A stretch of DNA of 64,000 bases from positions 26,606 through 90,605 of the forward strand of contig CAVRCL010000009.1 of assembly GCA_963719555.1 (NCBI GenBank), given 5' to 3'. Shown piece after piece: positions 1 to 64,000 of this stretch. Made by a program: the position numbers and the translations under genes. The DNA is from Thermoanaerobaculia bacterium. Its GTDB lineage: Bacteria > Acidobacteriota > Thermoanaerobaculia > Multivoradales > JAGPDF01. Positions within the stretch are counted from its first letter, which is position 1. Every line of letters starts with the position of its first letter. Below the pieces are notes generated by a model. The model was given only the letters and a program-made list of their open reading frames with translations. It had not been told where the DNA came from and ran no database searches.

Positions 1-330
1 TTCACCTCGACGCCCTGGCCGGGCGGACCCCTGCCGGCCGCGAACGGCTTTCTCGCCCACCGCAACGCGCTTTACTTCCGGGCAACGCCCTCGACCACCG
101 AGAGCGATCTCTTCCGCTACTGCGGTGGTGGCAGTGTCGGGCGCGTGACCGACCAGTTCGCCGACCTCTCGTTCGTCGACAGCCGCCCGGTGCTCTTCCA
201 GGGCCGCCTCTTCTTCGCCGTCGACGAGGCCGTCTTCGGCCGCGAGCTCTGGGCGATCGACCCGTTGACCGCCCTCTTCTGCGACGGCTTCGACGACGGC
301 GACGACGACTGGACCAGCAGCGTGCCGTAA
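1..330 (+). CDS. 3' part of an ELWxxDGT-repeat-like exported protein with C-terminal DGF(E/D)xG motif (partial at window edge)
   Basis: Frame 1 is open from base 1 to TAA at 330; contains LFFAVDEAVFGRELWAID and ends LFCDGFDDGDDDWTSSVP. Confidence 0.7.
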   Translation, partial: FTSTPWPGGPLPAANGFLAHRNALYFRATPSTTESDLFRYCGGGSVGRVTDQFADLSFVDSRPVLFQGRLFFAVDEAVFGRELWAIDPLTALFCDGFDDGDDDWTSSVP

Positions 331-479
331 GGGTGCACGCAGGACAGGCGTCTGCCGATGCGGAGGCGTGGTTTCCAAAGCCCAGCGAACGAGCCGAGAT
401 CTACCTCGATTGCGAGAGCCCTACTGGATCAAGATTCGGGGAGAAGGGCTGTTCGCGCAAGAGCGGCGTTCACGTCGCC

Positions 480-701
480 TCAGTGAGCTTTCGCGAGGAG
501 CTCGCGCACGGCGGGGAGCAGCCGCTTTGGCACCTCGACCATGCTTGTGCCTTCGTGGTCGAAGGCCGCCTCGTCCTCGGCGACGGCTTCATCCTCGCTC
601 TGATTCTCGTAGTGCGCGAGAAGCTGCTGGACACGCTGCTCGTCCCAGCCGGGAGGGAATTCGGTGACGCGCTTCGGCTTCGGAGTCTTTGCTTTTCTCA
701 T
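480..701 (-). CDS. Small acidic protein, putative antitoxin partner of the upstream BrnT/DUF4258-like gene
   Basis: 73 aa, FPPGWDEQRVQQLLAHYENQSEDEAVAEDEAA; start overlaps upstream stop by 4 nt (ATGA). Confidence 0.65.
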   Translation of the reverse strand: MRKAKTPKPKRVTEFPPGWDEQRVQQLLAHYENQSEDEAVAEDEAAFDHEGTSMVEVPKRLLPAVRELLAKAH

Positions 702-994
702 CGTCGTTGTCGCCGTCGTTGGCGGCGCTTGAAAGCGGCGAGCGGTTTGCCGTCGAGCTCGAAGGCGGTCACGACAAAGAAGCTCCGCGGCTCCGGGTCA
801 CGGACGTAGACGACGCGCAGATAGCGGCCGTCACGGGTCTGGCCGAGGGCGACTCTGGATTCGCCGCGGCCTTGGCGATCCTCGCCGGGGTTCTGCAAGA
901 CATCTTCGACCTCTTCCTCATCGACACCATGCTCGAGGATATGCGGCTCGCCGCTTTCCGGGTCGGGATAGAAGCGCAGCCGCACCGGGTTCAT
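698..994 (-). CDS. BrnT/DUF4258-like putative RNase toxin
   Basis: HILEHGVDEEEVEDVL...RVALGQTRDGRYLRVVY...FVVTAFEL pattern; ATG at 994 preferred over the 1036 track start. Confidence 0.7.
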   Translation of the reverse strand: MNPVRLRFYPDPESGEPHILEHGVDEEEVEDVLQNPGEDRQGRGESRVALGQTRDGRYLRVVYVRDPEPRSFFVVTAFELDGKPLAAFKRRQRRRQRR

Positions 995-1562
995 TGTGCC
1001 ACGAGCGGCTCGGCCGGGCTGCGCAGGCGACCGCAAGAGAGACGATCTCGAGCCCGCCGAGGGTGAGGGTTGGGTCCCTTCCCCTTAGCCGCGCCTTGTA
1101 GAGGGAGGCCTCGCCGGGGGGGCGACGGGGAAAGGGAAGGGGCAGGCGAGCGCGTGGGCTACGGCATGGACGCTGGGTCCCGAGCGCTGTTGAAGACGCC
1201 ACGAGCGCTCGCAGGCCTCCGCCGACCCGGCCCAAGGCAGAGCGGTTGAGGGCCAGGGCGGAGCCCGCCGTCAGTGCGACACATCCGCCTCGATCAGGCA
1301 GCTACCGATGGGCATCTAGTCCGGGGTCGGTGAAAAGACACCACTCGAAAGTACGATTGCCAACTCGGGCGGCTCGACAGCTTGGACTGACTCAGCAGAA
1401 CACATCGCCCAGATTCCGATTGCAGCAAGAAGAAGGGCGACATCCGGCAAGCAACTCGATCTTTTCAAGCGCGGCATGGGTGTCATTGTGCAAAGGTGCG
1501 CGCAGGGCTCGGCTTGGCTGCCTGCCACTTGGCAGAGACAGGGGGCTCGAAAGGACTTGAGA

Positions 1563-2574
1563 ATGAAAGCAAACCTCATTGTGGGAGCCGCTGCCCTGGC
1601 GCTCCTGCCGGCAGTCGGCCTTGCTGAACGAATCTACGTGGTGGACGAAGTCGGGAACTTGATCCGCTTCGACAGTGCGACTCCGGGCGTGATCGAGAGC
1701 TCGGTTCCTTTGACTGGGCTCGAACTCGATTCGTTCAGAAGTGTCGGTGCAATCGATCTTCGCCCTGCGGAGGGGGCGGCTCTACGCGCTGGTTGACCAG
1801 GATTACTTCACGATCCCTCCGCCGGGAGCACTGCATGGCGACCTCTATCTGGTCGATCCCGGGACGGGAGCAGGCTCCCTGATCGGGATCGCCTACGAAG
1901 TGATCGGGATGTACTACGGCGGAGGCTTTGATTTCAGCCCGGTCGACGACGACATTCGCATTTTCGGTGGCGATGCCTCGAACCTCCGGATGAACCCGAA
2001 CACTGCGGGAGTGAGCGTAGAAACGCCACTTGCCCCGGAGTACTTCCTGGCAGGTCTCGCTTTCGATCACAACGAAGCCGGAACGACAGCGAGCACGCTC
2101 TTCGGTCTCGACTACCCCTCCCAAAACCTCGTTCGGATCGGCGGTGTCGACGGTGTTCCGCCGCCTTCGGGCGGAGAGGCGACCGTCATCGGCCCGCTCG
2201 GAGTCCCCTTCTCGGGTTTCGCCAGTTTCGACATCTCGCCGAGTGGTACCGCCTACGCTGTGCTCAGCCCAGAGACTGAACCCGGTGTCCCTGAGCCGAG
2301 TCACCTTTACACGGTGAATCTCGAGACGGGCGCGGCGAGATGGGTGGGAGCGATCGGACCGCCTCCCGGTCTACTTGTCTTCGCCATGGCTGTCGCGCCG
2401 GAGGGCGGTGGACAAGCGGTGATCGAGATCCCAGCGCTCGGGCCTTGGGGTCTTTTCCTCCTTACTGCCGGTCTCGGTGTGGCGGGGATGTTGCGCTTTC
2501 GCCGCCGCGAAGTGGCTCGGCGCCAGTCCTGCTCACGTTTCGCAATTCCCCGACACCCGGTATCCGAGGCGTGA
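1563..2574 (+). CDS. DUF4394-like beta-propeller exported protein with IPTL-CTERM-like sorting signal (one frameshift near 1770)
   Basis: Signal peptide MKANLIVGAAALALLPAVGLA; LIRFDSATPG, IDLRPA..LYAL, GFDFSPVDDDIRI, NLRMNPNT; C-terminus EIPALGPWGLFLLTAGLGVAGMLRFRRR. Confidence 0.75.
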
Positions 2575-2756
2575 GCTAGGCGGCAACGATTTCGGCTTCA
2601 ATCACCTCCTGTTTCAGGCGCTCCGCCGCTCGCAACGTTTCTGGAGCATCCTCCCCGATGCTCTGCCCCAGGTCGGTAACTGCGCCGAGCAGGGAGGCGC
2701 GCGAGGTCCTTGAGGCAGGCCCGCGAGAGTTCCAGCTCGAAGTTCACGAGACCGAG

Positions 2757-2834
2757 GTCGTGCTCTACGGCTCGCTGTTCGCCGACGGCTTCGAGACGGG
2801 CCGCCTCGACGCCTGGCCGGCGACCGTGCCGTAG
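2757..2834 (+). pseudogene. Orphan 3' remnant of a DGFE-motif exported protein gene
   Basis: Translates VVLYGSLFADGFETGRLDAWPATVP*; no credible long upstream ORF in frame (nearest ATG 2658 gives 58 aa). Confidence 0.65.
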
Positions 2835-2873
2835 AGGGCGGCCGCCATCAGCGGGAGGCTGGGCGCCGGAAGG

Positions 2874-4445
<1,572 letters not shown>

Positions 4446-4507
4446 GGAGTGAGGATACGGCTCCGGGCACCCGCGACGCCAGTCACGATGGTCAACGTAA
4501 CCCGTTG

Positions 4508-4529
4508 AACACGGGTCCCGTGTTAGACT
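4508..4529 (+). promoter_or_regulatory. Palindromic operator plus extended -10 of the vapBC-like operon
   Basis: Perfect inverted repeat AACACGGG-T-CCCGTGTT (4508-4524) overlapping TGtTAGACT (4521-4529), 25 nt before the antitoxin ATG. Confidence 0.6.
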
Positions 4530-4553
4530 TCAGCCGGCTTGGGGAGGCGCATC

Positions 4554-4796
4554 ATGACCAGTCTCACGATTGCAGTCGACGAGGAGACTCTCAAGCGGGC
4601 GCGAGTCCGGGCGATCCAGGAGGGCACCTCGGTGAACGCCGTTCTGCGTCAGCGGCTCGACGAGTACGCGGGCTCGAACGAGGCCCGCCGCCGAGCTCTC
4701 CGCGAGCTCCTCGAATCCTCCGCGCGATCGACGATGCGCCTGGGCGGTCGCAGCGTCAAGCGCGAGGAGATCTATGACCGCCGCCGAGCCGGGTAA
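4554..4796 (+). CDS. Ribbon-helix-helix antitoxin
   Basis: MTSLTIAVDEETLKRARVRAIQEGTSVNAVLRQRL...REEIYDR; overlaps the PIN gene. Confidence 0.8.
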   Translation: MTSLTIAVDEETLKRARVRAIQEGTSVNAVLRQRLDEYAGSNEARRRALRELLESSARSTMRLGGRSVKREEIYDRRRAG

Positions 4797-5208
4797 GAGC
4801 TTCTTCGACACCAACATTCTCGTCTACCTGTTCGCGCCCGACGCTCCGAAGAAGCGTTCGCGCGCGCGAGAGATCCTCGAGAGAGCCGCGACCGAGGCGG
4901 AGCTCGTGGTGAGCGTCCAGGTTTTGCAGGAGTTCTTCGTCACGGTGACTAAGCTGGCGATCGAGCCGCTTTCCTCGGAGGCTGCGGAAGAGGAGATTCG
5001 GCGCCTGTGCGCCTTCGAAGTCGTCCGCACGGACGAGAGGTTGGTCGTCGCGGGCATCCAACGCTCCCGGGCCGCGAAGATCTCGTTTTGGGATGCCCTG
5101 GTCGTCGAAGCGGCGCTGCGCGCGGGATGTACTACCCTCTTCACCGAGGATCTCCAGGACGGCTGGCAGATCGACGGCCGGCTGCGCGTCGTCAACCCGT
5201 TCGCTTGA
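4774..5208 (+). CDS. PIN-domain toxin (VapC family)
   Basis: FFDTNILVY, SVQVLQEF, ISFWDALVVEAA, LFTEDLQDG, VVNPF. Confidence 0.92.
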   Translation: MTAAEPGKSFFDTNILVYLFAPDAPKKRSRAREILERAATEAELVVSVQVLQEFFVTVTKLAIEPLSSEAAEEEIRRLCAFEVVRTDERLVVAGIQRSRAAKISFWDALVVEAALRAGCTTLFTEDLQDGWQIDGRLRVVNPFA

Positions 5209-5230
5209 GTCGCGCCGGAAGAAGCGAGCT

Positions 5231-6517
5231 CTACTCGACGAGCAGGCGGAGGAAGCGGCGCTTGCCGACCTTGACCAGGTAGGCCGAATCGCGCCGCGCC
5301 AGCGCGGCATGAGGATCGCTCACGCGCTCCCCGTCGACCGCGACGGCGCCCTGTTCCACCAGGCGCCGCGCCTCGTTCTTGGAGGCCACGACGCCCGCTC
5401 CAACCAACTGCTCTACCAGCAGCCCCCCGACCTTTACCGAGCTTTCTGAACCGGCTGCCGACAGCGCTCCGGAATCGGAAACAAAAAGAAACTCTGCAAC
5501 TTCATCCGGCGCGCCGCCACTAGCGAAGACGCGCTCGAACTCGGCCTCGGCCGCTAGCGCCGCCGCTTCGCCGTGGAAGTCGGCGACGAGCCGCCGGGCG
5601 AGCTCCTGCTTGACGAGCTTGGGGTGCAGGGCGCCGGATGCGACGGCGCTCTTCTTCGCGTCGATTTCGCCCTTCGGCAGGTCGGTGAGCAGCAACAGCC
5701 AATCCCACATCAGCGTGTCGGGGATCGACAGGGTCTTGCCGTAGATCTCCTTCGGCGAGTCCTCGACCGCGATCGCGTTGCCGAGCGACTTCGACATCTT
5801 CTCGTGCCCGTCGAGACCGACGAGGAGCGGCACCGTGAGGCAGACCTGCGGCTCGAGGCCCTCTTCCTTCATCAGGTCGCGCCCGACCAGGAGGTTGAAG
5901 ATCTGGTCGTGGCCGCCGAGCTCGACGTCGCAGCCGAGATCCGGGATCTTCGCCATCTCGACCGAGTCCTTCGCCTGGACGAGCGGGTAGAGCAGCTCGT
6001 GGAGCGAGATCGGCTGCTGCTCGCGGAAGCGGGTACGGAAGTCGTCGCGCTCCATCATCCGCGCCAGCGTCCATTTGCCGGCCAGGCGGATGATCCCTTC
6101 GGCGCCGAGCGGCGTCAGCCACTCGCCGTTGTAGCGGATGACGGTCGCCTCGCGGTCGAGCACCTTGAAGACCTGGCGCTTGTAGGTCTCGGCGTTGGCC
6201 AGCACCTGATCGCGGGTGAGCTGCGGCCGGGTCGCCTTCTTGCCCGTCGGGTCGCCGATCATGCCGGTGAAGTCGCCGATGAGGAAGATCACCCGGTGGC
6301 CGAGCTGCTGGAAATGCCGCATCTTGCGCAGCAGCACCGTATGGCCGAGATGCAGGTCGGGCGACGACGGGTCGAAGCCGGTCTTCACCGCCAGCGGCTT
6401 CCCGGTCTTTCGCGAGCGCTCGAGCTTGCGCGCCAGGTCGGCTTCCGAGACGAGGTCGACGGCGCCCCGTCGAAGCACCTCCAGCTGTTCCTCGACCGGC
6501 TTGAACTCGCGCGTCAT
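5231..6517 (-). CDS. tyrS: Tyrosine--tRNA ligase
   Basis: GFDPSSPDLHLGH (HIGH), KMSKS, C-terminal S4 domain ending VKVGKRRF. Confidence 0.98.
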   Translation of the reverse strand: MTREFKPVEEQLEVLRRGAVDLVSEADLARKLERSRKTGKPLAVKTGFDPSSPDLHLGHTVLLRKMRHFQQLGHRVIFLIGDFTGMIGDPTGKKATRPQLTRDQVLANAETYKRQVFKVLDREATVIRYNGEWLTPLGAEGIIRLAGKWTLARMMERDDFRTRFREQQPISLHELLYPLVQAKDSVEMAKIPDLGCDVELGGHDQIFNLLVGRDLMKEEGLEPQVCLTVPLLVGLDGHEKMSKSLGNAIAVEDSPKEIYGKTLSIPDTLMWDWLLLLTDLPKGEIDAKKSAVASGALHPKLVKQELARRLVADFHGEAAALAAEAEFERVFASGGAPDEVAEFLFVSDSGALSAAGSESSVKVGGLLVEQLVGAGVVASKNEARRLVEQGAVAVDGERVSDPHAALARRDSAYLVKVGKRRFLRLLVE

Positions 6518-6550
6518 GAGGCGGGGGAGCTTAGCAAACAGGATGCCGGA

Positions 6551-7398
6551 TCAGACGGACCAGTGCGGGGCGGGAGGGGCCGGAAGTCCGGCCTCGGGCG
6601 TGAGCTCGAGGCTGCCGAGAATGCGGGCGTCGCCGGCGAGCGACCAGTTCTTGAGCGCGGAGTCGACGGTCTGGCCGTCGACGGTCAGAACGAAGCCACC
6701 GAGGGTGCTAGCCGAAAGCGGCAGCTTGGCGAGATTGAGCAGCAAGCCGACCGCCGTCGCGGCGAGGACACCGCTGCCGCAGGCCGAGGGTTTCGCCTTC
6801 GACGCCGCGTTCGTAGCTGCGGATCTCCATCCGGTGCGGCGTCGGGAAGCGCACGAAGTCGACATTCGATGCCGCCGGGCGAGAACTCGGCATGCGCCCT
6901 GAGCGCCGCGCCGAGCTGCTGCGACCGGAGCGTGGGCGAGCGACTCGGGCCAGATCAGCACGAAATGCGGCACGCCGACGGTGACGAACCAGCCTTCCCA
7001 CGAGCGCCCTTCCGCGGCGAGGACGCGCTTGCGCGGCAGCTCGTCGGGCGCCGGAAGCTGCAGCGCGATCTCGGTCGGCGCGACCGCGCGTGCCGCGAAA
7101 GGATCCCGCGTCGGTAGCGACCCGGAAACCGCCGCGGGCCCAACCGTAGGTGGAGAGCCAGGCGCGCTGCGCAGCGCGTTCCGTTGATGCACAGCGCCGC
7201 GGAGTTGCCGTCGGAGTTCCAATAGCGCATGCGGACGTCGCCACTGTCGGTCGGGTGGAGGGTGAAGAGACCGTCGGCGCCGAAGGAAAGACCGCGCGCA
7301 CACCACGAGCGGATCTCGTCGGCGGACGGCTCGCGCTCCGGGGCGGCGAGCGCCAGAAAATCGTTGCCGCCGCCGGAGACCTTGAAGACCTTGCTCAC
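6551..7398 (-). CDS. dapF: Diaminopimelate epimerase (frameshifted in this sequence)
   Basis: Pieces across frames: KVSGGGNDF, GADGL, YWNSDG..ALCINGTRC, VGVPHFV, YERGVEGET, ACGSG; GTG start at 7398. Confidence 0.88.
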
Positions 7399-8596
7399 GG
7401 CACGCGCGTCGCGACCGGCTCGCCGGGGAGGCCGAGGTTGCCGGAGCGGTCGATCGCCGCCACCCGGAAGCGGAAGGTGAAGCCGGAAGCGAGTCCTCGA
7501 TCGATGAACTCGAGGCCGGCAACGGGTTCGGAGTTCACGCGGTGGAACTGGGCATCCGGGTCGGCGCGCTCGATGACGTAGCCCGCGACATCGGAGTCGG
7601 GACTCGCTCTGCCAGACGAGGCGGACCTCACCGACGCTGCCCAGCGCGGAGAGCTCCACCGGCGGCAACGGCGCGAAACGATCCTGGTAGTCGATCTCGC
7701 GTTCGACCGAGAGGGCGCTCTCCGCGAGCGGTTCGCGAGTGGCGATCGCCGTCAGGGCGTAGATGTAGCGCCGGCCGTAGGTGACGCCGCCGTCGACGGT
7801 GGCCGAAGCCGCGGCATCGAGAGTGGCGATCGGTTCGCCATAGGAGGTTCGCGCGGCGTCGCGGCGGTAGAGGTTGTAGCCGGTGCTCGCGCCGGCGCCG
7901 CCGGCCGAGGTCGCGACGCCGGCCCGCCATCCGAGCTCGATGCCGTTCCTGGTGGCGGCGGCCGAAAACTCCATCGGTGGTGGCGGCGGCAGGCGCGGCA
8001 GCAGCCCGGCCAGGTTCGACCAGTCCGAAAGCTCCCCGCCGGCAGCATGGGTGCGAACGGCGAAGATGCGCGCCGGCAGGTCCGCCGCGAGCGGTTCGGG
8101 GAGCCGGAAGCGCACGCTGATCCGGTCGCCCGAGATGGCGCTCGCGAGCTCGGCGCCCGAGAGCGCGAGAAAAGGCTTGGCCGCCAGCGCGAACTCGCGG
8201 CGATCGGGCATCGCGAGCGCGCCGCCAGGGATCGGAGAAGTCGCTGGTGCTGCTGGAGTCGCTGGGGTCGGGCCTGCCGCCGGCGCCGTGCTGGCGAGGG
8301 GGCGCTCGAGGACGAAGAGCGTCACTTCGTCGACGGCGGGCAGCGGCAGGCCGGCGACGGTCGACTTCGGATAGGCGAATTCGGCGACGACTTCGAGGCC
8401 GCGCTGCCGCACCTTGAGGTCGGTCGCCGCTTGCGGAATCGTGCGCGGCGCCGGCATCGGATCGCCCTTCTTGCCGCAGCCGAGGCTCGACACCCCGAGG
8501 GCGACGAGCGCGGCGAGGCCGATGAGGTTGACCGGGAGGGCGATGGCGGTGAAGCGCGGCGTGCCGCGGAGCGAAGCGCAGGAACGAACCGGGGGG

Positions 8597-8607
<11 letters not shown>
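7395..8607 (-). CDS. Lipoprotein with fibronectin type III-like domains (frameshift near 7605)
   Basis: Lipobox LG-C then [11 protein letters not shown]; FN3-like [42 protein letters not shown]. Confidence 0.75.
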
Positions 8608-10068
<1,461 letters not shown>

Positions 10069-10072
<4 letters not shown>

Positions 10073-10606
10073 AGCTCCTCGAGGGTCAGGCGGTCGTTGG
10101 TGTAGATGCAGAGCTCGGCCGCGATGCCCATCGCCTCGCGGGCGATCTCGTTCGCCGAGAGGGCCGTGTGGCGCAGCAGGGCGCGCGCCGCGGAGAGCGC
10201 GAAGTTGCCTCCGGAGCCGATCCGCCAGCAGGCCGTCCTCGTCGGGCTGCAGGAGATCGCCGGTGCCCGAGACGAGGAAGCTCTTGTCGGCGTCGGCGAC
10301 GATCATCACCGCCTCGAGCTGGCGCAGGACGCGGTCGGTGCGCCAGTCCTTGGCGAGCTCGACGACGGCGCGTTCGAGGTTCTGGTTGAATTCCTCGAGC
10401 TTCGACTCGAAGCGGGTGAAGAGCGCCAGTCCGTCGGCGGCGCCGCCGGCGAAGCCGACCAGCACTTTGCCCTTGCCGGCGCGCTTGACCTTGGCGGCGC
10501 CCGATTTCATCACCGCGTTGCCGAGCGTCACCTGCCCGTCCGAAGCCATGACCACGCGCCCGTTGCGCCGCACCAGGAGGACCGTCGTTGCGCGCATTCG
10601 GGACAT
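10069..10606 (-). CDS. hslV: ATP-dependent protease subunit HslV (frameshift near 10225)
   Basis: [49 protein letters not shown]; stop overlaps hslU GTG. Confidence 0.96.
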
Positions 10607-10621
10607 CGAACAGTCATTGTA

Positions 10622-12259
10622 TCAACCGGGGAGCGATGGGTCCGCCGGCGCCATCGTTGCGGCCTCCGAGAAGTAGACGCGAAAGTGGGTGCCGGAGCGC
10701 GGATGCGATTCGAGGGCGATGCCAGCGCGATGGGCGCGCAGGATCCCCAGAACCGACGGCAATCCGAGTCCGCGTCCTCTCTCCTTGGTGGTGAAGAAGG
10801 GCTCCCAGACGCGCTCCAGCGTTGCGGCGTCCATGCCGATTCCGTTGTCGATGATTTCGAGGACCACCGCCGGGCCGGGTCGCATGCCGTCGCCGAGGAG
10901 GAGGGTCCCGAGATCCGCCGGACGCAGATCGACGCGACGGGTCCGGACCTGAACCCTGGCGGGCGGCTCCGCGCCGCCGCCTTCGGCCTTCAAAGGACTT
11001 TCGCCGCCGGCGCCGCCGGCGCCCATCGCGTCGTGGGCGTTCGAGAGCAGGTTCAGAATCACCTGGCGGAGTTGGCTCGAATCGCCGCTGATCGGCGGCA
11101 GGCGCGGCGCGAGGTCGAGGCGGGTGGGGGTGGCGACGGTCGCGAGCGCGCGCAGGAGGTGCACGACGTCTTCCACCAGCGAGTTGAGGTCGATCGGGCG
11201 GGGCGCGATCTCGCCCCGCCCGGCGTACACGAGGAGCTGGCGCGCGAGCTCGGTGGCGCGGTCGGCCGCGGTGCTCACGGCGAGAGCGCGGTCGCGCAGC
11301 GGCGAATCGGCGGGCAGACGCTCGAGCAGCAGCTCGACGTTGCCGACGATCGGTGTGAGGAGATTCGAGAAGTCGTGCGCGATGCCTCCCGCCAGGAGGC
11401 CGAGACTCTCGAGGCGCTCGGTGCGGTGCAGGAGCTCTTCGCTGCGCTTGCTCTCGGTGACATCCTGCGTCATGCCGAGGATCTGCTGGATTCGGCCCTT
11501 CGCGTCGCGCAGGAAGGGCGTGTTGTGCGAGCGGAACCAGCGCCACTCGCCGTTGCGATGCCGCAATCGGAAGTCGACCGTCAGCGAGCTGCCGTCGACG
11601 AAGCCCCGCCAGCGTACGTCGCGGTCGAGCGCCGCCGCCATGTCCTCCGGATGGCAGAGATTCTCGAACGGATAAGGTCCCAGCGCCGCCGCTTCGGCCG
11701 GCGAGTAGCCGAGCGCTGCCGGCACCGAGCGGTTGATGTAGATGTCGCGCCCGAGATCGTAGTCGTAGATGAAGAGGAAATAGGGAGCGACCTCGGCGAT
11801 GCGGGCCAGGCGCCGGCTCATCTCCTCGGCATCGCTGCGCACCTGTTCCCGGTCGGTGACGTCGTCAAGGAAAGCGAGGACCGCCGGCCGCTCGTTCCAC
11901 TGTACCGGCATCGAATGGGCTTCGAGAGCGACGATGCCGCCGCTCGCACGGAGGATCCGCGCCACCATGCTGCGTTCGGCGGTATCGCCGGCGAGGCGGC
12001 GGTTGTACATCTCGAGGACGAAGCACTGGTCGTCAGGGTGGATGAGTTCGAGGAACGGCCTGCCGACGAGCTCGGCGAGCGGGATCTCGATGATCCTGGC
12101 CGCGGCTGGGTTGGCCACCCTGAGCACGCCGTCCTGAAGGATGACGATCGCCTCGTGGCTGTTGTCGAAGGCGACCCGATAGTGCGCACCGGACGAGAGC
12201 TCGGCCGCGGGCGCCGGCACTGGGTGCCCGCTTGCGGACGGTGGCCTGGAATCGTCCAT
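10622..12259 (-). CDS. Soluble PAS-PAS sensor histidine kinase, no receiver domain
   Basis: Two PAS folds (LIHPDD, LCHPED, HRNGEWRWF), H-box AGGIAHDFSNLL, N-box QVILNLLSNA, DNGIGM, EPFFTTK, GLGL. Confidence 0.9.
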   Translation of the reverse strand: MDDSRPPSASGHPVPAPAAELSSGAHYRVAFDNSHEAIVILQDGVLRVANPAAARIIEIPLAELVGRPFLELIHPDDQCFVLEMYNRRLAGDTAERSMVARILRASGGIVALEAHSMPVQWNERPAVLAFLDDVTDREQVRSDAEEMSRRLARIAEVAPYFLFIYDYDLGRDIYINRSVPAALGYSPAEAAALGPYPFENLCHPEDMAAALDRDVRWRGFVDGSSLTVDFRLRHRNGEWRWFRSHNTPFLRDAKGRIQQILGMTQDVTESKRSEELLHRTERLESLGLLAGGIAHDFSNLLTPIVGNVELLLERLPADSPLRDRALAVSTAADRATELARQLLVYAGRGEIAPRPIDLNSLVEDVVHLLRALATVATPTRLDLAPRLPPISGDSSQLRQVILNLLSNAHDAMGAGGAGGESPLKAEGGGAEPPARVQVRTRRVDLRPADLGTLLLGDGMRPGPAVVLEIIDNGIGMDAATLERVWEPFFTTKERGRGLGLPSVLGILRAHRAGIALESHPRSGTHFRVYFSEAATMAPADPSLPG

Positions 12260-12321
12260 CTCGGGTGCTCCTGTCGAGTTCGCTTCTAGCCTACCCGCAA
12301 TTCGGGTGCCCCGGGGGGCGC

Positions 12322-13309
12322 TCAGTGCGCGCGGCGAGGATCGACCCCAACCGCGATCGCCCGGGCGCGCGGATGGGCGTCGCGATAGACCGCCTGCAGG
12401 CGCTCGATGTCGACGTGGGTGTAACGCTGAGTGGTCGAGAGCGAGCTGTGGCCCAACAGCTCCTGGATGGCCCGCAGGTCGGCGCCGCACTCGAGCAGGT
12501 GGGTGGCGAAGGTGTGCCGCAGGGTATGGGGATGCACGCCGCTCGCCGTGGCGGTGGCGGCGACGTAGCGGTCGAGAATGCGGCGCACCGAGCGGTCGGT
12601 CAGGCGCTCGCCGCGCAGAGTTGACGAACAGCGGTTCCTCGGTCGCGGTGTCGCGGTGGTGGTGGTGGTGGCGGTGGCGGCGGCCGGCGGTGGCGCGCTC
12701 GCGCAGCGTCGTCCAGCCTCCGCGCCAGGCGCGCAGCGCCGCCTGCGCCGGGCGCCCGAAAGGCACCATGCGCTCCTTGCCCCCCTTGCCGAGGGTGCGC
12801 AGTACGCGCTCCTTGAGCTCGAGGTCGCGCCAGTCGAGACCGACCAGCTCGGCGACCCGCAACCCGGTGGCGTAGAGCAGCTCGAGGATGGCGCGATCGC
12901 GCTGCGCCATCGGTTCGTCGCCCGCCGGGGCGGCGAGCAGCGCTTCGATCTCGCCCGGGCGCAGATGGCGGGGCAGGAGTTGCGGCGCCTTCGGGGTGCG
13001 CACCCGCTGGGCAGGATTGGCCGCGGCCTCGCCCACCCGGCAGGCCCAGCGGAAGAAGGTGCGCAGAGCCGAGAGGGCGCGACCCTGGCTGCGCCGGCCG
13101 TGGTCTTTGGCGAGCGCGGCGAGGAAGGAGCGCACGGCGACGACGTCAATGGCAGCGAGGTCGATCGCCTCGGGCGGCGTGCTCCAGTAGTCGACGGAGA
13201 GGAACTCGACGAAGCGCAGGAGATCGCCTTCGTAGGCGCGCACCGTGTGCGGCGAGAGGGCGCGCTCGCCCTCGAGGTGGGCGAGGAAGCGGACGATCAG
13301 AGCCCGCAC
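12322..13309 (-). CDS. xerC: Tyrosine recombinase XerC (frameshift near 12620)
   Basis: [70 protein letters not shown]; between trmFO and hslVU. Confidence 0.9.
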
Positions 13310-14647
13310 TGCGCCTTCCACTCCGCGAGCGCAGCGAGCGCCCGCCGGGCATAGACCCCGCGGCGTTCGTCCTTGCTGCGGCAGTGGCTCGAGCGGCGTG
13401 AACAGGCCGTAGTGGATGTTGGCGGGCTGGAAGTGCTTGGGATCGGACTCGGTCAGATGGCGCGCCAGGGCTCCGAGCGCGGTGGTGGCCGGAAGGGGGG
13501 GCGCTGGCTCCGGTGGCTCCGTCGCCGTGTCGTTGCGGCGCTCGAGCAGCAGGTAGAGCGCCACCGCGAGGCCGGTGGCCGCCGATTCGAGGTAGCCCTC
13601 GACACCGGTGATCTGGCCGGCGAGACGCAGGCGCGGCGACCTCTTGACCCGGTAGTCGGCGGTCAGGTGACTGGGCGAGTTGATGAAGGTATTGCGGTGG
13701 ATCTGGCCCAGGCGGACGAACTCGGCGTTCTCGAGCCCGGGAAGCATGCGGAAGACGCGCTGCTGGTCGGGCCACTTCATCCGCGACTGGAAGCCGACCA
13801 GGTTGAAATGGCTCTTGGTGAGGTTCTCCTGGCGCAGCTGCATCACCGCCCAGGGCCGGTTGCCGTCGAGGCCGCGCAGGCCCACCGGCTTCATCGGCCC
13901 GAACCGCAGCGTGGCTTCGCCGCGCCGCGCGAGCTCCTCGATCGGCAGGCAGCCCTCGAAGAAGAGCGCCTTCTCGAAGTCGTGGAGCGGCAGCACCTCG
14001 GCGTCGAGGATCGCCTGATGGAAGGCGGCGTATTGCGCCTTGTCGAGCCCCGAGTTGAGGTAATCGTCACCGTTGCCCTTGCCGTAGCGCGACATCCAGA
14101 AGAGCTTCGTCATGTCGAGCGATTCGCCGTCGACGATCGGCGCGATGGCGTCGTAGAAGTAGAGGTAGTCGCTGCCCAGGAGCTCGCCCAGCTCGGCGGC
14201 GAGCGCCGGCGAGGTGAGCGGTCCGGTGGCGAGCACGGTGTCGTGCCCGGCGGTGAGCGCCGCGAGGTCGGTGACCTCCTCGCGCCGGATCTCGAGTCCC
14301 GGAAGGGCTTCGAGCTTCGCCGAAACGGCGGCCGCGAAGCGGTCGCGGTCGACCGCGAGGGCGCTCCCGGCCGGCACCGCGGCTTCGCGGGCGGTGCCGA
14401 TGATCAGCGAGCCGAAGAGCTCCATCTCGCGCTTCAAGAGCCCGGCGGCATGCTCCGGGTCGTCACTGCGCAGCGAGTTCGAGCAGACCAGCTCGGCGAA
14501 GTCGCCGCTCTTGTGCGCCGGAGTCGGCCGCACCGGCCGCATCTCGTGGAGCACCACCGGCACCCCCCGCGACGCCAGGTGAAAGGCGCATTCGCTGCCG
14601 GCGAGTCCTCCGCCGACGACATGGACGGGACCGGGAGCAAGGGGCAT
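13297..14647 (-). CDS. trmFO: tRNA (uracil-54)-methyltransferase TrmFO/Gid (frameshift near 13385)
   Basis: VVGGGLAGSECA, ELVCSNSL, FYDAIAPIV, FFEGCLPIEE, GQIHRNTF, AGQITGVEGY; true end [27 protein letters not shown] in a shifted frame. Confidence 0.95.
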
Positions 14648-14751
14648 GTTCCACATTGTACGTGTGCAGACGATGCTCGATGGCCCTTCCTGGCCGCAAA
14701 TCTCGCCTATTACGGTCAGGTGGAGAAGTGAGCAGCCTGAGGAGTGGCGTG

Positions 14752-15267
14752 ATGGACCTGATGTCGTCGGTACCGCATTTCACCAAGCGCCCGAAGCTGG
14801 GTGAGACGCTGCGCTTCTTCGGCCTGCTCTCCGGCGCCGAGGTCGAGATCGCCCTCAACCGGCAGGTGAACGAGGGTGGGCGCCTCGGGACCTGCATGCT
14901 CGATACCGGGCTGGTCGACGAGGCGACGCTCCTCGCCGCGCTCGGGGCACAGCAGAGCGTAGCGACGGTCGATGGCGGCGAGCTCGCTGCTCTGCCGGCC
15001 TCGGCGGCGACCCTCCTGCCGGCGCGCGCGGCGCTGGTAGCGCGCGCGGTGCCGCTCGCCTCTGCTGGGCGCCGCCTCGAAGTCGCGATGCTCGATCCGG
15101 GCTCGTTGCGACTGATCGACGAGCTTTCCGCGGTCAGCCGGATGATCATCGTGCCGCGCCTCGCCCTCGAGGTGCGGCTGACCGAATGCCTGGAGCGGTT
15201 CTACAAGCTGACGATCTCGGGCCGCTTCGCCCGCACCCGCGCGCGGATCGAGCGGCGGCGGGCATAG
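14752..15267 (+). CDS. Stand-alone MshEN / GspE-N domain protein, putative c-di-GMP receptor
   Basis: Tandem KLGETLRFFGLLSGAEVEIALNRQ and RLGTCMLDTGLVDEATLLAALGAQ, then AVPL..RLEVAMLDP; no ATPase domain; start uncertain. Confidence 0.75.
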   Translation: MDLMSSVPHFTKRPKLGETLRFFGLLSGAEVEIALNRQVNEGGRLGTCMLDTGLVDEATLLAALGAQQSVATVDGGELAALPASAATLLPARAALVARAVPLASAGRRLEVAMLDPGSLRLIDELSAVSRMIIVPRLALEVRLTECLERFYKLTISGRFARTRARIERRRA

Positions 15268-15309
15268 CAGGTTTCCCGGGGCAGCCCGTGCTCGAGGCGG
15301 AGAGGGAGT

Positions 15310-17655
<2,346 letters not shown>

Positions 17656-17805
17656 GGGAGTCCGATGAGAAGGCGGTGCGGCGGAAATTCCGCGCCGGAA
17701 AGTGCCGGAGGTGTCCGTGATGCCTCTGGACGCCTCTCGAAGTAGCCGGACGGATTGCGGGGGGCCGCCGGTCGCTTTTCGAAGGGGCGGACGTTACCAC
17801 AGGCG

Positions 17806-18954
17806 TCAAGGGGCCCCCCGGCGGTAGCCGCCGCCGGCGGCGCGGACCGCCCAGCCCGCGAGCTCCAGTTCGAGCAGGGCCGAGATCGCGACGCCGATGT
17901 CGACCTCCGCGCCGGCCGCGAGGCTGTCGACGCCGAGGTCGCGCCGCGGATCGAGCGCCGCGAGCAGGGCGGCCTGCGCCGGAGGGAGCTCCGGCGGGAC
18001 GAGCGGGCGGTGCCGTCAGGCGTTGCGGGTGCCTGTTGGCCGAGGCCGAGGCGCTCGAGGATGTCGGCGGGATGGGTCACCGGTCCGGCGCCGTCGCGCA
18101 GGAGGTCGTTCACGCCGAGCGCCTGCTCGTCGGTGACTCGGCCGGGGACGGCGAGAACCTCGCGCCCGAGCTCGAGGGCGAGCCGGGCGGTGATCAGCGA
18201 GCCCGAGCGCGGCCGCCGCTTCGACCACGACAGTGATCTCGGCCAGGGCGGCGATGATCCGGTTGCGCACCGGGAAGTTCGCCGCCGCCGGAGGCAGGGC
18301 GCAGGGGAACTCGCTCACCAGCGCCCCGCGATTGCGGATGCGCAGGCCGAGGTCGCGATGTCCCTTCGGGTAGTCGAAGGAGAGTCCGCAGCCGAGGACG
18401 CCCACCGTCGGCCGTGCTCGGCGGCGAGCGCCCCCTCATGGGCGGCGGCGTCGATCCCCCGGGCGAAACCGGAAACCACCACGACCCCGTGGCTGGCGAT
18501 CTCGCGCGCGAGCCATGCGGCGACCTCGAGGCCGTAGGGGGTGGCGTGGCGCGAGCCGACGATGGCGACCGCCGGGGCGAGGGGAGGGACGAAAGCGAGG
18601 GTGCCGGCGACCGCCAGGACCGGCGGCGGCAGCGCGAGCTCTCCGAGACCGGCGGGATAGTCCGCGTCGAGGCGGGTCACCAGGCGCGCCCCGAGACGGT
18701 TGGCCACCTGTTCCTCGCGGGCGAGCGCTGCAGCAGCGTCGGCGAAGCAGCCGGTTGCCGTACGCAGCGAATCCAAAGAGATGGAGAATCGAGCGGCCAG
18801 CTCCGGTTCGTCGGCCGGAGCCACGCCGCTCGCGCCAGCTCGCCAATTCGAGCCCCAGCCGGCAGAGCGCAGCGCGGGAAAGGCCGGGGGCGGCGTTGAG
18901 GGCCACCAGGAGAGCGCGGTCGGAGGGGCGGTCTGCACCTTGCATCACTTTCAT
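17806..18954 (-). CDS. dprA: DNA-processing protein DprA (frameshifted)
   Basis: VAIVGSRHAT.YG, VVSGFARGIDAAAHEGAL, VLGCG, GALVSEFP, FPVRNRIIAAL, VVVEAA; upstream of topA; start approximate. Confidence 0.9.
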
Positions 18955-19131
18955 GTGCAGTTGGTAAAGACGATTTTTAGCGTTCGGATCTGGCAGTTCC
19001 GCCGGTGCCCCTTTGCCCGGGGGAAAACCGGAGTCCGGGAATGCGTCGTATATTCTGCCGACCGGTGGCGACGGCGCGCAGCAGGCGTCCGCCGTGCGAG
19101 GGGTTCCAGGTCGGCGAGCAAGAGGGGGTCT

Positions 19132-19704
19132 ATGAACCGGCTCAAGGTCGCGCGCTGCGCAGTCACGATGTCGGTCCTTCTGTTGAGCCTGGTCGGCGCC
19201 TCCGGCGCGCGCGCGAAATCGACGCAGGACGGCAAGTCGCAGCTCGCTTTCGGGGTCGACATGGCCAAGCGCGGGCTGTGGAGCGAAGCGCTCTTCCGCT
19301 TCGAGCAGGCACGCCGCCTCCAGCCCGCGAGCGTCTCGATCCTCAACAACCTGGCGATCTGCTACGAAGCCGGCGGCCGGTTCGAGGAGGCGCTGGCGAC
19401 TTATCGCGAGGCGCTCCTGTTGGCGCCCGAAAACCGGGTGCTGAAGCAGAACTACTCCCGCTTTGCCGAGTTCTATCAAGGCTACCGTCCCCGGAAGGCG
19501 ACGGCCGCCGTCACGGCGCCGGCGCTCGTGCCGCCGCCTCCGGGAGCTCCAGGGACGGCGGAGACGCCAGCCGCGGATGCGCCGGCGAGCGCTCCTGCGC
19601 CGGAACCGGCTCCCGAGCCGCCGCCAGCGCCGGCAGAGATCCCCCCGAGCCAGGCGCAGGCCGCTGCTTCGGTGCCTGACGTCGCCGGCGGGGGTGGATC
19701 GTGA
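19132..19704 (+). CDS. Exported TPR protein with Pro/Ala-rich tail
   Basis: Signal peptide; FGVDMAKRGLWSEALFRFEQA, ILNNLAICYEAGGRFEEALATYREAL. Confidence 0.8.
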   Translation: MNRLKVARCAVTMSVLLLSLVGASGARAKSTQDGKSQLAFGVDMAKRGLWSEALFRFEQARRLQPASVSILNNLAICYEAGGRFEEALATYREALLLAPENRVLKQNYSRFAEFYQGYRPRKATAAVTAPALVPPPPGAPGTAETPAADAPASAPAPEPAPEPPPAPAEIPPSQAQAAASVPDVAGGGGS

Positions 19705-20414
19705 TCACCCGTCGCCGCACGCAGCGTCTTGTTCCTGGTCGATCCTCGCCGCCACTGCCCTGGGAGCGATCCCGCTCGCCGCCGCGGTGGAGGTCAAGCT
19801 CCGCCTCCCGGTGCGGGCGCGCATCGACCTCGCCGGCAAGCGCACGATCACCCCGGCACCGTTCATCGTCGTCACCCGCGAGGGCGCCGGCGAGACTCCG
19901 GGTGCCTCCTCGCTCAACGTCCAGCGCGAGTTCGAGCGTTACCTCGTCAAGGTGCTGCGGCGCGAAACCTCGCTCAAGATTCTCGAGAGCGGCCCGGTCG
20001 ACTATCCCTCCTACGATCTCGACGTGCTGTCGAAGAACGCGCGAGTTCTGGCGCGCCCTGGGCGAGCGCAGCCAGGCCGACCTCATCGTCGCCGGCAGTC
20101 TCGATTTCGACGTCCAGGACAAGAGCGGCTACCGCACCGAGGAGTACGTCTCGCCTTACGACGGTCGGGTCTACTACCGCCAGGTTCTCGTCGAGCGCAC
20201 GGGGTTCGATTACGACATCGCGATGATGGTCTTCGACGGCCTGACCGGCGAGCGCATCTTTTTCGACAACTTCAAGGACTTCAAGCAGTTCGAGGGCGAG
20301 GGCGCCGATCCCCTGAAAGGGATGTTCGAGAACCTGGCGTCGCTCGAGGACCGCATCGTCAACGTCTTCACGCAGAAGACGGTCGAGACCAGCCGCACGC
20401 TGTTGACCGATTGA
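19701..20414 (+). CDS. Exported hypothetical protein (frameshifted)
   Basis: GTGA overlap with the TPR gene; AVEVKLRLPVRARIDL... continues after a shift as FWRALGERSQADLIVAGSLDF...VETSRTLLTD. Confidence 0.65.
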   Translation: MITRRRTQRLVPGRSSPPLPWERSRSPPRWRSSSASRCGRASTSPASARSPRHRSSSSPARAPARLRVPPRSTSSASSSVTSSRCCGAKPRSRFSRAARSTIPPTISTCCRRTREFWRALGERSQADLIVAGSLDFDVQDKSGYRTEEYVSPYDGRVYYRQVLVERTGFDYDIAMMVFDGLTGERIFFDNFKDFKQFEGEGADPLKGMFENLASLEDRIVNVFTQKTVETSRTLLTD

Positions 20415-20431
20415 CCGGAAAGGAGTTCCCC

Positions 20432-23383
20432 GTGGCTCATCTGGATCGCCTGGCTCGATCGGCCGCTCGCAACGGCCGTGCGCTCACCCTGCTCGCCCGG
20501 CTCGCGACGGCTGTCCTTCTCGCCCTGGTTTGCGCTCCGCCGCCGCGGAGGCGCAGTTCGGGAAGAACAAGATCCAGTACCGCGACTTCGACTGGAAGCT
20601 CTACAACTCGCCGCACTTCACCTTCTACTACTACGAATCCGAGGCGGCCCAGCTCGAGAAGATAGCGTCGCTCGCCGAGAGCGCCTACGACCGGCTGACG
20701 CGGGAGTTCGACCATCAGATCCAGGATCCGATCCCGATGATCTTCTACGCCACGCACTCGGCGTTCGAGCAGAACAACATCATTCTCAACTTCATCCCGG
20801 AAGGGGTCGGCGCCTTCGCGAGTCCGGTGAGCAACCGGATGGTTCTGCCGATCGACCTGCCGGACGGCGAGCTCTTCGCCCTGATCCTGCACGAGCTGAC
20901 GCACATCTTCCAGTACGACATCCTCTACGCCGGCAAGATGAGACGCGGGGTCGGCGGCAACGCCCCGCAGTGGTTCATGGAGGGCATGGCGAGCTACATG
21001 GCGAAGGACGAGTCCACCTCGGACAAGATGTACCTGCGCGATGCGGTGGTCAACGACTCGATTCCCTCGATCCTGCAGCGCGGCAGTTCCGGTTTCCTCG
21101 CCTACCGCTTCGGCCACGCCGCTTTCGACTTCATCGAGGAGCGCTGGGGAAAGGAGGGTTTCCGCGACTTCCTGTTCGAGTTCCGCAACACCTTCGGTGG
21201 CCGGGCCGACCGGGCGGTCGAGCGCTCCTTCCGGATCGACCCCGAAGACTTCGACCTCGACTTCCGCCGCTGGCTGCGCAAGAGATACCTGCCGCAGCTG
21301 GTCGAGACCGGCGAGCCCTCCGACTTCGGACGTCCGCTTCCGCGACGACAAGGGCGAGATCCAGCAGGCGATCTCCCCGGCGGCGTCGCCTTCGGGCGAC
21401 CTGGTGGCGGCGTTCGCCGTCACCCGGGGCGACCTCGACATCGTGCTCTACGACACCCGCACGCGGCGCCCGATCGCCAACCTGACGAAGGGCTACACCG
21501 GGAGCTACGAATATCTGGCGGCGCAGTTCCTGACCATCGGCGCCCGCATGGGCCGCGACCTCGCCTTCTCCGCCGACGGCAACTACGCTCGCGGCCTTCG
21601 CCAAGCGCGAGCGCGGCAGCAGCCTCATGATTTTCGACGTTCTCGAACGCAAGCTCGTCAGGACGATCGAAATGGAGGTCGAGCAGCAGATGAATCCGGC
21701 CTTCAGCCCCGACGGCCGGACCGTCGCCTTCGCCGGCAACCGGGCCGGCCGGTTCGACATCTACATGGTCGATCTCGAGACCGAGCGAGGTGACCAGCGT
21801 CACCGACGACGAGACCTACGACGGCGCCCCGGTCTTCTCGCCCGGACGGCGCTTCGATCGTCTTCAGCTCGGTGATCGGCGACGAACACGCGCCAGCTCT
21901 TCCGGCGTCGATCTCGCACGGATCGCAGCCAGCGCTTCCGCTTGAGCGAGGGAGCCTGGACCGACAAGGACGCGGTCTACTAGCTCGCGACGGCACCTGG
22001 CTGGTCTTCACCTCCGACCGCACCGGCATCGACAACATCTACGCCATGGAGCTCGCGACCGGCAGAACGCTGCAGCTCACCAACGCGGTCACCGGCTGTC
22101 TCATGCCGACGGTGCTGAAGCGCGAAGGCGAGATCGACCAGGTGGTCTACTCGGGCTTCTGGCGCGGCGGCTTCGACCTCTACCTCGTCGACATCGACAA
22201 GCCGGTCGGCGACGAGACGACGCGCGATCCCGCCGGCAGATCCGACGGTCGTCGAGCCGCTCGCCGCAGTTCGAGCCCGACATCCAGGTGACGCTCGACG
22301 AGGCCAACAAGTCGAAGTACCGCGGCTTCAAGCTCTTCGTCGAGGACGCCGGCGCGTCGGTCGGCGTCACCGACGACCAGACGCTGCTCGGCTACACCTA
22401 TCTCTCGCTCAGCGACTATCTCGGCGACCGGCGTCTGGTGATCAACTTCAGCTCGGTCTCGAGCTTCTCGAACTTCGACGTCGTCTATTTCGATCTCTCG
22501 CCACCGCTGGACATGGTCGGTGCAGGCGTTCGACCGGCGCGACTTCTACGTTCTCGGCGGCGTCTCGGGCTCGCCGCTCGATCGTGAGGAGCGCCAGCAG
22601 GCGATCCAGCAGACCGGCATGCAAGGCAACTGGACCTATCCTTTCTCGCTCTACCATCGCGTTTCGGCCGGCGCCGGCTACATCTTCCAGAAGGCGAGCT
22701 ACCCCAGCTGGACAGGTCATCATCAACGATGACGGGATCCTGGTGCCCGTGACGGTCGAGGTCGAGGACAACTACCCGTTCCTCACCGGGGCCCTGGTCG
22801 GCGACAGCGCGGTGTTCACCCAGTTCGGGCCGATCTCGGGCCGGCGCTGGCGTCTCGACGCCATCTACGCCCTCGATCCGGACGCCGGGGGCGCCCTCTA
22901 CACGCAGTACGAGCTCGACTACCGGGAGTACATCCCGGTGAGCCAGCGCAGCAACCTCGCGCTGCGCGTTATGCCGGATACGCCAGCGGCAACCAGCCGA
23001 TCCCGCTCTATTTCGGCGGCCTGGACGACCTCCGGGGCGTCGACTTCCGTTCGATGGTCGGCGATCGCGCGTTCTATACGAATCTCGAGTACCGTTTTCC
23101 GCTGATCGACCTGCTGGCGACGCCGGTGGTCAACTTCCGCAGCGTCCGCGCCCGGATATTCCTCGACGTCGGCGGCGCCTGGTTCGAGGAGTTCGGCCAG
23201 GACTTCGACTTCTGGAACAGCGAGGAGGGCCGCCTCGAGGACGCCGTCTCCTCCTACGGCTTCGGTGTCACGATCAACCTGATGGGGATCGACCTGAACT
23301 GGGACTTCGCGCAGCTCTGGGACTTCAAGGACACCGTTGACGACAGTTTCGGCACCCAGTTCTGGATCGGAACGCGGTTCTAG
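20432..23383 (+). CDS. Zinc-peptidase domain + PD40/TolB beta-propeller + Omp85-like beta-barrel outer membrane protein (frameshifted)
   Basis: QFGKNKIQY, ILHELTHIF..PQWFMEGMASY; PAFSPDGRTVAF, LVFTSDRTGIDNIY repeats; NLEYRFPL, FLDVGGAW, terminal FWIGTRF. Confidence 0.82.
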
Positions 23384-23402
23384 GAGCGGAAGCGCTCCGG
23401 CG

Positions 23403-24578
23403 ATGATGAGCGATTCGCAGCAGCCGGCGAGCGATCTCGAGCGCCGCGTCCGGGAGCAGGAGGCGCTGCTCGAGATCGGTCTCGAGCTCGCCGCCACCCT
23501 CGACTTGCGGCGGGTGCTCTCGCTCGCGCTGACCAAAGCGGAGGAGTTCTGCCGCGCCGAGACGAGCTCGATCTGGGAGCTCGACGAGGCGGCGGGAGAG
23601 CTGTTCTTCCGCGTCGTGCGTGGACGCGCCGCGCCGGAGATCGAGAACCTCCGTATTCCCGTCGGGCAGGGGATCGTCGGCGCCGTGGCGGCCTCCGGGC
23701 GCGCCGAGACGATCAACGACGTCGCCAGCGACCCGCGCTGGCGCGGCGACACGAGCGAAGACTTCGACACCCGGGCGATCCTCGCCGTGCCGCTGATCGC
23801 GCGCGGCAAGGTGATCGGCGTCCTGCAGCTGCTCAACCCGGTGGGCAAGGAGGCCTTTTCGGACGGCGATACGCGCCGCATGCAGCTGTTCGCCGGGCCG
23901 CTCGCTCACGCGCTCGAGAACGCCCGCCTCTACGCCGCGCAGCAGCGCCTCTACGTGGAAACCGTCACGGCACTCGCGGAGGCGGTCGAAAAGCGCGATC
24001 CCTACACCGGGGGGCACCTCCAACGGGTGGTGGCGTACTCGCTTCTGCTCGGGCGCGAGCTCGGCCTCGATTCCGAGGCGCTCGAGAGTCTCGCACTCGG
24101 CGCGACGCTGCACGACATCGGCAAGATCGGCGTTCCCGACCAGGTGCTCCTGAAGCCGTCGGCGCTCGACCCGGCGGAGGCCGCGGCGATGCGGCGCCAC
24201 CCCGAGGACGGCGCCGAGATCGTCTCGCGGATCGAGTCGCTGCGCGAGATTCTGCCGATCATCCGCAACCATCACGAGCGGATCGACGGCAAAGGCTACC
24301 CCGACGGTCTCGCCGGCGAGGCCATTCCACTCGCCGCGCGAATCGTCGCGGTGGCCGACACGTTCGACGCCATGACGACGAGCCGGCCCTACCGCACTGC
24401 CCTCGCGCACGGTGTCGCGGCGGGGGAGATCGCCAGCCATGCCGGCGTGCAGCACTGTGCGACGGTGGTCGCCGCTTTCGAGCGCCTTTTCGCGGCCGGG
24501 CGTTTCCGTGTCGAGGCCGGAGAGCTGTTAGCTCGTTCCTTGTCGGCGAAAATCGAGCGAGAGTACAATGACTGGTAA
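23403..24578 (+). CDS. GAF + HD-GYP cyclic-dinucleotide phosphodiesterase
   Basis: GAF (GQGIVGAV, ILAVPL..VIGVLQLLN); RDPYTGGH, LHDIGKIG, HHERIDGKGYPDGL, VADTFDAMTTSRPYR. Confidence 0.93.
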   Translation: MMSDSQQPASDLERRVREQEALLEIGLELAATLDLRRVLSLALTKAEEFCRAETSSIWELDEAAGELFFRVVRGRAAPEIENLRIPVGQGIVGAVAASGRAETINDVASDPRWRGDTSEDFDTRAILAVPLIARGKVIGVLQLLNPVGKEAFSDGDTRRMQLFAGPLAHALENARLYAAQQRLYVETVTALAEAVEKRDPYTGGHLQRVVAYSLLLGRELGLDSEALESLALGATLHDIGKIGVPDQVLLKPSALDPAEAAAMRRHPEDGAEIVSRIESLREILPIIRNHHERIDGKGYPDGLAGEAIPLAARIVAVADTFDAMTTSRPYRTALAHGVAAGEIASHAGVQHCATVVAAFERLFAAGRFRVEAGELLARSLSAKIEREYNDW

Positions 24579-24581
24579 GCG

Positions 24582-25362
24582 ATGAAAGTAGAGATTCTGG
24601 GCAGCTATGGCGGCGAGAGTATCGACTGCCGCATGACTTGTCTTCTGCTGAACGACGTCATCGCGCTCGACGCCGGCTCCCTGTCGCAGAGCCTGCCGAT
24701 CGCCCGCCAGCGGCTCGTCCACTCGATCGTGCTGACCCATTCCCACATGGATCACACCTCGTCGCTGCCGTTTTTCATCGAGAACGTCTTCGGGAAGCTC
24801 CGCGAGGCGGTCGACATCTACGCCTCGCCGGCGACGATCTACGCCCTGCGGCGGCATCTCTTCAACAACGACACCTGGCCCGATTTCACCCGCCTGCCCA
24901 ATCATCTGCTGCCGGTCATCCGCTTCCACGAGCTGCAGGACGAGGTTCCGGTCGTCATCGGCGAGGTGGGTGGCGCCGGTGGCGTGCGGTTCACTCCGAT
25001 CCCGGTGAACCACGTCGTGCCGACTTACGGCTTCCTGATCGAGAACGGGAATTCGAGCTTCCTCTGGTCGAGCGACACCGGCCCGACGCAGCGTCTGTGG
25101 GAGATCGCCAATCGCACCGAGAACCTGAAGGGGATCTGGGTGGACTGCAGCTTCGACAACTCCATGCAGGGGATCGCCGACGTCTCGCGGCCACCTCACC
25201 CCGGCGACGGTGGCGATCGAGCTCAAGAAGCTCGAGCGCCGCATGCCGGTGCTCCTCCATCACCTGAAGCCACCTTGCGTCGAGCAGATCCAGAAGGAGA
25301 TCGCCGCCCTCGCGAACCCCGACATCGGGTTCCTCGAGCAGGGGCGGGTCTACGAGCTGTAG
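24582..25362 (+). CDS. Class II 3',5'-cyclic-nucleotide phosphodiesterase, MBL fold (frameshift near 25190)
   Basis: ILGSYGG, ALDAG, LTHSHMDH, HLFNNDTWPDFT, PVNHVVPT, SSDTGPT; shifted tail HLTP..LLHHLKP..LEQGRVYEL*. Confidence 0.85.
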
Positions 25363-25417
25363 GCGCTCTGAGCCGTCAGGAAGTGCTCGACACAATCGCG
25401 GGTGTTAGCATCCGGGC

Positions 25418-25900
25418 GTGCTCGCGCCGCTCGACGAAGTCATCTTGCGCCAGCTGTTCGAGGCCCTGAACCGGGAGCGCGTGGAGTACATTCTGGTCGG
25501 AGGACTGGCGCTGCTCGTTCACGGGCTCGGCAGGACGACGGAAGATATCGACCTCTTCGTCGCGCCGGGCGAGGAGAACACCGGGCGGGTACGAGCGGCA
25601 CTCGATGCGGTCTTTCACGATCCGGAGATCTCCGGTATTACGGCGCGAGACCTCTCGGGAGAGTTCGGCGTCGTGCGCTACGGACCTCCGGCACACGAGT
25701 TTGTGATCGACCTTCTGGTGCAAATCGGCGAAATGTTCCACTACGCCGATCTGGAGTGGGAAGTGAAGGACTTCGATGGCGTTCCGGTTCGGGTGGCGAC
25801 CCCGCTGACACTCTTTCGCATGAAGCGAGGAACCGCGCGCGAGCTCGATCGCGCCGACGCGGAGCAGCTCCGTCGCAGGTTTGCGCTGGACGAGGACTGA
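25418..25900 (+). CDS. Pol-beta superfamily nucleotidyltransferase, TA-associated type
   Basis: VEYILVGGLALLVHGLGRTTEDIDLFV, IDLL, LFRMKRGTARELDRAD. Confidence 0.8.
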   Translation: MLAPLDEVILRQLFEALNRERVEYILVGGLALLVHGLGRTTEDIDLFVAPGEENTGRVRAALDAVFHDPEISGITARDLSGEFGVVRYGPPAHEFVIDLLVQIGEMFHYADLEWEVKDFDGVPVRVATPLTLFRMKRGTARELDRADAEQLRRRFALDED

Positions 25901-25901
25901 G

Positions 25902-26117
25902 ATGCCTGTCAAGAGATTCCGCGACCTGGAGGAGGCGAGGCGGGCGCTCGAGGAGGGTCCGCGAGCCAGCTTGGCCACTTTTCTCGCGCTGAGTCAGTTC
26001 GCGCGACGGGTTCGCCTGGCCGGAGAAGGGGCCGAGCCGCTGCCCTCCTCGCGCGGCGTCCGGCGCTTTCGTTCGCTCGACGAAGCCCAGGAGAACCGCC
26101 TCCGCTCGTCGACGTAG
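25902..26117 (+). CDS. Small basic protein coupled to the nucleotidyltransferase
   Basis: ATG 1 nt after the upstream stop; repeated motif VKRFRDLEEA / VRRFRSLDEA at both ends. Confidence 0.65.
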   Translation: MPVKRFRDLEEARRALEEGPRASLATFLALSQFARRVRLAGEGAEPLPSSRGVRRFRSLDEAQENRLRSST

Positions 26118-26143
26118 CGATTGCCACCCTCTCCCGCGCGCGA

Positions 26144-29100
26144 ATGACCGGAATCCCCAAGTCTCTGGAGCGTCTTGTCCCGGCGGAGGTCCGCAAGCGG
26201 GGAAACGACTATTTCGTGCGCAAGGCGGTCCGCCTCGTTCGGGCCGAAGCCGGCTCCGTCACGGCGGAGGTGCGCGGTACGTTCCCGTACACGGTGGAGC
26301 TCCGGCAGCGCCACCGCATGGCCTACTACTCTTGTACCTGCCCCTACTTCGATCGCGAGCTCGAAGCCTGCAAACACGTCTGGGCGGTGGTCGCGACGGT
26401 GGCTTCGCGTTTGGGGCTCGAAAGTTGGCCCGCGCAGTCGGCGGATTGGTATGCCAGCCTGGAGCTCGCCGCCGGCGACTTCGAGTCTGTAGGTCCAGGA
26501 GCGAATGCGCGCGCGGCCGACGAGGATTCGCGTCAGGGACTTGTGAGGACCTCCACCCCTCTGTCTACGCCGCCGCCGGCAGCGGCCCTGGTCGAGGAGC
26601 CGGCACTCGTCGCGAGAAACTGGCAGACCGAGCTCGCGCGCATCGGCCGGTCCGCCCGGCATCACTCTTCGCCTTCGACGGAAGGGCCGGCCGCAGCGGC
26701 GCGCGAGCTGCTCTACGTGCTGCGAACACCGCTGGGGCACGAGGAGCGGCGCCTCCGCCTGACGTGCGAGGTGCGCTCTCCCGCCAAGGAGGGCGGGTGG
26801 GGGAAGCGAACGCACCTGCGGCTCGAACGCCATGCAATCCCTTCGCTGCCGGAGATCGCCGACCGAGAGATCCTCGGAATGCTGGCTGGAGTCCAGGTTG
26901 CGGACAGCTACGGCGGCGGTTTCGATTCCTGGCGGCGAGATCTGCTGCCTCACTCCTTCGACCTCGAGCCGTTCCAGGTTGCAGCACTGCTCCCGGCCCT
27001 GTGCGCGACCGGGCGCCTGCGGGCCGAGATCGTGGAAGCCGACAGTTCCAGGCAGCTCGGGCCCGCGATCGCCTGGCGGCCCGAGCCGTGGCGGCTGCGG
27101 CTGCGTCTCGCAGGGAGCGCCACCTCCCAAGCAGCGCCGCTTTCCGCTTACCAGCTCACTTCCGAGCTCTGGCAGGGGGAGCGGCGCGTCGAAGCCGGGG
27201 ATCGCCTGCAGTGGATCCTGCCTGGAGGTAGCCTCATCGCGGCCGAGTGGGCGTCGCCCTTCGACGACGGCGGAACGCCGGAGTGGCTGGAGCTTGCGGC
27301 CCCCGCCAGCGGACTCACGGTGCCGGCGGATGAAGTCGAGGCGTGGCTCATGGCGTTGCATCGTCTGCCGAGCGTGCCGGAGCTCGCGCTGCCGCCGGAG
27401 TGGACGCTCGCCGAAGGGGCGGACGTGGTGCGCCCGAGGCTCGTCGATCTCGGCGCCGGAGACGTTGCAGCCCTGGGGCCAGCGCAAGGCCGTCCTGCTC
27501 GAGCTTTCCTTCGCTTACGGCGAGGAGCGGCTCGACGCCCGGGATGCGCGCCCATGGATTCTCGACCTCGCTGGGCGGCGGCGGATCCGCAGAAGCACGA
27601 GCGCCGAAGTTGGCGCCGCCGCCCGCTTGTTCGAGCTCGGCGCGCGTTCGATTCCGTCGTACCGCGCCTCGGGTGAGAACCGCCTCGAGCTCAGCCCGGC
27701 GGCGGTTCCCGAATTCGTGCGCCAACTCCTCGCCGAGGGCTGGGAGGTCGAGGCCGAGAGCCGGGCCTTCCGGCCCCCCGGGAAGAGCTTCGTTCAGTCT
27801 CTCGAGCGGCCTCGACTGGTTCGACCTCGAAGGTGGCATCGAGTTCGGCGACGAGAAGGTCCCCCTGCCGAAGCTCCTCCAGGCGATGCGGGCCGGCAAG
27901 GGGATGGTCGAGCTCGGCGACGGCAGCTACGGCCTCCTGCCCGAGGCCTGGCTGGTGAACAACGCCCTCATGGGGGATGTCGGCGAGGTCGCGGGCGACA
28001 GCGTGCGCCTGTCGCGGCCGCAGGCGATGTTCGTCGACGCCTGGCTGCAGGGCGACGCGCTGGCCGAGGTCGTGGCCGACCCGCCCTTCGAGCGCTGGCG
28101 GCGCGAGCTCGCCGCCTTCTCCGGTATCCACCCGGTCGATGCGCCGAAGGGCTTTCGCGGCGAGCTCCGCGGCTATCAGCGCGAGGGGCTCGGCTGGCTG
28201 CTCTTCCTCGAGCGCTTCGGTTTCGGCGGCTGCCTCGCCGACGACATGGGACTCGGCAAGACGGTGCAGATCCTCGCCCTGCTCGCAGGGCGGCGAGCGC
28301 GCCGCTCCCGGCGCCCGGCGAGACACCGCGCGCGGTCGCCGCGGTGGAATTGGCGGCCGCCCCCGGCCGGCAGCCGTCGCTCATCGTCGTGCCGCGTTCG
28401 CTGCTCTACAACTGGCGCGAAGAGGCGGCCCGCTTCGCGCCGCGCCTCGCGATCCTCGAGCTCCACGGCGCCGAACGCCGCTGCGATCGCGCGACCCTCG
28501 CGGAGTTCGACCTCGTCCTCACCACCTACGGCACGCTCAAGCGGGACATCGATCTGCTGTCGGCGATCGAGTTCGACTACTGCATCCTCGACGAGGCGCA
28601 GGCGATCAAGAACTCGAACACCGCCGGGGCACGCGCCGTGCGCCGCTTGCGGGCGCGGCATCGTCTGGTCGCCACCGGCACGCCGGTCGAGAACCACCTG
28701 GGCGAGCTCTGGAGCCTGTTCGAGTTCCTGAACCCCGGGCTCCTCGGGCGCCTGTCGAACTTCCGCGGCGGTGAACGGCGCCGGCCGGAAGATTCCGCAG
28801 GAGACCCGCGAGCGGCTGGCGATGGCGCTGCGCCCGTTCCTGCTTCGCCGCACCAAGCAGCAGGTCGCTCCGGAGCTGCCGCTCAAGACCGAGCAGACGG
28901 TGCTCTGCGAGCTCGAAGGGACGCAGCGGCGGCTCTACGACGAGCTTCGGGATCACTATCGGCGCAGCCTCGCAGCGAGAGTCGCGAGTCAGGGTTGGGC
29001 GAAGAGCAAGATCCAGGTCCTCGAAGCACTTCTGCGGCTGCGTCAGGCGGCCTGCCACCCGGGTCTCCTCGATCCGCGCCGGGCGCACGACGAGAGCGCC

Positions 29101-29600
29101 AAGTTCGAAGCGCTCCTGCCGCGTCTCGAGGAGATCCTCGAGGAGGGCAGCAAGGCGCTGGTCTTCTCCCAGTTCACGAGCCTGCTGGCGCTGCTCAAGC
29201 AGCGCCTGGATGCCAAAGGATGGACCTACGAGTACCTGGATGGGGCGACGACCGACCGGCAGGCGCGGGTGGAGCGCTTCCAGAGCGATCCGCCTGCCCG
29301 CTCTTCCTGATCAGCCTCAAGGCCGGCGGCCTCGGGCTCAACCTGACCGCGGCGGAGTACGTGTTCCTGCTCGACCCGTGGTGGAATCCGGCGGTCGAAG
29401 CGCAGGCGATCGACCGCGCCCACCGCATCGGCCAGCGCCGCCCGGTCTTCGCCTACCGCCTGATCGCCAAGGACACCGTCGAGCAGAAGATCCTCGAGCT
29501 CCAGGCCGAGAAGCGCGAGCTCGCCGACGCCCTCCTCGGCGGCGACGAACGCCCCCTCGCCGGCCTCACCCGCGACGATTTCGAGCTGCTGCTGGGGTAG
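26144..29600 (+). CDS. SWIM zinc finger + SNF2 family helicase (frameshifted)
   Basis: SCTCPY..ACKHVWA; [77 protein letters not shown]. Confidence 0.92.
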
Positions 29601-29682
29601 GAATCCTCTTGCAGGATGCCTCTGCCAGGCCGCTTCGGGGCGCACCTGTTCAGGTCACCCATATTTACGGTAGGCTGGTTCC

Positions 29683-29934
29683 ATGAAGACCACGATCGAG
29701 CTTCCGGACCCGCTTCTGCGGCAGGCCAAGGCGGCAGCCGCGGCGCGCGGTGAGTCGCTGAAGGAGCTCTTTGCGCTGGCGCTGCGCGAGCATCTCTCCG
29801 GCGGCCGCCGGAGAGGCTCGGGCGAAGAAGGCTGGCGAGCGGTCTTCGGTCGCGCGAAATCCCGAGCCGTCGCCGATGTCGACGCGGTGATTGCAGCGGA
29901 CCTCGAGCGGGTCGACCCGGCGGACTGGCGCTGA
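29683..29934 (+). CDS. Ribbon-helix-helix antitoxin (VapB-like)
   Basis: MKTTIELPDPLLRQAKAAAAARGESLKELFALAL; ends VDPADWR overlapping the toxin start. Confidence 0.82.
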   Translation: MKTTIELPDPLLRQAKAAAAARGESLKELFALALREHLSGGRRRGSGEEGWRAVFGRAKSRAVADVDAVIAADLERVDPADWR

Positions 29935-30308
29935 TCCTCGACACGAATGCGGTCTCGGCGCTCTTCGCCGGAGATCCGGCGCTCGAGCGCGTGCTGAACG
30001 GCGAGTCTCGCCACCACCTGCCGCTCATCGTGGTCGGAGAGTATCGCTACGGCCTGCTGCGCTCCCGCCAAGGTCGGTTGCTGGGCGAGCTCCTCGACAC
30101 CCTGGTTCGCGAGTCGATTGTGCTCGCCATCGAGCTCGAAACGACCGCAGCGTACGCCGCGGTCCGCGACGGACTTCGCCGGCGGGGAACGCCGATCCCC
30201 GAGAACGATGTCTGGATCGCGGCCCTTGCCCGGCAGCACGGGCTGCCGGTGGTCAGCCGCGACGAGCACTTCGACCGCGTGCGCGGCATCACTCGCCAGA
30301 GCTGGTAG
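29931..30308 (+). CDS. PIN-domain toxin (VapC family), probable CTG start
   Basis: In-frame (L/M)ILDTNAVSAL at 29931, VVGEYRYG, PIPENDVWIAALA, VSRDEHF. Confidence 0.9.
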   Translation: MILDTNAVSALFAGDPALERVLNGESRHHLPLIVVGEYRYGLLRSRQGRLLGELLDTLVRESIVLAIELETTAAYAAVRDGLRRRGTPIPENDVWIAALARQHGLPVVSRDEHFDRVRGITRQSW

Positions 30309-30558
30309 CTCCGCGAGCGCCGGCCGGCCCGCGCCCCATGGCCGCTCCTCCCCCCTAAGGCCAGGGGATCTACGTGCAGACCGACGCCGTCACCAACCGG
30401 TAGAAGCGGAATCTCCGCATTCTCACCCACCTCAATCGCGTCGCTACACTCAAGGCTGAACGGCGCTCCACTCGCCGGCGCCCATCCGCCAACGGAAGAA
30501 GTCCGACGGGTTCGATTCGCCGGGGATTCCCGGGCTGTTGAGGCTCCAGCTCGCGGCT

Positions 30559-31611
30559 TCAGCTCTTCCCGGCGTCGAGCCCTTCCAGGAAGGCGACGAG
30601 GCCGGTGAAGTAGGTCTGCTGGTCGTCGTACATCGCCATGTGGCCGCCGTTCGGGCAGAGGAGGAAGCGGCCGCGCGGGAACTGGGTCGCCATCCAGGCC
30701 ATGTGCTCGGGGTCCATCGTGTCGTGCTGGGCGCCGATGACCAGCGTCGGTGTCGCTATCCTGGCGAGATCGCCGCTGCGGTCCCACTTCTCGAGCCTGC
30801 CCGAAGCACCCATCTCGCTCGGCCCCTGCATCGGGACGTAGATCGAGCGGTTCAGTCGCGTGAAGGCGCGCATCACCGGGTCGGGCCATTCGGCGAACGG
30901 CATGCGCAGGAGGTGCTCGGCATAGAAGGGAATCAGCAACTCCATGTAGCGCGGCGACTCGTACTCCTTGCGCGCCTCGAGCTCGAGGATCTCCTTCAGA
31001 GCCGCGGGGTCCATCGCCGGCATGAGCACGCCGTGGGCGTAGGCGTTGTAGGCGGGGATGCTCGACATCATGTTCGAGATCACCAGGCCCTTCAGGTTCT
31101 CGCCGTGGGCGAGCGCGTACTCGATCGCGAGGATCCCTCCCCAGGAGTGGCCGAGAAGGACGAAGTTGTCTTTGTTCAGGCCGAGCGCGAGCCGCACCTG
31201 CTCGACCTCGTCGACGAAGCGCGGGATCTCCCACAGCTCCGGCTCGTCCGGTTGGTCGCTGTAGGCGGAGCCCAGCTGATCGTAGTAGTAGTACTCGATG
31301 CCGGCGGCCGGGAAGTAGCTGTCGAACGCTTCGAAGGCCTCGTGCGTCGTCCCGGGTCCGCCGTGAAGGAGCAGCACCTTGAGCGTCGGGTTGTTGCCGA
31401 CCCGCTTCGTCCAGACGGTGAAGTTGCCCTTGGGGGTGGTGATCGGGATGCGCCTCACGCCGCCCGAGAGAACGTCGGTGCGCCCGGTGTGGTCGAAGTA
31501 GGCGGCCGAGGTCGGCGGGGTGGTGGGCGCCGGAGCCTGCGCCGCGGGAGGCGGTGCGGCGCAAGCGCCAAGTGCAAGTCCAAGAGAAAGCGCCAAAGAG
31601 AGCGGCTTCAT
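30559..31611 (-). CDS. Proline iminopeptidase-family hydrolase, lipoprotein
   Basis: Lipobox LGA-C; LLHGGPG, YYYDQLGS, GHSWGG nucleophile motif, GAQHDT, GGHMAMYD. Confidence 0.9.
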   Translation of the reverse strand: MKPLSLALSLGLALGACAAPPPAAQAPAPTTPPTSAAYFDHTGRTDVLSGGVRRIPITTPKGNFTVWTKRVGNNPTLKVLLLHGGPGTTHEAFEAFDSYFPAAGIEYYYYDQLGSAYSDQPDEPELWEIPRFVDEVEQVRLALGLNKDNFVLLGHSWGGILAIEYALAHGENLKGLVISNMMSSIPAYNAYAHGVLMPAMDPAALKEILELEARKEYESPRYMELLIPFYAEHLLRMPFAEWPDPVMRAFTRLNRSIYVPMQGPSEMGASGRLEKWDRSGDLARIATPTLVIGAQHDTMDPEHMAWMATQFPRGRFLLCPNGGHMAMYDDQQTYFTGLVAFLEGLDAGKS

Positions 31612-31785
31612 CGCGACCTCCGGAACTTCGTGAGAGTCGATCATGACAGACGGGCCCGCGGACCCCTCCGATCGTCCTGGTCGGTCTGGTCAGGAAGTCG
31701 TCGGAGTTGGCGCACCGTCGCTCCCGTGCCACGAGACCGTCACTCCCTTTGGATACCTTCCTCCTTGACCAAGGAGAGGGTACTC

Positions 31786-33408
31786 ATGCGCAAGTTGCAG
31801 ATGTTGGGATGGACGTTGGGAGCACTGGCGACAGCTGCAGGGAGCGCGTCGATCGACATCGATCGCACCAGTGGCAACCGTCCAGAGGTCGACCTCACGG
31901 CCGGATCGATCCGGCTGGAGAAGATCGGCGGATTCGCGACCGGCTTGTTCGAACAGGGTGGGGCGGAGATCGCCGCGTACAGCCGGACCGCGAAGCGGCT
32001 CTTCTTCGTGAATGCCCAGGCGAACGCCGTCCAGGCCCTCGACATCACCGATCCGTCCAATCCCACCCTGCTCTTCACCATCGACCTCTCCGCCTACGGC
32101 GGCGGCGTCAACAGCGTGGCGACCTGGGGCGATCTCGTCGCGGCGGCGGTCGAGGCTGACGACAAGCAGCAACCCGGCAAGGTCGTTTTCTTCGACCTCT
32201 CTGGCGGCATCCTCGCCGCGCTGCCGGCGGGCGCGCTCCCCGACATGCTGACCTTCACTCCCAACGGTGCCCACGTCGTGGTCGCCAACGAGGGCGAGCC
32301 GCTCGACTACTGCACACCGGGTCTCGCGAACGATCCGGAGGGTTCTGTCACGATCATCGATATCCCTTCGGACCGCTCGCAATTGGCCACGGCGACCGTC
32401 CGCACGGCCGATTTCCACCGGATCTTTGCCGAGCTTCATCCCGAGGTGCGGATCTTCGGACCGAACGCGACGCCGGCCCAGGATCTCGAGCCCGAGTACA
32501 TTGCTGTGGCGGACGATTCGAAGACCGCCTACGTCACGCTGCAGGAGGCCAACGCCATCGCCGTCGTCGATCTGGCGACCGGCACGGTGACGGCGTTGCA
32601 CGCGCTCGGCACCAAGGACCATTCGCAGCGGATCAACCAGCTCGATGCCTCCGATCGGGACGACGCAGTGCGCCTCGCGACCTGGCCCGTTCAGGGCATG
32701 TACCAGCCCGACACAATCGCCTTCTACCTCTTCGAAGGTCGCCGCTATCTGGTGACCGCCAACGAGGGCGACACCCGAGACTACGAGTGCTACTCGGAGC
32801 TCGAGCGGATCAGGGACCTCGAGCTCGATCCGGTGCGCTTTCCGAACGCCGAGTTCCTGCAAGAGGACGAAAACATCGGCAGGCTCAGGGTCACGACCGA
32901 CGGGGCCGACACCGACGGCGACGGTGACGTCGATCGACTGCGCTCCTTCGGCGGGCGCTCGTTCTCGATCTGGACCTCGCAGGGGAGTCTGATTCACGAC
33001 AGCGGGCGCAGTTTCGAGCGCATTCTGGGACGCCACGATGCGGCGAACTTCAACTCGGACAACACCGAGAACGACTCTTTCGACTCGCGCAGTGACGACA
33101 AGGGACCCGAGCCCGAGGCGCTGACGCTCGGGGAGATTGACGATCGCGTCTACGCCTTCGTCGGGCTCGAGCGTCAGGGCGGCATCTTCGCCTACGACGT
33201 GACCAACCCGCTGAAGGTGGAATTCTCGGCCTACGCCAACACGCGCATCTTCAGCGGCGCCGCCGAGGCCGGAACCGCGGGCGACCTCGGTCCGGAAGGC
33301 CTGCTCTTCATCCCCGCCAAACAGAGCCCGAACGGCCAGGACTTGCTGGTCTCGGCGAACGAGATCAGCGGCACGATCGCCATTTTCCGTGTGGTCACGA
33401 TCGACTGA
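31786..33408 (+). CDS. Choice-of-anchor I / atypical alkaline phosphatase-like beta-propeller exported protein
   Basis: AEIAAY, GALPDMLTFTPNG, VANEGEP, DLEPEYIAV, GMYQPD, TANEGD, DSRSDDKGPEPE, DLGPEG, NEISGT; SD GGAGAGG before ATG 31786. Confidence 0.85.
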   Translation: MRKLQMLGWTLGALATAAGSASIDIDRTSGNRPEVDLTAGSIRLEKIGGFATGLFEQGGAEIAAYSRTAKRLFFVNAQANAVQALDITDPSNPTLLFTIDLSAYGGGVNSVATWGDLVAAAVEADDKQQPGKVVFFDLSGGILAALPAGALPDMLTFTPNGAHVVVANEGEPLDYCTPGLANDPEGSVTIIDIPSDRSQLATATVRTADFHRIFAELHPEVRIFGPNATPAQDLEPEYIAVADDSKTAYVTLQEANAIAVVDLATGTVTALHALGTKDHSQRINQLDASDRDDAVRLATWPVQGMYQPDTIAFYLFEGRRYLVTANEGDTRDYECYSELERIRDLELDPVRFPNAEFLQEDENIGRLRVTTDGADTDGDGDVDRLRSFGGRSFSIWTSQGSLIHDSGRSFERILGRHDAANFNSDNTENDSFDSRSDDKGPEPEALTLGEIDDRVYAFVGLERQGGIFAYDVTNPLKVEFSAYANTRIFSGAAEAGTAGDLGPEGLLFIPAKQSPNGQDLLVSANEISGTIAIFRVVTID

Positions 33409-33436
33409 CTCGACCTCGAGCTTGAGACTCCGGATC

Positions 33437-33476
33437 GGGGCGCCTGGTGCCGCAAGGTGCCGGGGGCTTTTCTTTT
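33437..33476 (+). terminator. Probable intrinsic terminator
   Basis: GC stem with GU pairs around a GCAA tetraloop followed by TTTTCTTTT, about 30 nt after the stop. Confidence 0.6.
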
Positions 33477-33513
33477 CGGCGCGGTGGAACGACGCTTCAC
33501 CCCACTCGCCGGT

Positions 33514-33543
33514 TTGACAGCGACCGAGAGGCGGCGGTAACGT
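33514..33543 (+). promoter_or_regulatory. Sigma70-type promoter of the thr leader
   Basis: TTGACA (33514-33519), 18 nt spacer, TAACGT (33538-33543). Confidence 0.65.
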
Positions 33544-33552
33544 GCGCCCGTC

Positions 33553-33642
33553 ATGAGCTCGCGAGACTTCACCGGCAACGCCCGTGCGCTGTCGTGCACG
33601 ACGACGACCACCCGCGAGAGCGGAGGGACGGGGTTCGCCTAG
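33553..33642 (+). CDS. Thr-rich attenuator leader peptide (29 aa)
   Basis: MSSRDFTGNARALSCTTTTTRESGGTGFA*; five consecutive Thr codons at 33598-33612; directly upstream of a terminator and the thr genes. Confidence 0.85.
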   Translation: MSSRDFTGNARALSCTTTTTRESGGTGFA

Positions 33643-33668
33643 GCGAACGGCGAGATCGCGCCAGTTAC

Positions 33669-33709
33669 GGCCCCGCTCCTCCGACGAGGACGCGGGGTCT
33701 TTTGTTTTT
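33669..33709 (+). terminator. Attenuator terminator of the thr operon
   Basis: GGCCCCGC-TCCTC-cgac-GAGGA-c-GCGGGGTC followed by TTTTGTTTTT; its 5' arm can alternatively pair with 33622-33633. Confidence 0.88.
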
Positions 33710-33732
33710 CGGGAGATTCCAGGGAGATGGTC

Positions 33733-36211
33733 ATGCAGTCGTTTCGAGTCATGAAGTTCGGCGGCACTTCGGTCGCGGGCGCCGACCGCATGCGAGGTGT
33801 GGCGGACCTGGTCGCCGCGGCGGCGGCGGCGGAGCGCGTGGGCGTCGTCGCCTCGGCGGTCTCCGGCGTGACCGACCTCCTCGTCGGCGGGCTGAAGCAC
33901 GCCGCGGCGGCCGAGGTCGACCAGGCCGACGAGGCCGTCGCCCGATTTCGCGCCGTCCACGAGGAGATCGCCGGAAAGCTCGCACCGGACCTCGGTGCGG
34001 CGCGCAGCGTGGCGCTCGCGCAGCGCCTGGTGGAGATCGTCTGCGAGCTGGCGGAGACGCTGCGTGGCGTCGCGCTGCTCGGCGACTGCTCGGCGAGAGT
34101 GGAGGCGCGAACGATCGTCCTGGGCGAGCGCGCAAGCTGCGCCCTCTTGTGTGAGCTTTTCGCCTCCCGTGGCCTCGATACCGACTTGCTCGACCCCCTG
34201 GAGCTCCTGCCTTGCACCGGTGACCCGCTGGCAGCGACGCCGCAGCCGGCAGAGATGCATCGACGGCTCGCGACGCGGCGGGAGGCGGGTAGCCGGGTTC
34301 TGCTCCTGCCGGGATTCTTCGGCGGCGACGAAGGCGGCCAGGTGATGTGCCTCGGCCGCGGCGGCTCGGACTACTCGGCGGCGCTCCTCGCCCAGGCCTT
34401 GGAGGCACGACTGCTCGAGATCTGGACCGACGTCGACGGCGTCTTCACCACCGACCCGCGCCTCGCCCCGGCGGCGACCTGTCTCGAGCGCATGAGCTAC
34501 GAGGAGGCGATGGAGTTGGCGCACTTCGGCGCCAAGGTCCTGCATCCGCGGACGATCGCGCCGGCGCGCGTGGCGGGCATCCCGGTGCGCATCCGCAACA
34601 GTTTCCACGTCGACCACCCGGGGACTCTGGTCGAACGGCGGACAGCGCCGCCGGAGGCAGCCGAGCGCGTCGCCTGCGGCATCTCGTTCACCCGCGGCGT
34701 GGCGCTGGTGAGTCTCTTCGGCCCGGGCATGGAGGGTGTGCCGGGTGTCGCGGCGCGTCTCTTCGCGGCGCTCGCGAGCCGCGGGATCTCGGTCATGCTG
34801 ATCACCCAGGGCTCGAGCGAGACCGCCATCTCCTTTTGTGTCGATGCCGTTGCCGCCGACGAGGCGGAGCGGGCGGTGCGCGCGGCGTTCGAGTCGGAGA
34901 TCGACACCGGCCGGGTCGACGAGGTCGTGGCGCGACGGGATCTCGCGATCGTCAGCCTGGTGGGCGACGGCATGCGCGAGCGGGTCGGCGTCGCCGGCCG
35001 CTTCTTCGGCGCGCTGGGTGTCGCAGGGGTGAACGTGGCGGCGATCGCGCAGGGCGCTTCGGAGCGTTCGATCTCGGCGGTCATCGCCGCGGAGGACGGC
35101 GCCCGCGCCGTCGCGGCGGTCCACGAGCGGCTCTTCGAGCGTCCCTGGCCGGGGGACGCGCCGCCGCGGTTCCCACAGCCGGTGGCGGCGGTCCGTGCTC
35201 CCTCCGGCGCGCCGCGCGCGAGCGAATGGGTCACCGCCTACGCTCCGGCGGGCATCGGCAACTTCGCCGCCGGCTTCGACCTGCTCGGTGCCGCGATCGC
35301 CCCGGTGGACGGTGCGCTGTGGGGGGATTGCGTCGCGGTGCGCCGCGCTGCCGGGCGGGCGGCGGGAGAGGGCGATCGGCTGGAGTGCCGCGGCGGCTTC
35401 GCGCACCGGCTGCCGGCCGAGGCGCGGCAGAACCTGGTGCTCAAGGCCCGCGACGCCTTCGCCCAGCGGCTCGGCGAGCCGCTGCCGGCGCTCGACTTCG
35501 TCCTCCACAAGAACCTGCCGGTGGCGAGCGGCCTCGGCTCGAGCGCGTCGTCGGTGGCGGCGACCCTGGTGGCGCTCAACGAGCTCCTCGGCCGCCCGCT
35601 GGACGACCGCGCGCTGCTCGCCGCCGCCGGCGAAGCCGAAGCGCAGGCCTCCGGCGGCGTTCATCTCGACAACGTCGCGCCGGCGCTCCTCGGCGGGCTG
35701 CGGCTGGTCGACCCGGAGGCGGGCTCGCGCGCGCTGCCCTTTCCCCAGGATGCTGCTCTTCGTCCTCTGGGTGCCGGAGCTCGAGCTCGAGACGCGCTTC
35801 GCGCGGAGCGTCCTGCCGCGCGAGCTCCCGCTGCCGGACGCCATCGCCTGGGCGCAGAATCTGGCGGCGCTGATTCACGCCCTGCACGTCGACGACCGCG
35901 CGCCTGCTGCGCCGTGGCTCTCCGCGACTCGCTCGCCGAGCCGCATCGTGCCGCGCTCGTCCCCGGCTTCCGCGACGTGCAGCGGGCGGCGCTCGCGGCC
36001 GGGGCGCTCGGCTGCACGCTCTCCGGCGCCGGCCCCGCGGTCTTCGCGGTGGTCGAGCCGAGGCGGCCGAGGCGATTGCGGCGGCCGGCTTCGCCGCCTG
36101 GCGCGCGGCCGGCGTGGCCGCCGAAGCGCGGCTCTGCCGGCTCGACCTCCAGGGCGCCGGCGAGTGGACGCGCCGGAGCGCCGGGATGCCGGGAAGGACG
36201 GAGAGCGTTGA
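33733..36211 (+). CDS. Aspartokinase (ThrA-type kinase + 2 ACT) fused in frame to homoserine kinase; frameshifts only in the distal ThrB part
   Basis: VMKFGGTSV, LGRGGSDYSAA, IWTDVDG, FGAKVLHP, two ACT domains, Pro-rich linker, then AYAPAGIGNFAAGFDLLG, KNLPVASGLGSSA, HLDNVAP, LSGAGP. Confidence 0.85.
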
Positions 36212-36215
36212 GTCG

Positions 36216-37566
36216 ATGCTCGTCACCAGCACCCGCGACGCCTCTCTGCGCGCCACGTTCGTGGAGGCGGCCGTGCGCAACGCGCCCGGCGACGGCGGCC
36301 TCTACCTTCCGTTCGGCCCGGCGCGCTCGGCCGTTCGCGGACGTCGACGGAGCTGCTCGCGCTGCCGTTCCGGCTCGCGCTCGGCGGAGATCCTCTGCCG
36401 GTTGCTCGCGCCCGAGTTCGACTCGCGCCGAGGTCGGCGTCGATGGCCGCGCGCGGCGTTCGACTTTCCCGGTCGTGCTACCGCGAGATCGGGCCCGGCA
36501 CTCTCCGTGCTCGAGCTCTTCCACGGCCCGTCGCTCTCGTTCAAGGACTTCGGCGTGCGCTTCCTGGCGCAGGTGCTCGCTCGCCTGGCCAGCTGCCGAC
36601 GCTGCCGACGACGCCCGCCGTGCCGGGATACCGGCGGGCGCGCACCGTGCTCACCGCGACCAGCGGCGACACCGGCGCCGCGGTGGTGAACGCCTTCCAT
36701 CGCCTCCCCGGGTTCGCGCGTCGTCGTGCTCTATCCGGCGCGGGCGGATCTCGCCGCTGCAGGAGCGCCAGATCGCGACGCTCGGCGACAACGTGCGTGC
36801 GTTCGCCGTCGAGGGCTCGTTCGACGACTGCCAGCGACTGGTGAAGAGCGCCTTCGCCGATCCGGAGCTCGCCCGAAGCGCCGGCCTGGTCTCGGCGAAC
36901 TCGATCCACCTCGCGCGGCTGCTGGCGCAGGTGCACCTACTACTTCGAGGCCGCGGCCCGGGCGGCTCCGGCCGCAGACGGCCGTCCCCTGGTCGTCGCG
37001 GTGCCGTCGGGCAACTTCGGCAATCTCTGCGCCGGCCTGCTGGCGCAGCGGCCTGGGAGCGCCGATCGCGACGCTGGTCGCGGCGACGAACGCCAACCGC
37101 ACGGTGCCGGACTTCCTCGATGGGCAGCCGTTCGCGCCGCGCGCGAGCGTCGCGACGCTGTCGAACGCGATGGACGTCGGGGCGCCGAACAACTGGCAGC
37201 GGATCGAGCGCCTGTTCGCGGCGACGCCGGCGGCGATGCGCGCGGGACTGCGCTGGGGGAGCGCCGACGATCGCGGCGACCGCGCGCCGCGCTCGCCGAG
37301 CTCGCGGCGCAGGGCTACCGCGCCGATCCGCACGGCGCGGTGGCCTACGACGTCCTGCGGCGGACGCTCCGCCCCGGCGAGCACGGGCTCTTTCTCGCCA
37401 CCGCCCACCCGGCGAAGTTCGAGGCCACGCGCGACTCCGCCGAGCCGCTGCCGCCGGCGCTCGCGGCGGCCGCCGCTGCGCCCGCTGCTCGCCCGAGCCG
37501 CTGGCGCCGGACGACGCCGCCCTGCGCGCCGCCCTGCTCGATCTCGCGGACCGAACTCGCTCCTGA
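36216..37566 (+). CDS. thrC: Threonine synthase (heavily frameshifted)
   Basis: DGGLYLP, LELFHGPSLSFKDFG, ATSGDTGAAV, GSFDDCQRLVK, SANSI, VPSGNFGN, SNAMDVG, DPHGAV, ATAHPAKF. Confidence 0.92.
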
Positions 37567-37585
37567 TCCGGAAAGGACTCTGCCC

Positions 37586-38712
37586 TTGGTCACTCCCTTC
37601 CCGCCCCCTGCGTCCCGTCTTCCCGTCACCGTTCTGGGCGCCACCGGCGTCGTCGGGCAGCGCTTCGTGCGCCGGCTCGCCGCGCCACCCGCTGGTTCGA
37701 GATCCGCCATCTCGCGGCGAGCGATCGCAGCGCCGGCAAGCGCTACGCGGAGGCCTGCGACTGGCGCCTCGGAGGCGAGCCGTACGCCGGGTTGCGGCGA
37801 CCGCGTGCTCGCGCCGTGCACGCCGCGGGACGCCGCGGCAGGGATCGTCTTCAGCGCGCTCGACACCGCGCCGGCGCGCGAGCTCGAACCGCTGTTCGCC
37901 GCGGCGGGCGCCTGGGTCTTCTCGAACGCCTCGGCCTTCCGCATGGAGCCCGACGTGCCGCTCCTCGTGCCCGAGGTGAACGCCGCCCACCTGGCGCTCG
38001 TCCCGCGCCAGCGCCGCGAGCGCCGCTACTCGGGCGCGATCGTCTGCAATCCGAACTGCACCGCGACGATGCTGGTGATGGCGCTCGCGCCGCTCCACGC
38101 CGCCTTCGGTGTCGAGGCGGTGCTGATGACCTCGATGCAGGCGGTGAGCGGCGCGGGCTATCCCGGGCGTCTCGGCGCTCGACATCCTCGGCAACGTCAT
38201 TCCCTACATCCGCGGCGAGGAGGAGAAGGTCGAGGAGGAGACGCGCAAGATGCTCGGCTCGCTCGCCGGCGAGGCGGTGACGCCGGCGACGGCGCAGGTC
38301 TCGGCGCTCTGCCACCGCGTGCCGGTCGCTCGACGGCCATACCGAGGCGGTGAGCGTGCGGCTCGCCGGCAACCCTTCGCTCGGCGCTCGTGCGCGAGGT
38401 GCTCGCCTCGTTCCGCTCCCTGCCGCAGGAGCTCGCGCCTGCCCTTCCGCGCCGCAGGTTCCGATCGTCCTCCACGACCGGCCCGAGCGCCCGCAGCCGC
38501 GCCTCGACCTCGCCGAGTCGGCGGAGGCGGCGTCGGGCCAGGCGCAGGGTGCGCCCATGGGATGGCGGTGCACATCGGCCGGGTGCGCGAGTGCCCGGTG
38601 CTCGGTGTCAAGTTCGCGCTCCTCGGCCACAACGCCGAACGCGGCGCCGCCGGCGCGAGCGTCCTCAACGCCGAGCTCGCCCTGGCGACCGGCTGGTCGG
38701 CTCGCCGGCTAG
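37586..38712 (+). CDS. asd: Aspartate-semialdehyde dehydrogenase, archaeal/eukaryote-like type (frameshifted)
   Basis: [68 protein letters not shown]. Confidence 0.9.
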
Positions 38713-38731
38713 GCCCGGACAGGGCCGCGGC

Positions 38732-40422
38732 TCACGGTTTGCGCGGCGCCGGCAGGTGCTGCCCGCCCTGGTGCAGGACGAGCGAGCTCGCGCGGCCGCC
38801 TTCGAGGACGAAATCGATCTGAGCGTCGACGAGCTTGAAGAAGAATCGGATCGTGGACTCGGGATAGATCTCGAGCCTCTCCTGTCCGGTCGCCTGGGCG
38901 AAGAGATGATCGCCCTCCTGGGTGATCGCGATGTCGAAGCCCGGGGCGAGGGCGTAGACGCCGACCAGGGCGGCGTAGGCGCGGCGGGTCGACCGCGACC
39001 TCCTTGAGCGGCGGCGGCACCGGTTCGTCGGTGCGCATCGAGCGGAAGACCGGACCGAATCCCTGGTCGACGAGCAGAGCCGTGACGCGGCCCTCGGCGC
39101 CGCGCTCGAAGCGAACCGGCGTGCCGTCGGCGGTCTCGAAGAGGTCCGGGCCGACCGCGACGAGCGGATGGAGGTCGCCGCCGGTGCGCTGCAGTCGCAG
39201 CGTCTCGCCGTCGCGCGAGATCACCCGCCGCACCCCCGAGCGCTCCGGCACGAGGTAGACCCCGACGTAGGCGTCGAGCTCGGCGGCGGAGAGCTTCAAC
39301 GCGCGAGGCTGTGCCTTCTGCGGCACGCCGAGCACCGATTCGGCTACGCGATGCGCGAGCTCATGCACGTCCTGCAGTCGGATTGTTCGACAGGATCACG
39401 ACGAGCAGGTCCTCGCCGGGAACGCGCAGCAGGTCGCAGGTGAAGCCGTGGATGCCGCCGCCGTGCTCGTGCGTCGGGCGGCCCGCCACTTCGGTCATGG
39501 CGTTGCCGAGGCCGTAGCGCGTGGCGATGCCGTCCTGGTCGCCGCCGCGCAGGATGGCGGAGGTGAACATGCGGTCGCGCGAGGCGCGGCAGAGACGACC
39601 CGTCCCGCCTCGAGCGCGTCGCTCCAGCGCGCGAGATCGTCGACGGTCGACATCAGGGAGCCCGCGGCATAGGGCTGGGTGAGCGAGAGATAGGGCGCGT
39701 TCGCCCAGCCCTCGGGGCCCTTCACGTAGCCGGCGGCGCGGCCGCGCACGATCTCCTCCTGGTGGCCGTAGCGCGAGTCCTGCATGCCGAGCGGGGCGAA
39801 GAGCTCGGACTCGACGACCTCTTCGTAGCTCTTGCCCGTGATCTTCTCGATCACCGCGCCGAGCAGGATGTAGCCCGAGTTGCTGTAGTTCCACAGCGTC
39901 CCCGGCGGAAAGTCGAGCGGCTTGTCCTTGAAGAGGGCGAAGAGCGTGTCGAGGCTCATGTCCTCGCGCCAGCGCGGGATCCACTCCGGCATGTCGGTGT
40001 AGTTGGGCACCCCGGAGGTGTGGGAGAGCAACTGCTCGAGGGTGATCGGCGTCCCGCCGAAGGTGGCATCTGGTAGGAACTTCGTGATCTGGTCGGTCAA
40101 GCGCCAGCTTGCCCTGCTCGGCGAGCCGCAGCACGATCGCGGCGGTGAACTGCTTGGTCACCGACCCGATCTCGAACACCTGCTCCGGTGCCACCGGAAT
40201 CCCGAGGTCCAACTGCGCCATCCCGTACCCCTTGCGCAGCACCACCTCGCCTTTCCACTTCACCAGCACCGCCGCGCCCGGCGCGTCGGCGGGATAGGCC
40301 TTCGCCAGCAGGGCTTCGGCTGCCTGGAGAACCTCGTTTACTGCGACGCGGTCGACGGTGGCGGAAAGAACTGACGGCAGGAAGGCGGCCAGCAGGACCA
40401 GGGTTGCGGTCGGTCGGCGCAT
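38732..40422 (-). CDS. Serine hydrolase, beta-lactamase family, with C-terminal DUF3471-like domains (frameshifted)
   Basis: Signal peptide; FEIGSVTKQFT (SxxK), LLSHTSG, YSNSGY, HGGGIHGF. Confidence 0.9.
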
Positions 40423-40546
40423 GAGGTCTCCGGGGGGATTCGAGATGGATCCTAGCTTTTCCTATACGCAGTGAGATTAGAATCGTTGCCCGATCTGCTC
40501 CTAGTGCCGAGACCCGGGAGGCATCATGCCGATTCCCAGAGTCGTC

Positions 40547-41316
40547 ATGCAACGCTCGACGCCGTACCTCCTCCTGTGCCTTTTCGCGGTCTGCTTCGCC
40601 GCCATGCCCGGAGAGGCCTCGAGCCGCCTGTATGCGCTCGAACCTGATCTTTTTCGACGGCTTCGAATCGGGTGGCTCGGCGGTCTGGAGCACCCAGAAT
40701 CTCAGCGGCTTCGTTCGCGACTCCTGGACAGGACTCACTCTGGCTGGCGTTTCACTGGCCATTTCGAGTCCGGTGCGCGGCACGACGAGCGACGCCGCGG
40801 GACGCTACGCCCTGGTCGATCTAGCCCCGGCAGCGGCGGTGACGCCACTCGCCACCCTGCCGGCGAGCTCCCTCGCTACCGGGACCGGCCCGATCGCGCT
40901 CGGCGGTGGATCGAAGAGCTGCGATCTCTTCGTGATGTCCGTCGCCGACGTCCAGCGCCAGTACACCGTGCTCGGCATCACCCCGACGGCCGGTCTGGCG
41001 ATCCTCATCGCCGACCTCCGCCGCCCCGACGACAGTCCGCTCACCGGGATTCCGCTCGCCGACATCTCCCTGAATGACGCCGGCGCGACGCCGATCGGTC
41101 AGGGCCCCTACTTTCTAAGGCGCCGGAGGAGACGTCGACAACTCCCTCTTCGTTTCGACCGCCTTCGGCGGTCGCGCCCGCGTCGCCTACCTCAACGTCC
41201 CGATTACGCTGGCCACCCTCGCCGTCGTCTCCGCCGAACCCAACGTCAGCGCCAGCGCCACCTTCACTCCGATCGCGAGCGGTGCCAACGATCTCGTGCT
41301 GGGTGGGGTCGATTGA
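40547..41316 (+). CDS. Exported hypothetical protein with N-proximal IFFDGFESG motif (frameshifted)
   Basis: Signal peptide MQRSTPYLLLCLFAVCFAAMPGEA; LIFFDGFESGGSAVWS then carboxypeptidase-regulatory-like SGFVRDSWTG..LAGVSLAI..TTSDAAGRY; tail ends DLVLGGVD*. Confidence 0.6.
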
Positions 41317-41326
41317 TCGTTTTCGC

Positions 41327-42306
41327 CTAGTTGCCGTCGCGCCGAGCCGAGTTGCCGCCGACCCTGCCGCTTCGCTGCAGGAGACGAACGTGCGCGAGCA
41401 GGCGCTCGGCAAGCTCCCGCGGCCGCCGGATCGCGAAGGCGAAGGGCAAGCGCGCGAGCTCGCGGGCGAGCCAGTTCAAGTCATCGGTTTGGGAGTGGAG
41501 GAGGACGCCGCCGTCGACCTCCTCGAGTGTCCCCAGGGTGGCGAAGATCTGTCGCTTCGCGGTGGCGAGGTCGGTGTGGAGGAGGACCTCGGCGCGGTGG
41601 GCTCTGGGGAGGGTGGCGATGGCGGTCGAGATCGCGGCCAGGGTGTCGAAGTCTCCGGCCGCGCGAAGCTCCGGCTGGTACGCGCGACGCTTGCAATGCG
41701 ATCGACGCGAAAGGTGCGTGGGCCCTGGCGCAGGTGGCAGAAGCCGACGACGTACCAGCAGCCGCCGCGGTAGGCGAGGCCGTAGGGGTCGAGATCGCGC
41801 GCCGTGCGTCGCTTGTCCGCCGCTTCGTAGCCGACGTGCACCGTGCGCTGCGCCTGGGCGGCGGCGGAGAGCGCGGCGAGGACGTTTCCTTCGGCCGGCG
41901 GGCCGCTCGCCGGGAGGTCGAGCTGCATCGTTTCGTCGGCGGCGCGCAGGCGGCGTTTCAAGTCGGCAGGCATGACCCGTTCGAGCTTCGCCCGCGCGCT
42001 CGTGAGGCCGGCCGCAGTCTGCCCAAGTCCGAGCGCGCTCGCCGCCAGCAGTCCGAGCGAGAGCGCCAGCGCTTCGTCGTCGGTAAAGAGCATCGGCGGC
42101 AGCTTGAAGCCGGCGACCAGACTGTAGCCGCCGCCGGCGCCGCGTTCGGCGGTCACCGGGATGCCGAGCTCCTCGAGCGCCGCGATGTAGCGCCGCACCG
42201 TGCGCCGGTCCACCCCCAGGCGGCGCGCGATCTCGGCGCCCGAGAGCTGCCCGTGCGCCTGCAGCAGTTCGAGCAGGGCGAGGATCCGGTTCGTCGGCTG
42301 GCTCAC
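41327..42306 (-). CDS. YafY-family HTH-WYL transcriptional regulator (frameshift near 41660)
   Basis: RILALLELLQ, LGVDRRTVRRYI, RGAGGGYSL, PPMLFTDDEA, DPYGL, WYVVGFCHLR, RTFRVDRI. Confidence 0.92.
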
Positions 42307-42412
42307 CCAAAAGGGTATCAAGGAATAGGGCGGAAACTGTCCTCTACGGGCTCTAGCCTTCTCCCTGGCGCGGAACTTCGTCCGCGTCACCCCGCGCGCG
42401 GAGAGCTTGCTC

Positions 42413-43057
42413 ATGGAGTCCGTTTCCCACCTCTGGATCTTCTTCGGCCTGGTCTTCGGCGTGGTGCTGCTCCCCGGGCTCGACATGGCCTGCGTCCTTG
42501 CGACCGCGCTCGGCGGCGGCCGGCGAGCCGGCTTCGCGGCGGTCGGGGGGATTCTCACCGCCGCCTTCGTGCACGTGGCGATCGGAGGGGCGGGTCTCGC
42601 CGCCATCCTCGGCGTGCTGCCGGCGCTCTACAACGCTCTACTCGTCGTCGGCGCCGCTTATGTCGCCTGGATCGGCGTCGCCCTCCTGAGGAGCGGCGCG
42701 ATGTTCGAGACCGGTGGCGCGCGCTCTCTCTACGGGATCGCGATGCCGACCGCTTATCGGCGGGGTCTCTTGACGAACCTCCTCAACCCCAAGGCTTACG
42801 CTTTCATGCTGGCGATCTTCCCGCAGTTCGTTCACAAGGAGAGCGGGCCGATCTGGATGCAGGCGGTCGTCCTCGGCGCGATCATCGTTGCGACGCAGGT
42901 GGCGGTCTACGGCACGGTCGTCCTCGCGGCGACCCGGGCGCGCGGCTGGCTCGCGGCCCGCCCGCGCGCCCTCGCGGTCGTCGGCCGCACCGTGGGCGCC
43001 CTGCTCGTCGCCGTCGCCTTCTTCTCGGCGCTCGAGGGGTGGCGAGGGCTCGGCTAG
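42413..43057 (+). CDS. LysE/RhtB family exporter
   Basis: LLPGLDM, GAAYVAWIG, GLLTNLLNPKA; hydrophobic; divergent from the WYL regulator. Confidence 0.9.
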   Translation: MESVSHLWIFFGLVFGVVLLPGLDMACVLATALGGGRRAGFAAVGGILTAAFVHVAIGGAGLAAILGVLPALYNALLVVGAAYVAWIGVALLRSGAMFETGGARSLYGIAMPTAYRRGLLTNLLNPKAYAFMLAIFPQFVHKESGPIWMQAVVLGAIIVATQVAVYGTVVLAATRARGWLAARPRALAVVGRTVGALLVAVAFFSALEGWRGLG

Positions 43058-43121
43058 AAGGAAGCTGCCGCGGCCCTGTCCCCTCGGCAGGGGATTTGGC
43101 GAATTCTGATCAGGGGGAAGA

Positions 43122-43559
43122 CATGGGCTGGATCGAGAGAGGTTGGGAAGAGCTGTCCAAGCGATTACAGGTTGCGCTCGAGCCCTACCGCGAGGGCGAG
43201 GAGCTCGTCGGCGTCGTGCATGCGAATCAGCCGGGGCTCTTCTCGACGCAGCTGTACGCGATCGGCGTGACGCCGTCCCGGCTCATCCTCCTGCCGCTCG
43301 ATCGGCGGCACGCCGCGACGGGTGAGCCGGTCCTGTTGCGGGCGGGCGACATCGAGGCCTCGGCAATCTGGGGCTGGGGAGGGTCGATGGGCGACTGGAT
43401 CTCGGGGAGCTCGGCCAAGAGCTCCGCTTCACCGCCGGCGGGCGGAAGTACAAGCTGATGGTCCTGGGCGGCAATCTCCTCGAAGACGCCCTCTCCGGCC
43501 CCAGCCAACGCTCGGGCCTCCAGGCCCTCCTCGAGTTCCTCCTCGACGCCAAGCGCTGA
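43122..43559 (+). CDS. Hypothetical protein (frameshift near 43420)
   Basis: SD GGGGAAG then MGWIERGWEELSKRLQ..YAIGVTPSRLILLPLDRR; shifted tail ELRFTAGGRKYKLMVLGG..LLDAKR*. Confidence 0.65.
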
Positions 43560-43643
43560 CCTCGGGGTCGGTCGCGTCGTCGGACTTCTCCTGCTCCTCG
43601 TCGCCCTCTTCTCGGCGCTTGAAGGAGGAAGAGACTCGGCTGA
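43560..43643 (+). repeat. Diverged second copy of the lysE-like 3' end (matches 42970-43057)
   Basis: Translates LGVGRVVGLLLLLVALFSALEG-(W)KRLG* versus LAVVGRTVGALLVAVAFFSALEGWRGLG*; several differences are synonymous. Confidence 0.8.
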
Positions 43644-43656
43644 CAGTTTTCGTGCC

Positions 43657-44328
43657 CTAGTCGCGCGTCCAGCCAGCGTGAGCGCGTTCCTCCGCGGTCC
43701 ACGAGGAGATGGGCAGTGGAGCCGGGTCGAGCGGTTTGGAGTGTGGCAAGCCCGCCTTCCTGGCGGTCGAAAATCGCTCCCACATTCGGCGAATCGTGGC
43801 GAACTCGGGAAACTCAGGATAGCGATCGGCCTGATACCAAGCAGCGTCTCCGACAAAGGTGTTCGACTTCGCGCTTGGAACGGAATTGCCGACGGATGTG
43901 AGCTCGTAGCGAATCCGAACAAACTCCGGTCCGCTGTCACTTACTAGCATGCGCACTTGTCCACTCGCCTCGATTCGTCGATCGATATCGGCTCGCGAAT
44001 AGGCATAGAGGCGCGAGCCGACGATGTCGTCGAGCCAGGTCGCGAGCTCGTCGGGTGCGAGCTCGGTCGTGACGTGGCTCGTCGGCACAGGATTCGCCCC
44101 GACGAGGTAGGTGCGGGTTTCGAGTCGTCCGTTCCTGTAGAGCTGCGAGACGTAGTACTCGTGTCCGTCCGCAGTGCTCGTCCACTCGAGCACGCAGACC
44201 TCTGGGTCCTGGCTGAAAGTCACTGGACTTGAGTCCTGAGCGAACAGGCTGGGCGGGAGCAGCACCAAGGCGAGGGTCACGAAGCGGGCCAGCCGATGGG
44301 TTCGCTGCGGTGGGCTCGAAGGAATCAC
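43657..44328 (-). CDS. Exported hypothetical protein, apparent paralogue of 58331-58924
   Basis: Intact 223 aa ORF, signal peptide ending SLFA-QD, visibly lower GC than neighbours. Confidence 0.75.
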   Translation of the reverse strand: MIPSSPPQRTHRLARFVTLALVLLPPSLFAQDSSPVTFSQDPEVCVLEWTSTADGHEYYVSQLYRNGRLETRTYLVGANPVPTSHVTTELAPDELATWLDDIVGSRLYAYSRADIDRRIEASGQVRMLVSDSGPEFVRIRYELTSVGNSVPSAKSNTFVGDAAWYQADRYPEFPEFATIRRMWERFSTARKAGLPHSKPLDPAPLPISSWTAEERAHAGWTRD

Positions 44329-44499
44329 GGCAAGAGTCTAGTCCTCTTGACCAGCTGTTCGGACTTCACCGGCTCCCCCAAAAGGCCACGAAATCGCCTG
44401 GTGACCTGAGTGACGCCAGATAGAGCCGGTCGTTTGCGTCCTTCTTGAAAGAACGGTTCTCGGGCTCTCAAAGGACCCTGAAGTCCGTCGCTGCGGGAG

Positions 44500-44525
44500 T
44501 TGACGTGGAGTGTCATTAATGGCAC
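44500..44525 (+). promoter_or_regulatory. -35-like hexamer and palindromic operator of hicAB-like operon
   Basis: TTGACG (44500-44505) followed by near-perfect palindrome GTGTCATT-AATGGCAC (44510-44525) overlapping the probable ATG. Confidence 0.55.
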
Positions 44526-44797
44526 CATCGATCGAGCAGTACTGCGCGGAGCTTCTGCCGCGGCTGGAAAGGGCGCCCACCAGCGTGACCTTCGCTGAGT
44601 TGCGGCGATTCTGCGTCGCGATCTTCGGGAGGGGCGGCGAGGGACGGCGGGGCAAGGGCAGTCACCTCATCTTTCGGACTGGACTGCCGGAGCTGCCGAT
44701 CGTGAACATTCAGCCGCGCGGGAAGATGGCGAAGCCTTACCAGTGTCGGCAGGTGGCCCAGGCCGCGCAAGCGCTGCTCTCCAAGATCAAGGAGTGA
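44519..44797 (+). CDS. HicA-like toxin
   Basis: PTSVTFAELRRFC, GKGSHLIF, VNIQPRGKMAKPYQCRQV. Confidence 0.85.
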   Translation: MAPSIEQYCAELLPRLERAPTSVTFAELRRFCVAIFGRGGEGRRGKGSHLIFRTGLPELPIVNIQPRGKMAKPYQCRQVAQAAQALLSKIKE

Positions 44798-44799
44798 AG

Positions 44800-45201
44800 A
44801 TGGAACTTTCCGACCGATACTCCTACCGCGTCTTCTGGTCCGAGGAGGATGGCGAGCATGTCGCGGTTTGCGCGGAGCTGCCGGGTCTCTCGTGGCTCGA
44901 CAAGAAGGCGGAGCGGGCGCTATCGGGAGTGTTGCGGGCGGCGCGGGAGGCGGTCGAGCTGCTGCGCGAGAATGGAGATCCGGTGCCCGAGCCGCTCCTC
45001 GACCGGCGCTACAGTGGCACCTTCAAGGTGCGGATTCCGCCCGAGGTGCACCGCCGGCTCGTGCTCGAGGCCGAAGAGCAGAAGGTCTCGCTCAACCGGC
45101 TCGTTTCCGCCAAGCTCAGCGCTCCGCTCGAACGCGTCGGCGACGCCCGCTTGCGAGAGCCCGTGACGAAGTACCGCGCCCGCACTCGATCCGAGACCTG
45201 A
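44800..45201 (+). CDS. HicB family antitoxin
   Basis: YSYRVFWSEEDGEHVAVCAELPGLSW, YSGTFKVRIPPEVHRRL, VSLNRLV. Confidence 0.92.
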   Translation: MELSDRYSYRVFWSEEDGEHVAVCAELPGLSWLDKKAERALSGVLRAAREAVELLRENGDPVPEPLLDRRYSGTFKVRIPPEVHRRLVLEAEEQKVSLNRLVSAKLSAPLERVGDARLREPVTKYRARTRSET

Positions 45202-45296
45202 CCGGCGATCGCGGTCCCAGTTCTCGAAAACCGCGATGTCTTCGGCGGCACTGAGCAGGCTGAGGCCGTCAGATGGCAGACAGGTAGGATTCACAG

Positions 45297-46557
45297 ATGC
45301 GCTGCGCTGGGATCGTCCTTCGAATCCTATGGCTGGCGCTCCTTTCCGGCGCGCCGGTCCTGGCCCACGGACCGCATCAGCCGGCGGCGCCGGCGCCGCC
45401 GGCGCAGGAGAAGGGCACGCACGGCGCCGCGATCCCGCTGCCCGCCGGCTGGGTCGAAAGCCCGCCCCCGGCGGCTGCCGGGGCGATGGCGCCGGCGCTG
45501 GTCGCCGACGGCGACGGCTTCCTCGCCACCTGGATCGAGCCGCTGGCGCAAGCCGGGCACCGGGTGCGCTTCGCGCGCTGGCAGAGCGGAACCTGGAGCG
45601 CGGCCTCGACGGTGCGAGAGGGAAAGACGCTGTTCGCCAACTGGGCCGACGTCCCCGGAGTCGTGCGCTCGCCCGACGCCGCGCTCTACGCCTGGTGGCT
45701 GGAGAGGTCGGGTCCAGACACCTACGCCTACGATGTGCGGCTGGTGCGCTCGACCGACCAGGGGGCGACGTTCACGGCGCTCGGTGTCCTGCACGAGGAC
45801 CGCTCGGCGGTCGAGCACGGCTTCGTCTCGGCCGTCGCCGAGGAGGGTGGGCGTGCGCTTCTACTACCTCGACGGCCGCGCGACCGCAACCGGCGGGCCG
45901 ATGCAGCTGCGCACGGTCCTCGTCGAAGGGAAGCGCGATCGGCGCCTCCGAGCTCGTCGACGAGAGCGTCTGCGACTGTTGCGCGACCGCCGCGGTGGGG
46001 CTCGCGAGCGGCTCGGCCGTCGCCTATCGCGACCGCACCACAGACGAGATCCGCGACGTCCAGGTCGTCATCCGATCGCACGCAGGCACGCTCGGCGACG
46101 CATGCGCCCGGCAATGACGGCTGGAAGATCGCCGGCTGTCCGGTCAACGGCCCGGCGCTCGCCGCCAATGCCGGCCAGCTTGCGCTCGCCTGGTTCGCTG
46201 CGCCCGGCGACCGGCCGCGCATGTCCGTCGCGCGCTCGGCCGACGGCGGCGCGACCTGGGGCAAGCCGCAACTCCTAGGTGCCGGCAAACCCATGGGTCA
46301 GCTTGCGGTCGCGGCGCTGGGCAGACGCCTTCGCCCTCTCCTGGCTCGAGGCGATCGCCGGCGGCTCCGAGCTCCGACTGGCGCGGCTCGACGAAAGAGG
46401 CAAGCTCGAACCGTCGCTGGCCATCGCCCGCACCGGTGCCGGGCGCAGCGCCGGCATCCCGCGCCTCGCCGCCGCCGCGAATCGCCTGGCGCTGCTGTGG
46501 GTGCCTGCCGGGAAGTCGAGCGGGGCGAGCCTGCGGTTCGCGACCCAGGCGCCGTAG
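45297..46557 (+). CDS. Exported sialidase/BNR-repeat beta-propeller protein with CxCC motif (frameshifted)
   Basis: FANWADVP, RSTDQGATF and RSADGGATW Asp-boxes, EHGFVS, VCDCCAT, AYRDRT..EIRD, WKIAGCPVNGP. Confidence 0.8.
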
Positions 46558-46660
46558 GTCGCGGAGTCTTCAGTTTCCGGCATGCCCCGCGGGAGGGACG
46601 ACTTTCCGGGTGCCGAAGTGGGGCCTTCGCCATAGAGTCTCCCGCCAGGGAGACCCCATC

Positions 46661-48034
46661 ATGTTTCGAATTCCCGTCGTGATCACCGGTCTGGGGCCGA
46701 TCTCCGCCATCGGCTGCGGCAGGCGGCCGTTCTGGGAGGCGCTGCTTGCCGGACGGCATGGCTTCGGTCCGATCACGCTCTGCGATGCGGATGCGTCGCC
46801 GGCGAAGATCGCCGCCGAGGTCAAGGGGTTCGACCTCGACGACTATGTCGAGAGCGGCAAGGTGCTCGCGCGCCACACGCCGCGGCCGTCGCAGATGGCG
46901 CTCGCGGCGGCGCTGCTGGCGCTGCACGACGCCGAGCTCGACGTCAACCTGATGTCGGAGTCGATGGGGCTCTACGTCGGCACCTCGCTGGCGAATCTGG
47001 AGACCACCTTCGCGATGCGCGACCGCTGGAAAGCCACCGGCGTGCTGCCGGCGCACGCCGCCTTCCAGACCTTTCCGCATTCGATCGCCTGCCAGGTCTC
47101 GGCTCTTCTCGACCTGCGAGGCCCGCTGCACACAACCACCTCGGGCTGCAATTCCGGCGTCGATGCTCTCGGTCTCGCCCTGCGCCAGGTGCAGTCCGGC
47201 ACCGTCGACGCGATGCTCGTCATCGGCGTCGACTGCGAGGTGGTCCCCGAGATCCTCGCCGCCTTGAACGCCGCGAGCGCCCTCACGACCCGTTTCAACG
47301 ACGATCCCGGCCGGGCTTCGCGGCCGTTCGACCGGGCTCGCGACGGCAACGTCCTGGGCGAGGGTGCCGGGGCGTTGGTTGTCGAGTCCGAGCCCCACGC
47401 CCGCGCTCGCAAGGCGCGGATCTATGCGCGATTCCAGGGCTACGCGACGGCGAGCGCCGGCCGCGCCCGCCAGTACAGCCACGACCAGCCCGAGCTCGAT
47501 CTGCGGCCCGCGGTGCGGGCGCTGCGGGGCGCGATCGCCGATGCCTCCTGGACCGCCGAGCAGGTCGACACGGTCAACGCCAACGGCTCGAGCTCGCGGC
47601 TCTACGACGTGGTCGAGGCGCAGGCGCTCGCCAGGGTCTTCGGCGAGCGTTTCCCGACGATCCCGGTGACTTCGATCAAGTCGATGCTGGGCCAGCACGG
47701 CGCCGGCTCGAGCGCGCTCCAGGCGATCGCCTCCTGCCTGACGCTGCGCCGCGGCCAGGTGCCCCCCACCGTGAACCACGAAGACCCCGAGCCGGACTGC
47801 GGACCGATCCGCGTCGTGACCGCGCCGCTCGGCAGCGGACCGCAGCGCGTCCTCATGCATGCCATCGGATTCGGCGGCTTCTACTACTCGGCGGCGGCGT
47901 TCGAGGCGATGCCGGCGGGCGAGAGCTCGCGCACCGGCCTCCTGCAGACGACCTGGAGCGAAGAGGTCGAGAAGTTCCGTCCGCGCCCGCGCTTCGACGA
48001 GCCGGTGCCCCCGTGGGAGCGTCCGCCGGGCTGA
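46661..48034 (+). CDS. FabF-like beta-ketoacyl synthase with atypical active site
   Basis: VVITGLGPISAIG, TSGCNSG, ASRPFDRARDGNVLGEGAG, VTSIKSMLG, PPTVN, IGFGG. Confidence 0.85.
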   Translation: MFRIPVVITGLGPISAIGCGRRPFWEALLAGRHGFGPITLCDADASPAKIAAEVKGFDLDDYVESGKVLARHTPRPSQMALAAALLALHDAELDVNLMSESMGLYVGTSLANLETTFAMRDRWKATGVLPAHAAFQTFPHSIACQVSALLDLRGPLHTTTSGCNSGVDALGLALRQVQSGTVDAMLVIGVDCEVVPEILAALNAASALTTRFNDDPGRASRPFDRARDGNVLGEGAGALVVESEPHARARKARIYARFQGYATASAGRARQYSHDQPELDLRPAVRALRGAIADASWTAEQVDTVNANGSSSRLYDVVEAQALARVFGERFPTIPVTSIKSMLGQHGAGSSALQAIASCLTLRRGQVPPTVNHEDPEPDCGPIRVVTAPLGSGPQRVLMHAIGFGGFYYSAAAFEAMPAGESSRTGLLQTTWSEEVEKFRPRPRFDEPVPPWERPPG

Positions 48035-48130
48035 GACCGCCCCGCCGCGTCGCCTTTCTGCTCCTTCTGCCGTTCTGGAGAGAAAGGTCCGGGCCTGCCG
48101 CTCGGCCTCGAGTTCTCCGGGAGGAGCCCC

Positions 48131-49000
48131 ATGCACTGCCAGGACCGCACGCCCGCTCGCTTCAAGCTGCACCCGATCGCTGCCACGGCGCTCCTCGGAG
48201 CGGTTCTCGGTCTCACTGCCCTGCCAGCGGCAGCGCAGGAGGTGATCGAGGGCAAAGCGATCCTTGCCCACCCCGCAGGAAAGGCGGTCGTCGACGCCGG
48301 GAGGCTTCTGAAGGCAGGCAAGCTCGCCGAGGTCAAGAGAGCGAGCGTGAAGGAGGCGCGCGAGGCGTGGGCGGCGTCGTCCGAGGCCGACCAGCGTGCG
48401 GAGGCCGCCGAGGCGGCAGCGAGCGCTCCCGACCTCACGACACTCGAAGCGGAGATCGCTCGGAGCGGCATCCTGACGAACTACGGCGATTCCGCCATGC
48501 TGCGCACCGCAGCGGCGGATGGCAACAGCGCCATCATGGCCTTCCTCGTTCTCGAAGGGGGCAAGTGGAAGGTCACTGCCGGCCCGAAGACGGTCGACAC
48601 CACGCCGGTCGAGGAGACGGCGCCGCCGATCGCGGGAGCCGCGGTGCTTGAGCACGAGATCGGCAAGGCCGCGCTCGCCTTCGCCAAGGAGATCGCTGCC
48701 GGCAAGTTCGCCGCCGCCGACGCGTTGCGCAGCGGTCCGGCAAGAGCCAAGCGGGCCACCGAGTCGGCGAAGGAGCGCCAGGAGAGCGACGCCTACTGGA
48801 AGTCGACCCTGCCGGCGCCCGCCGTTCTCGCTGACCAGATCCGCTCGGGCGGCAAGATCACATTCGTCGGCGAGAAGGCCTACCTGAGCGTCAGTCAGAA
48901 CGTGGTCACCCCGAACGCCGATGGCAGCACCAGCTACTCCTCGAGCTCGATGTCGGTGCCGTTCGAGCTCGACAACGGCAAGTGGCGCGTCGCCGACTAG
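48131..49000 (+). CDS. Exported hypothetical protein with two tandem homologous domains
   Basis: SD GGAGGAG; signal peptide to AAA-QE; halves end LVLEGGKWKV and FELDNGKWRV. Confidence 0.75.
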   Translation: MHCQDRTPARFKLHPIAATALLGAVLGLTALPAAAQEVIEGKAILAHPAGKAVVDAGRLLKAGKLAEVKRASVKEAREAWAASSEADQRAEAAEAAASAPDLTTLEAEIARSGILTNYGDSAMLRTAAADGNSAIMAFLVLEGGKWKVTAGPKTVDTTPVEETAPPIAGAAVLEHEIGKAALAFAKEIAAGKFAAADALRSGPARAKRATESAKERQESDAYWKSTLPAPAVLADQIRSGGKITFVGEKAYLSVSQNVVTPNADGSTSYSSSSMSVPFELDNGKWRVAD

Positions 49001-49064
49001 ACGATCTGCCGTCGCCGCGAGGCGAAGGAAGCTCCGGTCGCCCCGGTGCCGGGCGGAGGAGGGG

Positions 49065-49090
49065 TGAAACGTCCGGCGCTGCGTTGCGTA
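49065..49090 (+). promoter_or_regulatory. ECF sigma factor promoter (SigW-like consensus)
   Basis: TGAAAC-N16-CGTA ending 23 nt before the pspC-like ATG, followed by SD GGAGGAG. Confidence 0.6.
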
Positions 49091-49113
49091 GGATCTCCAG
49101 GGAGGAGACGGTC

Positions 49114-49359
49114 ATGGCCGAGGTCCGATTGCGACGTTCGCGGGAGCACAAGGTGGTGGGTGGGGTGATCGGCGGTTTCGCGGCTTACTTCGACCGCGAT
49201 CCAGGGTTGCTCCGGGTCCTCTACGTGCTGATCTCCATCGTTTCGGCGGCCTTTCCAGGCATCTTCGTCTATCTCATCCTCTGGGCGGTGATTCCACTCG
49301 CCGAGGCGCCGAGGGCAGCGGAGAGCCGTGCCGCATCGGATCCGATCGCGGTCCCGTAG
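49114..49359 (+). CDS. PspC domain membrane protein
   Basis: RLRRSREHKVVGGVIGGFAAYFDRDPGLLRVLYV...YLILWAVIP. Confidence 0.9.
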   Translation: MAEVRLRRSREHKVVGGVIGGFAAYFDRDPGLLRVLYVLISIVSAAFPGIFVYLILWAVIPLAEAPRAAESRAASDPIAVP

Positions 49360-49387
49360 ACTCAACTCGTTGCTCGAGGAGACTTCG

Positions 49388-49903
49388 ATGTCCGGAACGG
49401 CCCGATCCTTCCGTCAACTCTCGTCCAGGCAGTTCTTCGCCTTGGCGCTCCTTTCCGCGCTCTTTGCCGGGCCCTTCGCCGGGCCCCTCGCCGCGGCGGA
49501 AGAGAGCCAGGCCGACGATCGCGCGGCGGTGGTCAAGGTGGTGACCGACGCCTACGTCGACGGGGTGCACAACTTCCGCGATCCGGCGGCGATGCGCCGC
49601 GGATTCCATCCCGACTTCGAGATGCTCTCGCTGCGCGACGGCAAGCTCGCCCGGTTGACGCTCGACAACTGGATCAAAGGGATGGAGGCGCGGAACCTGA
49701 AGGAGCCGCCGCCGAAGGCCGCGCCCGAGGCGCCGCGCGAGACCACGGCGAAGTTCGTGACGGTGGAGATCACCGGCACGGCCGCGACCTGCAAGGTCGA
49801 GCTCTCTCGAGGCGGGAAGCAGATCTTCACCGACTTCCTGGCGCTCTACAAGTTCGCCGACGGCTGGAAGATCGTCTCCAAGACCTTCTACCGCCACCCG
49901 TAG
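49388..49903 (+). CDS. Exported NTF2-like (lumazine-binding-like) protein
   Basis: Signal peptide; AYVDG, MRRGFHPD, VEITGTAATCKVE, FTDFLALYKFADGWKIVSKTF. Confidence 0.82.
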   Translation: MSGTARSFRQLSSRQFFALALLSALFAGPFAGPLAAAEESQADDRAAVVKVVTDAYVDGVHNFRDPAAMRRGFHPDFEMLSLRDGKLARLTLDNWIKGMEARNLKEPPPKAAPEAPRETTAKFVTVEITGTAATCKVELSRGGKQIFTDFLALYKFADGWKIVSKTFYRHP

Positions 49904-49988
49904 CGACAGACCGACGGCACGGCAGCGGGTTTCCGCTCCCGGGACCGGTCCACTGGCAATCCGGCCCTCGACCGTTACAATCACCCGA

Positions 49989-51872
49989 ATGGTGGATACG
50001 ACCGGACGGCCGGAAGCGGGTTGGGCACGGGGCGGGAGATCAGGGTCGCTCGGCCCGGCTGCCGCAGCACGATGGAGTTGCCTGCTCGCCGGGGGGCTCC
50101 TCGCTCTCGCCTGCAGCGGCAATCCGGCGCCTCAGAGCCCGGTCGCCGCGGCGGCGACTCCGGTTGCGGCAGGAGCGACCTCGCCCCCGCCGTTGCCACC
50201 CCTCACCCCGGAGTCTGCCGCTCCTTCGGCGCCCGGCGCGACGGCTGGCGTAGGTTCCGCAGCCCAGGGAGTCGAGGAGCCGGGCTCGCGAGAGCTGCAG
50301 CCAGGTGATGAAGTCGAGGCAGAGGTGGCCGATTCGATCGATTCGAACGCTTCGAGCGAGTCGAACGAGGCCGCCACCGCGAGCGTGGCGGACGATCCGG
50401 AGACGTTGTTGCACGAGGCGATGGACGCTTACGCCTCTGCCGGGGTCTCCTGGGATCGCGGCGCCGCGGACGAGGCCATCGCGGCGCTCGATCGCGCCTA
50501 CGAGAAGATGACCCGGATCGCCCTCGAACCCTCTCCCACCGGCGATGCCGTGCTGTCGAAGGAGAAAGAGAACCTGCGACGGCTGATCTCGCGGCGGATC
50601 GTCGAGATCTACGCCGCCCGCCAGACCTCCCTCGGCGATACCCAGGCGTCGATTCCGCGCGACATGAATCCGGACGTCGCGCGCGAGATCGCGAGCTTCC
50701 AGGGCCGTGAGCGGACTTTCTTCCTCGAGGCCTACCGCCGCTCCGGTCTCTACCGGCCGATGATCGTCGCGCAACTGCAAGAGGCGGGGCTCCCCGAGCA
50801 GTTGAGCTGGCTGCCTCTGGTCGAGAGCGGTTTCAAGGACCGCGCTCTTTCCTCCGCCCGCGCCCTGGGCCTCTGGCAGTTCATCGCCTCGACCGGATAT
50901 CGCTACGGTCTCGACCGCTCGAACTGGGTGGACGAGCGCATGGACCCGGAGAAGTCGACCAAGGCGGCGCTCGCCTATCTCACCGCGCTGCACGACCTGT
51001 TCGGCGACTGGCTGACGGCGCTCGCGGCCTACAACTGCGGCGAGCACAACGTCCTGCGGCAGATCAACAACTCCAAGGTCAGCTATCTCGATCAGTTCTG
51101 GGACCTCTATTCGCGCCTGCCGCACGAGACGCGGCGCTACGTGCCGCGCTTCCTCGCCACCCTGGCCATTCTCGAGAATCCGGCCCAGTACGGCTTCGAG
51201 CTCCCCGAGCCCTACGCGCCGGTCCCCTACGAGACGGCCGAGCTCGCCCGGGCGACCCAGCTCGAACAGCTCGACCGCGCCCTGGCCCTCGAAGCGGGAA
51301 CCCTGGCGCGCCTGAACCCGGAGCTGCGCCGGAATGCGACGCCGAAAGAACCTTACCGGCTCAAGATCCCCCTTGGCGCAGGGCCGGCACTTCTCGCCAG
51401 CCTCGAAACGCTGCCGAAGTGGGATCCACCGCAGGTGGAGAGCACGCAGGTCGAGGGTTCGACTTATCGCGTGCGCTCGGGCGACACCCTGTCGGGGATC
51501 GCCGCGCGCCATCGCACCAGTGTTTCGGCGATCAAGTCGGCCAACAACCTGCGCAGCGACCGCCTTGCGCTCGGCCAGCGCCTGCGGATTCCGGGCCGGG
51601 GCGGGAGGGCTCCTGTCGCTGCCGCCTCCACGGTGGTCGCGCGTGCGGCCCCCGTGGGGAGCCCTGCTGCAGCGGTGGTCCCGGCTCCCACGAGCGCCGG
51701 CGAAGTTCGCCACCAGGTGCGTTCCGGCGACAGTCTCTGGCTGCTCGCCTCGCGCTACGGCACCACGGTTGAGCGCATCCGCGCCGACAATGGCTTGCGC
51801 GGCAACGCGCTCTTGCCCGGGCAGGTCCTGGTGATCCGGAGCCCGACGTCCGGGTCCGCCGGGGGGGCCTGA
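49989..51872 (+). CDS. MltD-like lytic transglycosylase lipoprotein with LysM domains
   Basis: Lipobox LA-C; LPLVESGF, ALGLWQFI, DERMDPEKST, ALAAYNCG, ETRRYVPR; LysM YRVRSGDTLSGIA and HQVRSGDSLWLLA. Confidence 0.92.
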   Translation: MVDTTGRPEAGWARGGRSGSLGPAAAARWSCLLAGGLLALACSGNPAPQSPVAAAATPVAAGATSPPPLPPLTPESAAPSAPGATAGVGSAAQGVEEPGSRELQPGDEVEAEVADSIDSNASSESNEAATASVADDPETLLHEAMDAYASAGVSWDRGAADEAIAALDRAYEKMTRIALEPSPTGDAVLSKEKENLRRLISRRIVEIYAARQTSLGDTQASIPRDMNPDVAREIASFQGRERTFFLEAYRRSGLYRPMIVAQLQEAGLPEQLSWLPLVESGFKDRALSSARALGLWQFIASTGYRYGLDRSNWVDERMDPEKSTKAALAYLTALHDLFGDWLTALAAYNCGEHNVLRQINNSKVSYLDQFWDLYSRLPHETRRYVPRFLATLAILENPAQYGFELPEPYAPVPYETAELARATQLEQLDRALALEAGTLARLNPELRRNATPKEPYRLKIPLGAGPALLASLETLPKWDPPQVESTQVEGSTYRVRSGDTLSGIAARHRTSVSAIKSANNLRSDRLALGQRLRIPGRGGRAPVAAASTVVARAAPVGSPAAAVVPAPTSAGEVRHQVRSGDSLWLLASRYGTTVERIRADNGLRGNALLPGQVLVIRSPTSGSAGGA

Positions 51873-51905
51873 CCCGGCTTCCGCCTGCGATAGACTCGAC
51901 CGGCC

Positions 51906-52735
51906 GTGCAGGCCCCCCTCCTCTTCGAGGAACTCCCAGCTTCCCCTTCTCCCTTGCGGGCCGCAGTCCTGGGCTCGGGGAGCGGAGGAAACGCCGTCGT
52001 CGTCGAATCGGCCGGCTTCCGCGTCCTGATCGACGCCGGTTTCTCCTGCAAGGAGCTCGAGCGCCGCATGCGGCTGGTCGGGATCGATCCCGTCGACGAT
52101 CCGGGCGGTGCTCCTCACCCACGAGCACGAGGACCACATCAAGGGGATCGACCGTTTCGCGCGCAAGCATCGGCTGCCGGTCTACCTCACGGCGGGGACG
52201 ATGCTCGGCACCGCTCCTCGGCGACGAGGTCACCCCCCGCTCGGTGCGGATCGAATCGGGCCGGCCTTTCGAGGTCGGCCCTTTTGCTGTCGAGGCGTTC
52301 TCGATTCCGCACGACGCGCGCGAGCCGGTCGGCTTCGTCCTTCAGGACGGGCACGGCCGGCGATTGGGCCTCGCGGGCGACATCGGCTGCCGCACCCAGC
52401 TCGCCTGGGGCCGGCTCGCCGACCTCGACTGCCTGATGCTCGAGACCAATCACGACCTCGAGATGTTGCGCAGCGGCCCCTATCCCTGGGCGCTCAAGCA
52501 GCGCGTCGCCGGGCGCCACGGGCATCTCTCCAACCGCGAGGCCGCGGACGGCCTGCCGGAGCTGCTTGCCGAGCGTCTGCGCTTCGTCGTGCTCTACCAT
52601 CTGTCGCGCACCAACAACATGCCGGCGCTCGCGGCGGCAGAGGTCGCCGAAACGCTCGCCCGCGAAGGTTCCGAGGCCGAGATCGTGATCAGCAGTCAGT
52701 TCGAACCTTCGTCGTGGCTGGAGGTGGGGGCGTGA
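51906..52735 (+). CDS. MBL-fold metallo-hydrolase, YycJ/WalJ-like (frameshifted)
   Basis: LGSGSGGN, LIDAG, THEHEDH, IPHDA, LETNHD, YPWALKQRV, GHLSN, HLSRTNN. Confidence 0.88.
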
Positions 52736-52789
52736 GTGGGGAAGCGGGCGTCCCGCCGGAGAGTCGCGCAGCAGAAAGGCTGGTGAGGT

Positions 52790-53071
52790 ATGCGGGCTAA
52801 GGTGACGGTCTATCCGCGGCGCGAGATTCTCGATCCGCAAGGCAAGGCGATCCGCACCGCGCTGCAGCGCGTCGGCTTCGCGGAGGTCGCGCGAGGTGCG
52901 CGCCGGCAAGAGTTTCGAGATCGACCTCGGCGCTCTCGATCCCCAGGCGGCCGCTGACCGCGTCGCCGCGATGTGCGAGCAGCTGCTCGCCAATACCGTG
53001 GTCGAGGAGTACGCAATCGAGATTTTGGGCGAGGCGCCGGCTGGCGCCGAGCGTTCCGGAGGAACCGCGTC

Positions 53072-53075
<4 letters not shown>
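52790..53075 (+). CDS. purS: FGAM synthase subunit PurS (frameshift near 52895)
   Basis: MRAKVTVYPRREILDPQGKAI; shifted VRAGKSFEI..MCEQLLANTVVEEY; stop overlaps purQ ATG. Confidence 0.92.
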
Positions 53076-53782
<707 letters not shown>

Positions 53783-53813
53783 CCGCCCGCGCCCGGATGA
53801 GCCGCCCCCCGCG

Positions 53814-56086
<2,273 letters not shown>

Positions 56087-56133
56087 CAACGGCGGCACAG
56101 CAGGGGAGTCGAGGGAGGCGGGGCGAACGGACC

Positions 56134-57537
56134 ATGTGCGGCATCTTCGGCATCGACAACGCGGACGACGCGGCGAATCTCGCCTATCTCGGCCTCTACG
56201 CGCTGCAGCATCGCGGCCAGGAGAGCTCCGGCATCTGCGCCTGGGACGGCGAGCGCATGCACGTCGAGCGCGGCATGGGGCACGTCGCGGAGATCTTCCC
56301 GGACAAGGTGCTGGCGCGCCTCCCGGGGCGGCGGGCGATGGGGCACACGCGCTACTCGACCGCCGGCTCGTCGGTGGTCGCCAACGCCCAGCCGATCGTG
56401 GTCAAGACCTCGATGGGGCCGGTCGGCATCGTGCACAACGGCAACCTCACCAACGCCGCCGCGATCCGCGCCCAGCTCGAACAGGGCGGTTCGATCTTCC
56501 AGACCACCAGCGACACCGAAGTCATCCTGCATCTCATGGCGCGCAATCCGCGCGCCGATGTCGTCGAGTCGCTGATGGTGGCGCTCTCGGAGGTCGAAGG
56601 GCGCCTATTCGCTCCTTCTGATTACCGACGGTTGCCTGATCGCGGCGCGCGATCCGCACGGCTTCCGGCCGCTCGCGATCGCCGAGTTCGAACGGCTTCC
56701 ACTGCTTCGCCTCGGAATCGTGCGCCTTCGACCTGCTGGGGGCGCGAAAGCTCCGCGAGCTCGAGCCCGGGCGAGGTCGCCGTGGCGAGGAACGGCGGGC
56801 TCGAGTCGTTCCGCCTGGCGCGAGAAGGTCGCTCCGGCGCGCTGCCTGTTCGAACACGTCTACTTCGCTCGTCCCGACAGCGTGGTCTTCGGCGACTCGG
56901 TAGCGGAGATTCGCCGCCGGCTGGGCGCCCAGCTGGCGCGCGAGGCGCCGGCCGCCGCCGACATCGTCGTGCCGGTGCCCGACAGCGGCCTCTACGCGGC
57001 GTTCGGCTACAGCCGCGAGTCGGGCCTGCCGTTCGAGCTCGGGATGACCCGCAACCACTACGTCGGCCGGACGTTCATCGAGCCCAAGCAGTCGATCCGC
57101 AACTTCGGCGTCAAGGTGAAGCTCAACCCGGTGCGCGGAGATCATCGCCGGCCAGCGGGTCGTGCTGATCGACGACTCGATCGTGCGCGGCACGACCTCG
57201 CGCAAGATCGTGCGCATGATGCGCGAGGCCGGCGCGGCCGAGGTCCACCTGCGCATCTCCTCGCCGCCGACCGCGCTGGCCCTGCTACTACGGCATCGAC
57301 ACCCCGCGCCGCACCGAGCTCATCGCGGCGCAGCAGTCGGTCGAGGAGATCCGCGCCTTCGTCGAAGCCGACTCGCTGGGTTACCTCTCCCTCGAAGGGC
57401 TGCGTCGGCTGCATGGGCGGCGCCAAGGCGAGCTACTGCACCGCCTGCTGGAGCGGCGACTATCCGCGTCCCCATCTCCGCCCAGCGACCGCCGCCAGAG
57501 CGAGCTCTTCCCCATCCGCGCGGAAGAGGAGTCGTAG
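56134..57537 (+). CDS. purF: Amidophosphoribosyltransferase (frameshifted)
   Basis: [66 protein letters not shown]. Confidence 0.96.
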
Positions 57538-57613
57538 CGCTAGACGCGGCGATTGCCTGCGATCCAGCGCGAGGCATCGCGGGTGCGGACGGCTGCGAAC
57601 TTGCTCGGCGGGA

Positions 57614-57868
57614 TCAGTAGTGGAAGCGGCACTGGATTACGATGATCTCTTCGCCCTCGATGCGATACACCAGGCGGTGCTCGCGATTGATGCGCCGCGA
57701 CCAACAGCCGGCGAGGTCATGTCTGAGCGATTCGGGCTTTCCGATACCGGCGAAGGGCGTGGCGCGAATGGAGTCGAGCAGAGAGCGGATGCGACCAACA
57801 ACCTTGGGATTAGTCTCTTTCCAGAACGCAACATCACGTGCCGCGCTCTCGGTGAAGCGTATTTTCAA
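57614..57868 (-). CDS. YoeB/Txe family toxin
   Basis: [31 protein letters not shown]...QCRFHY. Confidence 0.95.
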
Positions 57869-58113
57869 AGATCGACCTCGATCGTCTTGCCTTCGGCGGC
57901 CTCCTTCAAGCTCTGCGAAAGCGCGGCGCGGTTCTCTGCGGTCGATGTCAGGTAGGCCGTTTCATCCATGCTCTGCCATTCTGCGCCGGGCACCAGCGCG
58001 AACTTGCGCCCATCCGCCAGCGTGACGATGACGGTCTCTTCGCGTTCGATGACCGCATCCAGGATCTCGTCAGTCTTGGCGCGGAACTCTTTCAGCGAAA
58101 CGGCAGTGGTCAT
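57865..58113 (-). CDS. YefM/Phd family antitoxin
   Basis: MTTAVSLKEFRAKTDEILDAV, VIVT, EWQSMDETAYL, NRAALSQSL; 4-nt overlap with toxin. Confidence 0.92.
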   Translation of the reverse strand: MTTAVSLKEFRAKTDEILDAVIEREETVIVTLADGRKFALVPGAEWQSMDETAYLTSTAENRAALSQSLKEAAEGKTIEVDL

Positions 58114-58189
58114 GGCTGGTACTCCAGTGCAGGCGATTCTACTCCCGGCCGGTGGAGAGCTGAAGCAAGACGATCCGCCGCCGACGGTC

Positions 58190-58219
58190 GCGCCGAGGCG
58201 AGCTACTGCGCCGCCTGCT
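58190..58219 (+). repeat. purF duplicate fragment A (matches 57420-57449)
   Basis: GCGCCGAGGCGAGCTACTGCGCCGCCTGCT vs GCGCCAAGGCGAGCTACTGCACCGCCTGCT, 28/30 identical. Confidence 0.9.
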
Positions 58220-58330
58220 TCCAAGCGCCAGGCTGTGTCGCATGAGATGGCGCTTACCCTGAGACTGGTATCGGCTTGATGCAGACCTGGTTCAGGTCGC
58301 CTGCAACGAAGTGGTGCGAGAGGAAGACGA

Positions 58331-58924
58331 ATGAGCAGTCGCGTCTCAACCCTAGCCGCAGTGGTGATTCTCATCGCAGTCAAGGCTTGGGGTCTTCCCG
58401 GCCCGGTCCCTGCTGGCCCCGGAGCATCGCCGGGCAGCTTGTACACATTCCCAGAGGATGACAAACCCGTAGTCGTCATGACCTCGAAGGGCACCATGGT
58501 TCCGATGGATCTCTCGTTCACGCTCTACGCTTCCGGAACGGCGGTGATCGAGAACTCAATTCGCGAAGGCTCTGAGGAGGTTGTTCTCCCTCTCGAAGAG
58601 CGCGAAGCAATCTTGCGCGACATCGTCGATGGAGATCTTCTGAACTATGACGCCGCAGCTCTCTCGCGGGAGCAAGATCGTATTTCCGGGCTCCACAATG
58701 TCGGAGACTCCCCCAACAGCGACCTTGCAGCGTTCGTCGTCAGTATGAGAATCCTGCGGGACGACGGCCGAGGCGCTCCCATGGTGGAGAAGGCGGCGAC
58801 AGTTCACATCTACGGGGCGAGCCGGCTCGCGAAGGAATTTCCCTCCATACGCGCCTACCAGGCCCTGGCCGACCTCGAGAAGATATTCCGCAACCAACTC
58901 TCCCGCACCGAGATTGCGAAATGA
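58331..58924 (+). CDS. Exported hypothetical protein, apparent paralogue of 43657-44328
   Basis: Intact 197 aa ORF, SD GAGG, N-terminal hydrophobic signal ending AWG, visibly lower GC. Confidence 0.78.
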   Translation: MSSRVSTLAAVVILIAVKAWGLPGPVPAGPGASPGSLYTFPEDDKPVVVMTSKGTMVPMDLSFTLYASGTAVIENSIREGSEEVVLPLEEREAILRDIVDGDLLNYDAAALSREQDRISGLHNVGDSPNSDLAAFVVSMRILRDDGRGAPMVEKAATVHIYGASRLAKEFPSIRAYQALADLEKIFRNQLSRTEIAK

Positions 58925-58948
58925 GGCGTTCTCTCTCTTACATATTCT

Positions 58949-59040
58949 CCTGCTGGAGCGGCGACTACCGCGTCCCCATCTCCGCCACCGACCGCCGCCA
59001 GAGCCTCCTCTTCCCCATCCGCGCGGAAGAGGAGTCGTAG
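58949..59040 (+). repeat. purF duplicate fragment B including stop codon (matches 57444-57537)
   Basis: 92 nt encoding [29 protein letters not shown]; differs from the gene copy by 4 substitutions and two 1-nt indels. Confidence 0.95.
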
Positions 59041-59046
59041 GAGAAG

Positions 59047-59977
59047 TCAGGCCGCAGGCCGGACCGGCACCTGGGGCGCCGCCGCGAGGCGGGTGGCGAG
59101 GGGGGCGGCGGGCCACTTCCGCTCGACGAGGGCGATCTCGGCGGACCAGAGGGCGACGCGCATTCCGGCGCGGGCGATCATGACCAGTTGCTGGGCGAGG
59201 AAGAGGACGAGGAGGACGGCTCCGCCGCTCGGCGGGCAGGAGTCCGCGGAAGGCGAGGTAGAGCGCCGAGATCGCGGCGAAGGCGAGCGCCAGCGGGATC
59301 CAGATCGCGAGCACCTGCCAGGGGCGGCGCAGCACGGCGGCGCAGCGTCGCGCGGAAGACGCGGACGCCTTTGCGGACGTCGTCGCGCGCCACGCGGATG
59401 CGGGCGAGGTCGAGGGCGAGCTGGACCAGCAGGATCGCGAACAGGGCAACCAGGATGCCGGCGAGGCCGAGCCAGAACTTGGCGCCCTCCGGCGGTGTCG
59501 TCGAGGCTGGCGCGCACGCCGAAGATCGGTCCGGCGAGGATTCCGGCCACGAGGAGCGCCGCCGGCGCCGCCGCCAGGCCCATGCGCAGGAAGCGGCCGA
59601 AGAAGCGGCCGGCGCCGCGGCCGAAGCGGTGCGCCAGGCGCGACGGGTCGCCCGAGAGCAGGCTCTCCAGAGCGCCGCCGGCGGCGAGGACGTTCCACAG
59701 CAGCGTCAGCACGAAGACGACGATGAGGAGTTGCCCGACGCCGTTGCCCCAGCCTGCCGCCCGGTGCGCATCAGGTCGGCGAAGAGCGGCAGCGAGAAGC
59801 GGCGCAGGAACTCGTCCCCGGCCGGTGCGTTGGCGAGCGCTTTGTCGAGGTGGCGCAGCACCGGGTAGAAGGCGACCGCGGCGATCGCCAGGTGCGCGCC
59901 CCAGAGCAGCAGGACGAGGCGCGGGGTGCGGCGGAGCGGCGCAGCGCGCGCGAGTGTCGGTCAGCGAAGAGAGTCAT
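59047..59977 (-). CDS. Multi-pass membrane protein of unknown function (frameshifted)
   Basis: ATG 5 nt after the aminopeptidase stop; hydrophobic segments across frames, GAGRFFGRFLR, LFLAQQLVMIARAGMRVALW. Confidence 0.65.
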
Positions 59978-59982
59978 GCGGC

Positions 59983-62085
59983 TCACATTCCCAGCAGGGC
60001 CATGCCCTGCTGCACCCAGAAGAGGAAACCGGTCGCGAGCTTGCGGGCCGCGGCCGGGTCGGGCTCGGTGCGGCGCTCGTTGTTGAGCCGGTCGGCGTCG
60101 AGGGCGAGCTTGCCGTCGGGATCGAGCCGGACTTCGAGGAGCTTCTCCGGGCGCTCGTACTCCCATTTCGCCCAGCGTTGGCCGTCGTCCCAGAGGCGGC
60201 GCTCGGGCTCCTTGCCTTCGAAGGTGAGCTCGACCTCGACCGGCAGGATGACCTCGCCGCGCTGGCGCAGCTGCAGGATGCTGCGGTAGTTGCGGGTCTC
60301 GTTCTTGTCCGCCTCGCGCTCGAGCTCGACGGCCTTCTCCTCATCGATCTCGATCTCGGCGCCGTCGCTGCAGGACCCTGCCGCGCGCCTGCTGCGCCTT
60401 CTCGCTCGTCAGGTCGAGGATCGCCGGATCGAGGACGCCGGGGCTCTCGACCGTCTGGGCGAAGAAGTCGTCGAGCTCGCGACCGGAGACCTCCTCGGCG
60501 ACGGCGAAGAAGTCGGCGCCGCGCGGATGGCCGAAGCGGAAGCGCTCGTGGTAGGTCCGCATCACCCGCGCCATGGTCTCGGTGCCGAGCATCCCCTCGA
60601 GCGTTTCGAGCATCAGCGCCGGGCGGGCATAGGCGTTGAAGCCGTACTGGTTGCGCGAGAACTTCCAGGCGAGGGTGGCGATCTGGTCGTAGCGGCGCTC
60701 GAGGCTGTTCTGCATCCGGTCGGCCTCGACGGCGCCCAGCTCGAGGCCGAGGAAGTCGACGAACGAGGCGTCGCTGCCGTAGCCCAGATCCATCACCTTG
60801 GCGGTCGAGTAGGTGGTGAAGCCTTCGTCGAGCCAGGCCTCCTCGAACTCGTTGCTGCCGACGAGGCCGTACCAGAACTGATGGCCGAACTCGTGCACGG
60901 TGACGATCTCCGCCTCGCGCATCAGGCCATCGCAGGGCCAGAAGTTGTAGAGATAGCTGGTGCCACAGAAGAAGAGCGTCGGATACTCGACGCCGGAGGC
61001 GCCGCCCGCGCCGGGAGTCGGGTCGACGAGCGTCAGCGTCGGGTAGGGATAGGCGCCGTACCAGAGGCCGTACCACTTGAGGGCGAGCTTCGCCGCCTCG
61101 AAGTGGCGGGCGATCTGCGGCTCGTGCCCCGGTTGCAGGAGCAGCAGGATCTCGACGTCCCGGAGCTTCACCTCTTCGAGGCTGCGGTCGAGGAGCTTCG
61201 CAGTCGCCGCGTACTCCTGCGGCGTCACGTCCGCGTCGGCGGAGAAGCGCTCGCGGTACTCGAGGAAACGAGGGTCGGCGGTCCAGGCGAAGTCGTGCAC
61301 GTCGGCCTGCTCGTGGACGTAGGTCGTCGTGCCGTCGGGATTCTCCCGTCGGGCGATCTCCGGACCGGTCGCGCCGACGACGAAGCGCTTCGGCACCGTG
61401 ATCTCGACCTTGAACCGGCCGTAGTCGGCGTAGTACTCGGTGTTGGCGTGGTACTGGTGGCAGTTCCAGCCGCTCTTCTCGCGGCCGCGCATCCCCGCCG
61501 GTTCGTAGACGCCGAGCTTCGGGAACCACTGCGTCACGGCGAAGAAGTCGCCCTTGTAGCCGGCGCGCGCGAAGACCTTGGGGAGCCTGGGCGTGAAACT
61601 CGACGTCGATCGTGATTTCGCCGCCCGGCGGCACCGGCACGGGCAGTGCGACCCGCGCGACGGTGCGATCGTCGGCGTTGTCGTCGTCCGGCTGCTCGAA
61701 GGTGAGCGACGGCAGGAGATCCTCGCCGGTCGCGAGCTTCATCGACTTGACCTCAGTCCAGCCCCAACCGTCGGTCTCGGCCTGGTCGCGGCGGAGCTGA
61801 CCGCCGGACTCGACGATAGAAGGTGCTGCGGTTGTTGCGGAAGGCGTTCCAGTAGAGATGGAACCAGAGGTCGGAGACGGCGTCCGCGGGGTCGGTCGAG
61901 GGATTCCGCCAGACGATGCGCTCGCGGCCAGTGATCTCCTTCTTCTCGGCGTCGAGCTGCACCGAGATGTCGTAAGAGACGACCGGGTCGGCGGTTGCCG
62001 GGAGCTTCGGAGCAGCCAGCGCCGGGAGTCGTGCAGAGGAACGCGAGAGAGGAGCTGCGGTCGCGCGAAGAAAATGAGCGGGCAT
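59983..62085 (-). CDS. M1 family zinc aminopeptidase (frameshifted)
   Basis: LWFHLYWNAF, QWFPKLGVYE, VHDFAW, ASGVEYP, VHEFGHQFWYGLVGSNEFEEAWLDEG. Confidence 0.9.
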
Positions 62086-62201
62086 GGATAGAAGAGAGTC
62101 TCCGGTGAGCGTCGAGTTCTGTCAAGGCGACTGCGCTGCCGACGCCTCGTGCCGCGGCGCCGCTGCGGAACTAAGATAGCGCCTTCCAGATCGGAGATGT
62201 C

Positions 62202-64000
62202 ATGGTCCTGTCGCTGCGTCGTTCGTTGCTCGCGATCTTCGTCGTCTCGGCCGCGATGACACCCCCAGGGGTGGCCTTCCGCCGTTGCCGTCGACCGTGC
62301 GGCGCCGAGCGACTATGCCGACCTGCGCTGGCGGCAGCTCGGGCCGTTCCGCGGCGGCTGGGCGACCGCCGTCGCCGGGATTCCCGGGGATTCCGGCGAC
62401 CTTCTTCTTCGGCGCCGCCGATGGCGGCGTCTGGAAGACGACCGACGCCGGGGTGACCTGGCGGCCGATCTTCGAGCGCGCGGCGGCGTCGTCGATCGGC
62501 GCCCTGACGATCGCGCCGAGCGATCCGCAACGTGATCTGGGTCGGCACCGGGCAGGTGCATCAGCGCTGGGACGTCGTCTCCGGGGAGGGACTCTTCCGC
62601 TCGATCGACGGCGGCGCCACCTGGACGCCGGCAGGACTCGCCGACAGCCGGCATGTCGGCAAGATCTGGGTCGATCCCGGGAACGCCGAGGTCGCCATCG
62701 TCGCCGCGCTCGGGCACCTCTTCGGACCGGGCGGCGAGCGCGGGCTCTTCCGCACCGAAGACGGCGGCAGGAGCTGGACCCAGGTGCTCTACCGCGACGC
62801 CGATACCGGGGCGGTGGAGATCGCCGGCGATCCGGCGCATCCGGAGCGGCTCTACGCGGCGCTCTGGCAGGTGCGACGCCACCCCTGGCTGGACTACTTC
62901 CAGCCGACCGAGGGGCCCGGGAGCGGCGTCTACAGCTCGACCGATGGCGGGCGCAGCTGGGCTCCGACCGGTCGCTCCGGCTGGCCCGCGGGCGATCTCG
63001 GCCGGATCGCGCTCGCCGTGGCGCCGGGGAGCGCCGGGCCAGAAGGTCTGGGCGGCGGTCTCCGGCAAGGGGCTCTTCGCCTCGAGCGACGGCGGCGCGA
63101 CCTGGGCGCTGGTGAATGGCGACGGCAGCCTCGCGAACAGCTACATGGCGAACCTCACCGCCGATCCGCGCGACTCCGCGCGACTCTGGGTGATGGGCCG
63201 CGGCCTGCGCCGGTCGGACGACGGCGGCAAGAGCTTCACGATCGCCAAGGGCGCGCCGGGCGGGGACGACTACCACATCCTCTGGATCGATCCGGCGGAC
63301 AGCCGGCGCATGATCACCGGCGCCGACCAGGGGGCGGTAGTGACGTTGAACGGCGGCGCCTCCTGGAGCAGCTGGTACAACCAACCGACGGGACAGTTCT
63401 ATCGCCTGGCGGCCGACCGGCGGTTCCCCTACTGGATCTACAGCGGGCAGCAGGACAGCGGCACGGTGGCGATCGCGAGCCGCAGTGACTACGGGCAGCT
63501 CACCTTCCGCGACTGGCATCCGGTGGGTGGCGACGAGCGTGACGGCGACATCCCCGATCCGACGAATCCCGACATCGTCTACGGCGCCGGCCTCGGCGGG
63601 CGGCTGTCGAAGTGGAACGCGCGCACCGGCGAGGTGCAAAACGTCTCTCCCTGGCCGGTGGCGAGCTACGGCGCGCGCCCCGGCACGACGCGCTACCGCT
63701 ACAGCTGGATCACTCCGGTGGCGATCTCGCTCCGTCCGCCGCATGCGATCTACCAGGGCGCCCAGGTCCTCTTCCGTTCTCTCGACGGCGGCGCCTCGTG
63801 GAGCACCGTGAGCCCCGATCTCACGGGCGCGGTGGCCGGCGCGACCGGATGCGAGGGCGACGTGCCGGTGGCGCGGGCGACGGCCTGCGGCTATCGGCGT
63901 CATCTTCGCCATCGCACCCTCTGCCGGCGGCCGACGGCCAGGTCTGGGTCGGTACCGACAACGGCCGTGTCCAGCTCACCCGCGACGACGGCGCGACCTG
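62202..64000 (+). CDS. BNR/VPS10 (sortilin-like) repeat exported protein (frameshifted, runs off window end)
   Basis: WRQLGPFRGG, GGVWKTTDAGVTW, many SxDGGxxW Asp-boxes, GDDYHILWIDP, QPTGQFY, GQQDSG. Confidence 0.85.

Follow-up and report, generated by a model that had tools for sequence, protein, structure and literature searches.

Distant paralogues of an exported, protease-linked protein family carried as separate cassettes in a Thermoanaerobaculia genome

Exported partners of secreted metalloproteases

The serralysin inhibitors AprI and Inh are exported proteins, and their genes adjoin the gene of a secreted metzincin. In Tannerella forsythia, the KLIKK peptidases are accompanied by the potempins (Ksiazek et al. 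2022, PMC9890683), which share several traits with the family described here: a small exported protein or lipoprotein encoded directly upstream of the protease gene, overlapping or abutting it, a C-terminal sorting tag on the linked secreted protease, and the mention of orphan copies. The blocking of the active-site cleft by the upstream protein is shown for the potempins, and is only predicted for the present family. As described there, the potempins are beta-barrels of 98–132 residues that act through wedge loops, whereas the present domain has approximately 165 residues, is predicted at low confidence to be mixed alpha/beta, and would contact the zinc through an invariant Asp. They also belong to another phylum, and the two genes considered here, A and B, stand apart from any protease gene. 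The family profile matched no solved chain among the PDB sequences, potempins included, at E ≤ 10.

A role in latency has been described for the pro-domain of proBFT-3/fragilysin (PMC9514063), in which a stretch of comparable length covers the cleft and sets an Asp on the catalytic zinc of an HExxHxxGxxH protease (the aspartate switch). That blocker is part of the same chain, whereas the candidate blocker considered here is the product of a separate, translationally coupled gene, and no homology to this pro-domain was detected in the PDB sequence search. The Mtz–Tim system of Listeria monocytogenes (Boichis et al. 2021, PMC8235301) also combines a secreted metzincin with an adjacent exported partner gene. 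It differs in that Tim is called TIMP-like and the Listeria protease cleaves its partner, and Tim had no similarity to the A/B family in the PDB sequence search.

The family and its protease operon

Genes A and B lie in the window, the whole stretch of 64,000 nucleotides analyzed here (Table 1), of the Thermoanaerobaculia genome G000. A sequence-only reading had interpreted them as lineage-specific, fast-diverging mobile cargo, possibly inhibitors, immunity proteins, or surface proteins, associated with toxin–antitoxin (TA) pairs; the paralogy, the accessory nature of the cargo, and the fit with an inhibitor or immunity protein are retained below, while the restriction to one lineage, the TA link, and the rapid divergence are not.

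Table 1. Features of the two insertion sites in the window.
Feature	Position	Strand	Details
3' end of LysE-type translocator gene	42980-43038	+	gene 42407-43057; Pfam LysE E = 9.6e-24
Displaced lysE tail copy	43567-43625	+	adjoins 3' end of A
Gene A	43657-44328	-	223 aa, GTG start; open reading frame confirmed
HicA-like toxin gene	44510-44797	+	Pfam HicA_toxin E = 0.0017, 18.9 bits (below cut-off of 27); divergent from A
HicB antitoxin gene	44800-45201	+	Pfam HicB E = 1.2e-14
purF 3' end, functional tail ending in stop codon	57420-57537	+	
YoeB toxin gene	57614-57868	-	Pfam YoeB_toxin E = 1.2e-31
YefM/Phd antitoxin gene	57865-58113	-	Pfam PhdYeFM_antitox E = 1e-12; divergent from B
Displaced purF tail copy, first piece	58190-58219	+	30 nt, 93% to 57420-57449
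Gene B	58331-58924	+	197 aa; open reading frame confirmed
Displaced purF tail copy, second piece	58949-59040	+	58985-59040 vs 57482-57537: 56 nt, 93%

Protein A has an N-terminal signal-like segment and a single family domain (approximately residues 31–195), followed by a conserved C-terminal extension of 30 residues that is specific to its subfamily, and protein B has an N-terminal hydrophobic segment, a putative signal or anchor, and a single domain. The signal peptides are read from the sequence alone. A third paralogue, C, on contig 1 of the same genome, is a lipoprotein-like protein of 367 aa with two tandem domains. A lipobox-like N-terminus was present in only 30 of the 180 collected proteins, so not all members are surface-anchored. 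AF2 modelled neither protein well (pLDDT 41 for A and 50 for B), with a mixed alpha/beta order at this low confidence, and the fold search with the model of pLDDT 50 gave a best Z of 4.1.

The family, described earlier as unrecognised, has no model in Pfam, NCBIfam, or PADLOC. It is not lineage-specific, given that the search for further copies recovered 1005 clusters at E ≤ 1e-3 from a library of 1.84 billion proteins (478 at E ≤ 1e-10 and 17 at E ≤ 1e-30), and that the protease operon occurs in both the Acidobacteriota and the Pseudomonadota.

The usual members of the family are linked in an operon to a secreted zinc protease. In the Thermoanaerobaculia, where 14 of the 301 genomes of the class yielded 23 distinct protease genes or fragments, a family gene is located just upstream, on the same strand, at 21 of the 23. 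Among the loci of named genomes of the Acidobacteriota and Pseudomonadota, the family gene precedes the protease at 48 of 76, or 48 of the 69 with 600 nt or more of sequence upstream, including those of Nitrosomonas halophila Nm1, N. mobilis, Wenzhouxiangella sp. 15190, and Aquimonas voraii. The other 21 of these 69 loci had no partner at E ≤ 1e-3, and a relaxed search of the partner-less loci added six weak matches at E < 1e-3. In this usual setting, the family gene runs 4 nt into the start of the protease gene, as in G005 (two loci) and G045, and extra family copies are found beside the protease in the genomes G189 and G253 and at loci L109, L111, and L112. The cognate partners are matched at E ≤ 1e-5 by the A-only profile at seven loci (best 6.2e-16), and by the B-only profile at two (best 9.3e-22, at L112).

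The partner protease, which appears to be a secreted, metzincin-like enzyme of an unmodelled clade, has an HExxHx(2-3)GxxH motif, a conserved downstream Met, and a Thermoanaerobaculia C-terminal tag. In 14 sequences, the zinc motif takes the canonical form HExxHxxGxxH in four, has one extra residue (HExxHxxxGxxH) in eight, and is lost in two, while M254, downstream of the motif, is invariant in five rows and nearly invariant in 14, and its position would make it the Met-turn. The best match to Peptidase_M10, 17.8 bits (E = 0.0032) in one of three proteins, falls below the cut-off of 24, and no PDB sequence was matched at E ≤ 1.

The complex was modelled for the cognate pair of another genome (G005:C86), rather than for A or B. 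The median ipSAE was 0.77 (runs of 0.81, 0.77, and 0.54), against 0.00 for the best control. Of 157 solved complexes, 116 attain the pass mark for this score, as do two of 215 mismatched pairs, a calibration that holds only roughly here, due to the custom alignments and the zinc ion included in the model. The partner has a pLDDT of at least 78, and the contacts agree between runs by at least 43%. The predicted interface on the protease comprises residues 126, 129, 130, 133, 139, and 140, in the HELGH..H segment, together with 256–260, and D142 of the partner is placed in contact with H129, E130, and H133. The D142 position is the most conserved Asp of the family (121 of 133 aligned rows), and is Asp in A, B, and the N-domain of C, and Asn in the C-domain of C.

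Proposed function and its alternatives

Based on this model and on the conserved operon, which also fit the earlier guess of an inhibitor or immunity protein, the usual family members probably keep the adjacent protease switched off. A, B, and C are exported proteins and belong to this unnamed family, which is defined by a domain of approximately 165 residues. The members encoded beside a protease would bind across its active-site cleft and set a near-invariant Asp at the catalytic zinc, as an aspartate switch supplied in trans. The protease may thus be held latent in the envelope, or the producer protected, by a mode of action comparable to that of the potempins and AprI/Inh. The analysis establishes the homology, the linkage to the protease gene, the orphan state of A and B in this assembly, and their behaviour as cassettes; that the partner binds and inhibits the protease, and that the Asp takes part in this, is inferred.

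A and B themselves are orphans, with no adjacent protease in this assembly and no protease gene within the window, and C also has no protease neighbour. The catalytic domain of the protease was not found in the G000 assembly (3.54 Mb, 59% complete by marker genes, with many frameshifts), in which the only match is a C-terminal fragment at C3:244690-245073; given the incompleteness of the assembly, the protease gene could have been missed. The comparison of A with its orthologues in G308 and G304 gave dN/dS of 0.12–0.43, which indicates purifying selection and runs against the supposed rapid divergence. Six intact close homologues were found for A (62–83% identity) and eight for B (76–92%). We consider it reasonably probable that A and B, hot-spot cassettes of a protease-linked family, are orphaned proteins of protease latency or immunity, and that purifying selection retains them, most likely because they act on their own to block proteases or to confer immunity. 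The more extensive scenario is one in which bacteria of at least two phyla carry out and withstand protease attack on a principle resembling that of toxins and their immunity proteins: a secreted metzincin is produced along with a blocker that acts as an aspartate switch in trans, and orphan blockers, A and B among them, circulate through chromosomal hot spots as cassettes of one gene and immunise their hosts against the proteases of neighbouring strains. This scenario, the equivalent for proteases of orphan immunity genes, is a doubtful one at present.

If the proposal is correct, it would provide a testable function for an unannotated family of approximately 1000 clusters, and for an unmodelled protease clade that occurs in Acidobacteriota of soil and sediment, ammonia oxidisers (Nitrosomonas), and proteolytic Gammaproteobacteria. 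It would also extend the small set of known operon-encoded blockers of bacterial metalloproteases by a new scaffold, probably not a barrel, and represent a pro-domain-like control of latency from a separate gene. The orphan copies in insertion hot spots suggest that protease immunity may travel as accessory cargo. The pair can be tested directly in its cultured carriers, N. halophila Nm1, Aquimonas voraii DSM 16957, and Wenzhouxiangella sp. 15190.

The family may instead be a dedicated helper of folding, secretion, or anchoring, a chaperone or trans-acting pro-domain with no lasting inhibition, with A and B as leftovers or in the service of other exported proteins. The operon linkage also fits this, metzincin pro-domains act as both chaperone and inhibitor, and the small share of lipobox-bearing members is consistent with it. 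In addition, the proteases of G281 and G181 have lost HExxH and kept their partner, which fits a binding role better than a strict inhibition of catalysis. Helpers are, however, rarely multiplied in arrays or maintained as orphans under purifying selection, and in the predicted complex the most conserved residue of the family sits over the zinc site, which leaves the helper explanation unlikely, although it is the best placed of the alternatives.

A rather improbable alternative is that the function of A and B has nothing to do with proteases, and that they are generic binding modules, located in the periplasm or at the surface, of a wider DUF6438-like superfamily, of which some branches were recruited to the protease operon. 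Among 50 sampled representatives, no Pfam family was found, apart from two sub-threshold matches to DUF6438 (14.6 and 20.1 bits; gathering cut-off 30 bits). Neither A, B, and C nor the whole of their own genome matched PF20033 (DUF6438) even at E ≤ 10. When the family alignment (124 rows) was compared with 12 DUF6438 sequences by hhalign, the probability was 83.5% (P = 8.3e-6, 85 columns), over a match that spans the hairpin, the helix, and the strand that carries the Asp, and protein-language-model look-alike scores were 0.87–0.90. The Cys-x-Gly-x-Cys-Pro motif of the sampled DUF6438 proteins is absent from the A/B family, and an HExxH neighbour was missing from all 12 loci of canonical DUF6438 genes. 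These comparisons support a remote, superfamily-level relationship to DUF6438, rather than membership; a literature search found no paper on this domain. The absence of a protease beside A, B, and C, the similar absence at the DUF6438 loci, and the C-terminal extension of A would all suit generic modules, but the A-only and B-only profiles match the cognate partners of proteases, and A and B both keep the Asp predicted to touch the zinc site.

Insertion sites, neighbouring toxin–antitoxin pairs, and paralogy

A and B each form a cassette of their own, with one gene, in insertion hot spots that vary between strains, A after lysE and B in the purF tail. As had been noted, both stretches are lower in GC (approximately 0.60, against approximately 0.70 in the surroundings) and lie beside duplicated tails of host genes. 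The two lysE tails (repeat D5) are 73% identical over 59 nt and flank a gene of 111 aa of no known family (43123-43458), and the sister genome G304 corroborates the duplication, with a single lysE tail that aligns with both of them and lies immediately next to A. The B cassette (approximately 58220-58948) interrupts the displaced copy of the purF tail, with the hexamer CCTGCT on both sides, and the second displaced piece is 88–93% identical to the purF tails of sister genomes. Both are accessory cargo, in islets that are present or absent among genomes of the same genus, in support of the mobile cargo originally proposed.

Each gene is divergent from a TA pair, as described earlier, and each pair combines Pfam toxin and antitoxin domains in small, adjacent, co-oriented genes, as in type II systems, with the HicA match below its cut-off. 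This back-to-back placement, together with a further orphan family gene that adjoins a MazE–PIN pair in G237, would fit a functional module of three genes. Among the sister loci compared, however, A turned up in G304 and G308 alone, while HicAB occurs with no A at four (G237, G301, G303, and G307), and YefM–YoeB with no B in G303. The three TA pairs also belong to three different families, and the purF site carries other cargo in G237, G308, and G304. A three-gene module is thus very improbable, and the meaningful TA link is abandoned: the hot spots carry the TA pairs as cargo independent of A and B.

The direct comparison of A and B gave nothing significant in BLASTP (best E-value 7.6), a Smith–Waterman score of 35 that was reached by 220 of 1000 shuffles (mean 31.4 ± 5.3), and an hhalign probability of just 18% between the small family alignments, all of which would suit a chance likeness between two small, unrelated proteins of similar composition, but this is extremely improbable, given several independent bridges and an alignment that is colinear over the full length. 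The paralogy of A and B is distant but genuine, as first proposed. C matches B with 46% identity (E = 6e-40), and A through both its N-domain (E = 5e-5) and its C-domain (E = 0.029). Single-domain relatives are matched by each of the two HMMs, A-only and B-only (Z = 1e6), as in P0040 (1.3e-6 and 1.5e-8, respectively) and P0053 (6.8e-6 and 3.6e-7), and the protease partner at L104 is also matched by both profiles (1.7e-9 and 3.6e-6).

The profile–profile comparison, with the low probability noted above, gave a colinear alignment of 143 columns (A30-181/B32-181) with P = 0.0013, which is the same alignment that had been drawn by eye. In an alignment of 16 sequences, the shared motifs listed in the sequence-only reading fall in register.

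Kinship of the two exported proteins

The two exported protein genes, designated A (beside a HicAB pair) and B (beside YefM-YoeB), lie in stretches with a G+C content of approximately 60%, as against approximately 70% for the window, and neither is matched by any model of Pfam, NCBIfam, or PADLOC. Full length is kept in six close homologues of A (62–83% identity, one labelled Thermoanaerobaculia) and in eight of B (76–92%). The dN/dS values for A among the genome of the window (G000) and the sister genomes G308 and G304 are 0.43, 0.17, and 0.12, and A is therefore under purifying selection, which speaks against the fast divergence proposed in the sequence-only reading. The A subfamily alone carries a C-terminal extension, which is highly conserved (near-invariant in all seven sequences).

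Coordinates of the features discussed, in positions of the window
Feature	Position	Strand	Remarks
String similar to the protease tail	near 40650
lysE–BNR-like gap	42980-45300		Second modular hot spot
111-aa gene	43123-43458		Between the two lysE tail copies
Second lysE tail	43567-43625		Adjoins A
A	43657-44328	minus	223 aa, GTG start, open frame
C-terminal extension of A	43657-43750		Pro/Trp-rich, ~30 residues past the domain
purL	53814-56086		Frame shifts at least once
purF	56134-57540		Frame shifts about seven times
Region at the purF 3' end	57420-59074		Genus insertion hot spot
Second purF tail, two pieces	58190-58219, 58949-59040		Split by the B cassette
B	58331-58924	plus	197 aa, open frame

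Direct pairwise comparison was rejected as proof of kinship between A and B, given that neither the best BLASTP E-value (7.6) nor the local alignment score (z = 0.7 above shuffles) is significant. The comparison of the A-group and B-group profiles yields a single colinear alignment of 143 columns in the register originally drawn by eye, but with only P = 0.0013 and a probability of 18%. The decisive evidence comes from the organism’s own genome, in which the B profile recovered a third paralogue, C, on contig 1. This 367-aa protein has an N-terminus resembling that of lipoproteins and contains the domain twice in tandem; the C-terminal copy matches B (46% identity, E = 6e-40) and A (E = 0.029 over 178 residues), and the N-terminal copy matches A (E = 5e-5). 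The HMMs built from A only and from B only match the same single-domain proteins, including P0041, P0112, and P0066; the relative P0040 is matched at 1.3e-6 and 1.5e-8, respectively, and P0053 at 6.8e-6 and 3.6e-7, with the database size set to one million. As C bridges the two proteins, and single-domain proteins are matched by both HMMs, the paralogy of A and B is regarded as established by transitivity. A colinear alignment is also obtained when relatives in sister genomes are added (16 rows in all), with the motifs first picked out by eye in register, and the proposal that A and B are distant paralogues is thus upheld.

Breadth of the family

Profile searches for more copies recovered C and, among 1.84 billion representative proteins, 1005 clusters at E <= 1e-3, of which 478 remain at <= 1e-10 and 17 at <= 1e-30. 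Among the 150 matches listed, most are 185–230 aa in length; the profile matches two separate stretches in some of them, and three in one. Given this number of clusters, and carriers beyond the Acidobacteriota that include Nitrosomonas and the Lysobacterales, the family is not lineage-specific, contrary to what had been supposed. Within the Acidobacteriota, its distribution is patchy, with matches at E <= 1e-5 in seven of 401 sampled genomes (eight candidates scored per genome).

None of 50 sampled relatives exceeds any Pfam threshold, and two of them have sub-threshold matches to DUF6438. This family is also found among the look-alikes returned by a protein-language-model search (ESM Atlas) with C and the B relative P0014, at scores of 0.90 and 0.87, and in hhalign, a 124-row family alignment matches 12 DUF6438 sequences taken from Acidobacteriota genomes (probability 83.5%, P = 8.3e-6, 85 columns). 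The relation to DUF6438 is best described as a superfamily link, rather than membership, because A, B, and C obtain no score against PF20033 and lack the Cys-rich motif carried by the sampled DUF6438 proteins. The literature searches found no paper on DUF6438 and nothing specific on the family or on the protease clade associated with it, both of which appear to be undescribed.

The profile search of the PDB sequences found no likeness to any solved chain, the best match being an uninformative de novo designed protein (E = 0.025). The AF2 models built on shallow family alignments were unusable (pLDDT 41.4 and 50.3), and a VIA-align search in which the B model (pLDDT ~50) was compared with every PDB representative reached a best Z of 4.1, with no clear match.

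A protease operon in other genomes

The neighbourhoods of 11 family genes of other genomes, of approximately 10 kb each, point to a candidate partner for the family. In several, the family gene shares 4 nt with the start of a downstream gene of 300–390 aa that belongs to no Pfam family. The downstream proteins are mutually homologous and have a signal peptide, an invariant HELGHC..GL.H segment, and, at a later position, a conserved Met; most of them end in the tail F-x-x-G-F-E-S-G-D-T-S-x-W. Of the 14 proteases whose sequences were read, four have the canonical metzincin zinc motif, HExxHxxGxxH, eight have a version one residue longer, and two have lost it. Given that Pfam Peptidase_M10 reaches only 17.8 bits, and that no solved structure is matched by sequence, this protein is called metzincin-like.

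The tail, followed by a Pro, ends nearly all of the proteases of loci L058-L063, L067, and L075-L092, and the 443-aa protein of locus L018; a similar string is found in the window. In the two proteases without HExxH (L079, on G281:C15, and L080, on G181:C53), R-G-L-G-L is found instead, and both the upstream family gene and the C-terminal tag are kept; each may be a pseudo-protease with its partner.

In a search of 301 genomes of the class, the protease profile matched 14 genomes (27 rows, representing 23 distinct genes or fragments), and 21 of these 23 are immediately preceded by a family gene on the same strand. The remaining two are C-terminal fragments, of which one belongs to the window’s own genome. 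A scan of species-representative genomes returned 76 organism-named loci, some from the same genomes as in the 301-genome search, in the Thermoanaerobaculia, other Acidobacteriota, Nitrosomonas (including N. halophila Nm1 and N. mobilis), Wenzhouxiangella, Aquimonas voraii, and other Lysobacterales. A family gene is found just upstream of the protease at 48 of these loci, and the upstream DNA is too short at seven; in the 21 with no detected partner, the upstream ORF gives a weaker match at six. Several loci have extra family copies beside the protease. The cognate partners are matched directly by the A-only profile (best 6.2e-16) and the B-only profile (best 9.3e-22). The HExxHxxGxxH/D pattern, which misses the variant that is one residue longer, was found in none of 181 collected proteins as a sign of partner–protease fusion.

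The complex of one cognate pair (G005, contig 86) was predicted with alignments and a zinc ion. Its score has a median of 0.77 (runs of 0.81, 0.77, and 0.54), against 0.00 for the best of three controls. Of 157 solved complexes, 116 attain the pass mark, as do two of 215 mismatched pairs, a calibration that is only rough for the alignments used and the added zinc. The partner has a pLDDT of at least 78, and at least 43% of the contacts are common to the runs. On the protease side, the confident interface includes the HELGH..H segment (residues 126–140), residues 256–260 after the conserved Met, and part of the C-terminal domain, and on the partner side, it is centred on residues 64–71 and 139–147. 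Partner D142, which is predicted to contact protease H129, E130, and H133, is the most conserved position of the family (Asp in 121 of 133 rows), being Asp in A, B, and the N-terminal domain of C, and Asn in its C-terminal domain. The model supports a predicted binding of the partner to the protease, which the partner would inhibit.

A comparable aspartate switch is described in metzincin zymogens, where the pro-segment contributes an Asp ligand to the catalytic zinc (PMC9514063); the likeness lies in the Asp at the catalytic zinc, which is predicted here. In the present case, this Asp would come from a separate gene product, rather than from a pro-segment of the same chain. The closest arrangement described is the potempin/KLIKK-peptidase system, in which lipoprotein genes run up to or into the protease genes that follow them and encode inhibitors of those proteases (PMC9890683). 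Exported protease blockers encoded in an operon are a kind of system that is already known. Potempins themselves are smaller beta-barrels.

The partner–protease pair of locus L061 (G010:C42) adjoins a plasmid replication gene (RepA_C) and a fragment of a DDE transposase, and the degraded pair of L064 (G539) adjoins a DDE transposase, which suggests that the operon itself is mobile. The view that A and B are mobile cargo and act as inhibitors or in immunity is partly supported; the protease operon and the complex model now supply it with a specific candidate partner and a candidate mechanism.

No protease of this clade is found near A, B, or C, and in the 3.54-Mb, 13-contig assembly (59% complete by markers), only the C-terminal fragment matches the protease. 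This incompleteness and the changes of frame in purF and purL point to assembly indel errors, rather than pseudogenes. As the assembly is incomplete and full of frame breaks, the lack of the protease in this genome is provisional.

Insertion hot spots and toxin-antitoxin pairs

Comparison with 12 genomes of the same genus places both A and B in hot spots. Between lysE and the BNR-like gene (sister loci L024-L032), the 111-aa gene, A, and HicAB are combined in various ways with one another and with further inserts. The label “PH-like” for the 111-aa gene was dropped, given that it has no Pfam match. At the purF end (sister loci L014-L022), four genomes are empty, one has YefM-YoeB, and three have unrelated inserts of 1.0–1.6 kb, these states covering eight of the 12 genomes (all except G301, G302, G305, and G310).

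Contents of the two hot spots in genomes of the same genus
Site	Genome	Content
lysE/BNR-like	G310	Empty
lysE/BNR-like	G307	HicAB alone
lysE/BNR-like	G237, G301, G303	HicAB without A; in G237, also the 111-aa gene
lysE/BNR-like	G304	A and HicAB, without the 111-aa gene
lysE/BNR-like	G308	111-aa gene, A, extra 1.5 kb, HicAB
purF end	G309, G307, G221, G306	Empty
purF end	G303	YefM-YoeB alone
purF end	G237	443-aa secreted propeller-repeat protein
purF end	G308	HTH protein and 182-aa protein
purF end	G304	Addiction-module antitoxin-like gene

The duplicated tails of host genes reported beside A and B are confirmed. The undisturbed state of the first is found in G304, in which lysE directly abuts A. 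The second purF tail lies downstream of the intact tail and the TA pair. B itself is present in none of the 12 genomes, and a search with the B alignment found no relative in the species-representative genomes. Three candidate mechanisms were considered for cassette insertion, namely, integrase-type attL/attR sites, a transposon that duplicates 6 bp of its target, and recombinational repair of a purF gene that had been disrupted. The B cassette is flanked on both sides by the 6-bp direct repeat CCTGCT, neither a recombinase gene nor inverted ends were seen in its surroundings, and in G303, the TA cassette is present but a second purF tail is not.

A functional tie of A and B to the TA pairs is not borne out. 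Sister genomes have HicAB without A, and YefM-YoeB without B, and the hot spots are therefore shared by TA pairs and exported proteins that form independent cassettes. A third case of an orphan (a family gene with no protease neighbour) beside a TA pair is found at locus L065 (G237:C98), where a two-domain family gene is convergent with a MazE-PIN toxin-antitoxin pair.

Follow-up and report, generated by a model that had tools for sequence, protein, structure and literature searches.

A duplicated, split purF tail and small cargo without mobility genes in an uncultured Thermoanaerobaculia genome

One class of integrative island inserts at the 3′ end of a protein or tRNA gene and supplies that gene with a replacement end; integrative elements typically bring along a copied 3′ end of their target gene. 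Integron cassettes are small and promoter-poor, often hold toxin–antitoxin (TA) pairs, and are stacked without mobility genes of their own. The primary papers on homology-facilitated illegitimate recombination (HFIR) date from 2002–2003, and Jackson et al. (2009) is reportedly a source for C-terminal displacement in Rhs, CDI and T6SS loci. Hotspots without an integrase are widespread in bacterial genomes. Their usual explanation, double homologous recombination in both flanks, accounts for the exchange of cargo and not for its first entry. The relevant passages of PMC5361080 ascribe displaced 3′ ends in Rhs/T6SS loci to HFIR, and those of PMC3240628 describe E. coli single-crossover circles with 109–950 bp of the homologous gene end duplicated in most recovered events. 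[quoted passage not shown]

The locus described here belongs to an uncultured Thermoanaerobaculia (Acidobacteriota) MAG rated 59% complete, and coordinates refer to a window (the whole stretch analysed) of 64,000 nucleotides. Its purF gene (amidophosphoribosyltransferase, 56136–57537, plus strand, ORFs starting MCGIFGI) is full length, collinear with purF of 10 congeners (82–93% identity), and uses the tail copy on the TA side. The last 118 nt of purF are present again downstream on the same strand, in two pieces (A′ and B′) with an exported-protein gene between them. A′ (58190–58219) matches its reference copy A, the CxxC-coding part of the working tail (57420–57449, plus strand), at 28/30 positions. 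B′ (58949–59040) agrees with B (57444–57537, plus strand), the working tail to its TAG stop, in 88/94 aligned columns, stop codon included; the two differ by four substitutions and two one-base gaps, share exact runs of 19 nt and are 93% identical overall. The split duplication reported in an earlier note on this DNA is thus real. Searching the 64-kb window with the A 30-mer at up to three mismatches returns just two sites, 57420 and 58190, and two matches were seen in 0/100 dinucleotide shuffles. The A′ reading frame runs on for 8 more codons to a TGA, and its GCC codon variant is also found in purF of G017, from a different genus. The B allele resembles those of G003, G004 and G013; B′ is 97.8% identical to the purF tail of G010.

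A six-nucleotide word, CCTGCT, forms the end of A′ and the start of B′, and is also the last 6 nt of A, common to B. It therefore stands at all three boundaries (57444, 58214 and 58949) and as a 6-nt direct repeat on both sides of 58220–58948. Because A′ and B′ abut exactly and have these 6 nt in common, they were formerly contiguous. The left edge of A′ is CGAGGCG, a word that recurs at the right joint of the G003 TA cassette and at the native end of the downstream gene. The candidate microhomologies at the joints span only 5–7 nt. Both joint words, of 6 and 7 nt, are common in the genome, with 4923 occurrences of CCTGCT; the word GCCGAGGCG occurs 669 times in 3.54 Mb.

Congeners supply the empty site. 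Window positions 58949–60549 are collinear with the purF tail and downstream DNA of G011, G013, G008 and G004, and the empty site of G007 is collinear from 58951 onward. Since in these five congeners the purF tail leads directly on to the sequence found beyond B′, the copy B′ with its stop codon is, by alignment, the ancestral tail, still in its ancestral position relative to the downstream gene, and the displacement of the ancestral 3′ end is real. No congener has a second purF-tail copy. The old tail is thus kept downstream of a new tail and its cargo, with no element-borne recombinase, and the anchor gene bears signs of exchange: compared with 9 congeners, purL/purF is a mosaic, with 55727–56689 at 95–99% to G011 against 83–94% to G003, and sequence after 56986 at 95–98% to G003, G009 and G010. 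By analogy, this is the pattern expected of core genes beside recombination-driven hotspots (PMC5635113).

Sixteen congeners were compared, 11 of them with readable DNA beyond purF. Cargo is present in 4/11; 6/11 are empty, that of G015 being known by protein match only; and 1/11 (G006) has another neighbour. The cargo comprises the same TA pair alone (G003), an exported protein with a ParE/Unstab_antitox pair (G005), a weak HTH match with a 182-aa protein (G009) and a DUF5122 protein (G010), and measures 0.6–1.6 kb in these four genomes and in two related metagenome contigs, L124/L125. The 11 congeners (of 16) that could be read there include empty sites and at least four unrelated sets of cargo, which makes the gap separating purF from the convergent membrane-protein gene a hotspot, across the genus, for small cargo devoid of mobility genes. 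In its native form this gap, between the two convergent stops, is 6–8 nt, and TA pairs of three different families have been gained at it within one genus. Four or five independent insertions fall within about 120 nt, more than expected of neutral, untargeted illegitimate recombination. An insertion core shared by these cargoes found no support, as the other congeners' cargo sits 3′ of the purF stop codon and has left no tail copy. The right border of the hotspot, the membrane-protein gene (59047–59960, minus strand; ~305 aa in G010), is frameshifted in this assembly and matched no Pfam family.

The insert is distinguished by its GC content of 0.58–0.63, against 0.70–0.75 in the flanks, and the working purF tail is its left end, adjoining yoeB–yefM. 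Spacer S1 (57538–57613), from the purF stop to the yoeB stop, is common to G003 and L124/L125 and single-copy in the genome. The yoeB toxin gene (57614–57868, minus strand, 84 aa) matches PF06769 (E = 1.2e-31, 109 bits, cut-off 27). Directly upstream on the same strand, with a 4-nt overlap, lies the yefM antitoxin gene (57865–58113, minus strand, 82 aa; PF02604, E = 7e-13, 48.6 bits, cut-off 29.8). Both ORFs are intact despite the indel-rich assembly, and by family and gene order they form a predicted type II pair, YoeB/YefM. Spacer S2 with a short joint segment (58114–58189) follows upstream of yefM, common to L124/L125 until 58182 and to G003 until ~58155; its last part may be the 3′ end of a donor's downstream gene, its end scoring 20 against the G003 right flank (shuffles 11.8 ± 3.9; 23/500 reach 20).

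Beyond A′, a 5′ leader (58220–58330, plus strand), without a relative among 131 loci searched, precedes the exported-protein gene (58331–58924, plus strand, 197 aa), which has an N-terminal hydrophobic signal-like segment; a short spacer (58925–58948) separates its stop from B′. A profile search assigned the protein to no Pfam family, and its Atlas matches are hypothetical-protein clusters only, plus a DUF6438 lead at 0.88. Its relatives form a small genus-level family, found in 8/38 family genomes, this one counted; the best matches are in G011 and G013 (48–49%), with a 45% paralogue on contig C1 of the same genome. Homologues in G011, G013, G009, G007, G001 and on C1 have no flanking DNA in common with the window. 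The G011 copy lies, in an ORF listing read by eye, beside a candidate replication-initiator-like ORF. Within the 166 nt at 58183–58348, only the A′ part was matched, in purF tails, when the other 131 loci were searched. The four non-coding insert spacers gave no further genome copy beyond chance words of 13–17 nt; being single-copy, they exclude a REP- or MITE-like element. A scan of 57300–59200 for promoters and terminators found none, performing no better than on shuffles.

L124 and L125 are identical to each other and carry the TA pair and the exported-protein gene at 85–88% identity. In the TA region, identity is 85.6% with G003 and 84.8% with L124; against L124 the exported-protein gene reaches 87.9% (84% in protein). 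Flank identity is 85–92%. As the cargo is only 85–88% identical between lineages, similar to the flanks, sequence divergence makes the islet old, with species-level divergence. The earlier note's view of the locus as the best candidate for an undescribed system is not supported, the TA region being only 85–86% identical between lineages. Both L124/L125 and G003 have the TA cassette without A′ on its right. L124/L125 also lack the leader and the first 6 codons of the exported-protein gene; 14–23 nt left over from the end of the old tail precede the downstream gene's stop, and in L124 37 nt occupy the place of most of B′. Deriving L124/L125 from a form like the present genome requires two separate deletions.

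The assembly is error-prone, and purF is frameshifted at several places by one-base insertions. Logan contigs of public runs lack the additional bases at 56689, 57138/57140 and 57275. Two one-base differences in the current purF tail are likewise additional bases, which among 10 aligned genomes only this assembly shows; as purF is frameshifted elsewhere and the contigs drop extra bases at other sites, these two are probably errors, not allelic codon changes. The allele-like codon differences described earlier thus shrink in part to probable assembly indels; four substitutions remain among the differences. Read support, which the earlier note asked for across 57400–59050, was obtained junction by junction: Logan contigs cover 57504–57791 (X2 record 13), 57959–58258 (X1 record 4, bridging the A′ junction) and 58614–58986 (X1 record 5, bridging the B′ junction), each with 0 differences, from runs that may derive from the same sample as the window's assembly. 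None of the Logan contigs listed spans 57400–59050 whole; 57396–57503 lies outside the pieces listed, a gap that carries no proof. Nor did the joints listed include an empty-site or circle joint; those present have sides of 20–44 nt, are flagged unreliable and lie off the repeat boundaries.

ORFs, profiles and a repeat scan revealed no integrase, transposase or terminal inverted repeat in or beside the insert, as the earlier note had stated; the verdict on inverted repeats rests on the 25 longest pairs of 76 found. The ORF list and profile search contain no recombinase ORF in 57538–58948, and recombinase genes are lacking in the cargo of G003, G005, G009, G010 and L124/L125. The nearest match to PF00589 (tyrosine recombinase), the recombinase family searched genome-wide, is ~45 kb off, at C9:39011–39569, so that the locus has no recombinase of the kind that would mark an integrase-mediated island. 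A transposon or MITE was rejected (no transposase ORF, no inverted repeats pairing module ends), as was an integron cassette array (no nearby PF00589 match, spacers not repeated in the genome). The one classical island checked in the same genome, on C7, contains an integrase, targets tRNA-Arg and shows perfect 49/49 repeats. A search of this 59%-complete genome did not find Ku. ComEC and DprA matches are present; out of 14 control genomes, 10 and 11 were positive in the same searches, and because the genes are near-universal in controls their presence says little about competence.

Five things are observed: the tail is duplicated, B′ holds the ancestral position, the site is a hotspot, recombinase genes are absent and the islet is old. 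From these we infer an order of two events and a recombination pathway. The islet probably arose by homology-anchored integration without a recombinase. An incoming purF 3′ end with yoeB–yefM would have recombined homologously within purF at the left joint and illegitimately at the right, by a short GC-rich match, at the resident tail ~118 nt ahead of its stop. The substrate could have been a linear fragment (HFIR) or a circle with ~118 nt of purF tail (single crossover). This first event would leave a complete purF tail and move the resident A′+B′ downstream as a dead copy, which a second illegitimate event, bringing the exported-protein gene with its own leader in at CCTGCT, would then have split into A′ and B′. 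Inheritance, or transfer by homologous recombination in the flanks, would later have carried the islet across species-level divergence, with A′, the leader and most of B′ lost in the L124/L125 lineage. Contigs showing an intermediate, either the TA pair with unsplit A′B′ or the exported-protein gene in the tail without the TA pair, were not found. HFIR is the better fitting of the two mechanisms that the earlier note put forward.

Running the same chemistry in reverse order strikes us as unlikely. The exported-protein gene would have entered the working tail first, truncating purF 8 codons past the CxxC, and a later G003-like tail with the TA pair would have been selected as a repair. This would explain the fixation of a rare illegitimate event; the A′ frame, with 8 codons to a TGA, offers a possible short C terminus, and a G003-like donor (purF–TA–downstream gene) exists. 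In this scheme, however, purF would have had to stay viable with its tail truncated, a state seen in no genome or contig, and entry into an already dead copy makes no such assumption. Somewhat more doubtful still is nested site-specific integration by a recombinase in trans, the other mechanism of the earlier note (a satellite islet), for which we obtained no positive evidence. Two circles would cross at a CCTGCT core of the purF tail, the exported-gene circle bearing the core only and the TA circle an attP that mimics the whole tail (A′–core–B). Since each of the three boundaries coincides exactly with a copy of CCTGCT, the two events can be depicted as crossovers at a single position, and the A′ variant codon shared with G017 purF, of another genus, is what an element-borne arm might show. 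Yet CCTGCT occurs 4923 times in the genome, the same TA cassette stands in G003 and L124/L125 without A′ to its right, and the other cargo lies after the stop codon, off the core and with no tail copy. Moreover, no recombinase gene was found in or near the islet, in the four other cargo loci or in L124/L125, and the repeats are 93% identical, against perfect repeats at the genome's own integrase island.

We give little credence to a larger integrase island at the purF 3′ end that has decayed, with B and B′ as attL and attR and the rest, integrase included, deleted. Direct repeats of 92–94 nt around low-GC cargo at a gene 3′ end look the part, and the islet is old enough for decay. A larger integrase-bearing island in relatives, which the earlier note had itself raised against its reading, was looked for at the site and none emerged: the four cargo-bearing congeners and L124/L125 have neither integrase nor larger island. 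Decay also leaves unexplained the position of A′ between two cargo modules and its exact abutment with B′. That the assembly is a chimera, joining strains that differ in their alleles downstream of purF, is hardly credible. The many one-base insertions and 59% completeness, along with the uncovered 57396–57503 and the want of a listed contig across 57400–59050, are what an artefact might leave; against this, public-run contigs bridge each junction at 0 differences, repeats are expected to break short-read graphs precisely at the uncovered stretch, and the adjacencies of purF to the TA pair and of the TA pair to the exported-protein gene recur in L124/L125, from other metagenomes.

Parallels to the purF locus were sought in the window and in the genome. 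The lysE and DGFE loci, cited earlier as parallels, gained no corroboration: a repeat scan across the window (seed 13, length ≥24) showed no other pair of at least 90% identity. A genome self-BLAST gave 363 same-strand repeat pairs at a spacing of 100–15000 nt, from which 32 were chosen by eye for GC and ORF checks; four loci besides purF were looked at closely, and the survey is no census. A script for ORF ends was uninformative, spurious long ORFs being plentiful at 69% GC. On C6, an insert of lower GC (0.62) has displaced the tail of a TPR-protein gene, along with the beginning of the lipoprotein gene next to it (182 nt in all, 84%), 2 kb downstream; G011 provides the single-copy site and matches the displaced copy at 93%. 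On C8, a HicB-like pair lies between 80-nt repeats of 86% identity, with uninformative relatives; the C7 locus is the integrase island in tRNA-Arg, and the fourth locus is on C12. The recurring capture route of the earlier note is therefore upheld only in part, by one more verified displaced tail.

Both displaced tails found in the genome start with GCCGAGGCG. There is a slim chance that an undescribed mechanism targets the junction of purF with the convergent gene, and further gene ends in the genus. Promoter-bearing small cassettes could circularise at short GC-rich words and re-enter genomes when a host-tail mimic that they carry undergoes RecA crossover, a recombinase-free, tail-mimicking shuttle; or a trans-acting enzyme could recognise such words. 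The locus itself points to no active undescribed capture system and no new molecular machine. It is best taken as a readable natural scar of an additive event, in which a tail was duplicated and displaced and the dead copy apparently took a second insertion later. Its value is that it exemplifies in nature what is otherwise known mostly from laboratory constructs and polymorphic-toxin loci, because the scar is readable in an uncultured acidobacterial lineage and a second one lies in the same genome.

The closest described counterpart is the displacement seen in Rhs, CDI and T6SS loci. As the relevant passages of PMC5361080 have it, a conserved upstream part of the gene serves as anchor, a new 3′ end arrives with its genes, and the old end is kept downstream as an orphan, without an integrase and in nested arrays. 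Homology-anchored tail displacement is, to the extent of those passages, an already described process, and its novelty here is not supported. The purF locus departs from these arrays in its anchor, a housekeeping enzyme gene whose tails are nearly the same and whose protein is unchanged, in its cargo, a TA pair and an exported protein in place of a toxin tip and immunity gene, and in having two layers only. With HFIR and the E. coli circles, as presented in part of PMC3240628, it has in common one homologous anchor and one putative illegitimate joint, the duplicated stretch here being 118 nt; those were laboratory events with designed substrates, whereas here the pathway is read from a scar of species-level age. 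Like the integrase-free hotspots treated in sections of PMC5635113, it has varied accessory genes between the same core genes, no mobility genes and signs of frequent recombination in the flanking core genes; in the model given in those sections, double homologous recombination swaps cargo scarlessly, whereas here the scar of a putative illegitimate joint is kept, showing a way for cargo to be gained and not merely exchanged. It recalls the 3′-end-targeting islands in its duplicated gene end, forming direct repeats around lower-GC cargo, and in its intact gene, and differs from them in lacking an integrase, in repeats of 93% identity, in the extra fragment between modules and in a cargo of only 1.4 kb. 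Small stacked cargo without its own mobility genes is also the hallmark of integron cassettes, from which the islet is set apart by the opposite orientations of its cassettes, its location in a gene tail, and the lack of a nearby intI-type gene or attC-like repeats shared between cassettes.

The purF islet was laid out by reading 55800–60200 together with an ORF listing. purF itself (56136–57537, plus strand, broken by one-base insertions) is followed by a 76-nt spacer (between 57537 and 57614) and the TA cassette, formed on the minus strand by yoeB (57614–57868; Pfam YoeB, E=1e-31) and yefM (57865–58113; Pfam Phd/YefM, E=7e-13). A second 76-nt spacer (between 58113 and 58190) leads to A' (58190–58219), a 30-nt copy of purF 57420–57449. 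Beyond a 111-nt leader lies the exported-protein gene (58331–58924), an ORF of 197 aa whose N-terminus is signal-like and for which a Pfam search found no family, and 24 nt further comes B' (58949–59040), a 92-nt copy of purF 57444–57537 including the stop codon. The convergent downstream gene (59047–59960, minus strand, also broken by one-base insertions) has its stop 6 nt past B'. Insert GC is 0.58–0.63, against 0.70–0.75 in both flanks.

The duplicated, split purF tail described in the earlier note is borne out. A' is identical to purF 57420–57449 at 28/30 positions, with no second match to the 30-mer at up to three mismatches in any of 100 shuffles of the window, and B' agrees with the purF tail in 88/94 aligned columns. 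CCTGCT forms both the last bases of A' and the first bases of B'; the two abut exactly and were thus formerly one tail. B' carries a CCTCCTC variant shared with the congener G010 (97.8% identity), and the working tail is the allele found in G003, G004 and G013. A' departs from all congeners at two positions, one being its left edge and the other a GCC for ACC, also present in purF of a different genus (G017). The tail differences had been likened to a relative's allele; two extra bases in the tail purF now uses fall outside that description, as they are absent from 9/9 aligned congeners and so read as assembly errors, not allelic variants.

The source genome, G000 (3.54 Mb, 13 contigs, rated 59% complete), of which the window is C9:26606–90605, has many such errors, and its coding regions are often interrupted by one-base insertions; at sites including 56689, 57138/57140 and 57275, contigs from public runs do not have the extra base. 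The low rating may stem from such indels and not from an absence of sequence. Run contigs bridge, with no differences, the purF stop to yoeB (57504–57791), yefM through A' to the leader (57959–58258) and the exported-protein gene to B' (58614–58986), and none of those listed spans the whole islet. Because the two best runs may be the sample of origin, these bridges serve as an assembly check and not as independent biology. That the islet is an assembly artefact is highly improbable.

Aligning the locus with those of 40 relatives reveals its ancestral state. In five congeners (G011, G013, G008, G004 and G007), 6–8 nt separate the purF tail from the convergent-gene stop, an empty site; G015 has an apparent one, by protein match. 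Window 58949–60549 is collinear with this arrangement in all five (58951 onward in G007). Judged by this collinearity, B' is the ancestral tail, still in its original place. The tail now in use by purF lies at the left end of the insert.

Other congeners hold different cargo. G003 shares the TA cassette and has no other cargo; G009 has two minus-strand genes (111 aa with weak winged-helix matches, and 182 aa without a family), G010 a 494-aa DUF5122 protein, and G005 an exported protein with a ParE/Unstab_antitox pair; in G006 a different gene adjoins purF. Five congeners are unreadable past purF, the contig or match ending in or at the gene (G001, G002, G012) or matching only partially or weakly (G014, G016). 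The purF-downstream loci of the congeners read contain neither an integrase nor a second purF tail, and cargo in other congeners starts past the purF stop codon. By these gene orders, the gap between purF and the convergent gene is an insertion hotspot, with four or five independent gains within about 120 nt. The convergent membrane-protein gene also has a C-terminus that differs in length and sequence among congeners (L002, L008, L018, L019), reading ...AAGTRT in G010, extended in G003 and ...AAAPQVPVRPAA in both the window genome and G011; both gene ends at the purF junction are therefore plastic.

Metagenome contigs gave two loci for the exported protein, L124 and L125, which are identical across the 649-nt TA region compared and hence counted as one lineage. 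They share the window's gene order: purF, TA cassette, exported-protein gene, downstream gene. Identity of L124 to the window is 90% in purF, 84.8% in the TA region, 87.9% in the exported-protein gene and 85% in the downstream gene (G003: 92% in purF, 85.6% in the TA region, 90% in the downstream gene). Divergence of the islet is about that of its flanks, so it is old. L124/L125 do not have 58183–58348 (A', the leader and codons 1–6), and their exported-protein ORF begins with a GTG within sequence homologous to the window's spacer. At the position of B' they hold a 14–23 nt tail-end remnant before the downstream stop, with 37 unplaced nt ahead of the remnant; the remnant shows that the old purF end was displaced in that lineage too. 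Among genomic homologues of the exported protein, the nearest (48%; G011:C8, L025 658–3182) sits, in an ORF-list reading, between a plasmid replication initiator-like ORF and a secreted metalloprotease-like ORF. Sequence context suggests that the family travels on mobile DNA.

On balance, we read the islet as the scar of homology-anchored, recombinase-free recombination. The simplest path would take two steps, neither needing a recombinase. An incoming purF end with the TA cassette (G003-like DNA) would have recombined within purF on the left and, on the right, become attached to the resident tail by an illegitimate joint 118 nt ahead of its stop; a circularized fragment with those 118 nt would give the same product by a single crossover. 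The exported-protein gene and its leader would then have entered the dead tail copy at CCTGCT. In Escherichia coli, single crossovers of circles are described as duplicating 109–950 bp at the end of the homologous gene (PMC3240628). CGAGGCG, the sequence at the left edge of A', recurs at the right joint of the G003 cassette and in the native downstream-gene end, which fits the two-step path. So, we consider, does an alignment of the segment left of A' to the G003 right flank, weak as it is (its score was reached by 23/500 shuffles). purL and purF (55000–57540) are mosaic, with stretches closest to different congeners: 55727–56093 and 56169–56689 are 95–99% identical to G011 but 83–94% to G003, and 56986–57434 is 95–98% identical to G003. 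Such a pattern points to frequent homologous exchange among the species of the genus. It again fits the two-step path; core genes that flank integrase-free hotspots are reported to be mosaic in this way (PMC5635113). The same chemistry with the events in reverse order is unlikely.

A genome self-comparison yielded 363 same-strand repeat pairs spaced 100–15,000 nt apart, 32 of which were checked for composition; four loci besides purF (on C6, C8 and C7, and L016 on C12, this last by ORF listing) were studied closely. C6 holds a second displaced tail (G000:C6:202999–205405; L014 1999–4405), where a 182-nt stretch, made up of the last ~90 nt of a 673-aa TPR-protein gene and the beginning of a lipoprotein gene, has an 84% copy 2 kb downstream. 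The DNA between the copies (GC 0.62) encodes a lipoprotein paralogue and an exported protein of 391 aa, and the single-copy site of G011 matches the displaced copy at 93%. The 9-mer GCCGAGGCG opens both displaced tails (window 58192–58200; L014 about 4224), one base off the working alleles in each; as the word is frequent in the genome (669 occurrences, near the 95th percentile of words of like composition), the coincidence is probably chance. On C8 (G000:C8:8244–8986; L013 1745–2487), 80-nt direct repeats (86%) surround a gene pair, a HicB-like antitoxin and a partner of 84 aa without a Pfam family, an intergenic insert (GC 0.58) beside groEL. The relatives compared show no clean empty site for it.

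The earlier note had proposed an undescribed, recurring capture system from the purF, lysE and DGFE loci. The C6 tail partly supports recurrence; lysE and DGFE are not corroborated by a repeat scan, since no other repeat pair in the window reaches 90% (seed 13, length at least 24). Separately, 62587–63802 contains, inside a gene, five copies of a 39-nt unit (67–85% identical, 145–696 nt apart) whose predicted translation is a recurring S-x-D-G-G-x-x-W motif resembling BNR/Asp-box repeats.

The earlier note's account of the architecture holds, as does its finding that mobility genes are lacking, with no tyrosine recombinase within about 45 kb of the islet. Further off, an adjacent pair of PF00589 matches (about 12406–12964; C9:39011–39569), domain halves in different frames, probably represents a single xerC/xerD-like recombinase gene that a frameshift in the assembly has cut in two. 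Against any dedicated system stand, besides that 45-kb absence, the islet's age, its imperfect repeats, spacers that occur nowhere else in the genome, a TA cassette present without A' in two other lineages, and other insertions at the site that sit at other positions. A site-specific system acting in trans is quite unlikely, and homology-facilitated illegitimate recombination, the second mechanism offered, is the better of the two. Taken together, the data speak for an old scar left by ordinary recombination, in a hotspot of known type, and not for an undescribed capture system.

That the islet is a decayed integrase island is very unlikely. The genome supplies a classical island as contrast: on C7 (G000:C7:96617–105406; L015), 8.7 kb of GC 0.62 carry a tyrosine recombinase (C7:104011–104508) between perfect 49/49-nt direct repeats. 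The left repeat coincides with the 3' end of a tRNA-Arg(CCG), one of four tRNA genes clustered there. The purF islet shows the pattern called C-terminal displacement in Rhs/T6SS loci and ascribed there to homology-facilitated illegitimate recombination (PMC5361080): a new end with its cargo comes first, and the old end is left as an orphan downstream.
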